NCBI RefSeq assembly: GCF_011386835.1
Contig: NC_088810.1
Span: 22,754,001-22,818,000, forward strand
Source of the DNA: Chrysemys picta bellii
Taxonomy: Eukaryota
Direction of reading: 5' to 3'
Length of the DNA: 64,000 bases
In this document: positions 1 to 64,000 of the stretch, piece by piece
How positions within the stretch are numbered: the first letter of the stretch is position 1
Layout of the letters: each line of letters opens with the position of its first letter
The notes under the pieces: generated by a model
The model's database searches: none
What the model was told of the DNA's origin: nothing
What the model saw: only the letters and a program-made list of their open reading frames with translations
Program-made: the position numbers and the translations under genes

Positions 1-2114
1 GTTAAACATGTTTCAGTTCTGATGGTTTTGTGGAGCGATTTTCCTTCTCAGAGAGGTCTGGTGACATCTTCTAGCTACAAAGCAACAAAAGGGCAGACAT
101 AATATTAATAAACCAATGACTTTCAACCTGAAAATATTCCCCTGCTCTAAACAATATTTATTTGGGGCTTAGCCAAAATGACCCTCCACTGATCGTTGAC
201 TATGGTGTTCATCTTTGTTTCTCCACTGCCGCACTCCACTGAAATGCTATAATTATATGCTTGATTTCATCCCCCTCTTTCCCCCAACAAGGAATTGTAC
301 AGCCCTGTTTTTGCAAAGACTTATGAACACGCTGTGCTTTTGGCAGGTGGGGTTTCTGGTTGAACTCACTGTGAGTACTCCTGTGGTTAACATTAAGCTA
401 CCACGTAAGTCTTTGTAAGCAGAGATCCAAGTTTGCACCAGCAAAGACAAATTCAGGGCCAAAGACTTAACATAGATTTAAGGTTGCCCAGCCCTGCTTC
501 ATAGCCTTCCAAATGTGGTGTTTGGCTAAACTTAAAACTTCTAATAACCAGGAAATAACGAGTTTGGGTAATAACTGCCACAGCACATTCCCACCCAACC
601 TTATTGCGGCCCCCGTGGAGATGGCAAAAGGGTGTACAGATAACGAAGAAGTCTCTTTGCCTTCCATAACTCCATGGCATCTATCTGATCATGTAATTGC
701 ACTATCCCTTAAGACGTGGTGTTATGGATCTGAGGAGAACTTGCAGGTGGGCGGGATGGCTCTCACAGTTGCTACCAGAAGCTGAGGTTCCTCTGGGAAT
801 GTCAAGAAGAAAACGAAATATAAGAGAACTGAGCCTCATTCTAACAACTCCTTCCACTTTCCCAGCAGGCAAGAGAACTCCACATCTGCACCCTGTCCTA
901 GGTTCTCTGTTATTGCTCCAATGAGGGGTTAGCAAGCATTACTGCACTCCATCCAGCTCTGTCAGAGGAACGTGAAGATGTGTCCCAGAAGAATTGCTTA
1001 GGTCAAGGATGAAAGTGTGAAAACTTCAAGGGGGATTTCTCTTCATTGGGAAAAGTGGGTGAATTTAACGCAAGCTTAACAAGTGTCTTCCTCATCAAAG
1101 GAAGGCTGAAGAGTGTGCTCACACTCCTCTTCCTCCCTCTCGCCCAGGAAGGATACGGCCTATGATCTCTTTCATTGGGGTGTTGCTCAAAAAGATAAGG
1201 TTGAACAGGAGCGTGTGAATTTTAAAGCACTATGAATTTAGCTGCCTTTGCATGGAAATATTACCACACAGCCTTTCCCAGGGAGCACCAGCATGTTAGT
1301 TTTTCTTGCTTCGCTTAGCATGTTCCCTACTTTATAGATCCAGAATAAAGGTTTAATTAATAGCTTTGTTATTATGAAATTATTGAAGGTGGATCTTGGT
1401 GGCACACCTGAGATAAGCTAAAAACTAAACGAGAAGGTGATATTGATCTGGCCGATAAATCTTTGAATAGGTGTGGTGAACAGCTGTTGTAAGAACCAGG
1501 AAATTTTAAACTACGGTCACACGGTAGGAGATTCTTAGGAATCACTAGACCAAATGAACCCAAACTTGATTCTTTAACTCCATCCCATCCCCTTAACTGG
1601 TATGGCACTTTTTAAGACAACCTGAGTATGAAAGTGGTATTTGGAGCAAATTTACACCAGCTAAGGATTCGTCCCATAAACTTTAAAATAAATAAATACA
1701 TAAATATTATTAATTATTATTATTATAGCAACAGTGTTTTAGTTTAATAAGCACTGTCTGATTTTTTCCCCTCTCTGGAGCTCCTTGTTGGAAGGCTTTA
1801 AGGAAGAGGCATTTGACACACAACCCAAGAACTCTGAGCTTGAATTCCGTTTGGGAAATGTGCAGTCTCTGCCCATTCCATACATCTTTGCTCTCTTCGC
1901 CTGCCTTCTGCTTGGTTTATGGGGGTGGAATTGGATTCTTCTCAAAATATGAGGGGCGTATAGAATTTTGAGGAAGGCCAGGATTCCCTAAGGATTCCCC
2001 AATATTATATACCCGCCTGCCTGAGTCCTGCTCCGCATCATTTTGGTGGGCAGGAGAAGGGAAAGAAAACACCTGTTGAAATGAGCGTGGCAGTCTACGC
2101 TTCTCAGAGATTTA

Positions 2115-2325
2115 GGCTATGTCGACACTACACAGCTTTTAGCGACACGGCAAAACTTCCATCCCCAACGAGCGGCATTTGCATTGTTGGCAGGAGAGTG
2201 TTCCTGACGACAACACGTTGTTCACACTGGCGCTTGTTGCGGCAAAACTTTTGTCTTTCTGGGTGGGGGTTAACACCTCTGAAAGACAAAAGTTTTGTCA
2301 TTCAATTGCCAGTGTAAACATAATC
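2115..2325. mobile_element. Harbinger-type MITE (211 bp)
   Basis: Imperfect 15-bp TIRs (GGCTATGTCGACACT / AGTGTAAACATAATC) of the same GGxxTGTCTACACT type as the large Harbingers in this window. TTA 3-bp TSD at 2112-2114 and 2326-2328. Internal inverted repeat GGCAAAACTTTTGTCTTTC...GAAAGACAAAAGTTTTGTC. Confidence 0.75.
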
Positions 2326-2699
2326 TTAGTTTCAGGCAGTATTTGTCTGAATGGGGTATTCTCATTCAGCTAAGTACATTCCATTGAGATGAATGGGCCA
2401 TTTTGCACCTCTGAGAACCTCCTGGTTGCCGTAGGAGCCTCTTCTCCCTCTACTAGGCCCTGACATAGAGTAGGGACTTTGGGAGACTTTTCCCCACCAC
2501 TCACTTCCCCCTTGCTGCTTCCACCTGGCATATGAACTCCTCAAAGCCCCATAGACATGAAGGCATCAAAAGCAGAGCAGAATTTTCTTTTACTTGTGCA
2601 GCCTTGGGTTGTGATCCTGCAGATACTTTCACGAGTGCTTATCTTTCACCATGTGGTTAGCCCCCTTGAGTTCCAACCTTTTAGCTTTTACGCCGAAGA

Positions 2700-2901
2700 G
2701 CGGCAGTCACACATCATTCAAGGGTATTTTAAAAAGGCGAACAATTAGTGACACTTCCTTTGACTGCGATTGTGGGTACTCACTGTTCTGTACCTCCAAA
2801 AGTCATGCCCATAAACTCAGATGTGACCCTTTATCTTGCTTTTCATTTCCTGGTCCTTGTTCTGTGGATTTTCATGTTTCACAGTTTCCATAGCTGCACC
2901 T
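2700..2901 (-). pseudogene. 3' relic of a corneous beta-protein gene (last ~10 codons plus 3' UTR)
   Basis: The minus strand of 2872-2901 reads RCSYGNCET*, resembling CBP C-termini (..GNCGPC*). The adjacent 2804-2870 aligns with 11976-12045, the 3' UTR of the CBP pseudogene at 12059-12345. The rest of the CDS is absent. Confidence 0.55.
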
Positions 2902-3639
2902 ATTGCAGATTTTTTATTTTTCATCAAAATTTGAGATTTTTTTTTTAAAATGTAAATTTTTTTTCAGGGATTTCCAATTTTCAGCCAAATTTACACTGCT
3001 CCCATTTTCTCCTCATGGTCTTCTTGCTCTTTCCCCCTTAGCTTCCCTCCAAACCAACACCTATGAACCTCTCTCACTTTCATTGTCTCCCTTTCGGAGA
3101 CACTAAGCAACCTCCCTCTTTCTTTCAGACCTGCTCCTGAAACGCACTTCTTCTGTAAAGCACTGAATTGATGAACTTTTGTAGAGGTCCCATTGATTTG
3201 AGCTTGCACCAACCCCATCCCTCCTCCTGCCTGGTTGCTGGAGCCTTTCCCCCTGCAGAGTCAAATCCTTCTTTTCATAGCTTTAGACATTAACAAGAAG
3301 GCTGCCTATCATTTTCATAGCGAGTTACGATTTCACAGCTTCATGCAACTATGAATTCTCTCAACACCCATATCAAGCAGGTAATTATTTTCTTATTATC
3401 TAATAAAGGGATAATTGATGCCCTGAGTCTACTTGAGTTGCCCAAGGAAACTTCATGAGCCAGTGGAAAGACTAGAACTAGTACTCACACACACCTAATT
3501 ATTATTATTACTTATCATTTGAATTTCAGTATCTCCTGGTTGCCACATTGGTGCTGAGTAATGTGCAAACACAAGTGAGAGATGGCCCCTGTCACGAAGA
3601 GCTGACCAACTAACTAGACAAGACAGAGACACAGTGAAC

Positions 3640-3790
3640 AGACGGATCATTACCCCCATTTGACAGCTGGGAACTGATGCACAGAGTAATTAAGGGATAT
3701 GTTTTCAATGTTGCTAAACATACTGAGTGCCGAGCTCTTGCGAATATGTGTCCCCAACTGATCTGCCAAAAGTCACACAGGAAATCTGTG
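3640..3790 (+). mobile_element. CORE-SINE (MIR-like) fragment
   Basis: CCCCATTTGACAGCTGGGAACTGATGCACAGAG...CTGCCAAAAGTCACACAG resembles the MIR/CORE-SINE core. Similar degraded pieces lie at ~3385-3490, ~13465-13560 and ~13740-13800. Confidence 0.45.
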
Positions 3791-3809
3791 GGAGAATTCA
3801 GATTTTCTG

Positions 3810-5363
3810 TAAGAACATAAGAATGGCCATGATGGGTCAGACCGTCCATCTAGCTCAGTGTCCTGTTTTGTGACAGTGGCCAGTTCCAGATGCTTCAGAG
3901 GAAATGAACAGAACAGGGCAATTATTGAGTGATCCATCCCATGTTGTCCAGTCCCAGGTTTTGGCAGTCAGAGATTTAGGGACACCCAGAGCATGGGGTT
4001 GCATTCACAGCATCGTAGAATCATAGAACTGGAAGGGACCTCGAGAGGTCATCTAGTCCAGTCCCCTGCACTCATGGCAGGACTAATTATCTAGACCATT
4101 CCTGACAGGTGTTTGTCTAACCTGCTCTTAAAAATCTCCAATGATGGAGATTCCACAACCTCCCTAGGCAACTTATTCCAGTGCTTAACCACCCTGACAG
4201 TTAGGAAGTTTTTCCTAATGTCCAACCTAAACCGCCCTTGCTGCAATTTTAGCCCATTGCTTCCTGACATAGCCTCAGAATTTAAGAAAAACAATTTTTC
4301 TTACTCCTCCTTGTAACGACCTTTTATGTATTTGAAAACGTATTATCATGCCCCACTCTTATCTTTTCCAGACTAAACAAACACAATTGTTTCAATCTTC
4401 CCTCAGAGGTCATGTTTTCTAGACCTTTAAGCATTTTTGTTGCTCTTCTCTGGACTCTCTTTAATTTGTCCACATCTTTCCTGCAATGTGGCATCCAGAA
4501 CTGGACACAATACTCCAATCGAGGCCTAATCAGAGCAGAGTAGAGGGGAAGAATTACTTCTTGTGTCTTGCTTACCACACTCCCGCTAATACAGCCCAGA
4601 ATGCTGTTCGCTTTTTTTGCAACCGCGTTACACTGTTGACTCATATTTAGCTTGTGGTCCACTATGACCCCCAGATCCCTTTCCGCAGTACTCCTTCCTA
4701 GGCAGTCATTTCCCATTTTTATGTGTGCAACTGATTGTTTCTTCCTATATGGAGCACTTTGCATTTGTCCTTATTGAATTTTATCCTATTTACTTCAGAC
4801 CATTTCTCCAGTTTCTCCAGATCATTTTGAATTTTAATCCCATCCTCCAAAGCACTTGCAACTCCTCCCAGCTGGGTATCATCCACAAACTTTATAAGTG
4901 TACTCTCTATGCCATTATCTAAATCACTGATGAAGATATTGAACAGAACCGGACCCAGAACTGATCCCTGTGGGACCCCACTCGTTATGCCCTTCCAGCA
5001 TGACTGTGAACCACTGATAACTATTCTCTGGGAATGGTTTTCCAACCGGTTTTGCACCCACCTTATAGTAGCTCCATCTAGGTTGCATTTCCCTAGTTTA
5101 TTTATGAGACCTGACCATCTTGATGATGGACCTATCCTCCATGAACTTATCTACTTCTTTTTTGAACCCAGTTATACTTTTGGCCTTCACAACATCCCCT
5201 GGCAAAGAGTTCCCCAGGTTGACTGTGTGTTGTGTGAAGTACTTCCTTACATTTGTTTCAAATATGCTGCCTAATAATTTCATTGGGTGACCCCTAGGTC
5301 TTGTGTAATGTGAAGGACTAAATAACCCTTCCCTATTCACTTTCTCCACACCCTTCATGATTT
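3810..5363 (-). mobile_element. Older CR1 LINE 3' fragment, split by a younger CR1
   Basis: Tail AAGAACATAAGAATGGCC at 3810. The sequence GCATGGGGTTGCA.. (~3990-4011) resumes as CTGACCATCTTGATGATGGACC at ~5111. The minus-strand ORF 5098..5400 shows the CR1 ORF2 C-terminal motif (RPRGHPMKL..FTQHTVNLGNSLP). Confidence 0.8.
4012..5108 (-). mobile_element. CR1 LINE, 5'-truncated (RT fragment plus 3' UTR)
   Basis: Minus-strand ORF pieces 4719..5057 (SGVPQGSVLGPVLFNIFI..KFVDD), 4324..4764 and 4091..4294 are CR1 ORF2. The (ATTCT)-type tail is at 4012-4028. Confidence 0.92.
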
Positions 5364-5589
5364 CCTGTGTTCCAATACAATGCCTCAACCTCGAGACCAT
5401 TCATTCGCTCCCATGTCCCTGTCCTTGGGATACTTCGTATTGTTTGTTATTCGCTTTTGAACCCCATTTCTTGCAGTGCCCTAGAATTGTTCTGACAAAA
5501 CCCACAGAATAAGGAAGGCTAAGGATGATGGTTTGGTTAAACTCTCTGATTGTAATAAGTAAGCACATTATATACAAACATTCTATCAT

Positions 5590-6045
5590 TGACAAAGAAG
5601 AGGCACAAGAAGGATGAGATGATTAGAAAACAAACCTTCAAAGAGTTCAGTCTATTCTGCTTAACAAAGACAAGGTTAAGGGTGACTTGATCCCAGTTTA
5701 TAATTACTTAGATGGGGAACAAATATTTGATAATGGGCTCGTCAGTCGAGCAGACAAAATTATAGCAAAATCCAATGGCTGGAAGTTGAAGCTAGACAAA
5801 TACAGACTGGAAATAAGATGTAAAATTTTAAGAGTGAGAATAATTAACCCTTGGAAGAATTTACCAAGGGTCATAGTGAATTCTCCATCACTGGCAGCTT
5901 TTAAGTCAAGACTGGGTTTTATTTAAATGATATGCTTTAGTTCAGAAGGAATTGTTTGGGGGAATTTCTATGGCCTATGTTATAGAGGAGGTCAGACTAG
6001 ATGATCACAATCGTCCCTTCTGGCCTTGGAATCTGAGAGTCTATG
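5590..6045 (+). mobile_element. CR1 LINE 3' fragment
   Basis: ORF 5687..5926 (SNGWKLKLDKYRLEIR..WKNLPR..SPSL) is a CR1 ORF2 C-terminus, followed by the tail GGAATCTGAGAGTCTATG. Confidence 0.85.
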
Positions 6046-6695
6046 TTATTTTCAAACCAGTTTAGAAAATTATAGGGCAGAGCAGGGTGGAGATAATGCT
6101 AATAATTCCACCTCCTTTTTTAAGATTTAATCTCAGTGTGCAAACCTGTTCTGTGCAGTAACAGGTTTCTGAAGCTTGTGAGTCAGCAATACATGCAAAT
6201 GAAAAAGCAGAAAATATTCTTTTGTGAAAAGAAAACCCACAGATTATATAAATGGTCACAATTCACTTTCTTTCAGTGGACCCACACTAACTTTTACCTG
6301 CCAAGAAGCTGGATCTAAAAATGTTAGTTGTACACATTAGAACTCAGGAATTTCTAGACCAAATCAGCCCACTTTTCCAGCTAGTTCATTATTCTGTCCT
6401 TTATAGTGTTAAGCACCAGATACTGCAGAAAAAATGATAAGAACCCTGGAATGGTCCATTATAGAATAATCTTCCCATCGGGAGAGTTTGTCCCTTATAC
6501 AAGTAAGATACAGGTGAGCTTTTCCCTGAAAAAGGAGGATATGCAAACTTTGGAGTCTAGCCAGCTAGCTAGTTCCACTTCAAAATATCTATGAAAGCTG
6601 ATCACCACAGCCTGATGGAATTAGTAGGGCCAGATCCTCTCCAGGTGTATTTTGTCCTGACTCTAGTAAAACAAGGTGGTCAAGAAAATATTTTG

Positions 6696-6855
6696 AGAGA
6701 GACAAGTTTTAGAGCTACATAGAGCTCTTTGGGGCCTGAAAAAGAGCTTGGTGTAGCTTGAAAGCTTGTCTCTCTCATCAGCAGGAGTTAGTCCAGTAAA
6801 AGATATCACCTCACTCACCTTATCTCTCTAATATCCTGGGACCGACCCGGCTACA
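6696..6855 (+). mobile_element. Penelope-like-derived fragment with short fold-back and degenerate hammerhead core
   Basis: 6696-6730 is an inverted copy of 6736-6776. The plus arm reads CTGAAAA-A-GAGC..GCTT-GAAA-GCTTGTC. The same family occurs at 8625, 9070, 12350 and 15280. The Penelope assignment rests on recalled family sequence. Confidence 0.5.
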
Positions 6856-8549
6856 GAAACACTGTCTCCCGTAAGTCAGACGAGGATTTGGCCATTTATG
6901 TATATATTTAAAACATGCCAAAATAATACTCTCTAGTAGCCAAGTACCTTTTAGGCTGATATTTTTTGAAAGCTGTCTAAGGCTTATGAATATCCAATTT
7001 AAATTTAACCAGAATTCGGAGTCCCAAATCTCTCTGTGGTTTTGAAATTACCCACCTTATATTTTCCACCTGAATCTGGACTCCACCACTGCCTGCATCT
7101 GACTGGGCAACATTTTTGGGATGAATTGTTTGTTCATTGAATTTGGAGTTAACTGAAACCGTTTGTGAATTTGGGGTGCATGTCACAAATAGTTTCAGCT
7201 GAAAAAAAAATGGAAAAAATATTTTGAAAAAGGCATTATTACTTGTCATTTAAAAAAATCTTTTGTTTCAAGCTTTAGCAAGTTTTAATTTTTTAAAAGG
7301 GTAAAAAGCACTCAAAAACAAACCAATAATTGAATTATTCACTTAGCTGTACAACAAACTAAAAAACCCCCACCTCTTTAATGGAAGGAAACTCGCTAAC
7401 ATGGCTTAGAATTCCAGAATGTTTGTGCAGGTTTCAATTCTATGTTAAAACTAACACTAAAGCAACATTTTAATACTAATAAGGAGTTTTGAGTCAAATC
7501 ACTTTTACCAAGTTCGCCGAGGAAAATAAGTCAAGAGCAGTGGTTAGAAGAGCTCTGAGTTGTGAACACTTTATTGTGGTTTTGTTAAACCATCAAGAGA
7601 AGCCCTTTGTGAAGGAAGTCCTTGTCACTTACCAAATTAAATTTTCACGCGGGTAACACCTCTAATTTTGGTAATTGTTTTAATAATTGTTTATGGTTAT
7701 GAGGCATTCCCAGATTGTAGGCTACGCACATTGCACCCTGCAAATTGCTTTAATCATAAATCGTTACGTACCATATTCTTTCCTTGTTTCATTCCACTGA
7801 CTTCATTGGTGTCAAAATGAGAATTTAATAACCTGATAATATGCGCTGGCTCAGATATGTATCAGTAGCACAATCTGCTGTTGTGCACAGGAGTCTAGGT
7901 TAGTTTTTTCTTTTTTTAAATCCAGACGAGTATCTATTTGGGGGTATGGTGGAATTTACCCTTGTAACTTCTAAGAGGATGGGAGATTTGATTCTGTATG
8001 TTTCAGATTCCTACCCCTAACTATTCTCGCGGGGCCCTTTGAAATGGATTAATAGAGTTTAAGGTATTTCACAGGCCACCAAAACTACCCGGCGCCCACA
8101 CAATCACTCTCACCAACCTAAATGAAATAAAATATTACAGTCCACAGGAGTCTAAACTATTGTCTGCCACAGGCAGAGAATGGAAGGGACCAAGTTCTAC
8201 CAATGCTTGAGGCTCCTGCAAAGGCAGGTAACTGGAAGGAAACCAATAGACATCTTTTCAATGAGTTAAATGGCCTTCAAATATGGCTCTGTGGGTTGAA
8301 GTTATCTCCTGGACACAGTTCTGGCAGAAGGCATATGCACCATTTAAATCCCTATTAAACTTTCAAACTAGGGTTTAAGTGGGACGGAAGTGGAGCATAG
8401 AACTTTGGGCTGGCCCTCTGCCCTGGGGCCAATTTCATTGTAAAAGGATTAGAAATTCAGCTCTGAAGGACCGCCAGTCATGTGACTCATTGACGGTCAC
8501 TACTGCAGCAGGAGAAATAACTGATTTTTCAGTTTAGTGGCAGTTCCAA

Positions 8550-8624
8550 ATATAAATAAATCAATAAATCAATAAATACATAAATAATAATAATTAATAA
8601 AAGAAATAAATAAAAGAAAAAAAA
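8550..8624. repeat. A-rich simple repeat ((AAAT/AAT)n)
   Basis: Directly visible low-complexity tract. Confidence 0.8.
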
Positions 8625-9190
8625 AGATACGGTGGGTGAGGTAATATTTTTCTCTTGGACCAACTGTTCGTGAAAGAGACACGCTTTCGAGCCACACAGA
8701 TCTCTTCTGCAGGTCTGGGAAAGGGACTCGGAGCATCACAGCTAAATACAAGGTGGAACAGATTGTTTAGTATAAGTAGCTAACCCATATTCAAAGAGAC
8801 CATTCAAGGTGAAGTAACCTAACACCTTCAAATCACAAGGCTGGGTGTTTAAATTTACAACTTTGCTAGATACTAAAAATCATGGACTGAACAGAGACAC
8901 TGGATTTGTGGCTTATTATAACCCACTAATCCCCCTTTTTTGTTCTGTGACTGCACAACTCAATGGGCCACTTTACCTTGAATGGTCTCTTAGAATATGT
9001 GTTAACTACTTATGCTAAACCATCTGTTCCACCTTGTATTTAGCTGTGACACCCTGAGTACCTTTCCCAGCATGGAAGAAGAGCTCAGCATAACTCGAAA
9101 GTTTGTCTCTCTCCTCGACAGAACTTGGTCCAATAAAAGATATGAACTCACCCACTTTGTCTCTCTAATATCTTGACACCAACACGCTAC
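8625..9190. mobile_element. ~570-bp fold-back element (Penelope-like derived)
   Basis: Arm 8625-8815 is the reverse complement of arm ~8970-9170 (e.g. AGCTAAATACAAGGTGGAACAGAT vs ATCTGTTCCACCTTGTATTTAGCT). Both arms carry a degenerate CTGAAGAAGAGC..GCTCGAAAGCTTGTC motif. Confidence 0.65.
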
Positions 9191-10609
9191 TACAACACTG
9201 CAAACAAAAAGAAAAAAAAAATCAACTTGGGTCAAACTGAATCTTAAATTCTCTGGAATTTTTGGTTAATTGAAAAAGTCTGTCTTGAGCTGTTCTGTGC
9301 TCTGACCAATCTGTTTCACCTTGAGATGTTCCAGAGCAGGGGCTTGAACCCGTGTCTAAGGTGAATGCTCTATCTGCCAGGCTATAGGTTATAACGGGGT
9401 CGGGCGGCATCCCACTATTACCACTTCTTTATTGACAGCCTTCTTCTTCCTCCAGACATCTTGTGAATGGCTGAAACCATTTGTGTCAAGTTTTGGGGCG
9501 ACTGAAACCGCATTTTGCGTCAAACAAACCATTAGTCTGAAAATTTGTATTCAGCTGTGTGCTAAGATACCAGAAGAGGCGCTAGTGCTGTATTTTACCG
9601 CAGGACAGTCCAGCTCTCTCAGTGACATGTACACACTTCTTCTTTATGGTAGAACAACCTTCTCTATCTTTAGGCATGTCTGTAAATTTGTTTAGCAGGC
9701 TCTCTTAGCCTTCAGTAGGGAGCCTGAAGAAATGAAAGCCAAGATTGCTAGTTTTTCTTGCTGGAATTAGTATACACCCTGCTTTAATGCTCCAGAACGA
9801 AGATTTAATTAACACCCTTGGAATTATTTGGTTCTGAAGCTGAATAATGGTACCACACCCTAGATGAGCTAATAGGCGGTGCAGATATATAAGATTACAT
9901 TGATGCTATCCATAGATTTTTGCATGGCTGTGATCGAAAGATGTCATAAGAATCAGGCCATCTTGAAAAGGGCTTACTTGGTGGGGTGGAGCTCTTGGGA
10001 ACCTCCAGCCTGAATAACACCAAACATGATTCACTACCTCCACCCCAGCCCCTTACCTGGTACAGCCCTGTCTAGGACCATCTGAATATGCCAGTGGAAT
10101 CTGACGCTGGTTAACACCAGCTGTGGCTCTAGCCAGTCAATTCTAACAAGTATTTTTTTTAATGAAAATACTAGTAAAATCCTAATGAAAATCAAATAGC
10201 CACTGGGGGATATTGTCTCTTCAGGAGATCATTGGTGAGCTCATTATGGTCACTGGGTTAACTACACCCCTGACCCTGCATGATCTCCTCAAGTCCATTC
10301 CCTCAGGTGACAGGTCTCGTTACCTCCACCTCTCTCCCCCACTTTCTGACCAGGACTTTGGCTGCAGTCCTTTATGTCCCATCTCTGATTCCTTAGCTGC
10401 ATTTTGGCCCTTCCTGTCAACTTCCAATTGGGAGCAATGACTAGAGATTATTACAGTGACCGAGTGAGTACTTAAAACAAAGTATGGTTTGCACAGTGTT
10501 TTACCAAAGCTGCTGCTGCCGGATTATAATAGACCCCCGCTACTCTTTTAAAGTGCTGTTAGAAACCAGGTCTTTCAGAGAAACATACCTTACTATATTA
10601 GACAGTCTA

Positions 10610-10885
10610 CACACTTTTATACAAAGGTAAACAAGAATCGACTGTCGCAACTTGGAGCTAGACAAATTCAGACTGGAAATCAGATGTAAAATATTGACAG
10701 TGAAGGTAATGAACCATTGGAACAATTTACCAAGGCCGTCACTGGTAATTGGATGTTTTGTTTAAAAGATATGCTCTACTTCATAAGGAATTATTTTGGA
10801 GGAAGTTCTATGGCTTGTGATATCCAGGAGGTCAGATTAGATGATTAAAAGAGTTCCTTCTAGCCTTGGAGTCTATGAGCCTATG
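10610..10885 (+). mobile_element. CR1 LINE 3' fragment
   Basis: GAGCTAGACAAATTCAGACTGGAAAT..CCATTGGAACAATTTACCAAGG..GGAGTCTATGAGCCTATG tail. Confidence 0.8.
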
Positions 10886-12058
10886 TCTTACCTGTATCTT
10901 ACATGGCCCTAGCTTATCCCAGGCCCTCCTCCCTCCCTGCACACTTCTGGAGTCCAAAGAGCAGAATGCCTCATGCAGATCCTCCATCTCCATCTCATCA
11001 GAGCCTGTGCTTTAAAGAGTTTCAAAGCTCTTTGATAGGTTCTCTGTCTGGATCACGTCTCCCTTGGAATCACTCGCACGGCAGTGCCTTAAGCAAAGTA
11101 GAGGTAAAACTTCGAAGGATTTGAAAGCTCTGTAGGCTTTTGTGTACTAGCTTTAGGGGTTATCTGGAGCCACTGTCTGCTTGTCAGCCAACTGTAGCTA
11201 GCTCTCGCAGAATTAACTCTTTGGTAGTCACCTAGCAAGCAATTTAATAGCTACTAAACAAATGGATGGATATGTAATACTCATAAACATATTACAGGCA
11301 GCTCTCCTGTTCTCCACAAGTGGCGTTAGTGAAGAGACATATAGCCTTTCAACCCAAGGACTCTGAATCTGAACCCTCTTTGGCAGATGTATGTAACAAT
11401 AATGAAACTGACCCATGTCCAAAGGCTGTGCACAGTGCTAATGATCACTTCACAGGCCAGATTCTCATCTTACCTGAGTGAGGCTTAAATAGTACATAGG
11501 CCTAATGCAGGTCCCTTGCACAGGCATGAGTTTTACCAAGCGGTCTGTACATAATGCAGGAGGAAGGAAAACCAGAAGGCCGATATTACGATGCAACAGA
11601 ATTTTAAAGCAAATGAGAAGTCAAGTCTATACTTTCAGAACAAAGTGATGCAGAGTAGAGCAAATATAATTCCAGGGTTTCACGGCATTTAACACAGGAT
11701 GTGCTTTGTTCTTGGTTGCATCTGTAGAGTTTGACAGTCCAGTCCTAATTTCAACATTTTAGATTACTTGTTTTACCTCACCTGATGTCAAAAAAGGACC
11801 ACATATGATATAAACAGGGGCTTAAGCTGAGACATTATAAAACAAAATAGCTATTAATATAAGGAAAAGCATAACAAGGGAAAAACATATGTAGATCTGA
11901 TTTAAAGAGGTGCTGCGCTTTCCTGGTTCCCTTTGACTTCCCTCGGAGTTATGGATAGTCAGCACTTCTGAAAGCCATGCCCATAAGCTTAGTTGTGAAA
12001 CTGTATCTTGCTTTTCATTTCCTGGTGTTTCCTTGTTCTGTGCAAATTTCTTCTGGAT

Positions 12059-12345
12059 TTAACACGGCCCACAACTTCCACAGCCGTATCTACACCCTTA
12101 TAGAGAACCCCAGAACTCTATGATCCCCTGGAACCGTCGGAGGTACCAAAACCTTTGGAGCCCCCACACTCATAGGAGCCCCCGGAACCATACACATTCC
12201 TTATTCCCTGAGAGCAAGTGCTGAGAATTGGTCCCGGAATGTGACTACAACTGGTAGTACATAGACCACCGCTCTTGTGTCGCCACATGATGTGCCACCA
12301 GGGCTCATTGCAGAGGTTAACATATCGTTGGGGAAATAGCACATC
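12059..12345 (-). pseudogene. Corneous beta-protein pseudogene (different subtype from the array genes)
   Basis: Across frames the minus strand reads FPQRYVNLCNEP/CGTSCGDTRAVVYVLPVVVTF/PGPILSTCSQ..YGSGGSY..RYGCGSCGPC* (TAA at 12059-12061). It has +1 and -1 frameshifts around the core, an in-frame TAG at 12118-12120, an internal deletion and no recognisable start region. Confidence 0.85.
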
Positions 12346-12349
12346 ACAA

Positions 12350-12475
12350 GGTGGCGTAGCTCTGTGTGGCTCACAAGCTCGTCTCTTTCCTCAACAGCAG
12401 TGGGTCCAATAAAAGGTATGACCTCACCCACATTGTCTCTAATATCCCAGGACCAACCTGGCTACAAAAACAGGG
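12350..12475 (+). mobile_element. Penelope-like-derived fragment at the 5' break of the CBP pseudogene
   Basis: AGCTCTGTGTGGCTCACAAGCTCGTCTCT..GGTCCAATAAAAGGTATGACCTCACCCAC..TCTCTAATATCCCAGGACCAAC, the same family as 6736-6855 and 9070-9190. Confidence 0.55.
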
Positions 12476-12589
12476 CAAACAAGCTGTCAGTAGGAAGACA
12501 CGTCTCTGTGATGGAGGTAAACCCAGATCACACTGTGGAGAGTAGAGTAAGAATAGAAGTTCCAATGATCCACTAATATTATAATAGCC

Positions 12590-12980
12590 CAGGGGTGGCC
12601 AACATGCGTCTCTTCAGAAGTGAATATGCGGCTCCTTGCATAGGCGCTGGCTCCGGGGCTGGAGCTACAGGTGCCAACTTTCCACTGCTCAACCCCAGGC
12701 CCTGCCCCCACTCCACCCCTTGCCCCAAGGCCCCCGCCCCTTCCCGCCCCCTCCCCTGCTGCACCCTGACTCCTCCCTGCTCCATCCCAGAGCCTCCTGT
12801 ACACTGCAAAACAGCTGATCGTGGCGGGAAGGAGGGAGGGGGAAGTGCTGATCGGCAGGGCTGCCGGCAGGCAGGAGGTGGGGGGGACTGATGGGGGGCT
12901 GCTGATGTATTATTGTGGCTCTTTGGCAATGTACATTGGCAAATTCTGGCTCCTTCTCAGGCTCAGGTTGGCCAACTCTG
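12590..12980. mobile_element. hAT-type MITE
   Basis: TIRs CAGGGGTGGCCAAC / GTTGGCCAACTCTG. Degenerate 8-bp TSD TAATAGCC / TAATAGGG. GC-rich interior. Confidence 0.75.
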
Positions 12981-14089
12981 TAATAGGGGCTATGTAGGAA
13001 CTTGCATATATAGCTAATTAAAGAAAGGGTGTTGATGACTCTGTCCTTTAGTTCTTGGCCATATCTCTGGCCCATTTTCTCCTTTTGGTCCTCATACTCT
13101 TTTCCCCATAGACTACCTTCTAACCAATCTTTTTGAATCCTTCTCATACTCTTTATCTCCTCACTCTCACGCATCCCCCGCCCCCGCCCCGCCCCCCTCA
13201 GTTTCTTTGGGACCTGCCACTGAAATGCTCTTCTTTTGTAAAGCCTTTACCGGGGACCATTTGTAGCGATCCCACAGCTCTGACCGTCTACCATCCTCTT
13301 CCTTCCACTTCTCTTGGCCTCCTGCCCTCCGTTTCCTGACCGTTCCGCCCTGCAGCTGCTAATCCTTCCTTTTACAGCTTCAGACCATAAAAATAAGTCT
13401 GACTATAACTTTTATAGCAGCTTACATTTTCACCCTTCATGGCACCGCACTCGTATGAAGCAGGTAATTATTATTTTATTACCTAATGAAGAGACCGTTG
13501 AGGCACACATCCTAACTGAGTTGCCCAAGGCCACTTCAGTGGAAAGACTAGAACTAGAATACCGCCCCACCTAATTACTATTAATGTTATCATTTATAAT
13601 TTGAACTCCAGGATCTCCTGTATGCCTCTGCTGAGATCAGGGCCCCAGTGTGCTGCTCACATTACAGGCCCAGAGTCTGAGACAGTCCCCATCTTGAAGA
13701 GTTGACAAGACATGGCTGAGAAAGGGTGGGAGGAAGGACAATCATGACCATTTTGCAGATGGGGAGGCAATGAACTGACTTGCCCAAGGTCCCGCAGAAT
13801 GTTTTTCTAAAAGACATGCTCTAGGATTTTTTTCAGGGACATTCAATGGCCTGCATTATACAAGTGATCAACATGAATGATCACAATGGTCCCTTTTATG
13901 GCCTTGGAATCTATAAACCCATGAATCATTATCCCCATATGAATGATAGGGAGGTCCTGAATAGAGAGATTAAGGGCAAGGTTTTTAATACAGTCTGGGG
14001 CTGATACAATGCCCATTGAAATCCAATAACTTGAGTTCCCTTCTAATATGCCCCTGTGGGTTGCATTTTCCTCCTCAGCAAACTGGCAA

Positions 14090-14775
14090 GGTGGTAGTAC
14101 TGCTGAAAAGGATCTGGGGGCTATAGTGGATCACAAACTGAATGCGAGTCAACAGTGTGATGCAGTTGTGAAAAAGGATAATATCATTCTAGGCTGTATT
14201 AACAGGCGTGTTGTATGTAAGACACAGGAGGTAACTGTCCCGCTCCATTTGGCTCAGGTGAGGCCTCAGTTGAAACATCATGTCCAGTTCTGGGCACCAT
14301 ACTCTAAAAGTTGTGGACACACGGGAGAGACGCCAGAGTAGAGAAACCAAAATGACAAAAGGTTTAGAAAACCTGACCTATAAGAAAAGGTTAAAAAAAA
14401 AACGGAGCATGTTTAGTCTTGAGAAATGAAGATTGAGAAGTGACCTGATACATGTCTTCAAATATGTTCAGGGTAGTTACGATCAACTGTTCTCTATGTC
14501 CACTGAAAATAGGACAAGAAGTAATGGGGCTTAAAATGCAGCAAGGGAGATTTAGATTAGCTATTAGGAAATCTTTCTGGCGCTAAGGGTAATTTAGCTG
14601 TGGAATAGGCTTCTAAGGGTGGCGGTGGAATCCCCATCACTGGAGGTTTTTAAGGACAGGTTGGATAAACACCTATTGGGGATGGTCTAGGTTTACTTGG
14701 TCCTGCCTCAGTTCAGGGGCATGGGCTTGATGACTTCTCAAGGTCCCTTCCAGCCCCACATTTTTATGATTCTAT
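14090..14775 (+). mobile_element. CR1 LINE 3' fragment
   Basis: ORF 14048..14341 (EKDLGAIVDHKLNASQQC..RPQLKHHVQFWAP) and tail TTTTATGATTCTATT. Confidence 0.88.
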
Positions 14776-15279
14776 TATTATAAATTCATCTCTGAAGGGA
14801 CTTCCAGTCATGTGAGACTTGAGTCAACACCAATGATATTATTCCAGTTTACACCAGCTGAGGATTTGGCCCTATATTTCAAGTAATATTTTCCTAGGAC
14901 ACTCCAGCTCCGCTAGTGATGTGTATTCTCCTTTGTAGGAAAAGCATGCTCCGTCTCTTTAAGCATGTCTATACATTTCTTTTCCAGGCTGTTCTGAGCC
15001 TAGTTGAAGGCTCCCATGTGCTTTAGTATAAAGTATGAAGAACATTTATCTATCGGACATTGTCCTATAATCCCCACTAGCACAATATATTAAACCTTTC
15101 CTAGATGAACTTCTTTGAAAGAGGTGCCACTGGGTATTATTGACCAAATGATCTAGGACCAGAGGAACGACTGACCAATTCCTCTCTTCCTAAATATTCA
15201 CAGAGAGTTCCCCAGTAAGCTTCACAGAGTCTTTTGTTCTTCCTACTTCACTCGTGATAGGAAGCTATGCTTGGACTGT

Positions 15280-15377
15280 ATATTAGCGAGACATGGAGGG
15301 TCAGGGAATATCTTTTATTGGATCAACGTCTGTTGTGGAGAGACAAGCAGTTGAGCTACACTGAGCACTTCTTCAGG
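15280..15377 (-). mobile_element. Penelope-like-derived fragment
   Basis: Reverse complement reads CCTGAAGAAGTGCTCAGTGTAGCTC..GCTTGTCTCTCC..GATCCAATAAAAGATA, the same family as 6736 and 9070. Confidence 0.5.
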
Positions 15378-15383
15378 TCATGG

Positions 15384-15744
15384 CATATGTGCCAACTTTC
15401 TCCGGCACTGGTGGGTACCCGCACCCCCCTCCCCTGGCCCCACCCCCATTCCAACCCCATCCCCAAAGTCCCCACCCTAACTCCACTCCCTCCCTGCCCC
15501 TATTGGATCCCTTCCCCAAATCCCCGCCCCCGCCCCGCCTCTTCCCCCAGCGCGCCACGTTCCCCCTCCTCGCCCCGCGAATCAGCTGTTTCGCGGCGCA
15601 AGCGCTGGGAGGGAAGGGGGAGAAGCAGGACACGCCAGCGCGCTCATGGAGGAGGTGAAGGCGAGCTGGAGCAGCGGGGCAGGGCCACAGGGAGCTGCCG
15701 GTGGGTGCTGAGCACCCACCAATTTTTTTCCGTCGGCGCCTATG
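15384..15744. mobile_element. MITE (probably hAT)
   Basis: TIRs CATATGTGCCAAC / GTCGGCGCCTATG, flanked by the direct repeat GTCATGG (15377-15383 and 15745-15751). GC-rich interior. Confidence 0.7.
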
Positions 15745-16364
15745 GTCATGGGCTGTATATAGCAATTTAAAAATCATTCCAGCAGGGATAGGGTACTTCT
15801 TTGAAAAAGGAGGATCTTGCATCCTGGGCTGAAGCTGGTCATACACTGGATTAGTCTACTTTGCTCTAGAACGTTATTCCTCAACCATTCTGCCCCTGAG
15901 TAAGTAGGCTTTACTTCCATCGCTCATGTGATTCTTCCTGTCCTTTGTCAGTTACATTGTCCCATTGTAACAAGTGTCTTGTTACAGGTTCCAGAGTTCA
16001 TACAAGCCTTTATACAACTGCACTCGTTCCTTTCTCCTACTGCCACTTTTCACTGCAACCCAGGAGCAAGCCGGCTGTAGGTAGCCCTTGGGTGTCCTGT
16101 TATGATCGTCACCTGTATTCCTGTCCCTAAACTAATGATCACTTAACTGGACATCTCTTCAGACTGGAAAGTCCAATTGCATTAGGCTGAAAGTCACTAC
16201 TGAGCAGAGCGAGAGCACAAAACATTATCGCAACACTCCAATCCTGCTTCAGCTCTACTTTGAAGGCTATGGAGGGATTTAAGTTGTGGATAAGTCATGA
16301 ACATCAGAATGGCCTGCAGGGTTAGAACAATGGTCCATCTAGCCCAGTATCCTATTTTCCAACA

Positions 16365-16629
16365 GGTTTCAGAGTAGCAGCTGTGTTAGTCTGTATCCGC
16401 AAAAAGAACAGGAGGACTTGTGGCACCTTAGAGACTCACACATTTATTTGAGCATAAGCTTTCATGGGCAACAGCCCACTTCATGGGATGCATAGAATGG
16501 AACACACACAGAAAGAAGATATTTATACATACAGATATTTATACACACAGTTGGTATGGCAGCTTCTTTCTGTGTGTTCCATTCTATGCATCCGATGAAG
16601 TGGGCTGTAGCCCACGAAAGCGTATGCTC
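16365..16629. mobile_element. Penelope-like element terminal fragment with ~70-bp inverted repeat
   Basis: Starts GGTTTCAGAGTAGCAGCTGTGTTAGTCTGTATCCGCAAAAAGAACAGG, recognised as a turtle Penelope-like terminus from memory. 16450-16520 is inverted at 16562-16629. The element splits the CR1 3' UTR. Confidence 0.65.
16592..16629 (+). ncRNA. Minimal type I hammerhead-ribozyme-like motif
   Basis: CCGATGA-A-[GTGGGC TGTA GCCCAC]-GAAA-[GC GTAT GC]-TC: core with U4C and an extra A, a perfect 6-bp stem II, a short stem III and a UC cleavage triplet end. Stem I is not convincingly formed. Confidence 0.5.
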
Positions 16630-18789
16630 TTATCTTTCAATAGGGGCTGGTGCCAGATGCTTCAGCAAGAGAGAACAGAAATGGACAATTTGTCATCCAG
16701 GCCCAGCTTCTAGAAGTCACAGGTTTAGGGACACCCAGAACATGGGGTTGCCTTCCTGTCCAGCTGGGCTACTAGGCATAGATGGACCTATCTTCTGTGA
16801 ACTTACCGAATTCTTTTTTGAATTCAGTTATAATTTGGGCCTTGTCCCCTGGGAACAAGTTGCAGAAATTGACTGTGTGTTGCATGAAGAGGTACTTCCT
16901 CATGTTTGTTTTAAACCTGCTGCCTATTCATTTCTTTGGATGACCCCTGGTTCATGTGTTATGTGAAAGGGTAAATAGCATTACATGGTTCATGATTGTA
17001 TAGACCTCTATCACGTCCCCCCTCAATCCTCTCTTTTCCAAGCTGAACACTTCCAGTCATTTTAATCTCGCTTCATATGGAAGCTGTTCTATACCCTTAA
17101 TCATTTGTGTTGCCCTTCTCTGGGCTTTCTCTAGATCTTTTCTGAGATGGAGTGACCAGAACTGCACGCAGTATTCCAGGGGTGGCATACCATGGATTTC
17201 TATAGTGGCATTACAATGTTTTTCTGTTTTAGGAGCCTATCCGTTTCATAATGATTCCTAACATTCTCTTAGCTTTTTTGACGGCTGCTGGACATTGAGC
17301 AGATATTTTCAGAGAACTACCTGCAGTGAGTTTAAAATCTCTTTCCTGATGGGTAACAGCTAATTTAAACCCCATCATTGTGTATGTATAACTGGGATTA
17401 TGTTTTCCAATGTGCATTACTTTGCATGTACCAACATGCAATTTAATCTGCCATTTTCTTGCCAGTCACCCAGTTTTGTAAGATGCCTTTGTAACTCTTT
17501 GCAGAATGATTTCAACTTAACTATCTTGAGTAATTTTGTGTGCTCTGCCAACGTTGCCAACTCACAGTATGCCCCACTTTTCCATATCATTTCTCAGTAC
17601 GCTGAACAGCACTGGTCCCAGTAAAGCTCCTTGAAGGAGCCAGCTATTTACTGCTTTCCACTTTGAAAACTGAACATTTTCTTGGTACCCCTTTCCTCCC
17701 TCTGTTTTAACCAGTTTCTGATTCATGAGTGGACCTTCCCTCTTATCCCAAAGCTGGCACTCTCTTCCTTGCCCCCATGGGTATCCCCTCCTCATCAGGT
17801 CAGAGCTAGGATTGTGGTGCCACGGCAGAGGGTGCTGCTGCAGGTTGGTAGAAGTTTAGTATACTCCTTAGTTTATGTAAGAGCTTTTAGTGCAGGAGCT
17901 TATCCAAGACTTTCTGTAAATCCAAATACACATTCTCCACTGGAACACCCTTCTCCACATATTTGTTGACCAACACAAAGAATTCTAATGATTAGTAAGC
18001 CATGACTTCCCTTCACAAAAGCCATATTGATTCTTCCCCAGCGTATCACGGTCCTCTATATGGCTGATATTTCTTTCAACCAATTTACCTTGTACTGAAT
18101 TTAGGAGACTTGTCTCAAAATTGGCATCATATCTGCCAGTAATCTCATAGAGAGGCTGATTTAAGCGACAGGATAGTTATCACAGTTAGCAGTTCTGCAA
18201 ATTTACATTTGGGTTCCTTCTGAACATTTGGGTGAACACCATCTGGTCCTGGTGACTTATTACCATTTAATGTATCTGTTTGTGCCATTGTCCTGGTCAT
18301 GTATCCAGCACAGTATTGTAACCCAGCAGGCCTGGTTCCAAGGCCATTGAACTGATTGGAGAGACATTCGTGTCTCACAAGAATTAAGAAGGGTGAATTT
18401 CACCTTGCCGCTAATTAGATACTAGTCGGGATTTAAAGAATGAAATGGAATCCTGCACATCCCAGCAGATTGTAATATTGATACACCTCTGAGTCACCTT
18501 CATATTTTGAAGTTCTTCAATGAAGAAGTAATGCAACAGAACTGAATTTATACCACTGTCAACATCAAGGAGATCAGTGAGATGATGCCAAGAACGTATG
18601 TTGGCCAAAACACTTTCAGATTAAAGGAATTAAGGGTGTAATACGGATGCCATCCGTATGTGGGATTGGAAATCGATTAATTGATCAACCATGACAAAGC
18701 CATTACCATAATTAACGGATAATAGTAATTATCATACAAAGCAACAAAACATTTTTTTGGTTATTGAAAGGGTGTCTCCTATCCTTCCC

Positions 18790-18879
18790 ATTGGCTAAAA
18801 AAGCATATAAAAGTGCTTGCAACTCTGGGTTGTTCTATTCATTTCTCTTGACTTCATCCCCTTGGTGAACTGGGTAAGT
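18790..18879 (+). promoter_or_regulatory. CBP copy 1 core promoter, non-coding exon 1 and splice donor
   Basis: ATTGG (reverse CCAAT) at 18790, TATAAAA at 18806-18812, donor TGG|GTAAGT at 18873/18874, acceptor TTTTTCAG| at 19968. This is the 5'-UTR-intron layout typical of CBP genes. Confidence 0.8.
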
Positions 18880-19987
18880 CTACTGAATTCAGATTACTCT
18901 ACTTTTTGCTTTAGTGATAGTTTTAACTATGGATTGAACCTTCACCAATAATGTGTGATTTTAGCAATATTAATGAAGGTAGTTTTACTTTCCAAAAGAG
19001 ACTCTCTGTAACTAGTCAGTTGCAGGCCTTGGTGGTGGCAGACTTTAAAAATATCATGCTGGGATTTTCAAATCCACTTATGGGATTGGGACACCCATTT
19101 GCAATAAATATAATAGGGGGCAGTGCATGTAAATCCATTAGACAATTATGAAAAATCTCAGCTTTAGGCTACTTTAGGAAGGGACAGTTTTATTCTGACT
19201 CTTTATTGATAAATACAATTGCCAGACGGTCAGCTGACTTCACTGGACTCAGAGCTATTTGTCCAAGATGATCATCTGACCCTGCTGTTTCCATAAAAGG
19301 CTGGAGATCCGTTTTGAAATATAACAATTGAACAGCAACTTGATTGTTCTTTTTAGTTTAGTGGACGATCAAGATCTAGATAAGTTTGAGAAGTTGGAAG
19401 TGCTTTATATGACTTTCCCTTCAGGGCAAATCTAGCCCCTAGGTTAGTGATGGTAAGAAGAAATTCTCCTTATGAGCAGTTTCCTCCATAATGGGCCATG
19501 TCAGGGCTCCTATCATTTTCTCTGAAGAGTGTCGTGCTGCACAGCATTAGAGAAAGGACACTGGATGAGTTAGATCACTGAGCTGACCCACTATGGCAGA
19601 AGTTGTAGAAGTTGTAATCTCTGATCCAGACCTTTAGCTGGTACAAGCTGGAATAGCAGCTTTGAATTAAAGGTAGCTCTCACTGACTTCACAGGGTGTT
19701 GTGCAGCTTAATGGTTGCATAAGCAGTGAAAAGGTAACATTTTGAAATTGCTGGGATTTTTTTTCTTCTTTTTTCTTTTTCTTGTGTGTGTGTTTGAAGC
19801 CTAAGGGGAATGGGTGCGACTGAATAGAAGGGAAAAAAAATGGGAGCAGACATGTGGCCTTCATCAGCCTTCATCTCGCCCCTCTTACTCTAAAACTCAA
19901 ACCGTGCATCTCTTATTCCAATCTCAACGGTGTCTCATGGTTTCTTTACTCCCTCCTGTGTTTTTCAGGATCCCTCCAACACAGAAG

Positions 19988-20576
19988 ATGTCTTACTGCC
20001 CACCCCAGGATTGTTATCCCGATATATGGCCCACGTCCATGTATTGACGTCCGCAACGAGCCGTGTATCTCATCATGCGGAGATTCGACTGCAGTGGTCT
20101 TTGCGCCACCAGTTGTTGTGAGATTCCCGGGACCAACTATGGCTACATGTCCTCAAGACAGCTTCGTAGGAACCTCCTTACCAAATTTGCCAATTAGACC
20201 TGTGGGCTCAAATGGTGGCTCAATTAGTTACGGAGGAGGTTATGGTGGTGGTTACGGGGGAGGTAACAGTGTTGTTGGTTCTGGTGGAGGATTCGGAGGC
20301 TCAACTGGTTATGGGGGAGTTTATGGAGGTGGAGTCGGGGGTGGTTATGGGGGAGTTTATGGAGGTGGAGTTGGGGGTGGTTATGGGGGTGGTTACGGGG
20401 CTGGAGTCGGGTGTGGTTATGGGGGTGGAGCCGCTGGTGGTTATGGCGGTTGTTATGGAGGCTCATATGGTTCTGGAGGTTCACGTGGTTATAGCAAGAA
20501 GTCATATCGTAGCATTTCTGGGGGAAGATCTTCTGGAGTCAAGAGTGGAAACCCAGAAAAACCATCCATGGAATGA
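19988..20576 (+). pseudogene. Corneous beta-protein copy 1, frameshifted
   Basis: From ATG 19988 the frame reads [13 protein letters not shown]. An extra G at 20028/9 relative to the paralogs then gives WPTSMY* (TGA 20045-20047). A 17-bp deletion at 20552/3 removes the native YGPC* end. ATTAAA at 20982. Confidence 0.88.
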
Positions 20577-21292
20577 GAAACAATCAGGAAATGACAAGAT
20601 AGAGATTCACCACTGATCTAATGGACAATGATGCCTACAACTCGACTTGCAGACTGTGGGTGTTCATCACCTCTATAAATCAGGCCTATCTGTGTCTTCC
20701 ACTTGGTACATATTATTGTAGCTTTATGATCTACAGGTTTTGCCGCTTAGTCTTATGCTTTGTGCTATTTGACGTTGAACTGGCTAAAACAAGTCACTTG
20801 GTTGAAAAAGGGACATGATTTTCAAACTCAACAGCTTCAAGGCAGAAAGCAGATGATCTTGTGTGAAAAGCCTCACTTTGGAGCGGGTGATTGGTTCTTG
20901 CTCGGATTGTAACCCTGAAAATACATTCTTTGTACTCTGCATTAATTCATTCTGCAAGTGTGTACTCCACTGCTCATTCCCATTAAAAATTATTCTGCAT
21001 CATAGCATTGGCCTTCTGGTTTTCCTTTCTCCTCCATTCTTTCTATCCCAACCAGTTTGGGTGAAATTCACCACGGTGATGGTGCTCTGTACATGCTCCC
21101 TGCACTACATCCCTCCAACTCAAGAGAATCCCTAAGCAGAAAAGTACATTAACTGGTCTATAGCATGGTGCTGGCCATCTGCCCAGGGGAGATAAGTACT
21201 AACTGTGGTAAGAAGAAGACATTCCCCCTTGTTCCAAAAGTCTCAGAAGGGAATTAGAATATATTTCCCTGCTCTAAATATTACATAAAATT

Positions 21293-22215
21293 GTAGAATC
21301 CTTGAACTATAGGGCTGGAAGGAACCTTGGGATGTCACAAAGTTCAGCCCCCTGTGCGGCAGCAGGACCTGACCTGACTGGTCTTTGTCTAAACTATCCT
21401 TATAAACCTTCAATGATGGAAATTCCATAACTTCCTATGAAAGCCTGAAATCAACACTTTACGATCATTATAGTTAAAAAGTTATTGCTAATATCGAACC
21501 TGTATCTCCCATCATGCAGATTAAGCCAATTACATCTCATCTTATCTTCAGTGGACGCAGAACTATTGATCACCATGTTCTTTAAAACGGCCCTACACAT
21601 ATTTGAAAACTGTTACCCAGTCCCCCGTCAGTCTGCTTTTCTGAACACTAAACATGCCCAGTGTTTTCAATTTGTCCTCAGAGGTCAGGGTTCTGAAACT
21701 TTTGTCATTTTAGTAGCTCTCCTCTGGACTCTCTCCAGTTTGTTCACATCTTCCCCATTGAAGTGTGCTGGGGAAAATTGGCGACAAAACTCCAGCTGAG
21801 GCCTTTACTGAATTTCATTTTGTTGATTTCAGATGAAGTCTCAATTAGTGAAGCTCATTTTGAATTCTCATCCTGTCTTCCAAAGTGCTTCAACCCCTCT
21901 CAGCTTGGTGTCCTCTGCAAATATTATCAGTGAACTGACCACTCCATTATTCAAGTTATTAGAGAAAATACTGAAGAGTAAAAGACCCAGGACAACCTCC
22001 TCTGGCTACCCCGCTAGGTATAGCATTCTAGATTCACAGCAAACCATTGATAACCAATTTTTGAGTCCATCTTTCAACCAGTTATATAGCCACCTGATAA
22101 TAATTTTGTCTCAACCATGTGGTTGAGGGAAATGTTTCCCAAGTTTGCTTATACGAATGTCTGGTTTGACGGTGTCGAAAACTTTCCTAACATCAAGATA
22201 TAGGTAGGACTTTCA
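21293..22215 (-). mobile_element. CR1 3' fragment downstream of CBP (unit 1)
   Basis: Tail GTAGAATCCTTGAACTATAGGGCTGGAAGG followed by degenerate CR1 ORF2. Copies at ~30945-31875, ~44130-44866 and ~55300-56038. Confidence 0.75.
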
Positions 22216-22277
22216 AATAATTTCCCTCCAGTTAATTTATGATAATATGAATATTTAAGTGAATATGAGGGAAAGGA

Positions 22278-23307
22278 TATGATGTAACTGGAACATGCTT
22301 TGTGCAAAAGGTCTCTTGTAAAGTATCATATGAAACGCTATAACCTATAGGAATATATTTCTCCTATTTGGATGCATGTATCATTCTTGTATCTGAAGCT
22401 AGAAATATGAAGTATAACTCTGAGGTCCTATTGTAATTATGCAAAGTGTGGGCCATTAATGGTGGTTTAGAATCTTGATGGCTCCCATTGACTAGGACAA
22501 TTGGTTGTAAATGGTTTATTTACCTGCACACCTTCCTGTGTAGGTGTGGGCCAACCCAGGAAGAATGGAGACTAGGGGTCTTACTGTGCCAAAGCTATAA
22601 AACGGGGTGGAGCAGGACAAAGACGGCTACCAGTCATGAGAAAACCCCTGCCTGCCACCTGAGATGTCTGCTGGAACTAACAAGGACTCTACGAGGGGAA
22701 AGGATTGGGCCCAGATTAGGAAGGAGTCTAGTCTGTGAAAGGACCTTATTGGAACATCTCTGAGGGTGAAATATTATCTGCAATCAGTTTCTTAATGTAT
22801 TAGGCTTAGACTGGCGTGTTTTTACTTTATTTTGCTTGGTGACTTACTTTGGTCTGTCTGTTATTACTTGAAACCACTTAACTCCTACTTTTTATACTTA
22901 ATGAAATCACTTTTGTTTATTAATAAACGCAGAGTAAGTGATTAATACCTGGGGGAGCAAACAGCTGCGCATATCTCTCTATCAGTGATATAGAGGGCGA
23001 ACAATTCATGAGTTTACCCTGTATAAGCTTTATACAGAGTAAAACGGATGTATTCGGGGTTTAGATCCCATTGGGAGCTGGGTGACTGAGTGCTGGAGAC
23101 AGGTAACTTGCTGAGCAGTTTTCAGTTAAGTCTGCAGCTTTGGGAACATGGACCAGACCCTGGGTCTGTGTTGCAGCAGGCTGGCGATTCTGGCTCAACA
23201 AGACAGGGTTCTGGAAGTCCCAAGCTGGCAGGGAAAACGGGCTCAGAGGTAATTTCAGCACATCAGGTGACAGTCCCAAGGGGATCTCTGTGACCGAACC
23301 CGTCACA
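22278..23307 (+). mobile_element. Solo LTR (unit 1; 5' end and an internal segment deleted)
   Basis: Homologous to the full LTR at 56130-57314. TATAAAA at ~22596, end ..CCCGTCACA. Confidence 0.8.
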
Positions 23308-24019
23308 GCACCTACTTACTATATTAGAAGCACTTGGCCAGTTTCATGCTGATAATTTCACAGAGGAACTGAAAATTAAGAATTTCAAAAGTGCGTGGTC
23401 CTAGATTGCGCTTGAGACATATTCATGGGAACAGTGGTCCAGAGAATAGACATTGAGTACTACTAAAAGCCAGGATTTTTCAAGATGTCTGAAGTTGGGC
23501 ACCAAAATCACCAGTTGCTTTTGAAAATCTTGGCCTTGTGGTTAACCATAGATGTCTTGAGTGATCTTTGGTAAATCAATATCCTCTCTCCTCTCCCCAT
23601 ATGTAAAAAAGGTGGTGGGGCTAAATCATTTACTCTGGGAGGATTACAATCTATTTATCTAGTTGAGAATGTTGCATAGTCCCCAGTATCACAGCATGAA
23701 GAGTTTTCCAAGTTGAACTTGTCGGAAAGAGGTGATCCTGGGTATTATTGTACAATGGATATAGGATTCGAGGAATCACAGAGCAATTCCTTTGTTCCGG
23801 AATTCCCATGAAATGTTCTCTAGTAAATTTCATATATCCTTTTGTTCTTCCTATTCTCCTCATAACAGGAAGTGTAGGTCTCTATAGCAACTTAAAATCC
23901 ATCCTGGTAATGGTGAGGTATTTTGTTAAAAGCGAAGGCCCTTCTGTACTGTGATCAAGTTTGTCTCTGAATTACTCTGATTTCTTCTTTCCTGATCCAT
24001 CCTCGACTCCCAGGACTAA

Positions 24020-25451
24020 GTCCTCGTCTACACTACGAGTTTAGGTCAAATTTTGCAGCGTTAGATCGATTTAACTCTGCATCCCTCCACACGACAAAGC
24101 GATTTTTGTCGTCTTAAGGGGGTCTTAAAATGAATTTCTGTACTCCTCCCCTGACGAAGGGATTACCACTGAAATCAACATCACCGAGTTGAATTTGGGG
24201 TATTGTGGACATAATTTGACAGTATTGGCCTCCGGGAGCTATCCCGGAATGCTCCATTGTGACCATTCTGGACAGGACTCTCAACCCAGCTGCATTGGCC
24301 AAGTAGACCGGAAAAGTCTGGCGAACTTTTGAATTTTATTTCCTGTTTGGCCAGCATGGCAAGCTGATCAGCACAGGTGACCAAGCAGAGCTCATCAGCA
24401 GAGGTGACATGGAGTCCCAGAATCGCAAAAGAGCTCCAGCATGGACCGAACGGGAGGTACTGCCTCTGATCGGTGTATGGGGAGATGAATCCGTGCTATC
24501 AGAACTCCGCTCCAAAAGACGAAATGCCAAAATATTTGAAAAAATCTTCCCAGAGTCACTACCCTTGATAGCTGAATGTCAGTGATTGCATTGGCTACTT
24601 GAATCACAGCAGTCCCCACAGTCGATTTGCCCACTCCAAATTGATTACCAACTGACCGGCAGCAGTCTGGCATTGCAAGCTTCCACATGGATATGGCCAC
24701 TCACTTCTCAACAGTCAGGGTAGCTCTCATCTTGGTATTCCGGCACTTCAGGGTGGGGGAAAGTAACTCATAGAGTTCCAGGAAAGTGGCCTTACGCATG
24801 CGAAAATTTCACAGCCACTGGGAAACATCCCATACCTGCAACACTATGCGGTCCCACCGGTCTGTGCTTGTTTGCCGGGTCCGGAATCGGCGTTCCACTG
24901 TATCAACCAGCCCCACTGCCGCCGTGATGTCCCAATTGCCACAGCCCGTGCTTTCACGAACGTCTGTGTCCATGTCCACATCACAATCGTCCTCGTGCTG
25001 CCGTCTCTTGGCCAGGTTCTGCACATACCGCAGGATAATGCGTGAGGTGTTTACAATGCTTGCAAGAGCAACGGTGAGTTGGGCGGGCTCCATGCTTGCT
25101 GTGCTACTGTGTCTGCACCAGGCAAAAAGGCGCGAAATGATTGTCTGGAGTTGCTTTCACAGAGGGTGGGGAGAGTGACGACATGAACCCCAAACCACCC
25201 GCAACAATGTTTTTGCCCCATCAGGTATTGGAAGCTTAACCCATAATTCCAATGGGCAGCAGAGACAGCGGGAACTCTGGGATAGCTACCCACAGTGCAC
25301 CGCTCCGTGAGTCGATGCTAGCCACGGTAGTGAGGATGCACTCCATTGTCTTAATGCGCTTAGTGGGGACATACACAATCAACTGTATAAAATCGATTTA
25401 TAAAAATCGACTTCTATAAAATTGATCTAACTTCTTAGTGTAGACATACCC
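24020..25451. mobile_element. Old Harbinger, internally deleted (1.43 kb)
   Basis: TIRs GTCCTCGTCTACACTA / TAGTGTAGACATACCC, flanked by TAA / TTA. The Myb 5' end (MESQNRKRAPAWTEREV) is joined at ~24547 to a minus-strand transposase 5' remnant (MEPAQL..WDRIVLQVWD). Confidence 0.9.
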
Positions 25452-25454
25452 TTA

Positions 25455-26983
25455 GACATGTCAGATGTCTTCAAGTTACCAGGGCCTGATGAAATACGTC
25501 CTAGAATACTCAAGGAGCTGACTGAGTTGGTATCTGAGCCATTTGTGATCATCTTCGACAAATTACGGAAGATGGGAGAGATTCCAGAGGACTAGGAAAG
25601 GCCAAATATAGTACCCAGGTATACAAAGGGAAATAAGGACCACCCAGTGAATTACAGACCAATCTGCTTAACTTCAGTACTTAGAAAAATAATGGAGCAA
25701 ATAAGTAAGGAATCTATTTGCAAACACCTAGACGATAACAAGGTGATAAGTAGAAGTCAGCATGGAGTTGTCCAGAACAAATCATGTCAAATCAAACAAA
25801 CATCTTTCTTTGGGGGAACGCAGTAGACCTAGTATATCTTGATTTAGTAAGTCTTTTGATACTGTCTTGCATGACCTTTTCATAAACAAATTAGGGAAAT
25901 ACAACTAGATGGAGCTACTATAAGGTGGGTGCATAACTGGTTGGAAAACCGTTCCCAGAGAGTAGCTATCAGTGGTTCACAGTCATGCTGGAAGGGCATA
26001 ATGAGTGGGGTCCTACAGGGATCAGTTCTTTGTCCAGTTCTGTTCAATATCTTCATCGATGATTTAGACAATGGTATAGAGAGGACACATATAAAATTTG
26101 TGGATGATATCCAGCTGGGAGGGCTTGCAAGTGCTTTGGAGGATAGGATTAAAATTCAAAATGATCTGGACAAACTGAAGAAATGGTCTGAAGTAAATAA
26201 CATGAAATTTAATAAGGACAAATGCAAAGTATTCCATATAGGAAAGAACAATCAGTTGCACACATACAAAATGGAAAATGACTCCCTCAGATTGCCTGAC
26301 TGCCTACTGCAGAAAGGGATCTGGGGATCATAGTGGGTCACAAGGTAAATATGAGTCAACAGTGTAACACTGTTGCAAAAACCAAAACAAAACAAAAACC
26401 AATCATCTTTCTGGAATGTAGTATCAGGAGTGCTGTAAGCAAGAAATGCTGATTAGGCCTCAACTAGAGTATTGTGTCCAGTTCTGGGCGCTGCATTTCA
26501 GGAACGATATGGGCAAGTTGGAGAAAGTCCGGAGAAGAGCAACAAAAATGATTACAAGACTAGAAAACATGACCTATAAGGGAACATTGCAGAAATTGGG
26601 TTTGTATATTCTGGAGAAGAGAAGACAGAGAGGGGGCATGATAACAGTTTTCAAGCACATAATAGATTGTTAGAAGGAGGAGGGAGAAAACTTGTTCTCC
26701 TTAACCTCTGAGGATAGGACGAGAAGCAATGGTCTTAGATTGCAGATTGGGTGGTTTAGTTTGGACATTAGGAAAAGCTTCCTAACTGCCAGGGTGGTTA
26801 AGCACTGGAATAAATTGTCCAGGGAGGTTGTGGAATCTCCATCAATAGAGATCTTTAAGAGCAGGTTAGACAAACACCTGTCAGGGATGGTCTAGATAAA
26901 ACTTAGTCCTGCCATGAGTGCAGGGGACTGGACTAGATGACCTCCTAAGTTCCCTTCCAGTCCTACATTTCTGTGAGTCTATG
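25455..26983 (+). mobile_element. CR1 LINE, 5'-truncated (unit 1); its tail forms the unit junction
   Basis: ORF2 remnants 25929..26333 (SGVLQGSVLCPVLFNIF..KFVDD), 26446..26673 and 26692..26895. Tail CTACATTTCTGTGAGTCTATG. Confidence 0.92.
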
Positions 26984-28473
26984 ACTGAGCGGATGTTTTC
27001 AGAAAACTCCCCACAATAACTCCAAGACCTTTCTTTAGTGGCAACAGCTAAATCAGACCCCATCCTTGTTAGTGTATAATTGAGATAATTTTTTCCAATC
27101 TGTATTACTTTGCATTTGTCAACTTGAAATTCTACTACCATTTTCTTGCCCAGTCACCCAGTTTTGTAAGATCTCTTAGTAACTCTTTGCAGTACGCTTT
27201 GCACTTAACTATCATAAATACTTTGTGTGGTCTGCAAACTTGGCCAATTCAAAGTTTACCTCTTTTTCCAGATCATTTATGAATACACGGAAGAGCACTG
27301 GTCCCAGTACAACTCCTTTAGGGAGCCGACTGTTTACCTCTTTCTACTTTGAAAACTAAAAGTTTCCTTTCTTCCCCTTTCCCATTATATATTAACCGGT
27401 TACTGATCCATGAGAGAACCTTCCCTCTTACCCCGTAACTCCTTAGTTTGTTTAAGAGCCTTTGGTGCGGGAGCTTGTCAAAGTCTTTCTGAAAGTCCAA
27501 CTACACATTCTCCACTGGATCACGCTTGTCCATATATTTGTGGACTGATTCAAAGAATTCTAATGATTAGTAAGGCATGACTTCCCTTCACAAAAGCCAT
27601 ATTGACTCTTCCCCAGCGTATCACGGTCCTCTATATGGCTGATAATTCTGATCTTTACTATAGTTTCAACCAATTTACCTTGTACTGAACTTGAGATATT
27701 TAAAAAAATTAGTGTCACATTAGTTATCCGCTAATCATCGGATCGAGGGGCTGCTTCTTACCGCAGTTAGTACTTAGGCAATTTCATATTTGAGTTCTTT
27801 CTGAACTATTGAGTGAATACCATCTGGTCCTGGCGACTTATTACCATTTAATATATGAGTTTGTGCTATTGTCCTGGTCATGTGTCCAGCACAGTATTGT
27901 AACCCAGAAGGTCTGTTTCTAAGGCCATTGAACTGATGGGAGAGACATTCATGCAGTTCCAAAGGGTGTTGGCTCAAACACAAAGTGTACAGCTAAGGGT
28001 GAGAATATACACCTGCAGAATAATATCTCCCACCCCTCAAGAATTCCACCTTGCCGCTAATTAGATACTAGTTGGAATTTAAAGAACAAAATGGAATCCT
28101 GCAGATCCCAGCAGATTGTAATATTGATACACCTTTGAGTCACCTTCATATTTTGAAGTTATTCAATGAAGAAGTAATGCAATGGAACTGGATTTATACC
28201 TCTGTCAACACCAAGGAGATTACTGAGATGATACCAGGAAGGTATGTTGCCCATAAAACTTTCAGATTTAAGGAACTTCAGGGTGTAATATGCATGTCAT
28301 CCATAAGTGGAATTGAAAATTGAGTAATTGATCAACCATAGCAAAGCCATTAAAATAATTAGAGGATAATAATAATTATCATATTAAGTAAGAAAACATT
28401 TTGTTCTGTCACTGGTAATGCATCCAAGAAAACACTTTGTTTGCTTATTGAAAGGGTGTCTCCTATCCTTCCC

Positions 28474-28563
28474 ATTGGCTACAAAAGCATATAAAAGTGC
28501 TTGCAACTTTGGGTTGTTGTATCCACTTCTCTTGACTTCATCCCCTTGGTGTACTGGGTAAGT
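28474..28563 (+). promoter_or_regulatory. CBP copy 2 core promoter, exon 1 and donor
   Basis: ATTGG 28474, TATAAAA 28490-28496, donor at 28557/28558, acceptor AG 29637-29638. Confidence 0.82.
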
Positions 28564-29658
28564 CTACTGAATTCAAATTACTCTAGTGGTCGCTTTAGTG
28601 ATAGTTTTAACTATGGATTGAACCTTCACCAATACTGTGTGATTTTAGCAATAATAATGAGGGTAGTTTTTATACAACTAGTCAGTTGCAGGCCTTGGTG
28701 GTGGAGGAATTTAAACATATCATGCTGGGATTTTAAAATCCACATATGGGATTGGGACACCCATTTGCAATAAATATAATAGGGGGTAGTGCATGTAAAT
28801 CCATTAGACAATTATGAAAAATCTCAGCTTTAGGCTACTTTAGGTATGGAGAGTTTTATTCTGACTCTTTATTGATAAATACAATTGCCAGACGGTCAGC
28901 TGACTTCACTGGACTCAGAGCTATTTGTCCAAGATGATCATCTGACCCTGCTGTTTCCATAAAAGGCTGGAGATCCGTTTTGAAATATAACAATTGAAGA
29001 GCAACTTGATTGTTCTTTTTAGTTTAGTGGATGATGAAGATCTAGATAAGTTTCAGAATTTAGAAGTGCTTTATAGGAATTTCCCTTCAGGGCAAATCTA
29101 GCCCCTAGTTTACTGATGGTAAGAAGAAATTCTCCTTATGAGCAGTTTCCTCCATAATGGGCCATGTCAGGGCTCCTATCATTTTCTCTGAAGAGTGTCG
29201 TGCTGCACAGCATTAGAGAAAGGACACTGGATGAGTTGGATCACTGAGCTGACCCACTATGGCAAAACTTAAAGTCTTATGTGTAGAAGTTGTAATCTCT
29301 GATCCAGACCTTTAGCTGGTACAAGCTGGAATAGCAGTTTTGAATTAAAAGTAGCTCTCACTGACTTCACAGGGTGTTGTGCAACTTAATGGTTGCATGA
29401 AGCAGTGAAGAGGTAACTTGTTTTGAAATTGCTGGGATTTTGTGTGTGTGTGTGTGTGTCTGAAGCCTAAGGGGAATGGGTGCGAATGAATAGAAGGAAG
29501 AAACGGGAGCAGATATGTGGCCTTCAAAAAACCTACCTACCTATCTCGCCCCTCTTACTCTAAAACTCAAACCATGAATCTCTTATTTCAATCTCAACTG
29601 TGTCTCATGGTTTCTTTACTCCCTCCTGTGTTTTTCAGGATTCCCTCCAACACAGAAA

Positions 29659-30201
29659 ATGACTTACTGCCCACCCCAGGATTGTTATCCCGATATATGC
29701 CCACGTCCATGTATTGACGTCCGCAACGAGCCGTGTATCTCATCATGCGGAGATTCGACTGCAGTGGTCTTTGCGCCACCAGTTGTTGTGAGATTCCCGG
29801 GACCAACTATGGCTACATGTCCTCAAGACAGCTTCGTAGGAAGCTCCTTACCAAATTTGCCAATTAGACCTGGGGGCTCATATGGTGGATCAATTACTTA
29901 TGGGGGAGGTTATGGTGGTGGTTATGGGGGAGGTAACAGTGTTGTTGGTTCTGGTGGAGGATTCGGAGGCTCAACTGGTTATGGGGGAGTATATGGAGGT
30001 GGAGTCGGGGGTGGTTATGGGGGTGGTTACGGGGGTGGAGCTGGGGGTGGTTATGGGGGCGGAGCCGGGGGTGGCTATGGGGGTTGTTATGGAGGCTCAT
30101 ATGGTTCTGGAGGTTCATATGGTTATAACAAGAAGTCATATCGTAGCATTTCTGGGGGAGGATATTGTGGAGTCAAGAGTGGAAACTACGGGCCATGCTA
30201 A
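29659..30201 (+). CDS. Corneous beta-protein (beta-keratin), Gly/Tyr-rich, 180 aa
   Basis: Intact single-exon CDS with beta-sheet core [40 protein letters not shown], a GGGY repeat tail and end NYGPC*. ATTAAA at 30634. Confidence 0.96.
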
Positions 30202-33200
30202 ACCCAGAAGAACGATCCGAGGAATGAGAAACAATCAGAAAAATGACAAGATAGAGATTCACCACTGATCTAATGGACAATGATGCCTACAACTCGACTT
30301 GCAGACTGTGGGTGTTCATCACCTCTATAAATCAGGCCTATCTGTGTCTTCCACTTGGTACATATTGTTGTAGCTTTATGATCTACAGGTTTTGCCGCTT
30401 AGTCTTATGCTTTCTGCTATTTGACGTTGAACTGGCTAAAACAAGTCACTTGGTTGAAAAAGGGACATGATTTTCAAACTCAACAGCTTCAAGGCAGAAA
30501 GCAGATGATCTTGTGTGAAAAGCCTCACTTCGGAGCGGGTGATTGGTTCTTGCTCGGATTGTAACCCTGAAAATACATTCTTTGTACTCTGCGTTAATTC
30601 ATTCTGCAAGTGTGTAGTCCACTGCTCATTCCCATTAAAAATTATTCTGCATCATAGCATTGGCCTTCTGGTTTTCCTTTCTCCTCCATTCTTTCTATCC
30701 CAAGCAGTTTGGGTGAAATTCACCACGGTGATGGTGCTCTGTACATGCTCCCTGCACTACATCCCTCCAACTCAAGAGAATCCCTAAGCAGCAAAGTACA
30801 TTAACTGGTCAATACCATGGTGCTGGCCATCTGCCCAGGGGAGATAAGTACTAACTGTGGTAAGAAGAAGATATTCCCCCTTGCTCCAAAAGTATCAGAA
30901 GGGAATTAGAATATATTTCCCTGCTCTAAATATTACATAAAATTGTAGAATCCTTGAACTCCAGGGCTGGAAGGAACCTTGGGAGGTCACCAAGTTCAGA
31001 CCTCTGGGAGGCGGCAGGACCTGACCTGACTGGTCTTTGTCTAAACTCTCCTTATAAACCTTCAGTGATGTAGATTCCACAACTTCCCGTGAAAGCCTGA
31101 AATCAACACTTTACGATCATTAGAGTTAGAAAGTCATTGCTAATATCTAACCTGTATTTCCCATCATGCAGATTAAGCCAATTACATCTCATCTTGTCTT
31201 CAGTGGACGCAGAACTATTGATCACCATGTTCTTTAAAACGGCCCTACACATATTTGAAAACTGTTACCCAGTCCCCCGTCAGTCTGCTTTTCTGAACAC
31301 TAAACATGCCCAGTGTTTTCAATTTGTCCTCAGAGGTCAGGGTTCTAAAACTTTTGTCATTTTACTAGCTCTCCTCTGGACTCTCTCCAGTTTGTCCACA
31401 TCTTCCCCACTGAAGTGTGCTGGGCAAAATTGGGTACAAAACTCCAGCTGAGGCCTTTATTGAATTTCATTTTGTTGATTTCAGATGAAGTCTCCAATTA
31501 GTGAAGCTCATTTTGAATTCTTAACCTGTCTTCCAAAGTGCTTGCAACCCCTCTCAGCTTGGTGTCCTCTGCAAATATTATCAGTGAACTGTCCACTCCA
31601 GTATTCAAGTTATTAGAGAAAATACTGAAGAGTAAAAGACCCAGGACAACCTCCTCTGGCTACCCCCCACCCCCTAGGTATAGCATCCTAGATTGACAGC
31701 AAACCATTGATAACCAATCTTTGAGTCCAGTCTTTCAACCAGTTATATAGCCACGTGATAATAATTTTGTCTGAACCATGTGGTTGAGGGAAATGTTTCC
31801 CAAGTTTGCTTATAAGAATGTCTGGTGTGACTGTGTCAAAAACTTTCCTAACATCAAGATATAGGTAGGACTTTAAAATAATTTCCCTCCAGTTAATTTA
31901 TGATAATATGAATATTTAAGTGAATATAAGGGAAAGGATTTTTAGTTGAATAATGAATTTTCTTCAGCTGACTCTGTGTCATTGCACTCCATATGTTTTA
32001 TGGAAATGTGCTTTTGAGTGTGAATATGATGTAACTGGAACATGCTTTGTGCAAAAGGTCTCTTGTAAGGTATCATATCAAACGTTATAACCTATAGGAA
32101 TATATTTCTTCTATTTGGATGCATGTATCATTCTTCTATCTGAAGCCAGAAATATGAAGTATAACTCTGAGGTCCTATTGTAATTATGCAAAGTGTGGGC
32201 CATTAATGGTGGTTTAGAATCTTGATGGCTCCCATTGACTAGGACAATTGGTTGTAAATGGTTTATTTACCTGCACACCTTCCTGTGTAGGTGTGGGCCA
32301 ACCCAGGAAGAATGGAGACTAGGGGTCTTACTGTGACATGTGACCATGTCACACGATACTGGAATCCATTTAATCCTTGTACTTTTCCATTGATGAGGCA
32401 GAGGTGGGGACAAGCACAGAGAGAAGATTCCCGCCTTGTGCCAAAGCTATAAAAAGGGGTGGAGCAGGACAATGGGGGCTACCAGTCATGAGAAAACCCC
32501 TGCCTGCCACCTGAGATGTCTGCTGGAACTAACAAGGACTGTACGGGGGGAAAGGATTGGGCCCAGATTAGGAAGGAGTCTAGTCTGTGAAAGGACCTTA
32601 CTGCAACATCTCTGAGGGTGAGATATTATCTGCAATCAGTTTCTTAATGTATTAGGCTTAACCTTGCGTGTTTTCACTTTATTTTGCTTGGTGACTTACT
32701 TTGGTCTGTCTGTTATTACTTGAAACCATTTAACTCCTACTTTTTACACTTAATAAAATCACTTTTGTTTATTAATAAACACAGAGTTAGGGTATGTCTA
32801 CACTACGAAATTAGTTCGAATTTATAGAAGCCCGTTTTATTGAAATCGGTTGTATACAGCCGATTGTGTGTGTCCACATAAAATGCTCTAGGTGCTCTAG
32901 TCGGCGGACCGCATCCACAGTACGAGGCTAGCGTCGACTTCCGGAGCATTGCACTATGGGTAGCTATCCCACAGCTAACCCACAGTTCCCTCAGTCTCCG
33001 CCGCCCCTTGGAATTCTGGGTTGAGATCCCAATGCCCGGATGATGCAAAACAGTGTCGCGGGCGGTTCTGGGTACATGTCGTCAGGCCCCTCCCCCCCCG
33101 TCACAGCAACGGCAGACAATAGATTCGCGCCTTTTTACCTGGGTTACCTGTGCAGACAACATACCACGGCAAGCATGGAGCCCGCTCAGCTCAGCTGAGC

Positions 33201-34231
33201 TCACCGTCACCATATGTCCTCTGGGTGCCGGCAGACGTGGGACTGCATTGCTACACAGCAGCAGCTGCTAACTGCCTTTTGGCGGTAGACGGTGTAGCGT
33301 GAGTGATAGCCGTGGGGCTGGCAGCCGTAGGGCTGCATTGCACCAGCCCCTTACCCTTTGGTAGGCGATGGTATATTATGACTGGTACCCATCGTCGTCG
33401 TACTGGAGTGGCTGTCAATCATGGCCACCTGGGCAGACATGCTACTGTTTCGATGATGATGGCTACCAGTCGTAGTATACTATTTTCTGCCAATTGCCCA
33501 GTATTGTCTGCTAAGCACCCAGAAGAGGCCGAGGGCGATGCTGGGTGCTGGCGGACGTGGGGCTGGCAGACGTGGGGCTGCATTGCTACACAGCAGCAGC
33601 CCCTTGCCTTTTGGCAGACGATGGTATATTATGATTGGTATCCATCATCATCGTACTGGAGAGGCTATCACTCATGCTGCACCGTCGGCTGCCAGCTTAA
33701 GATGTAAAAAATAGATTTGTTCTGTATTCATTTGCTTCCCCTTCCTCCGTGAAATCAATGGCCTGCTAAGCCCAGGGTTTTCAGTTTAATCTTTGGGGGG
33801 ACCATTCTGTGTGACAGTTGTTTGTGTTTCTCCCTGTTCCTGTACCTGTACGCCATGTCGTCACTCGGCCCTCCCTCCCGTCCTCCCTCCTTCTCCTGGT
33901 CCATCAGATACTAGTTTCGCGCCTTTTTTCTGACCAGGCGCCATAGCTAGCACTGGGATCATGGAGCCCGCTCAGATCACCGCGGCAATTATGAGCACTA
34001 TGAACACCACGCGCATTGTCCCGGTTCACTCTACTTCCCTGTAAACCAACCACCCCACCCCACCCTCCCCTCCCCAATTCGAGCACCGCTTGCAGAGGCA
34101 ATAAAGTCATTGTTTTTTCACATTCATGCATTCTTTATTAGTTCCTCACAGAAGTAGGGGGATAATTGCCAAGGTAGCCTGGGATGGGTGGGGGAGGAGG
34201 GATGGAAAAGGACACACTGCATTTTAAAACT

Positions 34232-36095
34232 TTAACTCTTATTGAAGGCCAGCCTTCTGATGCTTGGGCGATCATCTGGGGTGGAGTGACTGGGTGGCCG
34301 GAGGCCCCCCCACCGTGTTCTTGGGCGTCTGGGTGAGGAGGCTATGGAACTTGGGGAGGAGGGCTGTTGGTTACACAGGGGCTGTAGCGGCGGTCTCTGC
34401 TCCTGCTGCCTTTCCTGCAGCTCAACCATACGCTCGAGCATATCAGTTTGATGCTCCAGCAGACGGAGCATTGACTCTTGCCGTCTGTCTGCAAGCTGAC
34501 GCCACCTATCGTCTTCAGCCCGCCACTTGCTCTTTTCATCCCGCCATTCAGCCCGCCACCTCTCCTCTCGTTCATATTGTGCTTTTCTCATGTCCGACAT
34601 TGACTGCCTCCATGCATTCTGCTGTGCTCTATCAGCATGGGAGGACATCTGCAGCTCCGTGAACATATCGTCCCTCGTCCTACGTTTTCTCTTTCTAATG
34701 TTCACTAGCCTCTGCGAAGGAGAAACATTTGCAGCTGGTGGAGGAGAAGGGAGAGGTGGTTAAAAAAAGACACATTTTAGAGAACAATGGGTACACTCTT
34801 TCATTACAAGGTCGCATATTTCGGCTTGCAGGCAGCCATGGCAGGCCACAGTGTTTTGGCTTTTTTAACCTTCTTAACATGCGGGAAAGGTTTCAAACAG
34901 CAGCGCATTTCCCATATCAAGGATGAATTGGGTTGTCCATTTAAAATGGGTTTTCAATGTAAAAGGAGGGGCTGCGGTTTCCCGGTTAACATGCGGCACA
35001 AACAAGTAAACCACCCCCCCACACACACACACAGGATTCTCTGGGATGATCACTTCACCCCTCCCCTCCACCGCGTGGTTAACAGCGGGGAACGTTTCTG
35101 TTCAGAAGAGCAGGAACGGGCGCCCCTGAATGTCCCCTTAATAAAATCACCCCATTTCAACCAGGTGACCATGAATGATATCACTCTCCTGAGGATAACA
35201 AAGAGAGATAAGGAATGGATATTGTCTGCATGCCAGCAAACACCGGGACCATACGCTGCCATGCTTTGTTATGCAATGATTCCAGACTACGTGCTACTGG
35301 CCTGGCGTGGTAAAGTGTCCTACCATGGCGGACGGGATAAGGCAGCCCTCCCCAGAAACCTTTTGCAAACGCTTTGGGAGTACATAAAGGAGAGCTTTCT
35401 GGAGATGTCCCTGGAGGATTTCCGCTCCATCCCCATACACGTTAACAGACTTTTCCAGTAGATGTACTGGCCGCGATTGCCAGGGCAAATTAATCATTAA
35501 ACACGCTTGCTTTTAAACCACGTGTAATGTTTACAAATTTTTACAAAGGTACACTCACCAGAGGTCTCCTGTGTGCCCTGAGGGTCTTGGGTGAGTTCGG
35601 GGGTTACTGGTTCCAGGTCCAGGGTCACAAACATATCCTGGCTGTTGGGGAAACCGGTTTCTCCGCTTCCTTGCTGCTGTGAGCTACCTACAGTACCTCC
35701 ATCCTCATCTTCCTCGTTCCCCGAACCGTCTTCCCTGTGTGTTTCTCCAGTGAGAGAGTCATAGCACACGGTTGGGGTAGTGGTGGCTGCACCCCCTAGG
35801 ATCGCATGCAGCTCCGCGTAGTAGCGGCAAGTTTGCGGCTCTGCCCCGGACCTTCCGTTTGCTTCTCTGGCTTTGTGGTAAGCTTGCCGTAGCTCCTTAA
35901 TTTTCACGCGGCACTGCTGTGTGTCCCTGTTATGGCCTCGGTCCTTCATGGCCTTGGAGATCTTTTCTAATACTTTTCCATTTCTTTTACTGCTACGGAG
36001 TTCAGCTATCACTGCTTCATCTCCCCATATGCGAGCAGATCCCGTACCTCCCGTTCGGTCCATAATGGAGCTCTTTTGCGATCCTGGGACTCCAT
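34232..36095 (-). pseudogene. Harbinger Myb/SANT-like gene, two exons (36095-35559, 34734-34232), frameshifted
   Basis: Homologous to 46508..48060. A 1-bp deletion at 36030/1 (CTCGCATATGG vs CTCGCCATATGG) shifts the frame after ~22 codons. GT-AG sites are preserved. Confidence 0.85.
35165..35461 (+). CDS. Putative BEN-domain terminal exon nested antisense in the Myb intron (98 aa; 96 aa from ATG 35171)
   Basis: Open frame VTMNDITLL..TPGPYAAMLCYAMIPD..KVSYHGGRDKAALPRNLLQTLWEYIKESF..FRSIPIHVNRLFQ*. Acceptor CTTAAT..CCCATTTCAACCAG| at 35164 and ATTAAA at 35496. Motif spacing matches BEN domains by manual comparison only. Confidence 0.6.
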   Translation: MTMNDITLLRITKRDKEWILSACQQTPGPYAAMLCYAMIPDYVLLAWRGKVSYHGGRDKAALPRNLLQTLWEYIKESFLEMSLEDFRSIPIHVNRLFQ

Positions 36096-37586
36096 CACGG
36101 TTACCTGTGCTGATGAGCTCGGCGTGGTCACCTGTGCTCTCCACGCTGAGCAAACAGGAAATGAAATTCAAACGTTCGCGGGTCTTTTCCTGTCTACCTG
36201 GTCAGTGCATCTGAGTTGAGAGTGCTGTCCAGAGCGGTCACAATGAAGCACTGTGGGATAGCTCCCAGAGGCCAATAACGTCAAATTCCGTCCACACTAC
36301 CCCAATTCCGACCCGCAAAGGCCGGTTTTATCGCTAATCCCCTCGTCGGAGGAGGTGTAAAGAACCCGGTTTAAAGGACCCTTTAAGTCGAAAGAAAGGG
36401 CTTCGTCGTGTGGACGTGTCCAGGCTTAAATCGATTTAACGCTGCTAAAGTCGACCTAAACCCGTAGTGTAGACCAGGCCTAAGTGATTAATGCCTGGGA
36501 GAGCAAACAGCTGTGCATATCTCTCTATCAGTGATCTAGAGGGCGAACAATTCATGAGTTTACCCTGTATAAGCTTTATAGAGAATAAAACAGATGTATT
36601 TGGGGTTTGGATCCCATTGGGAGCTGGGTGACTGGGTGCTGGAGACAGGTAACTTGCTGAGCTGTTTTCAGTTAAATCTGCAGCTTTGGGAGCATGGACT
36701 AGACCCTGAGTCTGTGTTGCAGCAGGCTAGCATGTCTGGCTCAACAAGGCAGGGTTCTGGATTCCCAAGCTGGCAGGGAAAACTGGCTCAGAGATAATTT
36801 CAGCACATCAGGTGACAGTCCCAAGGGGATCTCTGTGACCGAACCTGTCACAGCACCTACTTACTATATTAGAAGCACTTGGCCAGTTTCATGCTGAAAA
36901 GTTCTAAGTCTCTGTTCCTGCAAAATGTATTCACAGAGAAACTGAAAATTAAGAATTTCAAAAGTTCGTGGTCCTAGATTGCGCTTGAGACATATTCATG
37001 GGAACAGTGGTCCAGAGAATAGACAGTGAATACTTCTAAAAGCCAGGATTTTTCAAGATGTCTGAAGTTGGGCACCAAAATCACCAGTTGCTTTTGAAAA
37101 TCTTGGCCTTGTGGTTAGCCATAGATGTCTTGATTGATCTTTGGTAAATCAATATTCTCTCTCCTCTACCCATATGTAAAAAAGGTGGTGGGGCTAAATC
37201 ATTTACTCTGGGAGGATTACAATCTATTTATCTAGTTGAGAATGTTGCATAGTCCCCAGTATCACAGCATGAAGAGTTTTCCAAGTTGAACTTGTCGGAA
37301 AGAGGTGATCCTGGGTATTATTGTACAATGGATATAGGATTCGAGGAATCACAGAGCAATTCCTTTGTTCCAGAATTCCCATGAAATGTTCTCTAGTAAA
37401 TTTCATATACCCTTTTGTTCTTCCTATTCCCCTCATAAGAGGAAGTGTAGGTCTCTATAGCAACTTAAAATCCACCCTGGTAATGGTGAGGTATTTTGTT
37501 GAAAGTGAAGGGCCTTCTATACAGTGGTAAAGTTTGTTGGACTCTGATTTCTTCTTTCTTGAACCATCCTCGACTCCCAGGACTAA

Positions 37587-38668
37587 GTCCTCGTCTACAC
37601 TACGAGTTTAGGTCAAATTTTGCAGCGTTAGATCGATTTAACTCTGCACCCCTCCACACGACAAAGCGATTTTTGTCGTCTTAAGGGGGTCTTAAAATGA
37701 ATTTCTGTACTCCTCCCCTGACGAAGGGATTACCCCTGAAATCGACATCACCGGGTTGAATTTGGGGTATTGTGGACATAATTTGACAGTATTGGCCTCC
37801 GGGAGCTATCCCAGAATGCTCCATTGTGACAATTCTGGACAGCACTCTCAACCCAGCTGCATTGGCCAGGTAGACCGGAAAAGTCCGGCGAACTTTTGAA
37901 TTTTATTTCCTGTTTGGCCAGGGTGGCAAGCTGATCAGCACAGGTGACCATGCAGAGCTCATCAGCAGAGGTGACATGGAGTCCCAGAATCGCAAAAGAG
38001 CTCCAGCATGGACCGAACGGGAGGTACTGCCCCTGATCGGTGTATGGGGAGATGAATCCGTGCTATCAGAACTCCGCTCCAAAAGACGAAATGCCAAAAT
38101 ATTTGAAAAAATCTTCCCAGAGTCACTACCCTTGATAGCAGAATGTCAGTGATTGCATTGGCTACTTGAATCACGAACGTCTGTGTCCATGTCCTCATCA
38201 CAATCGTCCTCGTGCTGCCGTCTCTTGGCCAGATTCTGCACATACTGCAGGATAATGCGTGAGGTGTTTACAATGCTTGCAAGAGCAGCGGTGAGCTGGG
38301 CGGGCTCCATGCTTGCTGTGCTATGGCGTCTGCACCAGGCAAAAAGGCGTGAAATGATTGTCTGGAGTTGCTTTCACAGAGGGTGGGGAGAGTGACGACA
38401 TGAACCCAAAACCACCCGCAACAATGTTTTTGCCCCATCAGGTATTGGAAGCTTAACCCATAATTCCAATGGGCAGCAGAGACAGCGGGAACTCTGGGAT
38501 AGCTACCCACAGTGCACCGCTCCGTGAGTCGATGCTAGCCACGGTAGTGAGGATGCACTCCATTGTCTTAATGCGCTTAGTGGGGACATACACAATCAAC
38601 TGTATAAAATCGATTTATAAAAATCAACTTCTATAAAATCGACCTAACTTCTTAGTGTAGATATACCC
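37587..38668. mobile_element. Old Harbinger, doubly deleted (1.08 kb)
   Basis: Same ends and same Myb/transposase junction as 24020-25451, plus a further ~350-bp deletion at ~38174 (TCAC microhomology). Confidence 0.9.
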
Positions 38669-38671
38669 TTA

Positions 38672-40174
38672 GACATGTCAGATGTCTTCAAGTTACCAGG
38701 GCCTGATGAAATACGTCCTAGATTACTCAAGGAGCTGACTGAGTTGGTATCTGAGTCATTTGTGATCATGTTCGACAAATTACGGATTCCAGAGGACTAG
38801 GAAAGGCCAAATATAGTACCCAGGTACACAAAGGGAAATAAGGACCACCCAGTGAATTACAGACCAATCTGCTTAACTTCAGTACTTAGAAAAATAATGG
38901 AGCAAATAAGTAAGGAATCTAGACGATAACAAGGTGATATGTAGAAGTCAGCATGGAGTTGTCCAGAACAAATCATGTCAAATCAAACTAACATCTTTCT
39001 TTGGGGGAACGCAGTAGACCTAGTATATCTTGATTTAGTAAGTCTTTTGCATGACCTTTTCATAAACAAATTAGGGAAACGCCGATTCTGGTCCCGGCAA
39101 ACAAGCTACTATAAGGTGGGTGCATAATTGGTTGGAAAACCGTTCCCAGAGAGTAGCTATCAGTGGTTCACAGTCATGCTGGAAGGGCATAATGAGTGGG
39201 GTCCTACAGGGATCAGTTCTTTGTCCAGTTCTGTTCAATATCTTCATCGATGATTTAGACAATGGTATAGAGAGGACACATATAAAATTTGCGGATGATA
39301 TCCAGCTGGGAGGGCTTGCAAGTGCTTTGGAGGATAGGATTAAAATTCAAAATGATCTGGACAAACTGAAGAAATGGTCTGAAGTAAATAACATGAAATT
39401 TAATAAGGACAAATGCAAAGTATTCCATATAGGAAAGAACAATCAGTTGCACACATACAAAATGGAAAATGACTCCCTCAGATTGCCTGACTGCCTACTG
39501 CAGAAAGGGATCTGGGGATCATAGTGGATCACAAGCTAAATATGAGTCAACAGTGTAACACTGTTGCAAAAACCAAACCAAAACAAAAACCAATCATCTT
39601 TCTGGAATGTAGTATCAGGAGTGCTGTAAGCAAGAAATGCTGATTAGGCCTCAACTAGAGTATTGTGTCCAGTTCTGGGTACTGCATTTCAGGAACGATA
39701 TGGGCAAGTTGGAGAAAGTCCGGAGAAGAGCAACAAAAATGATTACAAGACTGGAAAACATGACCTATAAGGGAACATTGCAGAAATTGGGTTTGTATAC
39801 TCTGGAGAAGAGAAGACAGAGAGCGGGCATGATAACAGTTTTCAAGCACATAAAAGATTGTTAGAAGGAGGAGGGAGAAAACTTGTTCTCCTTAACCTCT
39901 AAGGATAGGACGAGAAACAATGGTCTTAAATTGCAGATGGGGCGGTTGAGTTTGGACATTAGGAAAAGCTTTCTAACTGCCAGGGTGGTTAAGCACTGGA
40001 ATAAATTGTCCAGGGAGGTTGTGGAATCTCCGTCAATAGAGATCTTTAAGAGCAGGTTAGACAAACACCTGTCACGGATGGTCTAGATAAAACTTAGTCC
40101 TGCCATGAGTGCAGGGGACTGGACTAGATGACCTCCTAAGCTCCCTTCCAGTCCTACATTTCTGTGAGTCTATG
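38672..40174 (+). mobile_element. CR1 LINE (unit 2)
   Basis: Paralog of 25455-26983, with ORF remnants 39120..39524, 39637..39864 and 39883..40086. Confidence 0.92.
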
Positions 40175-41664
40175 ACTGAGCGGATGTTTTCAGAAAACTC
40201 CCCACAATAACTCCAAGACCTTTCTTGAGTGGCAACAGCTAAATTAGACCCCATCCTTGTTCGTGTATAATTGAGATTATATTTTCCAATCTGTATTACT
40301 TTGAATTTGTCAACTTGAAATTCTACTACCATTTTCTTGCCCAGTCACCCAGTTTTGTAAGATCTCTTAGTAACTCTTTGCAGTACGCTTTGCACTTAAC
40401 TATCATAAATACTTTATGTGGTCTGCAAACTTTGCCAATTCAAAGTTTACCTCTTTTAGCAGATCATTTATGAATACACTGAAGAGCACTGGTCCCAGTA
40501 CAACTCCTTGAGGGAGCCCACTGTTTACCTCTTTCCACTTTGAAAACTAAAAGTTTCCTTTCTTCCCCTTTCCCATTATATATTAACCGGTTACTGATCC
40601 ATGAGAGAACCTTCCCTCTTACCCCATAACTCCTTAGTTTGTTTAAGAGCCTTTGGTGCGGGAGCTTGTCAAAGTCTTTCTCAAAGTCCAACTACACATT
40701 CTCCACTGGATCACGCTTGTCCATATATTTGTGGACTGATTCAAAGAATTCTAATGATTAGTAAGCCATGACTTCCCTTCACAAAAGCCATATTGACTCT
40801 TCCCCAGCGTATCACGGTCCTCTATATGGCTGATAATTCTGATCTTTACTATAGTTTCAACCAATTTACCTTGTACTGAACTTGAGATATTTAAAAAAAT
40901 TGGTGTCACATTAGTTATCCGCTAATCATCCGATAGAGGGGCTGCTTCTTACCACAATTAGTACTTAGGCAATTTCATATTTGAGTTCTTTCTGAACTCT
41001 TGGGTGAATACCATCTGGTCCTGGCGACTTATTACCATTTAATATATGAGTTTGTGCTATTGTCCTGGTCATGTGTCCAGCACAGTATTGTAACCCAGAA
41101 GGTATGTTTCTAAGGCCATTGAACTGATGGGAGAGACATTCATGCAGTTCGAAAGGGTGTTGGCTCAAACACAAAGTGTACAGCTAAGGGTGAGAATGGA
41201 CACCTGCAGATTAATGTCTTGCACCCCACAAGAATTCCACCTTGCTGCTAATTAGATACTAGTCGGGATTTAAAGAACAAAATGGAATCCTGCAGATCCC
41301 AGCAGATTGTAATATTGATACACCCCTGAGTCACCTTCATATTTTGAAGTTATTCAATGAAGAAGTAATGCAATGGAACTGGATTTATACCTCTGTCAAC
41401 ACCAAGGAGATTACTGAGATGATACCAGGAAGGTATGTTGCCCATAAAACTTTGAAATTTAAGGAACTTCAGGGTGTAATATGCATGTCATCCATAAGTG
41501 GAATTGAAAATTGAGTAATTGATCAACCATAGCAAAGCCATTACAATAATTAGAGGATAATAATAATTATCGTATTAAGCAAGGAAACATTTTGTTCTAT
41601 CACTGGTAATGCATGCAAGAAAACACTTTGTTTGCTTATTGAAAGGGTGTCTCCTATCCTTCCC

Positions 41665-41753
41665 ATTGGCTAAGAAAGCATATAAAAGTCTTGCAACTCT
41701 GGGTTGTTGTATCCACTCCTCTTGACTTCATCCCCTTGGTGTACTGGGTAAGT
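41665..41753 (+). promoter_or_regulatory. CBP copy 3 core promoter, exon 1 and donor
   Basis: ATTGG 41665, TATAAAA 41681-41687, donor 41747/41748, acceptor AG 42823-42824. Confidence 0.82.
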
Positions 41754-42844
41754 CTACTGAATTCAAATTACCCTAGTGGTCGCTTTAGTGATAGTTTTAA
41801 CTATGGATTGAACCTTCACCAATACTGTGTGATTTTAGCAATAATAATGAGGGTAGTTTTTATACAACTAGTCAGTTGCTGGCCTTGGTGGTGGAGGAAT
41901 TTAAACATATCATGCTGGGATTTTCAAATCCACATATGGGATTGGGACACCCATTTGCAATAAATATAATAGGGGGTAGTGCATGTAAATCCATTAGACA
42001 ATTATGAAAAATCTCAGCTTTAGGCTACTTTAGGAATGGAGAGTTTTATTCTGACACTTTATTGATAAATACAATTGCCAGACGGTCAGCTGACTTCACT
42101 GGACTCAGAGCTATTTGTCCAAGATGATCATCTGACCCTGCTGTTTCCATAAAAGGCTGGAGATCCGTTTTGAAATATAACAATTGAACAGCAACTTGAT
42201 TGTTCTTTTTAGTTTAGTGGATGATGAAGATCTAGATAAGTTTCAGAATTTAGAAGTGCTTTATAGGAATTTCCCTTCAGGGCAAATCTAGCCCCTAGTT
42301 TACTGATGGTAAGAAGAAATTCTCCTTATGAGCAGTTTCCTCCATAATGGGTTATGTCAGGGCTTCTATAATTTTCTCTGAAGAATGTCGTGCTGCACAG
42401 CATTAGAGACAGGACACTGGATGAGTTGGATCACTGAGCTGACCCACTATGGCAAAACTTAAAGTCTTATGTGTAGAAGTTGTAATCTCCGATACAGACC
42501 TTTAGCTGGTACAAGCTGGAATAGCAGTTTTGAATTAAAAGTAGCTCTCACTGACTTCAGAGAGTGTTGTGCAGCTTAATGGTTGCATTAAGCAGTGAAG
42601 AGGTAACTTGTTTTGAAATTGCTGGGATATTTTGTGTGTGTGTATCTGAAGCATAAGGGGAATGGGTGTGAATGAATAGAAGGAAGAAACGGGAGCATAT
42701 ATGTGGCCTTCAAAAAACCTACCTACCTATCTCGCCCCTCTTACTCTAAAACTCAAACCGTGAATCTCTTATTCCAATCTCAACTGTGTCTCATGGTTTC
42801 TTTACTCCCTCCTTTGTTTTTCAGGATTCTCTCCAACACAAAAG

Positions 42845-43387
42845 ATGTCTTACTGCCCACCCCAGGATTGTTATCCCGATATATGCCCACGTCCATGTAT
42901 TGACGTCCGCAACGAGCCGTGTATCTCATCATGCGGAGATTCGACTGCAGTGGTCTATGCGCCACCAGTTGTTGTGAGATTCCCGGGACCAACTATGGCT
43001 ACATGTCCTCAAGACAGCTTCGTAGGAAGCTCCTTACCAAATTTGCCAATTAGACCTGGGGGCTCATATGGTGGATCACTTACTTATGCGGGAGGTTATG
43101 GTGGTGGTTATGGGGGAGGTAACAGTGTTGTTGGTTCTGGTGGAGGATTCGGAGGCTCAACTGGTTATGGGGGAGTATATGGAGGTGGAGTCGGGGGTGG
43201 TTATGGGGGTGGTTACGGGGGTGGAGCTGGGGGTGGTTATGGGGGCGGAGCCGGGGGTGGCTATGGGGGTTGTTATGGAGGCTCATATGGTTCTGGAGGT
43301 TCACGTGGTTATAGCAAGAAGTCATATCGTAGCATTTGTGGAGGAGGATATTCTGGAGTCAACCGTGGAAACTGTGGGCCATGTTAA
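42845..43387 (+). CDS. Corneous beta-protein (beta-keratin), 180 aa
   Basis: Intact CDS with the same core ([14 protein letters not shown]), ending NCGPC*. ATTAAA at 43819. Confidence 0.96.
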
Positions 43388-44958
43388 ACCCAGAAGAACG
43401 ATCCGAGGAATGAGAAACAATCAGGAAATGACAAGATAGAGATTCACCACTGATCTGATGGACAATGATGCCTACAACTCGACTTGCAGACTGTGGGTGT
43501 TCATCACCTGTATAAATCAGGCCTATCTGTGTCTTTCACTTGGTACATATTATTGTAGCTTTATGATCTAAAGGTTTTGCAGCTTACTCTTATGCTTTCT
43601 GCTATTTGACGTTGAACTGGCTAAAACAAGTCACTTGGTTGAAAAAGGGACATGATTTTCAAACTCAACAGCTTCAAGGCAGAAAGCAGATGATCTTGTG
43701 TGAAAAGCCTCACTTCGGAGCGGGTGATTGGTTCTTGCTCGGATTGTAACCCTGAAAATACATTCTTTGTACTCTGCGTTAATTCATTCTGCAAGTGTGT
43801 AGTCCACTGCTCATTCCCATTAAAAATTATTCTGCATCATAGCATTGGCCTTCTGGTTTTCCTTTCTCCTCCATTCTTTCTATCCCAACCAGTTTGGGTG
43901 AAATTCACCACGGTGATGGTGCTCTGTACATGCTCCCTGCACTACATCCCTCCAACTCAAGAGAATCCCTAAGCAGCAAAGTACATTAACTGGTCAATAC
44001 CATGGTGCTGGCCATCTGCCCAGGGGAGATAAGTACTAACTGTGGTAAGAAGAAGATATTCCCCCTTGCTCCAAAAGTCTCAGAAGGGAATTAGAATATA
44101 TTCCCCTGCTCTAAATATTACATAAAATTGTAGAATCCTTGAACTATAGGGCTGGAAGGAACCTTGGGATGTCACCAAGTTCAGCCCCCTGTGCGGCAGC
44201 AGGACCTGACCTGACTGGTCTTTGCCTAACCTCTCCTTCAATGATGGAGATTCCACAACTTCCCGTGAATGCCTGAAATCAACACTTTACAATCATTACC
44301 GTTAGAAAGTCATTGTTAATATCTAACCTGTATCTCCCATCATGCAGATTAAACCAATTACATCTCATCTTATCTTCAGTGGACGCAGAACAACTGATCA
44401 CCATGTTCTTTAAAACGGCCCTACACATACTTGAAAACTGTTATTTAGTCCCCCATCAGTCTGCTTTTCTTAACACTAAACATGTCCAGTGTTTTCAATT
44501 TGTCCTCAGAGGTCAGGGTTCTAAAACTTTTGTCATTTTACTAGCTCTCCTCTGGACTCTCTCCAGTTTGTCCACATCTTCCCCATTGAAGTGTGCTTGG
44601 CAAAATTGGGGACAAAACTCCAGCTGAGGCCTTTACTGAATTTCATTTTGTTGATTTCAGATGAAGTCTCCAATTAGTGAAGCTCATTTTGAATTCTCAT
44701 CCTGTCTTCCAAGGTGCTTCAACCCCTCTCAGCTTGGTGTCCTCTGCAAATATTATCAGTGAACTGTCCACTCCATTATTCAAGTTATTAGAGAAAATAC
44801 TGAAGAGTAAAAGACCAAGGATAATCTCCTCTGGCTACGTCCCATCCTCCTAGGTATAGCATCCTAGGTAATTTCCCTCCAGTTAATTTATGATAACCTT
44901 TAAGTGAATATGATGGAAAGGATTTTTAGTTGAATAATGAATTTTCTTCAGCTGACCC

Positions 44959-45676
44959 TGTGTCAATGCAATCCATATGTTTTATGGAAATGTGCTTTTG
45001 AGTGTGAATATGATGTAACTGGAACATGCTTCGTGCAAAAGGACTCTTGTAAGGTATCATATCAAACGTTATAACCTATAGGAATATATTTCTCCTATTT
45101 GGATGCATGTATCATTCTTGTATCTGAAGCCAGAAATATGAATTATAACTCTGAGGTCCGATTGTAATTATGCAAAGTGTGGGCCATTAATGGTGGTTTA
45201 GAATCTTGATGGTTCCCATTGACTAGGACAATTGGTTGTAAATGGTTTATTTACCTACACACCTTCCTGTGTAGGTGTGGGCCAACCCAGGAAGACTGGA
45301 GACTAGGGGTCTTACTCTGACATGTGACCATGTCACACGATACTGGAATCCATTTAATCCTTGTACTTTTCCATTGATGAGGCAGAGGTGGGGACAAGCA
45401 CAGACAAAAGATTCCCGCCTTGTGCCAAAGCTATAAAACGGGGTGGAGCAGGACAACGGGGGCTACCAGTCATGAGAAAACCCCTGCCTGCCACCTGAGA
45501 TGTCTGCTGGAACTAACAAGGACTGTACGAGGGGAAAGGATTGGGCCCAGATTAGGAAGGAGTCTAGTCTGTGAAAGGAGCTTATTGGAACATCTCTGAG
45601 GGTGAGATATTATCTGCAATCAGTATCTTAACGTATTAGGCTAAGACTTGCGTGTTTTTACTTTATTTTGCTTGGT
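44959..45676 (+). mobile_element. Solo LTR (unit 3), 3' part deleted
   Basis: Starts TGTGTCAATGC and is joined via a GT microhomology to CR1 sequence CCGGAGAAGAGC. Confidence 0.82.
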
Positions 45677-46122
45677 CCGGAGAAGAGCAACAAAAATGAT
45701 TACAAGACTAGAAAACATGACCTATAAGGGAAAATTGCAGAAATTGGGTTTGTATACTCTGGAGAAGAGAAGACAGAGAGGGGGCATGATAACAGTTTTC
45801 AAGCACATAAAAGATTGTTAGAAGGAGGAGGGAGAAAACTTGTTCTCCTTAACCTCTGAGGATAGGACGAGAAGCAATGGTCTTAGATTGCAGATTGGGT
45901 GGTTTAGATTGGACATTAGGAAAAGCTTCATAACTGCCAGGGTGGTTAAGTGCTGGAATAAATTGCCCAGGGAGGTTGTGGAATCTCCATCAATAGAGAT
46001 CTTTAAGAGCAGATTAGACAAACACCTGTCAGGGATGGTCTAGATAAAACTTAGTCCTGCCATGAGTGCAGGGGACTGGACTAGATGACCTCCTAAGCTC
46101 CCTTCCAGTCCTACATTTCTGA
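45677..46122 (+). mobile_element. CR1 3' fragment (unit 3); its tail is split by the Harbinger
   Basis: ORF 45840..46043 is a CR1 C-terminus. The tail continues at 51594. Confidence 0.88.
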
Positions 46123-46507
46123 GGCCTGGTCTACACTACGGGTTTAGGTCGACTTTAGCAGCGTTAAACCGAATTAAGCCTGGACACGTCCACACAACGA
46201 GGCCCTTTCTTTCGACTTAAAGGGCCCTTTAAACCGGTTTCTTTACACCACCTCCGACGAGGGGATTAGCGATAAAACCGGCCTTTGCGGGTCGGAATTG
46301 GGGTAGTGTGGACGGAATTCGATGTTATTAGCCTCCGGGAGCTATCCCACAGTGCTTCATTGTGACCGCTCTGGACAGCGCTCTCAACTCAGATGCACTG
46401 ACCAGGTAGACAGGAAAAGACCCGCGAAGGTTTGAATTTCATTTCCTGTTTGCCCAGCGTGGAGAGCACAGGTGACCACGCAGAGCTCATCAGCACAGGT
46501 AACCGTC

Positions 46508-48060
46508 ATGGAGTCCTCCCAGGATCGCAAAAGAGCTCCAGCATGGACCGAACGGGAGGTACGAGATCTGCTCGCCATATGGGGAGATGAAGCAGTGATA
46601 GCTGAACTCCGTAGCAGTAAAAGAAATGGAAAAGTATTAGAAAAGATCTCCAAGGCCATGAAGGACCGAGGCCATAACAGGGACACACAGCAGTGCCGCG
46701 TGAAAATTAAGGAGCTACGGCAAGCCTACCACAAAGCCAGAGAAGCAAACGGAAGGTCTGGAGCAGAGCCGCAAACTTGCCGCTACTACGCGGAGCTGCA
46801 TGCGATCCTAGGGGGTGCAGCCACCACTACCCCAACCGTGTGCTATGACTCTCTCACTGGAGAAACACACAGGGAAGACGGTTCGGGGAACGAGGAAGAT
46901 GACGATGGAGGTACTGTAGGTAGCTCACAGCAGCAAGGAAGCGGAGAAACCGGTTTCCCCAACAGCCAGGATATGTTTGTGACCCTGGACCTGGAACCAG
47001 TAACCCCCGAACTCACCCAAGACCCTCAGGGCACACAGGAGACCTCTGGTGAGTGTAACTTTGTAAATATTTGTAAACATTACAAAAAAAAAGCAAGCAA
47101 GTCTGTTAACGTGTATGGGGATGGAGCGGAAATCCTCCAGGGACATCTCCAGAAAGCTCTCCTGGTTGAAATGGGGTGATTTTATTAAGGGGGACATTTA
47201 GAGGCGCCCGTTCCTGCTATTCTGACCAGAAATGTTCCCCGCTGTTAACCACGCGGTGGGGGGGAGGGGTGAAGTGATCATCCCAGAGAATCGTGTGTGT
47301 GTGTGGGGGGGCTTTACTTGTGTTTGTGCCGCATGTTAACCGGGAAACCGCAGCCCCCTCCTTTTACATTGAAACCCCATTTTAAATGGACAACCCAATT
47401 CATCCTTGATATGGGAAATGCGCTGCTGTTTGCAACCTTTCCCGCATGCTAAGAAGGTTAAAATAGCCAAAACACTGTGGCCTACGATGGCTGCCTGCAA
47501 GCCGAAATATGCGACCTTGTAATGAAAGAGTGTACCCATTGTTCCCAAAAATGTGTCTTTTTTAACCACCTCTCCCTTCTCCTCCACCAGCTGCAAATGT
47601 TTCTCCTTCGCAGAGGCTCGTGAACATTAGAAAGAGAAAACGTAAGACGAGGGACGAGATGTTCACGGAGCTGCAGATGTCCTCCCACGCTGATAGAGCA
47701 CAGCAGAATGCGTGGAGGCAGTCAATGTCGGAGATGAGAAAAGCCCAACATGAACGAGAGGAGAGGTGGCGGGCTGAAGACGATAGGTGGCGTCAGCTTG
47801 CAGACAGACGGCAAGAGGCAATGCTCCGTCTGCTGGAGCATCAAAGTGATATGCTCGAGCGTATGGTTGAGTTGCAGGAAAGGCAGCAGGAGCAGAGACC
47901 GCCGCTACAGCCCCTGTGTAACCAACAGCCCTCCTCCCCAAGTTCCATAGCCTCCTCACCCAGACGCCCAAGAACACGGTGGGGGGGCCTCCGTCCACCC
48001 AGTCACTCCACCCCAGATGATCGCCCAAGCATCAGAAGGCTGGCCTTCAATAAGAGTTAA
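46508..48060 (+). CDS. Harbinger Myb/SANT-like DNA-binding protein, join(46508..47048,47591..48060), 336 aa
   Basis: WTEREVRDLLAIW..RDTQQCRVKIKELRQAY trihelix motif (Myb_DNA-bind_4 type). The phase-1 GT-AG intron (TCTG|GTGAGT..CCACCAG|CT) splices in frame to a basic NLS-like segment and coiled coil. AATAAA at 48152. Confidence 0.88.
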
Positions 48061-48311
48061 AGTTTTAAAATGCAGTATGTCCTTTTCCATCCCTCCTCCC
48101 CCACCCATCCCAGCTACCTTGGCAATTATCCCCCTACCTCTGTAAGGAACTAATAAAGAATGCATGAATGTGAAAAAACAATGACTTTATTGCCTCTGCA
48201 AGCGGGAGGGGAGGGGAGGGTGGGGTGGGGTGGTTGGTTTACAGGGAAGTAGAGTGAACCGGGTCGGGGGGGGGGGTTGGAGGGTTCATCAAGGAGAAAC
48301 AAACAGAAGTT

Positions 48312-49613
48312 TCACACAGTAGCCTGGCCAGTCACAAAACTCGTTTTCAAAGCTTCTCTGATGCGCACCGCACCCTGCTGTGCTCCTCTAACCGCCCTGG
48401 TGTCTGGCTGCGCGTAATCAGCGGCCAGGCGAGTTGCCTCAACCTCCCACCCCGCCATAAAGGTCTCCCCCTTACTCTCACAGATATTGTGGAGCGCACA
48501 GCAAGCAGCAATAACAATGGGGATATTCTTTTCGCTGAGGTCTGAGCGAGTCAGTAAACTGCGCCAGCGCGCTTTTAAACGTCCAAATGCACATTCCACC
48601 ATCATTCGGCACTTGCTCAGCCTGTAGTTGAACAGGTCCTGACTCCTGTCCAGGCTGCCTGTGTACGGCTTCATGAGCCATGGCATTAAGGGGTAGGCTG
48701 GGTCCCCAAGGATCACGATAGGCATTTCAACATCCCCAATGGTCACTTTCTGGTCCGGGAAGAAAGTCCCTTCCTCCAGCTTTCGAAACAGAGCAGAGTT
48801 CCTGAAGACGCGAGCATCATGTACCTTTCCCGGCCATCCCACGTTGATGTTGGTGAAACGTCCCTTGTGATCCACCAGGGCTTGCAGCAGCATTGAAAAG
48901 TACCCCTTGCGGTTTACGTAGTCGGTGGCTTGGTGCTCCGGTGACAAGATAGGGATATGGGTTCCGTCTATGGCCCCGCCACAGTTTGGGAATCCCATTT
49001 CAGCAAAACCATCCACTATTGACTGCACGTTGCCCAGAGTCACTACCCTTGCTATCACCAGGTCTTTCATTGCCCTGGCAAATTGGATCACAGCAGCCCC
49101 CACCGTAGATTTGCCCACTCCAAATTGATTCCCGACTGACCGGTAGCTGTCTGGCGTTGCAAGCTTCCACAGGGCTATCGCCACACGCTTCTCAACTGTG
49201 AGGGCTGCTCTCATCTTGGTATTCTGGCGTTTCAGGGCAGGGGAAAGCAAGTCACAAAGTTCCATGAAAGTGCCCTTACGCATGCGAAAGTTTCGCAGCC
49301 ACTGGGAATCGTCCCATACCTACAGCACGATGCGGTCCCACCAGTCTGTGCTTGTTTCCCGGGCCCAGAATCGGCGTTCCACGGTATCAACCTGCCCCAG
49401 TAACACCATGATTTCCACATTGCTGGGGCCTGTGCCTTGTGAGAGGTCTATGGCCATGTCAATTTCCTCATCACTCTCGTCGCCGCGCTGCAATCGCCTC
49501 CTCGCCTGGTCCGGGTTTCGCCTTGGCATGTTCTGGCTCTGCATATACTCCAGGACAATGCGCGTGGTGTTCATAGTGCTCATAATTGCCGCGGTGATCT
49601 GAGCGGGCTCCAT
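48312..49613 (-). pseudogene. Harbinger DDE transposase (HARBI1-like, 433 codons) with one nonsense codon
   Basis: ORFs 49320..49613 and 48312..49283 are in frame, separated only by TAG at 49320-49322 (CAG in the older copies). Catalytic motifs GAIDGTH, LGDPAYPL and VECAFGRLK are intact. AATAAA on the minus strand at 48186-48191. Confidence 0.93.
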
Positions 49614-52600
49614 GATCCCAGTGCTAGCTATGGCGCCTGGTCAGAAAAAAGGCGCGAAAGTAGTATCTGATGGACCAGGAGAAGGAGGGCGGGAGGGAGG
49701 GAGGGAGGGCCGAGTGACGACATGGCGTACAGGTACAGGAACAGGGAGAAACACAAACAACTGTCACACAGAATGGTGCCCCCAAAGATTAAACTGGAAA
49801 CCCTGGGCTTAGCAGGCCGTTGATTTCACGGAGGAAGGGGAAGCAAATGAACACAGAACAAATCTATTTTTTACATCTTAAGGTGGCAGCCGACGCTGCA
49901 GCATGAGTGACAGCCATACCAATACGACGATGATGGTTACCAATCATAAAATACCATCATCTGCCAAAAGGCAAGGGGCTGCTGCTGTGTAGCAATGCAG
50001 CCCCACGTCTGCCAGCCCCACGTCCGCCAGCACCCAGCATCGCCCTCGGCCTCTTCTGGGTGCTTAGCAGACAATACTGGGCAATTGGCAGAAAATAGTA
50101 TATTATGACTGGTAACCGTCATCATCAAAACAGTAGCATGTCTGCCCAGGTGGCCATGATTGACAGCCATACCAGTATGACGACGATGGGTACCAGTCAT
50201 AATATACCATCGCCTGGAAGGGGCTGGTGCAATGCAGCACTACGGCTGCCAGCCCCACGGCTATCACTCATGCTACACTGTCTACCGCCAAAAGGCAGTT
50301 AGCAGCTGCTGCTGTGTAGCAATGCAGTCCCACGTCTGCCGGCACCCAGAGGACATATGGTGACGGTGAGCTCAGCTGAGCTGAGCGGGCTCCATGCTTG
50401 CCGTGGTATGTTGTCTGCACAGGTAACCCAGGTAAATAGGCGCGAATCTATTGTCTGCCGTTGCTGTGACGAGGGGGGAGGGGCCTGACGACATGTACCC
50501 AGAACCGCCCGCGACACTGTTTTGCATCATCCGGGCATTGGGATCTCAACCCAGAATTCAAAGAAAAGGCGCGAACCGCTTCTCGGCTCGAGCTGTTGCG
50601 CAAACGTAGTATCTGACGGCCTAGGGGAAGGAGGGAGGGGGGCCGAGTGACGACATGGCGTACAGGCACAGGGAATTAAAATAAAGAACGGTGGCTGTGC
50701 ATCAGGGAGAGACACAAACAACTGTCACAGACTGGTCCCCCCCAAAGATTAAACTGAAAACCCTGGGTTTAGCAGGCCGTTGATTTGACGGAGGGAGGGG
50801 GAAGCAAATGAATACAGAGAAAATCTATTTTTTTACATCTTAAGACGACGGTGCAGCGTGACTGATAGCCCTCGGCATCTTTCTGGGTGCTTGGCAGCAA
50901 ATACGGGGCGGTGTATGACGATGGTCTTCAGGCCTATTGCACAATCGGCTGCTCGGGGAAGACTCTGCTAACGTGCGATGACCCGACTTGTAATAGACCG
51001 GCTAACAGTCATAATACACCATTTACTGCCAAAAGGCAAGCCCCACGGCTGCCAGCACCCAGATCGCCGATGAAGGCTACCAGTCTACTGCACCGTCTAC
51101 CGCCAAAAGGCAGTTAGCAGCTGCTGCTGTGTAGCAATGCAGTCCCACGTCTGCCGGCACCAAGAGGACATATGGTGACGGTGAGCTCAGCTGTGCTGAG
51201 CGGGCTCCATGTTGTCTGCACAGGTAACCCAGGTAACCCAGATAAAAAGGCGCGAATCTATTGTCTGCCGCTGCTGTAACGGGGGAGGGAGGGGCCTGAC
51301 GACATGTACCCAGAACCGCCCGCGACACTGTTTTGCATCATCCGGGCATTGGGATCTCAACCCAGAATTCCAAGGGGCGGCGGAGACTGCGGGAACTGTG
51401 GGATAGCTGTGGGATAGCTACCCATAGTGCAATGCTCCGGAAGTCGACGCTAGCCTCGTACTGTGGACGCGGTCTGCCGACTAGAGCACCTAGAGCATTT
51501 TATGTGTGGACATACACAATCGGCTGTATACAACCGATTTCAATAAAACCGGCTTCTATAAATTCGAACTAATTTCGTAGTGTAGACATACCCTGAGAGT
51601 CTTTGACTGAGCGGATGTTTTCAGAAAACTCCCCACAATAACTCCAAGACCTTTCTTGAGTGGCAACAACTAAATTAGACCCTATCCTTGTTAGTGTATA
51701 ATTGAGATTATATTTTCCAATCTGTATTACTTTGCATTTGTCAACTTGAAATTCTACTACCATTTTCTTGCCCAGTCACCCAGTTTTGTCAGATCTCTTT
51801 GTAACTCTTTGCAGTACGCTTTGCACTTAACTATCATAAATACTTTGTGTGGTCTGCAAACTTGGCCAATTCAAAGTTTACCTCTTTTTCCAGATCATTT
51901 ATGAATACATTGAAGAGCACTGGTCCCAGTACAACTCCTTGAGGGAGCCCACTGTTTACCTCTTTCCACTTTGAAAACTAAAAGTTTCCTTTCTTCACCT
52001 TTCCCATTATATATTAACCGGTTACTGATCCATGAGAGAACCTTCCCTCTTACCCCGTAACTCCTTAGTTTCTTTAAGAGCCTTTGGTGTGGGAGCTTGT
52101 CAAAGTCTTTCTGAAAGTCCAACTACACATTCTCCACTGGATCACCCTTGTCCATATATTTGTGGACTGATTCAAAGAATTCTAATGATTAGTAAGCCAT
52201 GACTTCCCTTCACAAAAGCCATATTGACTCTTCCCCAGCGTATCATAATCCTCTATATGGCTGATAATTCTGATCTTTACTACAGTTTCAACCAATTTAC
52301 CTTGTACTGAACTTGAGACATTTTTAAAAATCGGCGTCATATTAGTTATCTGCCAATCATCGGATAGAGAGGCTGCTGTAAGCGATAGACTTCTTACCAC
52401 AGTTAGTAGTTAGGCAATTTCATATTTGAGTTCTTTCTGAACTCTTGGGTGAATACCATCTGGTCCTGGAGAGTTATTACCATTTAATATATGAGTTTGT
52501 GCTATTGTCCTGGTCATGTGTCCAGCACAGTATTGTAACCCAGAAGGTCTGTTTCTATGGCCATTGAAGAGATTGGAGAGACTTTCATACAGTTCCAAAG

Positions 52601-53097
52601 GGTGTTGGCTCAAACACAAAGTGTACAGCTAAGGGTGAGAATGTACACCTGCCGAATAATGTCTTGCACCCCACAAGAATTCCACCTTGCTGCTAATTAG
52701 ATACTAGTCGAGATTTAAAGAACAACACGGAATCCTGCACATCCCAGCGGATTGTAATATTGATACACCTCTGAGTCACCTTCATATTTTGAAGTTATTC
52801 AATGAAGAAGTAATGCAATGGAACTGGATTTATACCTCTGTCAACACCAAGGAGATTACTGAGATGATACCAGGAAGGTATATTGCCCATACAACTTTCA
52901 GATTAAAGGAACTTCAGGGTGTAATATGCATATGTGGGATTGAAAATTGAGTAACTGATCAACCATAGGAAAGCCATTAAAATAATAAGATAATAATAAT
53001 GATCATATTAAGTAAGAAAACATTTTGTTCTATCACTGGTAATGCATTCAAGAAAACACTTTGTTTGCTTATTGAAAGGGTGTCTCCTATCCTTCCC

Positions 53098-53187
53098 ATT
53101 GGCTAAGAAAGCATATAAAAGGGCTTGCGACTCTGGGTTGTTGTATCCACTTCTCTTGACTTCATCCCCTTGGTGAACTGGGTAAGT
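53098..53187 (+). promoter_or_regulatory. CBP copy 4 core promoter, exon 1 and donor
   Basis: ATTGG 53098, TATAAAA 53114-53120, donor 53181/53182, acceptor AG 54018-54019. The intron is 838 bp versus ~1,080-1,095 bp in the other copies. Confidence 0.82.
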
Positions 53188-54039
53188 CTACTGAATTCAA
53201 ATTACTCCAGTGGTCTCTTTAGTGATAGTTTTAACTATGGATTGAACCTTCACCAATACTGTGTGATTTTAGCAATTATAATGAGGGTAGTTTTTCTTTC
53301 CAAAAGAGACTCTCTGTAACTTGTCAGTTGCAGGCCTTGGTGGTGGCAGACTTTAAAAATATCATGCTGGGATTTTCAAATCTGCTTATGGGATTGGAAC
53401 ACCCATTTGCAATAAATATAATAGGGGGCAGTGCATGTAAATCCATTAGACAATTATGAAAAATCTCAGCTTTAGGCTACTTTAGGAATGGACAGCTTTA
53501 TTCTGACTCTTTATAGACAAATACAATTGCCAGACCGTCAGCTGACTTCACTGGACTTACAGCTATTTGTCCAAGATGATCACCTGACCCTGCTGCTTCC
53601 ATAAAATGCTGGAGATCCGTTTTGAAATATAACAATTGAACAGCAACTTGATTGTTCTTTTTAGTTTAGTGGATGATGAAGATCTAGATAAGTTTCAGAA
53701 TTTAGAAGTGCTTTATATGAATTTTCCTTCAGGGCAAATCTAGCCTCTAGTTTAGTGTTGGTAAGAAGAAATTCTCCTTATGAGCAGTTTCCTCATAAGG
53801 TAACTTGTTTTGAAATTGCTGGGATTTTGTGTGTGTGTGTCTGAAGCATAAGGGGAATGGGTGCGAATGAATAGAAGGAAGAAACGGGAGCATATATGTG
53901 TCCTTCAAAAAACCTACCTACCTATCTCGCCCCTCTTACTCTAAAACTCAAACCGTTAATCTCTTATTCCAATCTCAACTGTGTCTCATGGTTTCTTTAC
54001 TCCCTCCTTTGTTTTTCAGGATTCCCTCCAACACAGAAG

Positions 54040-54558
54040 ATGTCTTACTGCCCACCCCAGGATTGTTATCCCGATATATGCCCACGTCCATGTATTGACG
54101 TCCGCAACGAGCCGTGTATCTCATCATGCGGAGATTCGACTGCAGTGGTCTATGCGCCACCAGTTGTTGTGAGATTCCCGGGACCAACTATGGCTACATG
54201 TCCTCAAGACAGCTTCGTAGGAAGCTCCTTACCAAATTTGCCAATTAGACCTGGGGGCTCATATGGTGGCTCAATTAGTTATGGGGGAGGTTATGGTGGT
54301 GGTTACGGGGGAGGTAACAGTGTTGTTGGTTCTGGTGGAGGATTCGGAGGCTCAACTGGTTATGGGGGAGTTTATGGAGGTGGAGCCGGGAGTGGTTATG
54401 GGGGTGGTTATGGGGGTGGAGCCGGGGGTGGTTATGGGGGTTGTTATGGAGGCTCATATGGTTCTGGAGGTTCACGTGGTTATAGCAAGAAGTCATATCG
54501 TAGCATTTCTGGAGGAGGATATTCTGGAGTCAACCGTGGAAACTGTGTGCAATCTTAA
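54040..54558 (+). CDS. Corneous beta-protein (beta-keratin), 172 aa
   Basis: ATG 54040 follows the splice acceptor, as in the paralogs. Intact core, shorter Gly repeat, end NCVQS*. ATTAAA at 54990. Confidence 0.95.
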
Positions 54559-56129
54559 ACCCAGAAGAACGATCCGAGGAATGAGAAACAATCAGGAAAT
54601 GACAAGATAGAGATTCACCACTGATCTGATGGACAATGATGCCTACAACTCGACTTGCAGACTGTGGGTTTTCATCACCTCTATAAATCAGGCCTATCTG
54701 TGTCTTCCACTTGGTACATATTATTGTAGCTTTATGATCTACAGGTTTTGCCGCTTAGTCTTATGCTTTGTGCTATTTGACGTTGAACTGGCTAAAACAA
54801 GTCACTTGGTTGAAAAAGGGACATGATTTTCAAACTCAACAGCTTCAAGGCAGAAAGCAGATGATCTTGTGTGAAAAGCCTCACTTTGGAGCGGGTGATT
54901 GGTTCTTGCTTGGATTATAACCCTGAAAATACATTCTTTGTACTCTGCATTAATTCATTCTGCAAGTGTGTACTCCACTGCTCATTCCCATTAAAAATTA
55001 TTCTGCATCATAGCATTGGCCTCCTGGTTTTCCTTTCTCCTCCATTCTTTCTATCCCAAGCAGTTTGGGTGAAATTCACCACGGTGATGGTGCTCTGTAC
55101 ATGCTCCCTGCACTACATCCCTCCAACTCAAGAGAATACCTAAGCAGCAAAGTACATTAACTGGTCAATACCATGGTGCTGGCCATCTGCCCAGGGGAGA
55201 TAAGTACTAACTGTGGTAAGAAGAAGATATTCCCCCTTGATCCAAAAGTCTCAGAAGGGAATTAGAATATATTTCCCTGTTCTAAATATTACATAAAATT
55301 GTAGAATCCTTGAACTATAGGGCTGAAAGGAACCTTGGGAGGTCACCAAGTTCAGCCCCATGTGTGACAGCAGGACCTGACCTGACTGGTCTTTGTCTAA
55401 CCTCTCCTTCAATGATGGAGATTCCACAACTTCCCATGAATGCCTGAAATCAACACTTTACAATCATTACCGTTAGAAAGTCATTGCTAATATCTAACCT
55501 GTATCTCCCATCATGCACTTTAAGCCAAGTACATCTCATCTTATCTTCCGTGGATACAGAACAATTGATCACCATTTTCTTTAAAATGGCCCTACACATA
55601 CTTGAAAACTGTTATCCAGTCCCCCGTCAGTCTGCTTTTCTAAACACTAAACATGCCCAGTGTTTTCAATTTGTCCTCAGAGGTCAGGGTTCTGAAACTT
55701 TTGTCATTTTACTAGCTCTCCTCTGGACTCTCTCCAGTTTGTCCACATCTTCCCCATTGAAGTGCGCTGGGCAAAACTGGGGACAAAATTCCAGCTGAGG
55801 CCTTTACTGAATTTCATTTTGTTGATTTCAGATGAAGTCTCCAATTAGTGAAGCTCATTTTGAATTCTCATCCTGTCTTCCAAAGTGCTTCAACCCCTCT
55901 CAGCTTGGTGTCCTCTGCAAATATTATCAGTGAACTGTCCACTCCATTATTCAAGTTATTAGAGAAAATACTGAAGAGTAAAAGACCCAGGATAATCTCC
56001 ACTGGCTACCCCCCATTCCCCTAGGTATAGCATCCTAGGTAATTTCCCTCCAGTTAATTTATGATAACCTTTAAGTGAATATGAGGGAAAGGATTTTTAG
56101 TTGAAGAATGAATTTTCTTCAGCTGACCC

Positions 56130-57314
56130 TGTGTCAATGCACTCCATATGTTTTATGGAAATGTGCTTTTGAGTGTGAATACGATGTAACTGGAACATGC
56201 TTCGTGCAAAAGGTCTCTTGTAAGGTATCATATCAAACGTTACAACCTATAGGAATATATCTCTCCTATTTGGATGCATGTATCATTCTTGTATCTGAAG
56301 CTAGAAATATGAATTATAACTCTGAGGTCCGATTGTAATTATGCAATGTGTGGGCCATTAATGGGGGTTTAGAATCTTGATGGCTCCCATTGACTAGGAC
56401 AATTGGTTGTAAATGGTTTATTTACCTGCACACCTTCCTGTGTAGGTGTGGGCCAACCCAGGAAGAATGGAGACTAGGGGTCTTCCTGTGACATGTGACC
56501 ATGTCACACGATACTGGAATCCATTTAATCCTTGTACTTTTCCATTGATGAGGCAGAGGTGGGGACAAGCACAGACAAAAGATCCCCGCCTTGTGCCAAA
56601 GCTATAAAACGGGGTGGAGCAGGACAAAGGGGGCTACCGGTCATGAGAAAACCCCTGCTTGCCACCTGAGATGTCTGCTGGAACTAACAAGGACTGTACA
56701 AGGGGAAAGGAGTGGGCCCAGATTAGGAAGGAGTCTAGTCTGTGAAAGGAGCTTATTGGAACATCTCTGAGGGTGAGATATTATCTGCAATCAGTTTCTT
56801 AATGTATTAGGCTTAGACTTGCGTGTTTTTACTTTATTTTGCTTGGTGACTTACTTTGGTCTGTCTGTTATTACTTGAAACCATTTAACTCCTACTTTTT
56901 ATACTTAATAAAATCACTTTTGTTTATTAATAAACACAGAGTAAGTGATTAATACCTGGGGGAGCAAACAACTGTGCATATCTCTCTATCAGTGATACAG
57001 AGGGCGAACAATTCATGAGTTTACCCTGTATAAGCTTTGTACACAGTAAAACGGATGTATTTGGGGTTTGGATCCCATTGGGAGTTGGGTGACTGGGTGC
57101 TGGAGACAGGTAACTTGCTGAGCTGTTTTCAGTTAAGTCTGCAGCTTTGGGGGCGTGGACCAAACCCTGAGTCTGTGTTGCAGCAGGCTAGCATGTCTGG
57201 CTCAACAAGGCAGGGTTCTGGAAGTCCCAAGCTGGCAGGGAAAACTGGCTCAGAGGTAATTTCAGCACATCAGGTGACAGTCCCAAGGGGATCTCTGTGA
57301 CCGAACCCGTCACA
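56130..57314 (+). mobile_element. Solo LTR, full length (1,185 bp)
   Basis: TG..CA ends with short inverted termini (TGTGTCA / GTCACA), TATAAA at 56603 and AATAAA at 56907. No internal retroviral sequence and no clean TSD. Confidence 0.83.
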
Positions 57315-57924
57315 GCACCTACTTACTATATTAGAAGCACTTTGCCTGTTTCATGCTGAAAATTTCTAATTCTCTGTTCCTGCAAAATGTATTCACAGAG
57401 GAACTGAAAATTAAGAATTTCAAAAGTGCGTGGTCCTAGATTGTGCTTGAGACATATTCATGGGAACAGTGGTCCAGAGAATAGACAGTGAGTACTTCTA
57501 AAAGCCAGGATTTTTCAAGATGTCTGAAGTTGGGCACCAAAATCACCAGTTGCTTTTGAAAATCTTGGCCTTGTGGTTAGCCATAGATGTCTTGAATGAT
57601 CTTTGGTAAATCAATATCCTCTCTCCTCTCTCCTCTCCCCATATGTAAAAAAGGTGGTGGGATTAAATCATTTACACTGGGAGGATTACTATATATTTAT
57701 TTAGTTGAGCATGTTGCATAGTCCCGAGTATCACAGCATGAGGAGCTTTCCAAGTTGAACTTGTCTGAAAGAGGTGATCCTGGATATTATTGCACAATGG
57801 ATATAGGATTCGAGGAATCACAGAGCAATTCCTGTGTTCTGGAATTCCCATGAAATGTTCTCTAGTAAATTTCATATATCCTTTTGTTCTTCCTATTCCC
57901 CTCATTATAGGAATTGCAGGTTAA

Positions 57925-60900
57925 GGTCTACACTACGAGTTTAGGTTGAATTTAGCAGCGTTAGATCGATTTAACTCTGCACCCCTCCACACAACAAAGC
58001 CATTTTTGTCTACTTAATGGGGTCTTAAAATCGATTTCTGTCCTCCTCCCCCGATGAGGGGATTAGCACTGAAATCTACATCGACGGGTTGAATTTGGGT
58101 TATTGTGGACATAATTTGACAGTATTGGCCTCCGGGAGCTATCCCAGAGTGCTCCATTGTGACCGCTCTGGACAGCACTCTCAACTCAGATGCATTGGGC
58201 AGGTAGACAGGAAATCCCCGGCAAACATTTGAATTTTATTTCTGTTTGGCCAGCGTGGCAAGCTGATCAGCACAGGTGACCATGCGGAGATCATCAGCAG
58301 AGGTGACCATGGAGTCCCAGAATCACAAAGGAGCTCCAGCATGGACCGAACGGGAGGTACTGGATCTGATCGCTGTATGGGGAAATGAATCCATGCTATC
58401 AGATCTCCGTTCCAAAAGACGAAATGCCAAAATATTTGAAAAAATCTCCAAGGGCATGAAGGACAGAGGCTATAACCGGGACCTCCAGCAGTGCCGCATG
58501 AAACTTAAGGAGCTCAGGCAAGCCTACCAAAAAAACAAAAAGACATGCCGCTTCTATCATGAGCTGCATGCAATTCTAGGGGGTGCCCCTACAACGACCC
58601 CACCCCTGGACATGGACTCCTGCAAGGGCATCTGACGCAACAGGGATGAGGATTTTGGGGAGAAGGAAGATGCGGAGGAAGAGGAGGTTGAAGTTAGTAC
58701 ACAGCAGGTAAGTGGAGAAACCGTTCTCCCCGACAGCCAGGAACTGTTTATCACCCTGGAGACATTACCCTCCCAACCCGGGCTCACGGATATTGAAGGC
58801 AGAGAAGGCCCCTCTGGTGACTGTACCTTTGTAAATATAATACATAGTTTAAAAGCAAGAGTGTTTAATGATTATTTGCCCTGAAGACTTGGGATGTATT
58901 TGCCGCCAGTAAAGATACTGGAATGCAGTCAAGCAACATCCGTTCTTTATCTCTCTCAGGAGAGTGATATCATTCATGGTCACCAGATTGAAATAGAGGA
59001 ATTTTATTAAGGGGACATTTAGGGGTGGCCATTCCTGCTGGGCTCTGTGCCTGTGGCTGAGAAGAAATCATCCCCGCTGTTAGCCACATGGTGCGGGGAG
59101 TTGTGAAGCAATCATCCCAGAGAATTGGGTGTGAGGGGCGGTTTAGTTGGGTTTGTGCTGCACGTTAACCCAAAAACCGCAGCCCCTCCTTTCAAATGGC
59201 CAACCTATTTTAAATGGTCAACCCAACTCTCCCTTTTTTCCTCCTGCAGCTGCAAATGTTTCAACGCTACCACTATCATCTCCGTCCCAGAGGCTCGCAC
59301 TGATAAGAAGGCGAAAAAAAACGCACTCGCGATGAAATGTTCTCTGAGCTCATGCAGTCCTCCCGCACTGAAAGAGCTCAGCAAAATGCGTGGAGGCAGA
59401 CAATGTCAGAGTACAGGAAAGCACAAAATGAACGCAAGGACAGGTGGCGGGAGCAGGAGGAGAGGTTGCATCAGTGTGATGAGAGGAGGCAGGAAGTAAT
59501 GCTGAGGCTAATGGAGGATCAAACTGATATGCTCCAGCGTATGGTTGAGGTGCAGGAAAGGCAGCAGGAGCACAGACCGCCGCTGCAGCACCTGTGTAAC
59601 CAACCGCCCTCCTCCCCAAGTTCCATAGCCTCCTCACCCAGACGCCCAAGAACACAGGGTGGGAGGGGGCCTCCGGACTCCAACCACTCCACGGTGATCG
59701 AAGGGGGTAGGGGAGGGCGGTTGGCTTACAGGGAAGTAGAGTGAACCAAGGGGGCGGGTTTTCAACAAAGAGAAACAAACAGAACTTTCACACTGTAGCC
59801 TGGCCAGTCATGAAATTGGTTTTCAAAGCTTCTCTGATGTGCAGCACGCCCTGCTGTGCTCTTCTAACTGCCCTGATGTCGGGCTGCGCGTAATCAGTGG
59901 TGAAGCAATTTGCCTCTACCACCCACCCCGCCATAAACGTCTCCCTCTTACTCTCACAAATATTGTGGAGCACACAGCAAGCCATAATATGTACTGGTTG
60001 GCAAGGTGGTCCAGTGCCAAGATAGGAATATGAGTTCCGTCTATCACCCCACCACAGTTAGGGAATCCCATTGCAGCAAAGCCATCCACTATGACCTGCA
60101 CATTTCCCAGAGTCACTACCCTTGATAGCAGAATGTCAGTGATTGCATTGGCTACTTGAATCACAGCAGTCCCCACAGTTGATTTGCCCACTCCAAATTG
60201 ATTCCCGACTGACCGGTAGCAGTCTGGCATTGCAAGCTTCCACGTGGATATGGCCACTCACTTCTCAACAGTCAGGGTAGCTCTCATCTTGGTATTCCGG
60301 CACTTCAGGGTGGGGGAAAGCAACTCATAGAGTTCCAGGAAAGTGGCCTTACGCATGCGAAAGTTTCACAGCCACTGGGAAACATCCCATACCTGCAACA
60401 CTATGCGGTCCCACCAGTCTGTGCTTGTTTGCCAGGACCTGAATCGGCGTTCCGCTGTATCAATCAGCCCCACTGCCGCCATGATGTCCCAATTGCCACA
60501 GCCCGTGCTTTCAGGAACATCTGTGTCCAGGTCCTCATCACAATCGTCCTCGTGCTGCCGTCTCTTGGTCAGGTTCTGCACATACTGCAGTATAATGCGT
60601 GAGGTGTTTACAATGCTTGCAACAGCAGCGGTGAGCTGGGCTCCCTACTTGCCATGCTATGGCATCTGCACGGGTAACCCAGACAAAAAGGCGACTAATG
60701 ATTGTCTGGAGTTGCTTTCATGAAGGGAGGGAGGGAGGGAGTGGAGAGTGACGACATGTACCCAATACCACCTGCGATAATGTTTTTGCCCCATCAGGCA
60801 TTGGAAGCTTAACCCATAATTTCAATGGGCAGCAGAGACAGCGGGAACTGTGGGATAGCTTCCCACAGTGCACCGCTCCGTGAGTCGATGCTAGTCACAG

Positions 60901-61023
60901 TAGTGAGGATGCACTCCACTGACTTAATGCGCTTAGTCAGGACATACACAACTGACTGTATAAAATCGATTTCTAAAAAGCAATTTCTATAAAATTGACC
61001 TAATTTGTAGTGTAGACATACCC
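57925..61023. mobile_element. Old Harbinger (3.1 kb), degenerate Myb (+) and internally deleted transposase (-)
   Basis: Myb remnant from ATG 58309 and exon 2 at ~59230-59700. Transposase remnants at ~59775-60660 (GGVIDGTHI present; the later D/E region is deleted). Right TIR TAGTGTAGACATACCC followed by TTA. Confidence 0.9.
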
Positions 61024-61026
61024 TTA

Positions 61027-62524
61027 GACAATTCAGATGTCTTCAAGTTACCAGGGCCTGATGAAATATATTCTAGAATACTCAAGGAGCTGACTGAGTT
61101 GGTATCTGAGCCATTTGTGATCATCTTCGACAAATTACAGAAGATGGGAGAGATTCCAGAGGACTAGGAAAGGCCAAATATAGTACCCAGGTATACAAAG
61201 GGAAATAAGCATCACCCGGAGAATTACAGACCAGTCTGCTTAACTTCAGTACTCAGAAAAATAATGGAGCAAATAAGTAAGGAATCTATTTGCAAACACC
61301 TAGACGATAACAAGCTGATAAGTGGAAGTCAGCATGGAGCTTTCCAGAACAAATCATGTCAAATCAAACTAACATCTTTCTTTGACAGGGTAGGGGGAAG
61401 CAGTAGACCTAGTATATCTTGATTTAGTAAGTCTTTTGATAATGTCTTGCATGACCTTTTCATAAACAAATTAGGGAAATACAACCTAGATGGAGCTACT
61501 ATAAGATGGGTGCATAACTGGTTGGAAAACCGTTCCCAGAGAGTAGCTATCAGTGATTCACAGTCATGCTGGAAGGGCATAATGAGTGGGGTCCTACAGA
61601 GATCAGTTCTTGGTCCAGTTCTGTTCAATATCTTCATCAATGATTTAGACAATGGTATAGAGAGTAAACATATAAAATTTGCGGATGATATCCACCTGGG
61701 AGGGCTTGCAAGTGCTTTGGAGGATAGGATTAAAATTCAAAATGATCTGGAAAAACTGAAGAAATGGTCTGAAGTAAATAACATGAAATTTAATAAGGAC
61801 AAATGCAAAGTACTCAATTTAGGAAGGAACAATCTGTTGCACACATACAAAATGGGAAATGACTGCCTCAGACAGTCTGACTGCCTACTGAAGAATGGAA
61901 TCTAGGGATCATAGTGGATCACAAGCTAGATTAAAAAAACCAATCATCAGTCTGGAATGTAATATCAGGAGTGTTGTAAGCAAGAAATGCTGATTAGGCC
62001 TCAACTAGAGTATTGTGTCCAGTTCTGGGCGCCGCATTTCAGGAACGATATGGGCAAGATGGAGAAAGTCCGGAGAAGAGCAACAAAAATGATTACAAGA
62101 CTAGAAAACATGACCTATAAGGGAACATTGCAGAAATTGGGCTTGTATACTCTGGAGAAGAGAAGACTGAGAGGGGACATGATAATAGTTTTCAAGCACA
62201 TAAAAGATTGTTAGAAGGAGGAGGGAGAAAACTTGTTCTCCTTAACCTCTGAGGATAGAACGAGAAGCAATGGTCTTAGATTGCAGATGGGGCGATTGAG
62301 TTTGGACATTAGGAAATACTCCCTAACTGCGAGGGTGGTTAAGCACTGGAATAAATTGCCCAGGGAGGTTGTGGAATCTCCGTCAATAGAGATCTTTAAG
62401 AGCAGGTTAGACAAACACCTGTCAGGGATGGTCTAAATAAAACTTAGTCCTGCCATGAGTGCAGGGGACTGTACTAGATGACCTCCTAAGCTCCCTTCCA
62501 GTCCTACATTTTTTTGAGTCTACG
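61027..62524 (+). mobile_element. CR1 LINE (unit 4)
   Basis: ORF remnants 61447..61905, 61987..62214 and 62233..62436. Confidence 0.92.
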
Positions 62525-64000
62525 ACTGAGCGGATGTTTTCAGAAAACTCTCCACAATAACTCCAAGACCTTTCTTGAGTGGCAACATGTGGTGACGAAG
62601 CAGGAAAGGAAACAGAACACCAGGTCTGTGGTAGCCGAAAAGCCCCTCTACCTCCAGGAACTTTTCCTGGGGCTTTTATTCTTTACTTACTTTGTTTACA
62701 ACACTTCTTAGTGGTTACATTCCTGCGCATAAAAAGGCCAGGCAGTATACATGCACATAAGATAACAAACCCATCTCTTGAGCTGTGAGGAAACAATCAA
62801 ATCAGCCAAATAAGTTTCCCAAACATAGGCGCTAGAACAAGCTCACTCCTGCCTCATTGCCAAGGGAACAGTTTGCCGTTCTTCAAGGCTTGTGATTAGG
62901 GAGCAACACATTCCTACATCAACAACTAAATCAGACCCCATCCTTGTTAGTGTATAATTGAGATTATATTTTCCAATCTGTATTACTTTGCATTTGTCAA
63001 CTTGAAATTCTACTACCATTTTCTTCCCCAGTCACCCAGTTTTGTAAGATCTCTTTGTAACTCTTTGCAGTACGCTTTGCACTTAACTATCATAAGTATT
63101 TTGTGTGGTCTGCAAACTTGGCCAATTCAAAGTTTACCTCTTTTTCCAGATCATTTATGAATACATTGAAGAGCACTGGTCCCAGTACAACGCCTTGAGG
63201 GAGCCCACTGTTTACCTCTTTCCACTTTGAAAACTAAAAGTTTCCTTTCTTCCCCTTTCCCATTATATATTAACCGGTTACTGATCCATGAGAGAACCTT
63301 CCCTCTTACCCCGTAACTCCTTAGTTTGTTTAAGAGCCTTTGGTGTGGGAGTTTGTCAAAGTCTTTTTGAAAGTCCAACTACACATTCTCCACTGGATCA
63401 CCCTTGTCCATATATTTGTGGACTGATTCAAAGAATTCTAATGATTAGTAAGCCATGACTTCCCTTCACAAAAGCCATATTGACTCTTCCCCAGCGTATC
63501 ATGGTCCTCTATATGGCTGATAATTCTGATCTTTACTACAGTTTCAACCAATTTACCTTGTACTGAACTTGAGACATTTTTAAAAATCGGCGTCATATTA
63601 GTTATCTGCCAATCATCGGATAGAGAGGCTGCTGTAAGCGATAGACTTCTTACCAGTTAGTAGTTAGGCAATTTCATATTTGAGTTCTTTCTGAACTCTT
63701 GGGTGAATACCATCTGGTCCTGGAGACTTATTACGATTTAATATATGAGTTTGTGCTATTGTCCTGGTTATATGTCCAGCACAGTATTGTAACCCAGAAG
63801 GTCTCTTTCTAAGGCCATTGAAGAGATTGGAGAGACTTTCATACAGTTCCAAAGGGTGTTGGCTCAAACACAAAGTGTACAGCTAAGGGTGAGAATGTAC
63901 ACCTGCCGAATAATGTCTTGCACCCCACAAGAATTCCACCTTGCTGCTAATTAGATACTAGTCGAGATTTAAAGAACAACACGGAATCCTGCACATCCCA
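62525..64000 (+). repeat. Start of tandem array unit 5 (runs off the window)
   Basis: Same junction and CR1(-)/5' flank sequence as the other units, most similar to unit 4. Confidence 0.9.
62588..62918 (-). mobile_element. Short solo LTR-like insertion (331 bp), unique to unit 5
   Basis: Absent at this site in the other units. TG..CA ends (TGTGG../..CTACA), flanks GCAACA / TCAACA (5 of 6 bp match), AATAAA on the minus strand at ~62675-62680. Confidence 0.6.

What the first reader, a model, noticed from the sequence alone, without database searches (positions are those of the whole stretch)
35165..35501. A third, BEN-like gene hidden antisense inside the Myb intron of a turtle Harbinger
Seen in sequence: the 824-bp Myb intron of the 32790-36480 element contains, on the opposite (transposase) strand, a complete terminal-exon cassette. 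It has a branch-like CTTAAT and AG acceptor at 35164, a 98-codon open frame, TAG at 35461 and ATTAAA 35 nt later. By-eye comparison with recalled BEN sequences: PGPYAAMLCYAMIPD resembles the BEN 'P.xFAxxLxxxLFP' helix, SYHGGRDKAALPRNLLQTLWEYIKESF keeps the 'G...K..L....I..I..YV...F/Y' spacing, and F..I...VN.L resembles the terminal BEN helix. Established knowledge: canonical Harbingers encode only a DDE transposase and a Myb/SANT partner, and BEN domains are DNA-binding/chromatin-repression modules. Inference: this family is a three-gene transposon with an extra DNA-binding or regulatory factor. I cannot tell from here whether this has already been described.
Basis: partly seen in the sequence, partly recalled or inferred. 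Interest (0 to 1): 0.9.

Follow-up and report, generated by a model that had tools for sequence, protein, structure and literature searches.

The report
Third BEN-fold gene in turtle Harbingers
The open frame hidden antisense in the Myb-gene intron of this turtle Harbinger transposon is a real coding exon, kept under purifying selection, for a small BEN-fold (DNA-binding type) protein, so these supposedly two-gene transposons carry a third conserved coding unit.

Summary

- **The cassette:** Window 35165-35461 (+) is a 98-codon terminal exon. It has an AG acceptor, a TAG stop and an ATTAAA signal 35 nt later. It lies antisense in the 823-nt Myb intron, and RNA contigs of four runs show that intron spliced out.
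- **Conservation:** The same layout (transposase, Myb exon 2, BEN exon, Myb exon 1) recurs in three divergent Harbinger families of this genome and in Chelonia mydas. Between two families only this exon aligns within the intron.
- **Selection:** dN/dS is 0.215, at or below the values for the transposase (0.36) and Myb (0.27 and 0.37). Differences by codon position are 29/15/49.
- **Fold:** Pfam BEN does not reach threshold. The AlphaFold model (pLDDT 95) matches solved BEN domains first (Z 12.0 to BEND3 BEN4) and nothing else above Z 2.8.
- **Expression:** A short upstream exon ending in ATG followed by a GT donor is conserved in all three families. One RNA contig joins it to the exon, and no genomic copy carries that junction.
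- **Other gene models:** Some models instead join the transposase N-terminus, or host exons, to the same acceptor.
- **Not shown:** DNA binding and any regulatory role are inferred.
- **This copy:** It is a defective, internally deleted copy.

The parts
32790..36480 (+). Internally deleted (non-autonomous) copy of a ~5.0-kb Harbinger, family 'W'. It has terminal inverted repeats (GGGTATGTCTACACTAC... / ...GTAGTGTAGACCAGGCC) and 3-bp flanks TTA and TAA.
   Evidence: The full-length reference copy is L031:2128-7120.
33962..34020 (+). Remnant of the transposase gene: the start codon and about 20 codons. A 1.29-kb deletion removes the DDE domain. In L031 the intact ORF is 433 aa.
   Evidence: Pfam DDE_Tnp_4 matches the L031 ORF at E 2.2e-37.
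34232..34735 (-). Myb-like gene, exon 2: coiled-coil C-terminal part, with the stop at 34232-34234.
   Evidence: The exon boundary comes from the RNA joint.
34736..35558 (-). Myb-like gene intron, 823 nt. It hosts the BEN unit on the opposite strand.
   Evidence: The joint L031 5371>6198 (CT..AC) is present in 4 of 4 runs.
35559..36131 (-). Myb-like gene, exon 1 (Myb_DNA-bind_4 domain). It is frameshifted near 36030 in this copy.
   Evidence: Pfam E 5.9e-14 and E 4.2e-19 on L031. The frameshift is seen.
34787..34840 (+). Candidate BEN exon 1 (5' end unknown). It ends in ATG at 34838-34840, and an in-frame ATG at 34787 is present in 25 of 25 copies. The motif CAGGCAG[C/A]CATG|GTA[G/A]GCC is conserved between families W and C.
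   Evidence: The RNA joint L031 5476>5804 is, and no genomic copy carries that junction.
34841..35164 (+). Small intron of the BEN unit, 324 nt here. The donor reads GC in this copy and GT in 22 of 25 copies. The stretch contains a poly-C/(CA)n tract of variable length, and the acceptor AG is at 35163-35164.
35165..35461 (+). BEN-fold coding exon: 98 codons plus a TAG stop.
35496..35501 (+). ATTAAA poly(A) signal, 35 nt after the stop and about 58 nt before the end of Myb exon 1. It is identical in 25 of 25 copies.
   Evidence: Families C and A have AATAAA after their stops.

Best explanation
The frame at 35165-35461 is the coding exon of a third conserved protein of this clade of vertebrate Harbinger transposons. 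The protein is a roughly 99-116 aa BEN-only protein, encoded on the transposase strand inside the intron of the convergently oriented Myb-like gene.

**Shown**
- The exon is conserved in position, phase and coding capacity across families whose surrounding intron no longer aligns.
- It is under purifying selection.
- It is predicted with high confidence to adopt the BEN fold.
- Its acceptor is used in RNA and in gene models.

**Most likely expression (partly shown)**
- It is a two-exon unit lying wholly inside the Myb intron.
- Exon 1 is short and ends exactly in ATG, followed by a GT donor. That ATG sits in a good Kozak context.
- Exon 1 splices in phase 0 to the BEN exon, which carries its own stop and poly(A) signal.
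- The mature mRNA is therefore complementary only to Myb pre-mRNA, not to spliced Myb mRNA.

**Function (inferred from what BEN-only proteins do)**
- It is probably a sequence-specific DNA-binding factor that regulates the element, for example by repressing or insulating its promoters or by marking its ends or targets. It would act in trans alongside the transposase and its Myb partner.

**Side effect**
- The strong acceptor plus poly(A) cassette traps host transcripts when a copy sits in sense orientation inside a host intron.
For: **Architecture**
- The order transposase(+), Myb exon 2(-), BEN exon(+), Myb exon 1(-) holds in family W (L031), family C (L067, L069), family A (L068) and C. mydas (L042).

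**Constraint between W and C**
- BEN is 58% identical at the protein level, with dN 0.275, dS 1.28 and a ratio of 0.215. The alignment is gap-free over 98 codons, and differences by codon position are 29/15/49.
- For comparison, the transposase ratio is 0.36, Myb exon 1 is 0.27 and Myb exon 2 is 0.37.
- Within the intron only the exon and a 30-nt patch align.

**Fold**

**Splice signals**
- All three families have a phase-0 acceptor and a poly(A) signal.
- ATG|GTAGGC (W), ATG|GTAAGC (C) and ATG|GTGAGA or ATG|GTGAGT (A) lie 130-330 nt upstream of the acceptor.
- An RNA contig joins L031 5476 to 5804 with GT..AG ends.
- That junction has 0 genomic copies at up to 3 mismatches. The same tool finds 564 and 2031 copies of two control junctions.
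- The C. mydas model P0021 is M plus the exon, 101 aa.
- The exon has no conserved internal start codon.
Against: - Pfam BEN (PF10523) is never reached. There is no hit on the W, C or A exons. Only 2 of 29 family members give sub-threshold hits, best E 0.0065. No Harbinger copy is found when the genome is scanned with the BEN model.
- A profile search of PDB sequences finds no BEN chain.
- The exon 1 to exon 2 splice rests on a single contig in one run (depth 38, 22 nt on the shorter side). The runs are only guessed to be RNA, although the Myb splice in all four supports that.
- A fourth family seen on one short contig (L071) shows no ATG|GT within 489 nt upstream.
- No promoter, transcription start or poly(A) site was observed.
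- Copies that have lost most of the exon still multiplied to 564 copies, as expected for a trans-acting factor. So the exon is not needed in cis.
- The function is entirely inferred.
Confidence: 0.7

Rival explanations
1. The exon is not a separate gene. It is an alternative terminal exon of the transposase gene. A donor inside the transposase ORF (CAG|GT after ...WWDRIVLQ, phase 0) splices over the DDE domain and Myb exon 2 to the BEN exon. The product is a catalytically dead fusion of the transposase N-terminus with BEN, which would act as a regulator in the manner of the alternatively spliced P-element repressor.
For: - Several gene models join the two parts. Malaclemys RefSeq isoforms P0006 and P0046 read ...WWDRIVLQ|VSTNDITLL. 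C. mydas P0017 (family A) and P0002 also join them. Pangshura P0052 joins 194 aa of transposase including DUF8040 (...TLGN|VTLND).
- The donor after VLQ and the acceptor are both phase 0 in families W, C and A.
- The same donor is used in many other turtle gene models: P0057, P0059, P0061 and P0065.
Against: - No joint from L031 3595 to 5804 appears among the joints listed for the four runs (three further joints were not shown).
- The junction position in the transposase differs between models: after about 40, 98 or 193 aa. That looks like opportunistic splicing into a strong acceptor, as in the host-gene chimeras.
- Q-V (CAG GTN) lies in a conserved transposase motif, so the donor may be incidental.
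- The transposase has its own stop and AATAAA, which would have to be read through.
- This model does not explain the conserved ATG|GT exon.
- The two modes are not mutually exclusive.
Confidence: 0.2
2. The exon has no function of its own for the element. The conservation reflects a non-coding constraint, such as a splicing or regulatory element of the Myb intron or an antisense-frame artefact. Alternatively it is only an exonisation-prone cassette or a decaying captured host fragment.
For: - Within the young W family, substitutions are not codon-biased: 6 synonymous, 15 non-synonymous and 1 stop.
- Many annotated proteins that contain the exon are evident chimeras with host genes.
- There is no Pfam hit.
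Against: - Neutral decay within a 98%-identical family is expected after insertion and says nothing about the source copies.
- Between families the signal is specific to this frame: 0.215, against 1.2-2.5 in four of the other five frames and 0.36 in the third-position-matched antisense frame. There is a third-position excess and no indel over 98 codons.
- Protein similarity persists down to 23-40% identity in turtles, geckos and zebrafish, with conservative substitutions.
- The predicted fold is compact and very confident.
Confidence: 0.05
3. The main selected role of the cassette is as a built-in gene trap. Acceptor, BEN domain and poly(A) signal together truncate host transcripts and tag host N-termini with a DNA-binding domain. 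The free BEN protein would be secondary.
For: - Host N-terminus plus BEN-exon models occur in several species. Examples are Rab3-like P0004, CDK-like P0005, TEDC1 P0007, GlyT1-like P0010 (Mauremys), PFKFB4 isoforms P0025 and others (Trachemys, Chrysemys), and KDM4B-like P0047 (Gekko).
- Contigs with foreign sequence ending exactly at the acceptor are seen as loose ends before L031 5802.
Against: - Trapping explains conservation of the acceptor and poly(A) signal. It does not explain purifying selection on the whole BEN fold in the element's own lineage, nor the conserved ATG-bearing upstream exon.
- Most trapped products are probably neutral or harmful to the host.
Confidence: 0.05

Closest known systems
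BEN-solo DNA-binding factors (Drosophila Insensitive and Elba1/2; mammalian BEND5 and BEND6) and the BEND3 BEN4 domain
   Same: - It is a single BEN-type domain with five helices and a middle loop.
- The best structural matches are BEND3 BEN4 (Z 12.0), BEND3 BEN3 (10.5), BANP (9.0), BEND6 (7.5) and Insv (7.1).
- The G..(R/N)K.aLP.N motif aligns with the G..KK.LDP motif of canonical BEN domains.
   Different: - Identity to solved BEN domains is only 8-17%.
- It scores below the Pfam BEN threshold.
- The protein is almost nothing but the domain (~99 aa).
- It is encoded by a transposon, not a host gene.
- DNA binding, dimerisation and repression were not tested.
Canonical PIF/Harbinger elements (for example zebrafish Harbinger3_DR, and the domesticated pair HARBI1/NAIF1)
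   Same: - It has a DDE_Tnp_4 transposase and a Myb/SANT-like partner.
- It has terminal inverted repeats and 3-bp flanking duplications.
- Copy numbers are in the thousands.
   Different: - A third conserved coding unit is nested antisense in the intron of the Myb-like gene.
- The library searches for Harbinger together with BEN, or with a third ORF, found no description of this. Repbase could not be consulted.
Transposon-encoded regulators made by alternative splicing or truncation (P-element 66-kDa and KP repressors)
   Same: A small, non-catalytic protein of DNA-binding type is encoded by the element itself. Under the rival model it would share the transposase N-terminus.
   Different: - Here the DNA-binding module is an unrelated BEN fold on its own exon, not a truncated transposase.
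- A repressor role is a hypothesis.
BEN-like domains recognised only by structure (DUF4806 and LIN-14; Pan et al. 2023, as cited in PMC11075544 and PMC10789644)
   Same: It is a divergent BEN fold that Pfam BEN misses and that is found by structure search followed by a reverse search against solved BEN domains, the procedure described in PMC10789644.
   Different: - It belongs to a different sequence family.
- No link to Harbinger transposons is mentioned in the texts I could read. The primary paper (PMC10348805) is not held in the library.

Membership tests
BEN domain (Pfam PF10523) | Match to the Pfam BEN profile above the gathering score (23.2 bits) | tested here: not met
   - There is no hit on the W, C or A exons.
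- Two of 29 family members hit below threshold, best E 0.0065.
- The full-length distant relative P0031 scores 20.8 bits and zebrafish P0041 scores 12.8 bits.
- A genome scan with PF10523 finds host BEN genes but no Harbinger copy.
[quoted passage not shown] | Five helices with a loop between helices 3 and 4, predicted with high confidence | tested here: met
   The AF2 model has pLDDT 95.1 and pTM 0.85. Helices are at 13-22, 27-38, 41-47, 64-77 and 83-95, with a loop and short strand at 48-63.
BEN domain (structural definition) | A reverse structure search returns solved BEN domains first, well separated from unrelated folds | tested here: met
   - Foldseek PDB ranks 1-12 are all BEN domains, though with weak E-values of 0.12 or higher.
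- VIA-align gives Z 12.0, 11.9 and 10.5 to BEND3, and 9.0 to BANP. Fifteen BEN entries score Z 5.2 or more, and the next unrelated chain scores 2.8.
- AFDB clusters list named BEN proteins from rank 6 onward.
BEN domain | Profile-to-profile sequence similarity to canonical BEN domains | tested here: inconclusive
   hhalign of A1 against five BEN domains of the same genome (A2) gives E 9.6e-5 and probability 58% over 75 columns, in a sensible register. The profile search against PDB sequences finds no BEN chain.
BEN domain | Sequence-specific DNA binding | not testable with these tools
   This needs EMSA, DAP-seq or a protein-binding microarray with the expressed protein.
PIF/Harbinger superfamily | DDE_Tnp_4 transposase | tested here: met
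   The L031 433-aa ORF matches PF13359 at E 2.2e-37. It is deleted in the window copy.
PIF/Harbinger superfamily | Second gene encoding a Myb/SANT-like DNA-binding protein | tested here: met
   PF13837 matches at E 5.9e-14 in the window and E 4.2e-19 in L031. Its intron is spliced in RNA contigs.
PIF/Harbinger superfamily | Terminal inverted repeats and a 3-bp target-site duplication | tested here: met
   The TIRs were read. The flanks are TTG/TTG in L032. In the window they are TTA/TAA, one mismatch.
Independent gene (own transcription unit) | Own start codon exon, intron, stop and poly(A) signal; own promoter and transcription start | tested here: inconclusive
   - The ATG|GT exon is conserved in three families.
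- One RNA contig shows the splice, and the junction is absent from the genome.
- The promoter, transcription start and poly(A) site were not observed.
- Competing gene models start in the transposase or in host exons.

The most novel reading that the evidence does not exclude
This clade of vertebrate Harbingers, found in turtles and probably in squamates and fishes, is a three-component transposon system.
- A BEN-only protein is encoded by a two-exon gene nested antisense in the Myb intron. It binds specific sites in the element or in the host genome and controls transposase and Myb expression or target choice.
- Its transcription is mechanically coupled to Myb pre-mRNA synthesis by the nested antisense layout.
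- Every sense-oriented intronic insertion also acts as a natural gene trap. It fuses host N-termini to a DNA-binding domain, giving the host a standing source of new BEN-tagged proteins.
Probability: 0.3. Interest if true: 0.85.

Novelty: new variant of a known kind. Interest (0 to 1): 0.72.

Why it matters
- **A third player.** PIF/Harbinger elements are taught and annotated as two-gene transposons. A third protein that is as constrained as the other two and has the fold of sequence-specific repressors and insulators suggests an unrecognised layer of self-regulation or targeting. It could be tested directly in existing Harbinger transposition assays.
- **Scale.** The families concerned are very large and very young in this genome. 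There are 2031 copies with the intact exon junction in family W alone, and more than 10,000 first-look candidates each for families C and A. A trans-acting DNA-binding product could therefore matter for the host as well.
- **Annotation.** The cassette explains a class of odd turtle and gecko gene models in which host proteins end in the same ~98-aa tail. These are chimeras with a transposon exon.
- **BEN evolution.** The finding adds a transposon-borne lineage to the BEN fold. That bears on how host BEN genes may have arisen.

Tried and rejected
**Sequence searches that found no BEN link**
- Pfam on the 98-aa and 224-aa translations gave no BEN hit.
- phmmer and a profile search against PDB sequences gave only chance hits, such as ribosomal protein S11 and a serpin.

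**The long ORF**
- The 224-codon ORF (34787-35461) is not one coding unit. Its upstream 126 codons are broken in 20 of 25 copies and have no homologues.

**Within-family selection test**
- Codon statistics within the 98%-identical W family are uninformative (S:N 6:15). The apparently lower divergence of the exon may be a sampling bias, because the copies were chosen with that region as the query.

**A false splice**
- The RNA 'joint' 5801>6027 with GT..AG ends looked like a splice. It is a DNA deletion carried by 564 genomic copies, including the window's own second copy at about 47100-47175.

**Micro-exon idea**
- I considered a 9-13-nt ATG micro-exon, because AG lies 9-13 nt upstream of the ATG in all three families. 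The spliced contig runs at least 22 nt into contiguous upstream sequence, so this reading is not favoured.

**Searches that returned little**
- The phage collection search was irrelevant.
- The look-up of encoding contigs had no record for P0006.
- The Logan contigs L070 and L071 are unspliced and show only the acceptor.
- The second and third word-index protein searches returned almost nothing.
- Literature searches found no prior description. Pan et al. 2023 could not be read.

**Not run**
- Complex prediction was not used, because no protein-protein binding claim is made.
Full report
**1. What is at the coordinates**

A pyrimidine-rich stretch with CTTAAT (35137-35142) leads to an AG at 35163-35164. 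An open frame of 98 codons runs 35165-35458, followed by TAG at 35459-35461 and ATTAAA at 35496-35501.

The frame lies on the plus strand between two minus-strand ORFs. The upstream-acting one carries a Myb_DNA-bind_4 domain (Pfam E 5.9e-14). The host element spans 32790-36480 and has terminal inverted repeats and 3-bp flanks.

**2. The element and its family**

- The Myb-intron region has more than 2,700 first-look candidates in the window's genome, and the best are 98-99% identical.
- Most copies diverge from the window copy at about 34020. There they carry a further 1.29 kb that encodes a DDE transposase ending in its own stop.
- The full-length copy L031:2128-7120 has an intact 433-aa transposase (PF13359, E 2.2e-37) and both Myb exons (PF13837, E 4.2e-19). 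It also keeps the antisense frame.
- The window copy is therefore a defective, internally deleted member. Its Myb exon 1 is also frameshifted.
- The genome is probably Chrysemys picta bellii. Its contig C3 has the same length, 209,633,115, as the contig recorded for C. picta proteins. This is an inference.

**3. The Myb intron is real**

I laid contigs of four runs (labelled 'RNA?') on L031. All four contain a joint 5371>6198 with CT..AC ends. That is a GT..AG intron of 826 nt on the minus strand, and it maps to window 34736-35558 (823 nt). The result also indicates that the runs are RNA.

**4. Is the frame more than chance?**

- In 25 aligned copies the 98-codon frame is intact in 24. The 126 codons upstream of the acceptor, which make the ORF look 224 codons long in this copy, are intact in only 5, largely because of a poly-C/(CA)n tract.
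- Within this very young family the substitutions are not codon-biased. That is expected for neutral decay after insertion and is uninformative.
- The decisive evidence comes from divergent relatives. A phmmer search of 1.84 billion representative proteins with the whole 224-aa ORF returned 45 hits (24 below 1e-10). Nearly all begin at or just after query residue ~125, the acceptor, and run toward residue ~224. None extends meaningfully upstream.
- The family alignment A1 (29 sequences, down to 23% identity) shows conservative substitutions and a conserved core: PGPYAA.LC.AM.P ... G.RNKAALPRNL..RI..YL.ESF.

**5. The nested architecture is conserved**

The same genome holds two further large families with the exon: C (14,392 first-look candidates) and A (12,707).

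- In full-length copies of C (L067, L069) and A (L068), and in a Chelonia mydas scaffold (L042), the order is always transposase (+), Myb exon 2 (-), BEN exon (+), Myb exon 1 (-).
- Identities to family W are as follows (tblastn values; the codon-alignment values differ slightly):

| Family | Transposase | Myb exon 1 | Myb exon 2 | BEN exon |
|---|---|---|---|---|
| C | 73% | 48% | 42% | 59% |
| A | 62% | 54% | 27% | 42% |

- At the DNA level, only the exon (276 nt at 70%) and one 30-nt patch of the intron align between W and C. Between W and the C. mydas copy of family A (L042), nothing in the intron aligns at the DNA level.

**6. Selection**

- For W against C the exon aligns without a gap over 98 codons. 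dN is 0.275, dS is 1.28 and the ratio is 0.215. Differences by codon position are 29/15/49.
- Four of the other five frames give ratios of 1.2-2.5. The one antisense frame whose third positions coincide gives 0.36.
- The same pair gives 0.36 for the transposase, 0.27 for Myb exon 1 and 0.37 for Myb exon 2.
- The exon is thus at least as constrained as the two canonical genes. dS is near saturation, so the ratios are rough.

**7. Is it BEN?**

By sequence, not formally.
- Pfam BEN gives nothing on the W, C or A exons.
- Scanning the genome with PF10523 finds host BEN genes but none of the thousands of Harbinger copies.
- Only two of 29 family members give sub-threshold hits. The full-length distant relatives P0031 and zebrafish P0041 score 20.8 and 12.8 bits against a 23.2-bit cut-off.
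- A profile search of PDB sequences finds no BEN chain.

By profile-to-profile comparison, weakly.
- A1 against five BEN domains of the same genome gives E 9.6e-5 and probability 58% over 75 columns.

By structure, clearly.
- AlphaFold2 on A1 gives pLDDT 95.1 and pTM 0.85, with five helices and a middle loop. That matches the structural definition of BEN quoted in PMC10789644.
- Foldseek against the PDB ranks twelve BEN chains first, though its E-values are weak (0.12 or higher).
- VIA-align gives Z 12.0 (2.1 A over 87 residues) to BEND3 BEN4, 10.5 to BEND3 BEN3 and 9.0 to BANP. Fifteen BEN entries score 5.2 or more, and the next unrelated chain scores 2.8.
- In AFDB clusters, family members come first, including independent models of C. 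mydas proteins. They are followed by a long run of entries named BEN domain-containing protein.

I therefore call it a divergent BEN-fold domain. It fails the Pfam membership test and passes the structural one.

**8. How is the exon expressed?**

The exon has no conserved internal start codon. The window's ATG at codon 3 is a minority variant (3 of 25), and family A has none. It must therefore be spliced to something upstream. Three kinds of upstream partner are seen.

(a) A short exon inside the same intron.
- The only conserved intron patch between W and C is CAGGCAG[C/A]CATG followed by GTA[G/A]GCC. That is an ATG in good Kozak context followed immediately by a splice donor.
- Family A has CCAAAATG|GTGAGA, and the C. 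mydas copy has ATG|GTGAGT, about 130 nt upstream of its acceptor.
- Splicing ATG to the phase-0 exon gives M plus 98-100 aa. The C. mydas model P0021 is exactly that.
- One contig in run X4 joins L031 5476 to 5804 with GT..AG ends.
- The joined sequence has no genomic copy at up to 3 mismatches. The same search finds 564 and 2031 copies of two control junctions. The joint is therefore not a deletion variant.
- In family W an in-frame ATG 17 codons further upstream (window 34787, 25 of 25 copies) could extend the product to 116 aa.

(b) The transposase N-terminus.
- Malaclemys RefSeq isoforms P0006 and P0046 join ...WWDRIVLQ to the exon.
- Also joining them are C. mydas P0017 and P0002. Pangshura P0052 does so too, but at different positions in the transposase.
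- The CAG|GT after VLQ is phase 0 in all three families.
- No such joint appeared among the joints listed for the four runs.

(c) Host exons.
- Models with N-termini of Rab3-like, CDK-like, TEDC1, GlyT1-like, PFKFB4 and KDM4B-like proteins all end in this exon.
- Contigs with foreign sequence ending exactly at the acceptor were seen.

I read (a) as the native mode. I read (b) and (c) as consequences of a strong acceptor and poly(A) cassette. However, (b) may be a genuine second isoform.

**9. Mechanism**

Shown:
- a conserved, selected coding exon with a BEN fold;
- a nested antisense position;
- an acceptor that is used;
- a poly(A) signal that ends the unit about 58 nt before Myb exon 1, so the mature transcript overlaps only Myb intron sequence.

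Inferred from established knowledge of BEN-only proteins (sequence-specific DNA binders acting as repressors or insulators; Dai et al. 2013 and Aoki et al. 2012, as cited in PMC11601247):
- The product binds specific DNA and regulates the element's own expression or targeting in trans.
- A subfamily of 564 copies lacks residues 1-74 of the exon and includes a window copy with an intact transposase ORF. This shows the exon is not needed in cis.

**10. Novelty**

- Full-text searches for Harbinger with BEN, for BEN with transposons, for Harbinger in turtles and for a third ORF found no description.
- Repbase and Pan et al. 2023 could not be read, so prior mention cannot be excluded.
- I rate it a new variant of a known kind: a PIF/Harbinger clade with a third, BEN-fold gene.

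**11. Earlier notes of this scan**

- One proposes the transposase-to-BEN splice, which is my rival 1.
- One proposes conservation of the exon in the diverged copy at 58.8-59.0 kb. I find only the first ~25 codons there, with a frameshift.
- One concerns the sibling copy at 46-51 kb. I find an intact transposase but a deleted BEN exon.

Noticed in passing
window 46472-49613 (minus-strand copy; BEN remnant at 47099-47175): A sibling copy of the same family has an intact 433-codon transposase frame (95% aa identity to L031). Its BEN exon lacks residues 1-74: the acceptor ...TTCAACCAG is joined directly to GAGAGCTTTCTGG. The same deletion junction occurs in 564 genomic copies, so a BEN-less subfamily has multiplied. 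In RNA contigs it mimics a GT..AG splice.
   Followed up: yes
window 58276-60641 (minus-strand copy): A diverged Harbinger copy (Myb exon 1 55%, Myb exon 2 65%, transposase 62-74% aa identity to family W) has the same layout. Only the first ~25 codons of the nested exon are recognisable (...VTMNDITLLR, then a frameshift, then ERDKERMLLDC). The rest is missing.
   Followed up: partly
window 24409-25093 and 37976-38310: Two further Harbinger fragments place a Myb exon 1 piece (aa 13-58, 69.6% identity in both) next to a transposase 5' piece on the opposite strand. They look like short derivatives, or a duplicated fragment of another family, flanking the studied element.
   Followed up: no
window 33200-33660: The 5' non-coding part of the element contains an internal direct duplication of about 330 bp. 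The string GGCAGACGTGGGGCTGCATTGCTACACAGCAGCAG and the sequence around it occur twice. It is also present in L031, as shown by the shared 134-aa spurious ORF. It may hold subterminal binding repeats.
   Followed up: no
L031:3302-3595 compared with L069 (transposase N-terminal ~100 aa): Between families W and C the first ~100 codons of the transposase evolve almost neutrally (dN/dS 0.9, 43% identity). The rest is constrained (0.24, 77% identity). The conserved ...RFWA.ETST.WWDRIVLQ motif sits at the end of this region, right at the internal CAG|GT donor used in many gene models.
   Followed up: partly
proteins P0004, P0005, P0007, P0010, P0025, P0047 (other turtles and geckos): Annotated isoforms of host genes end in this transposon exon. 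The genes are Rab3-like, CDK-like, TEDC1, GlyT1-like, PFKFB4 (in Trachemys and Chrysemys) and KDM4B-like (in Gekko). These are probably gene-trap or exonisation events, or annotation artefacts, and are worth flagging in reptile gene sets.
   Followed up: partly
protein P0041/P0049 (Danio rerio LOC541387, 445 aa) and P0031 (source organism unknown): Distant relatives of the exon (23-33% identity) sit at the C-terminus of a zebrafish protein with an N-terminal coiled coil. They occur twice in a protein of unknown source. Both give sub-threshold Pfam BEN hits. They could be domesticated or transposon-borne relatives outside reptiles.
   Followed up: no
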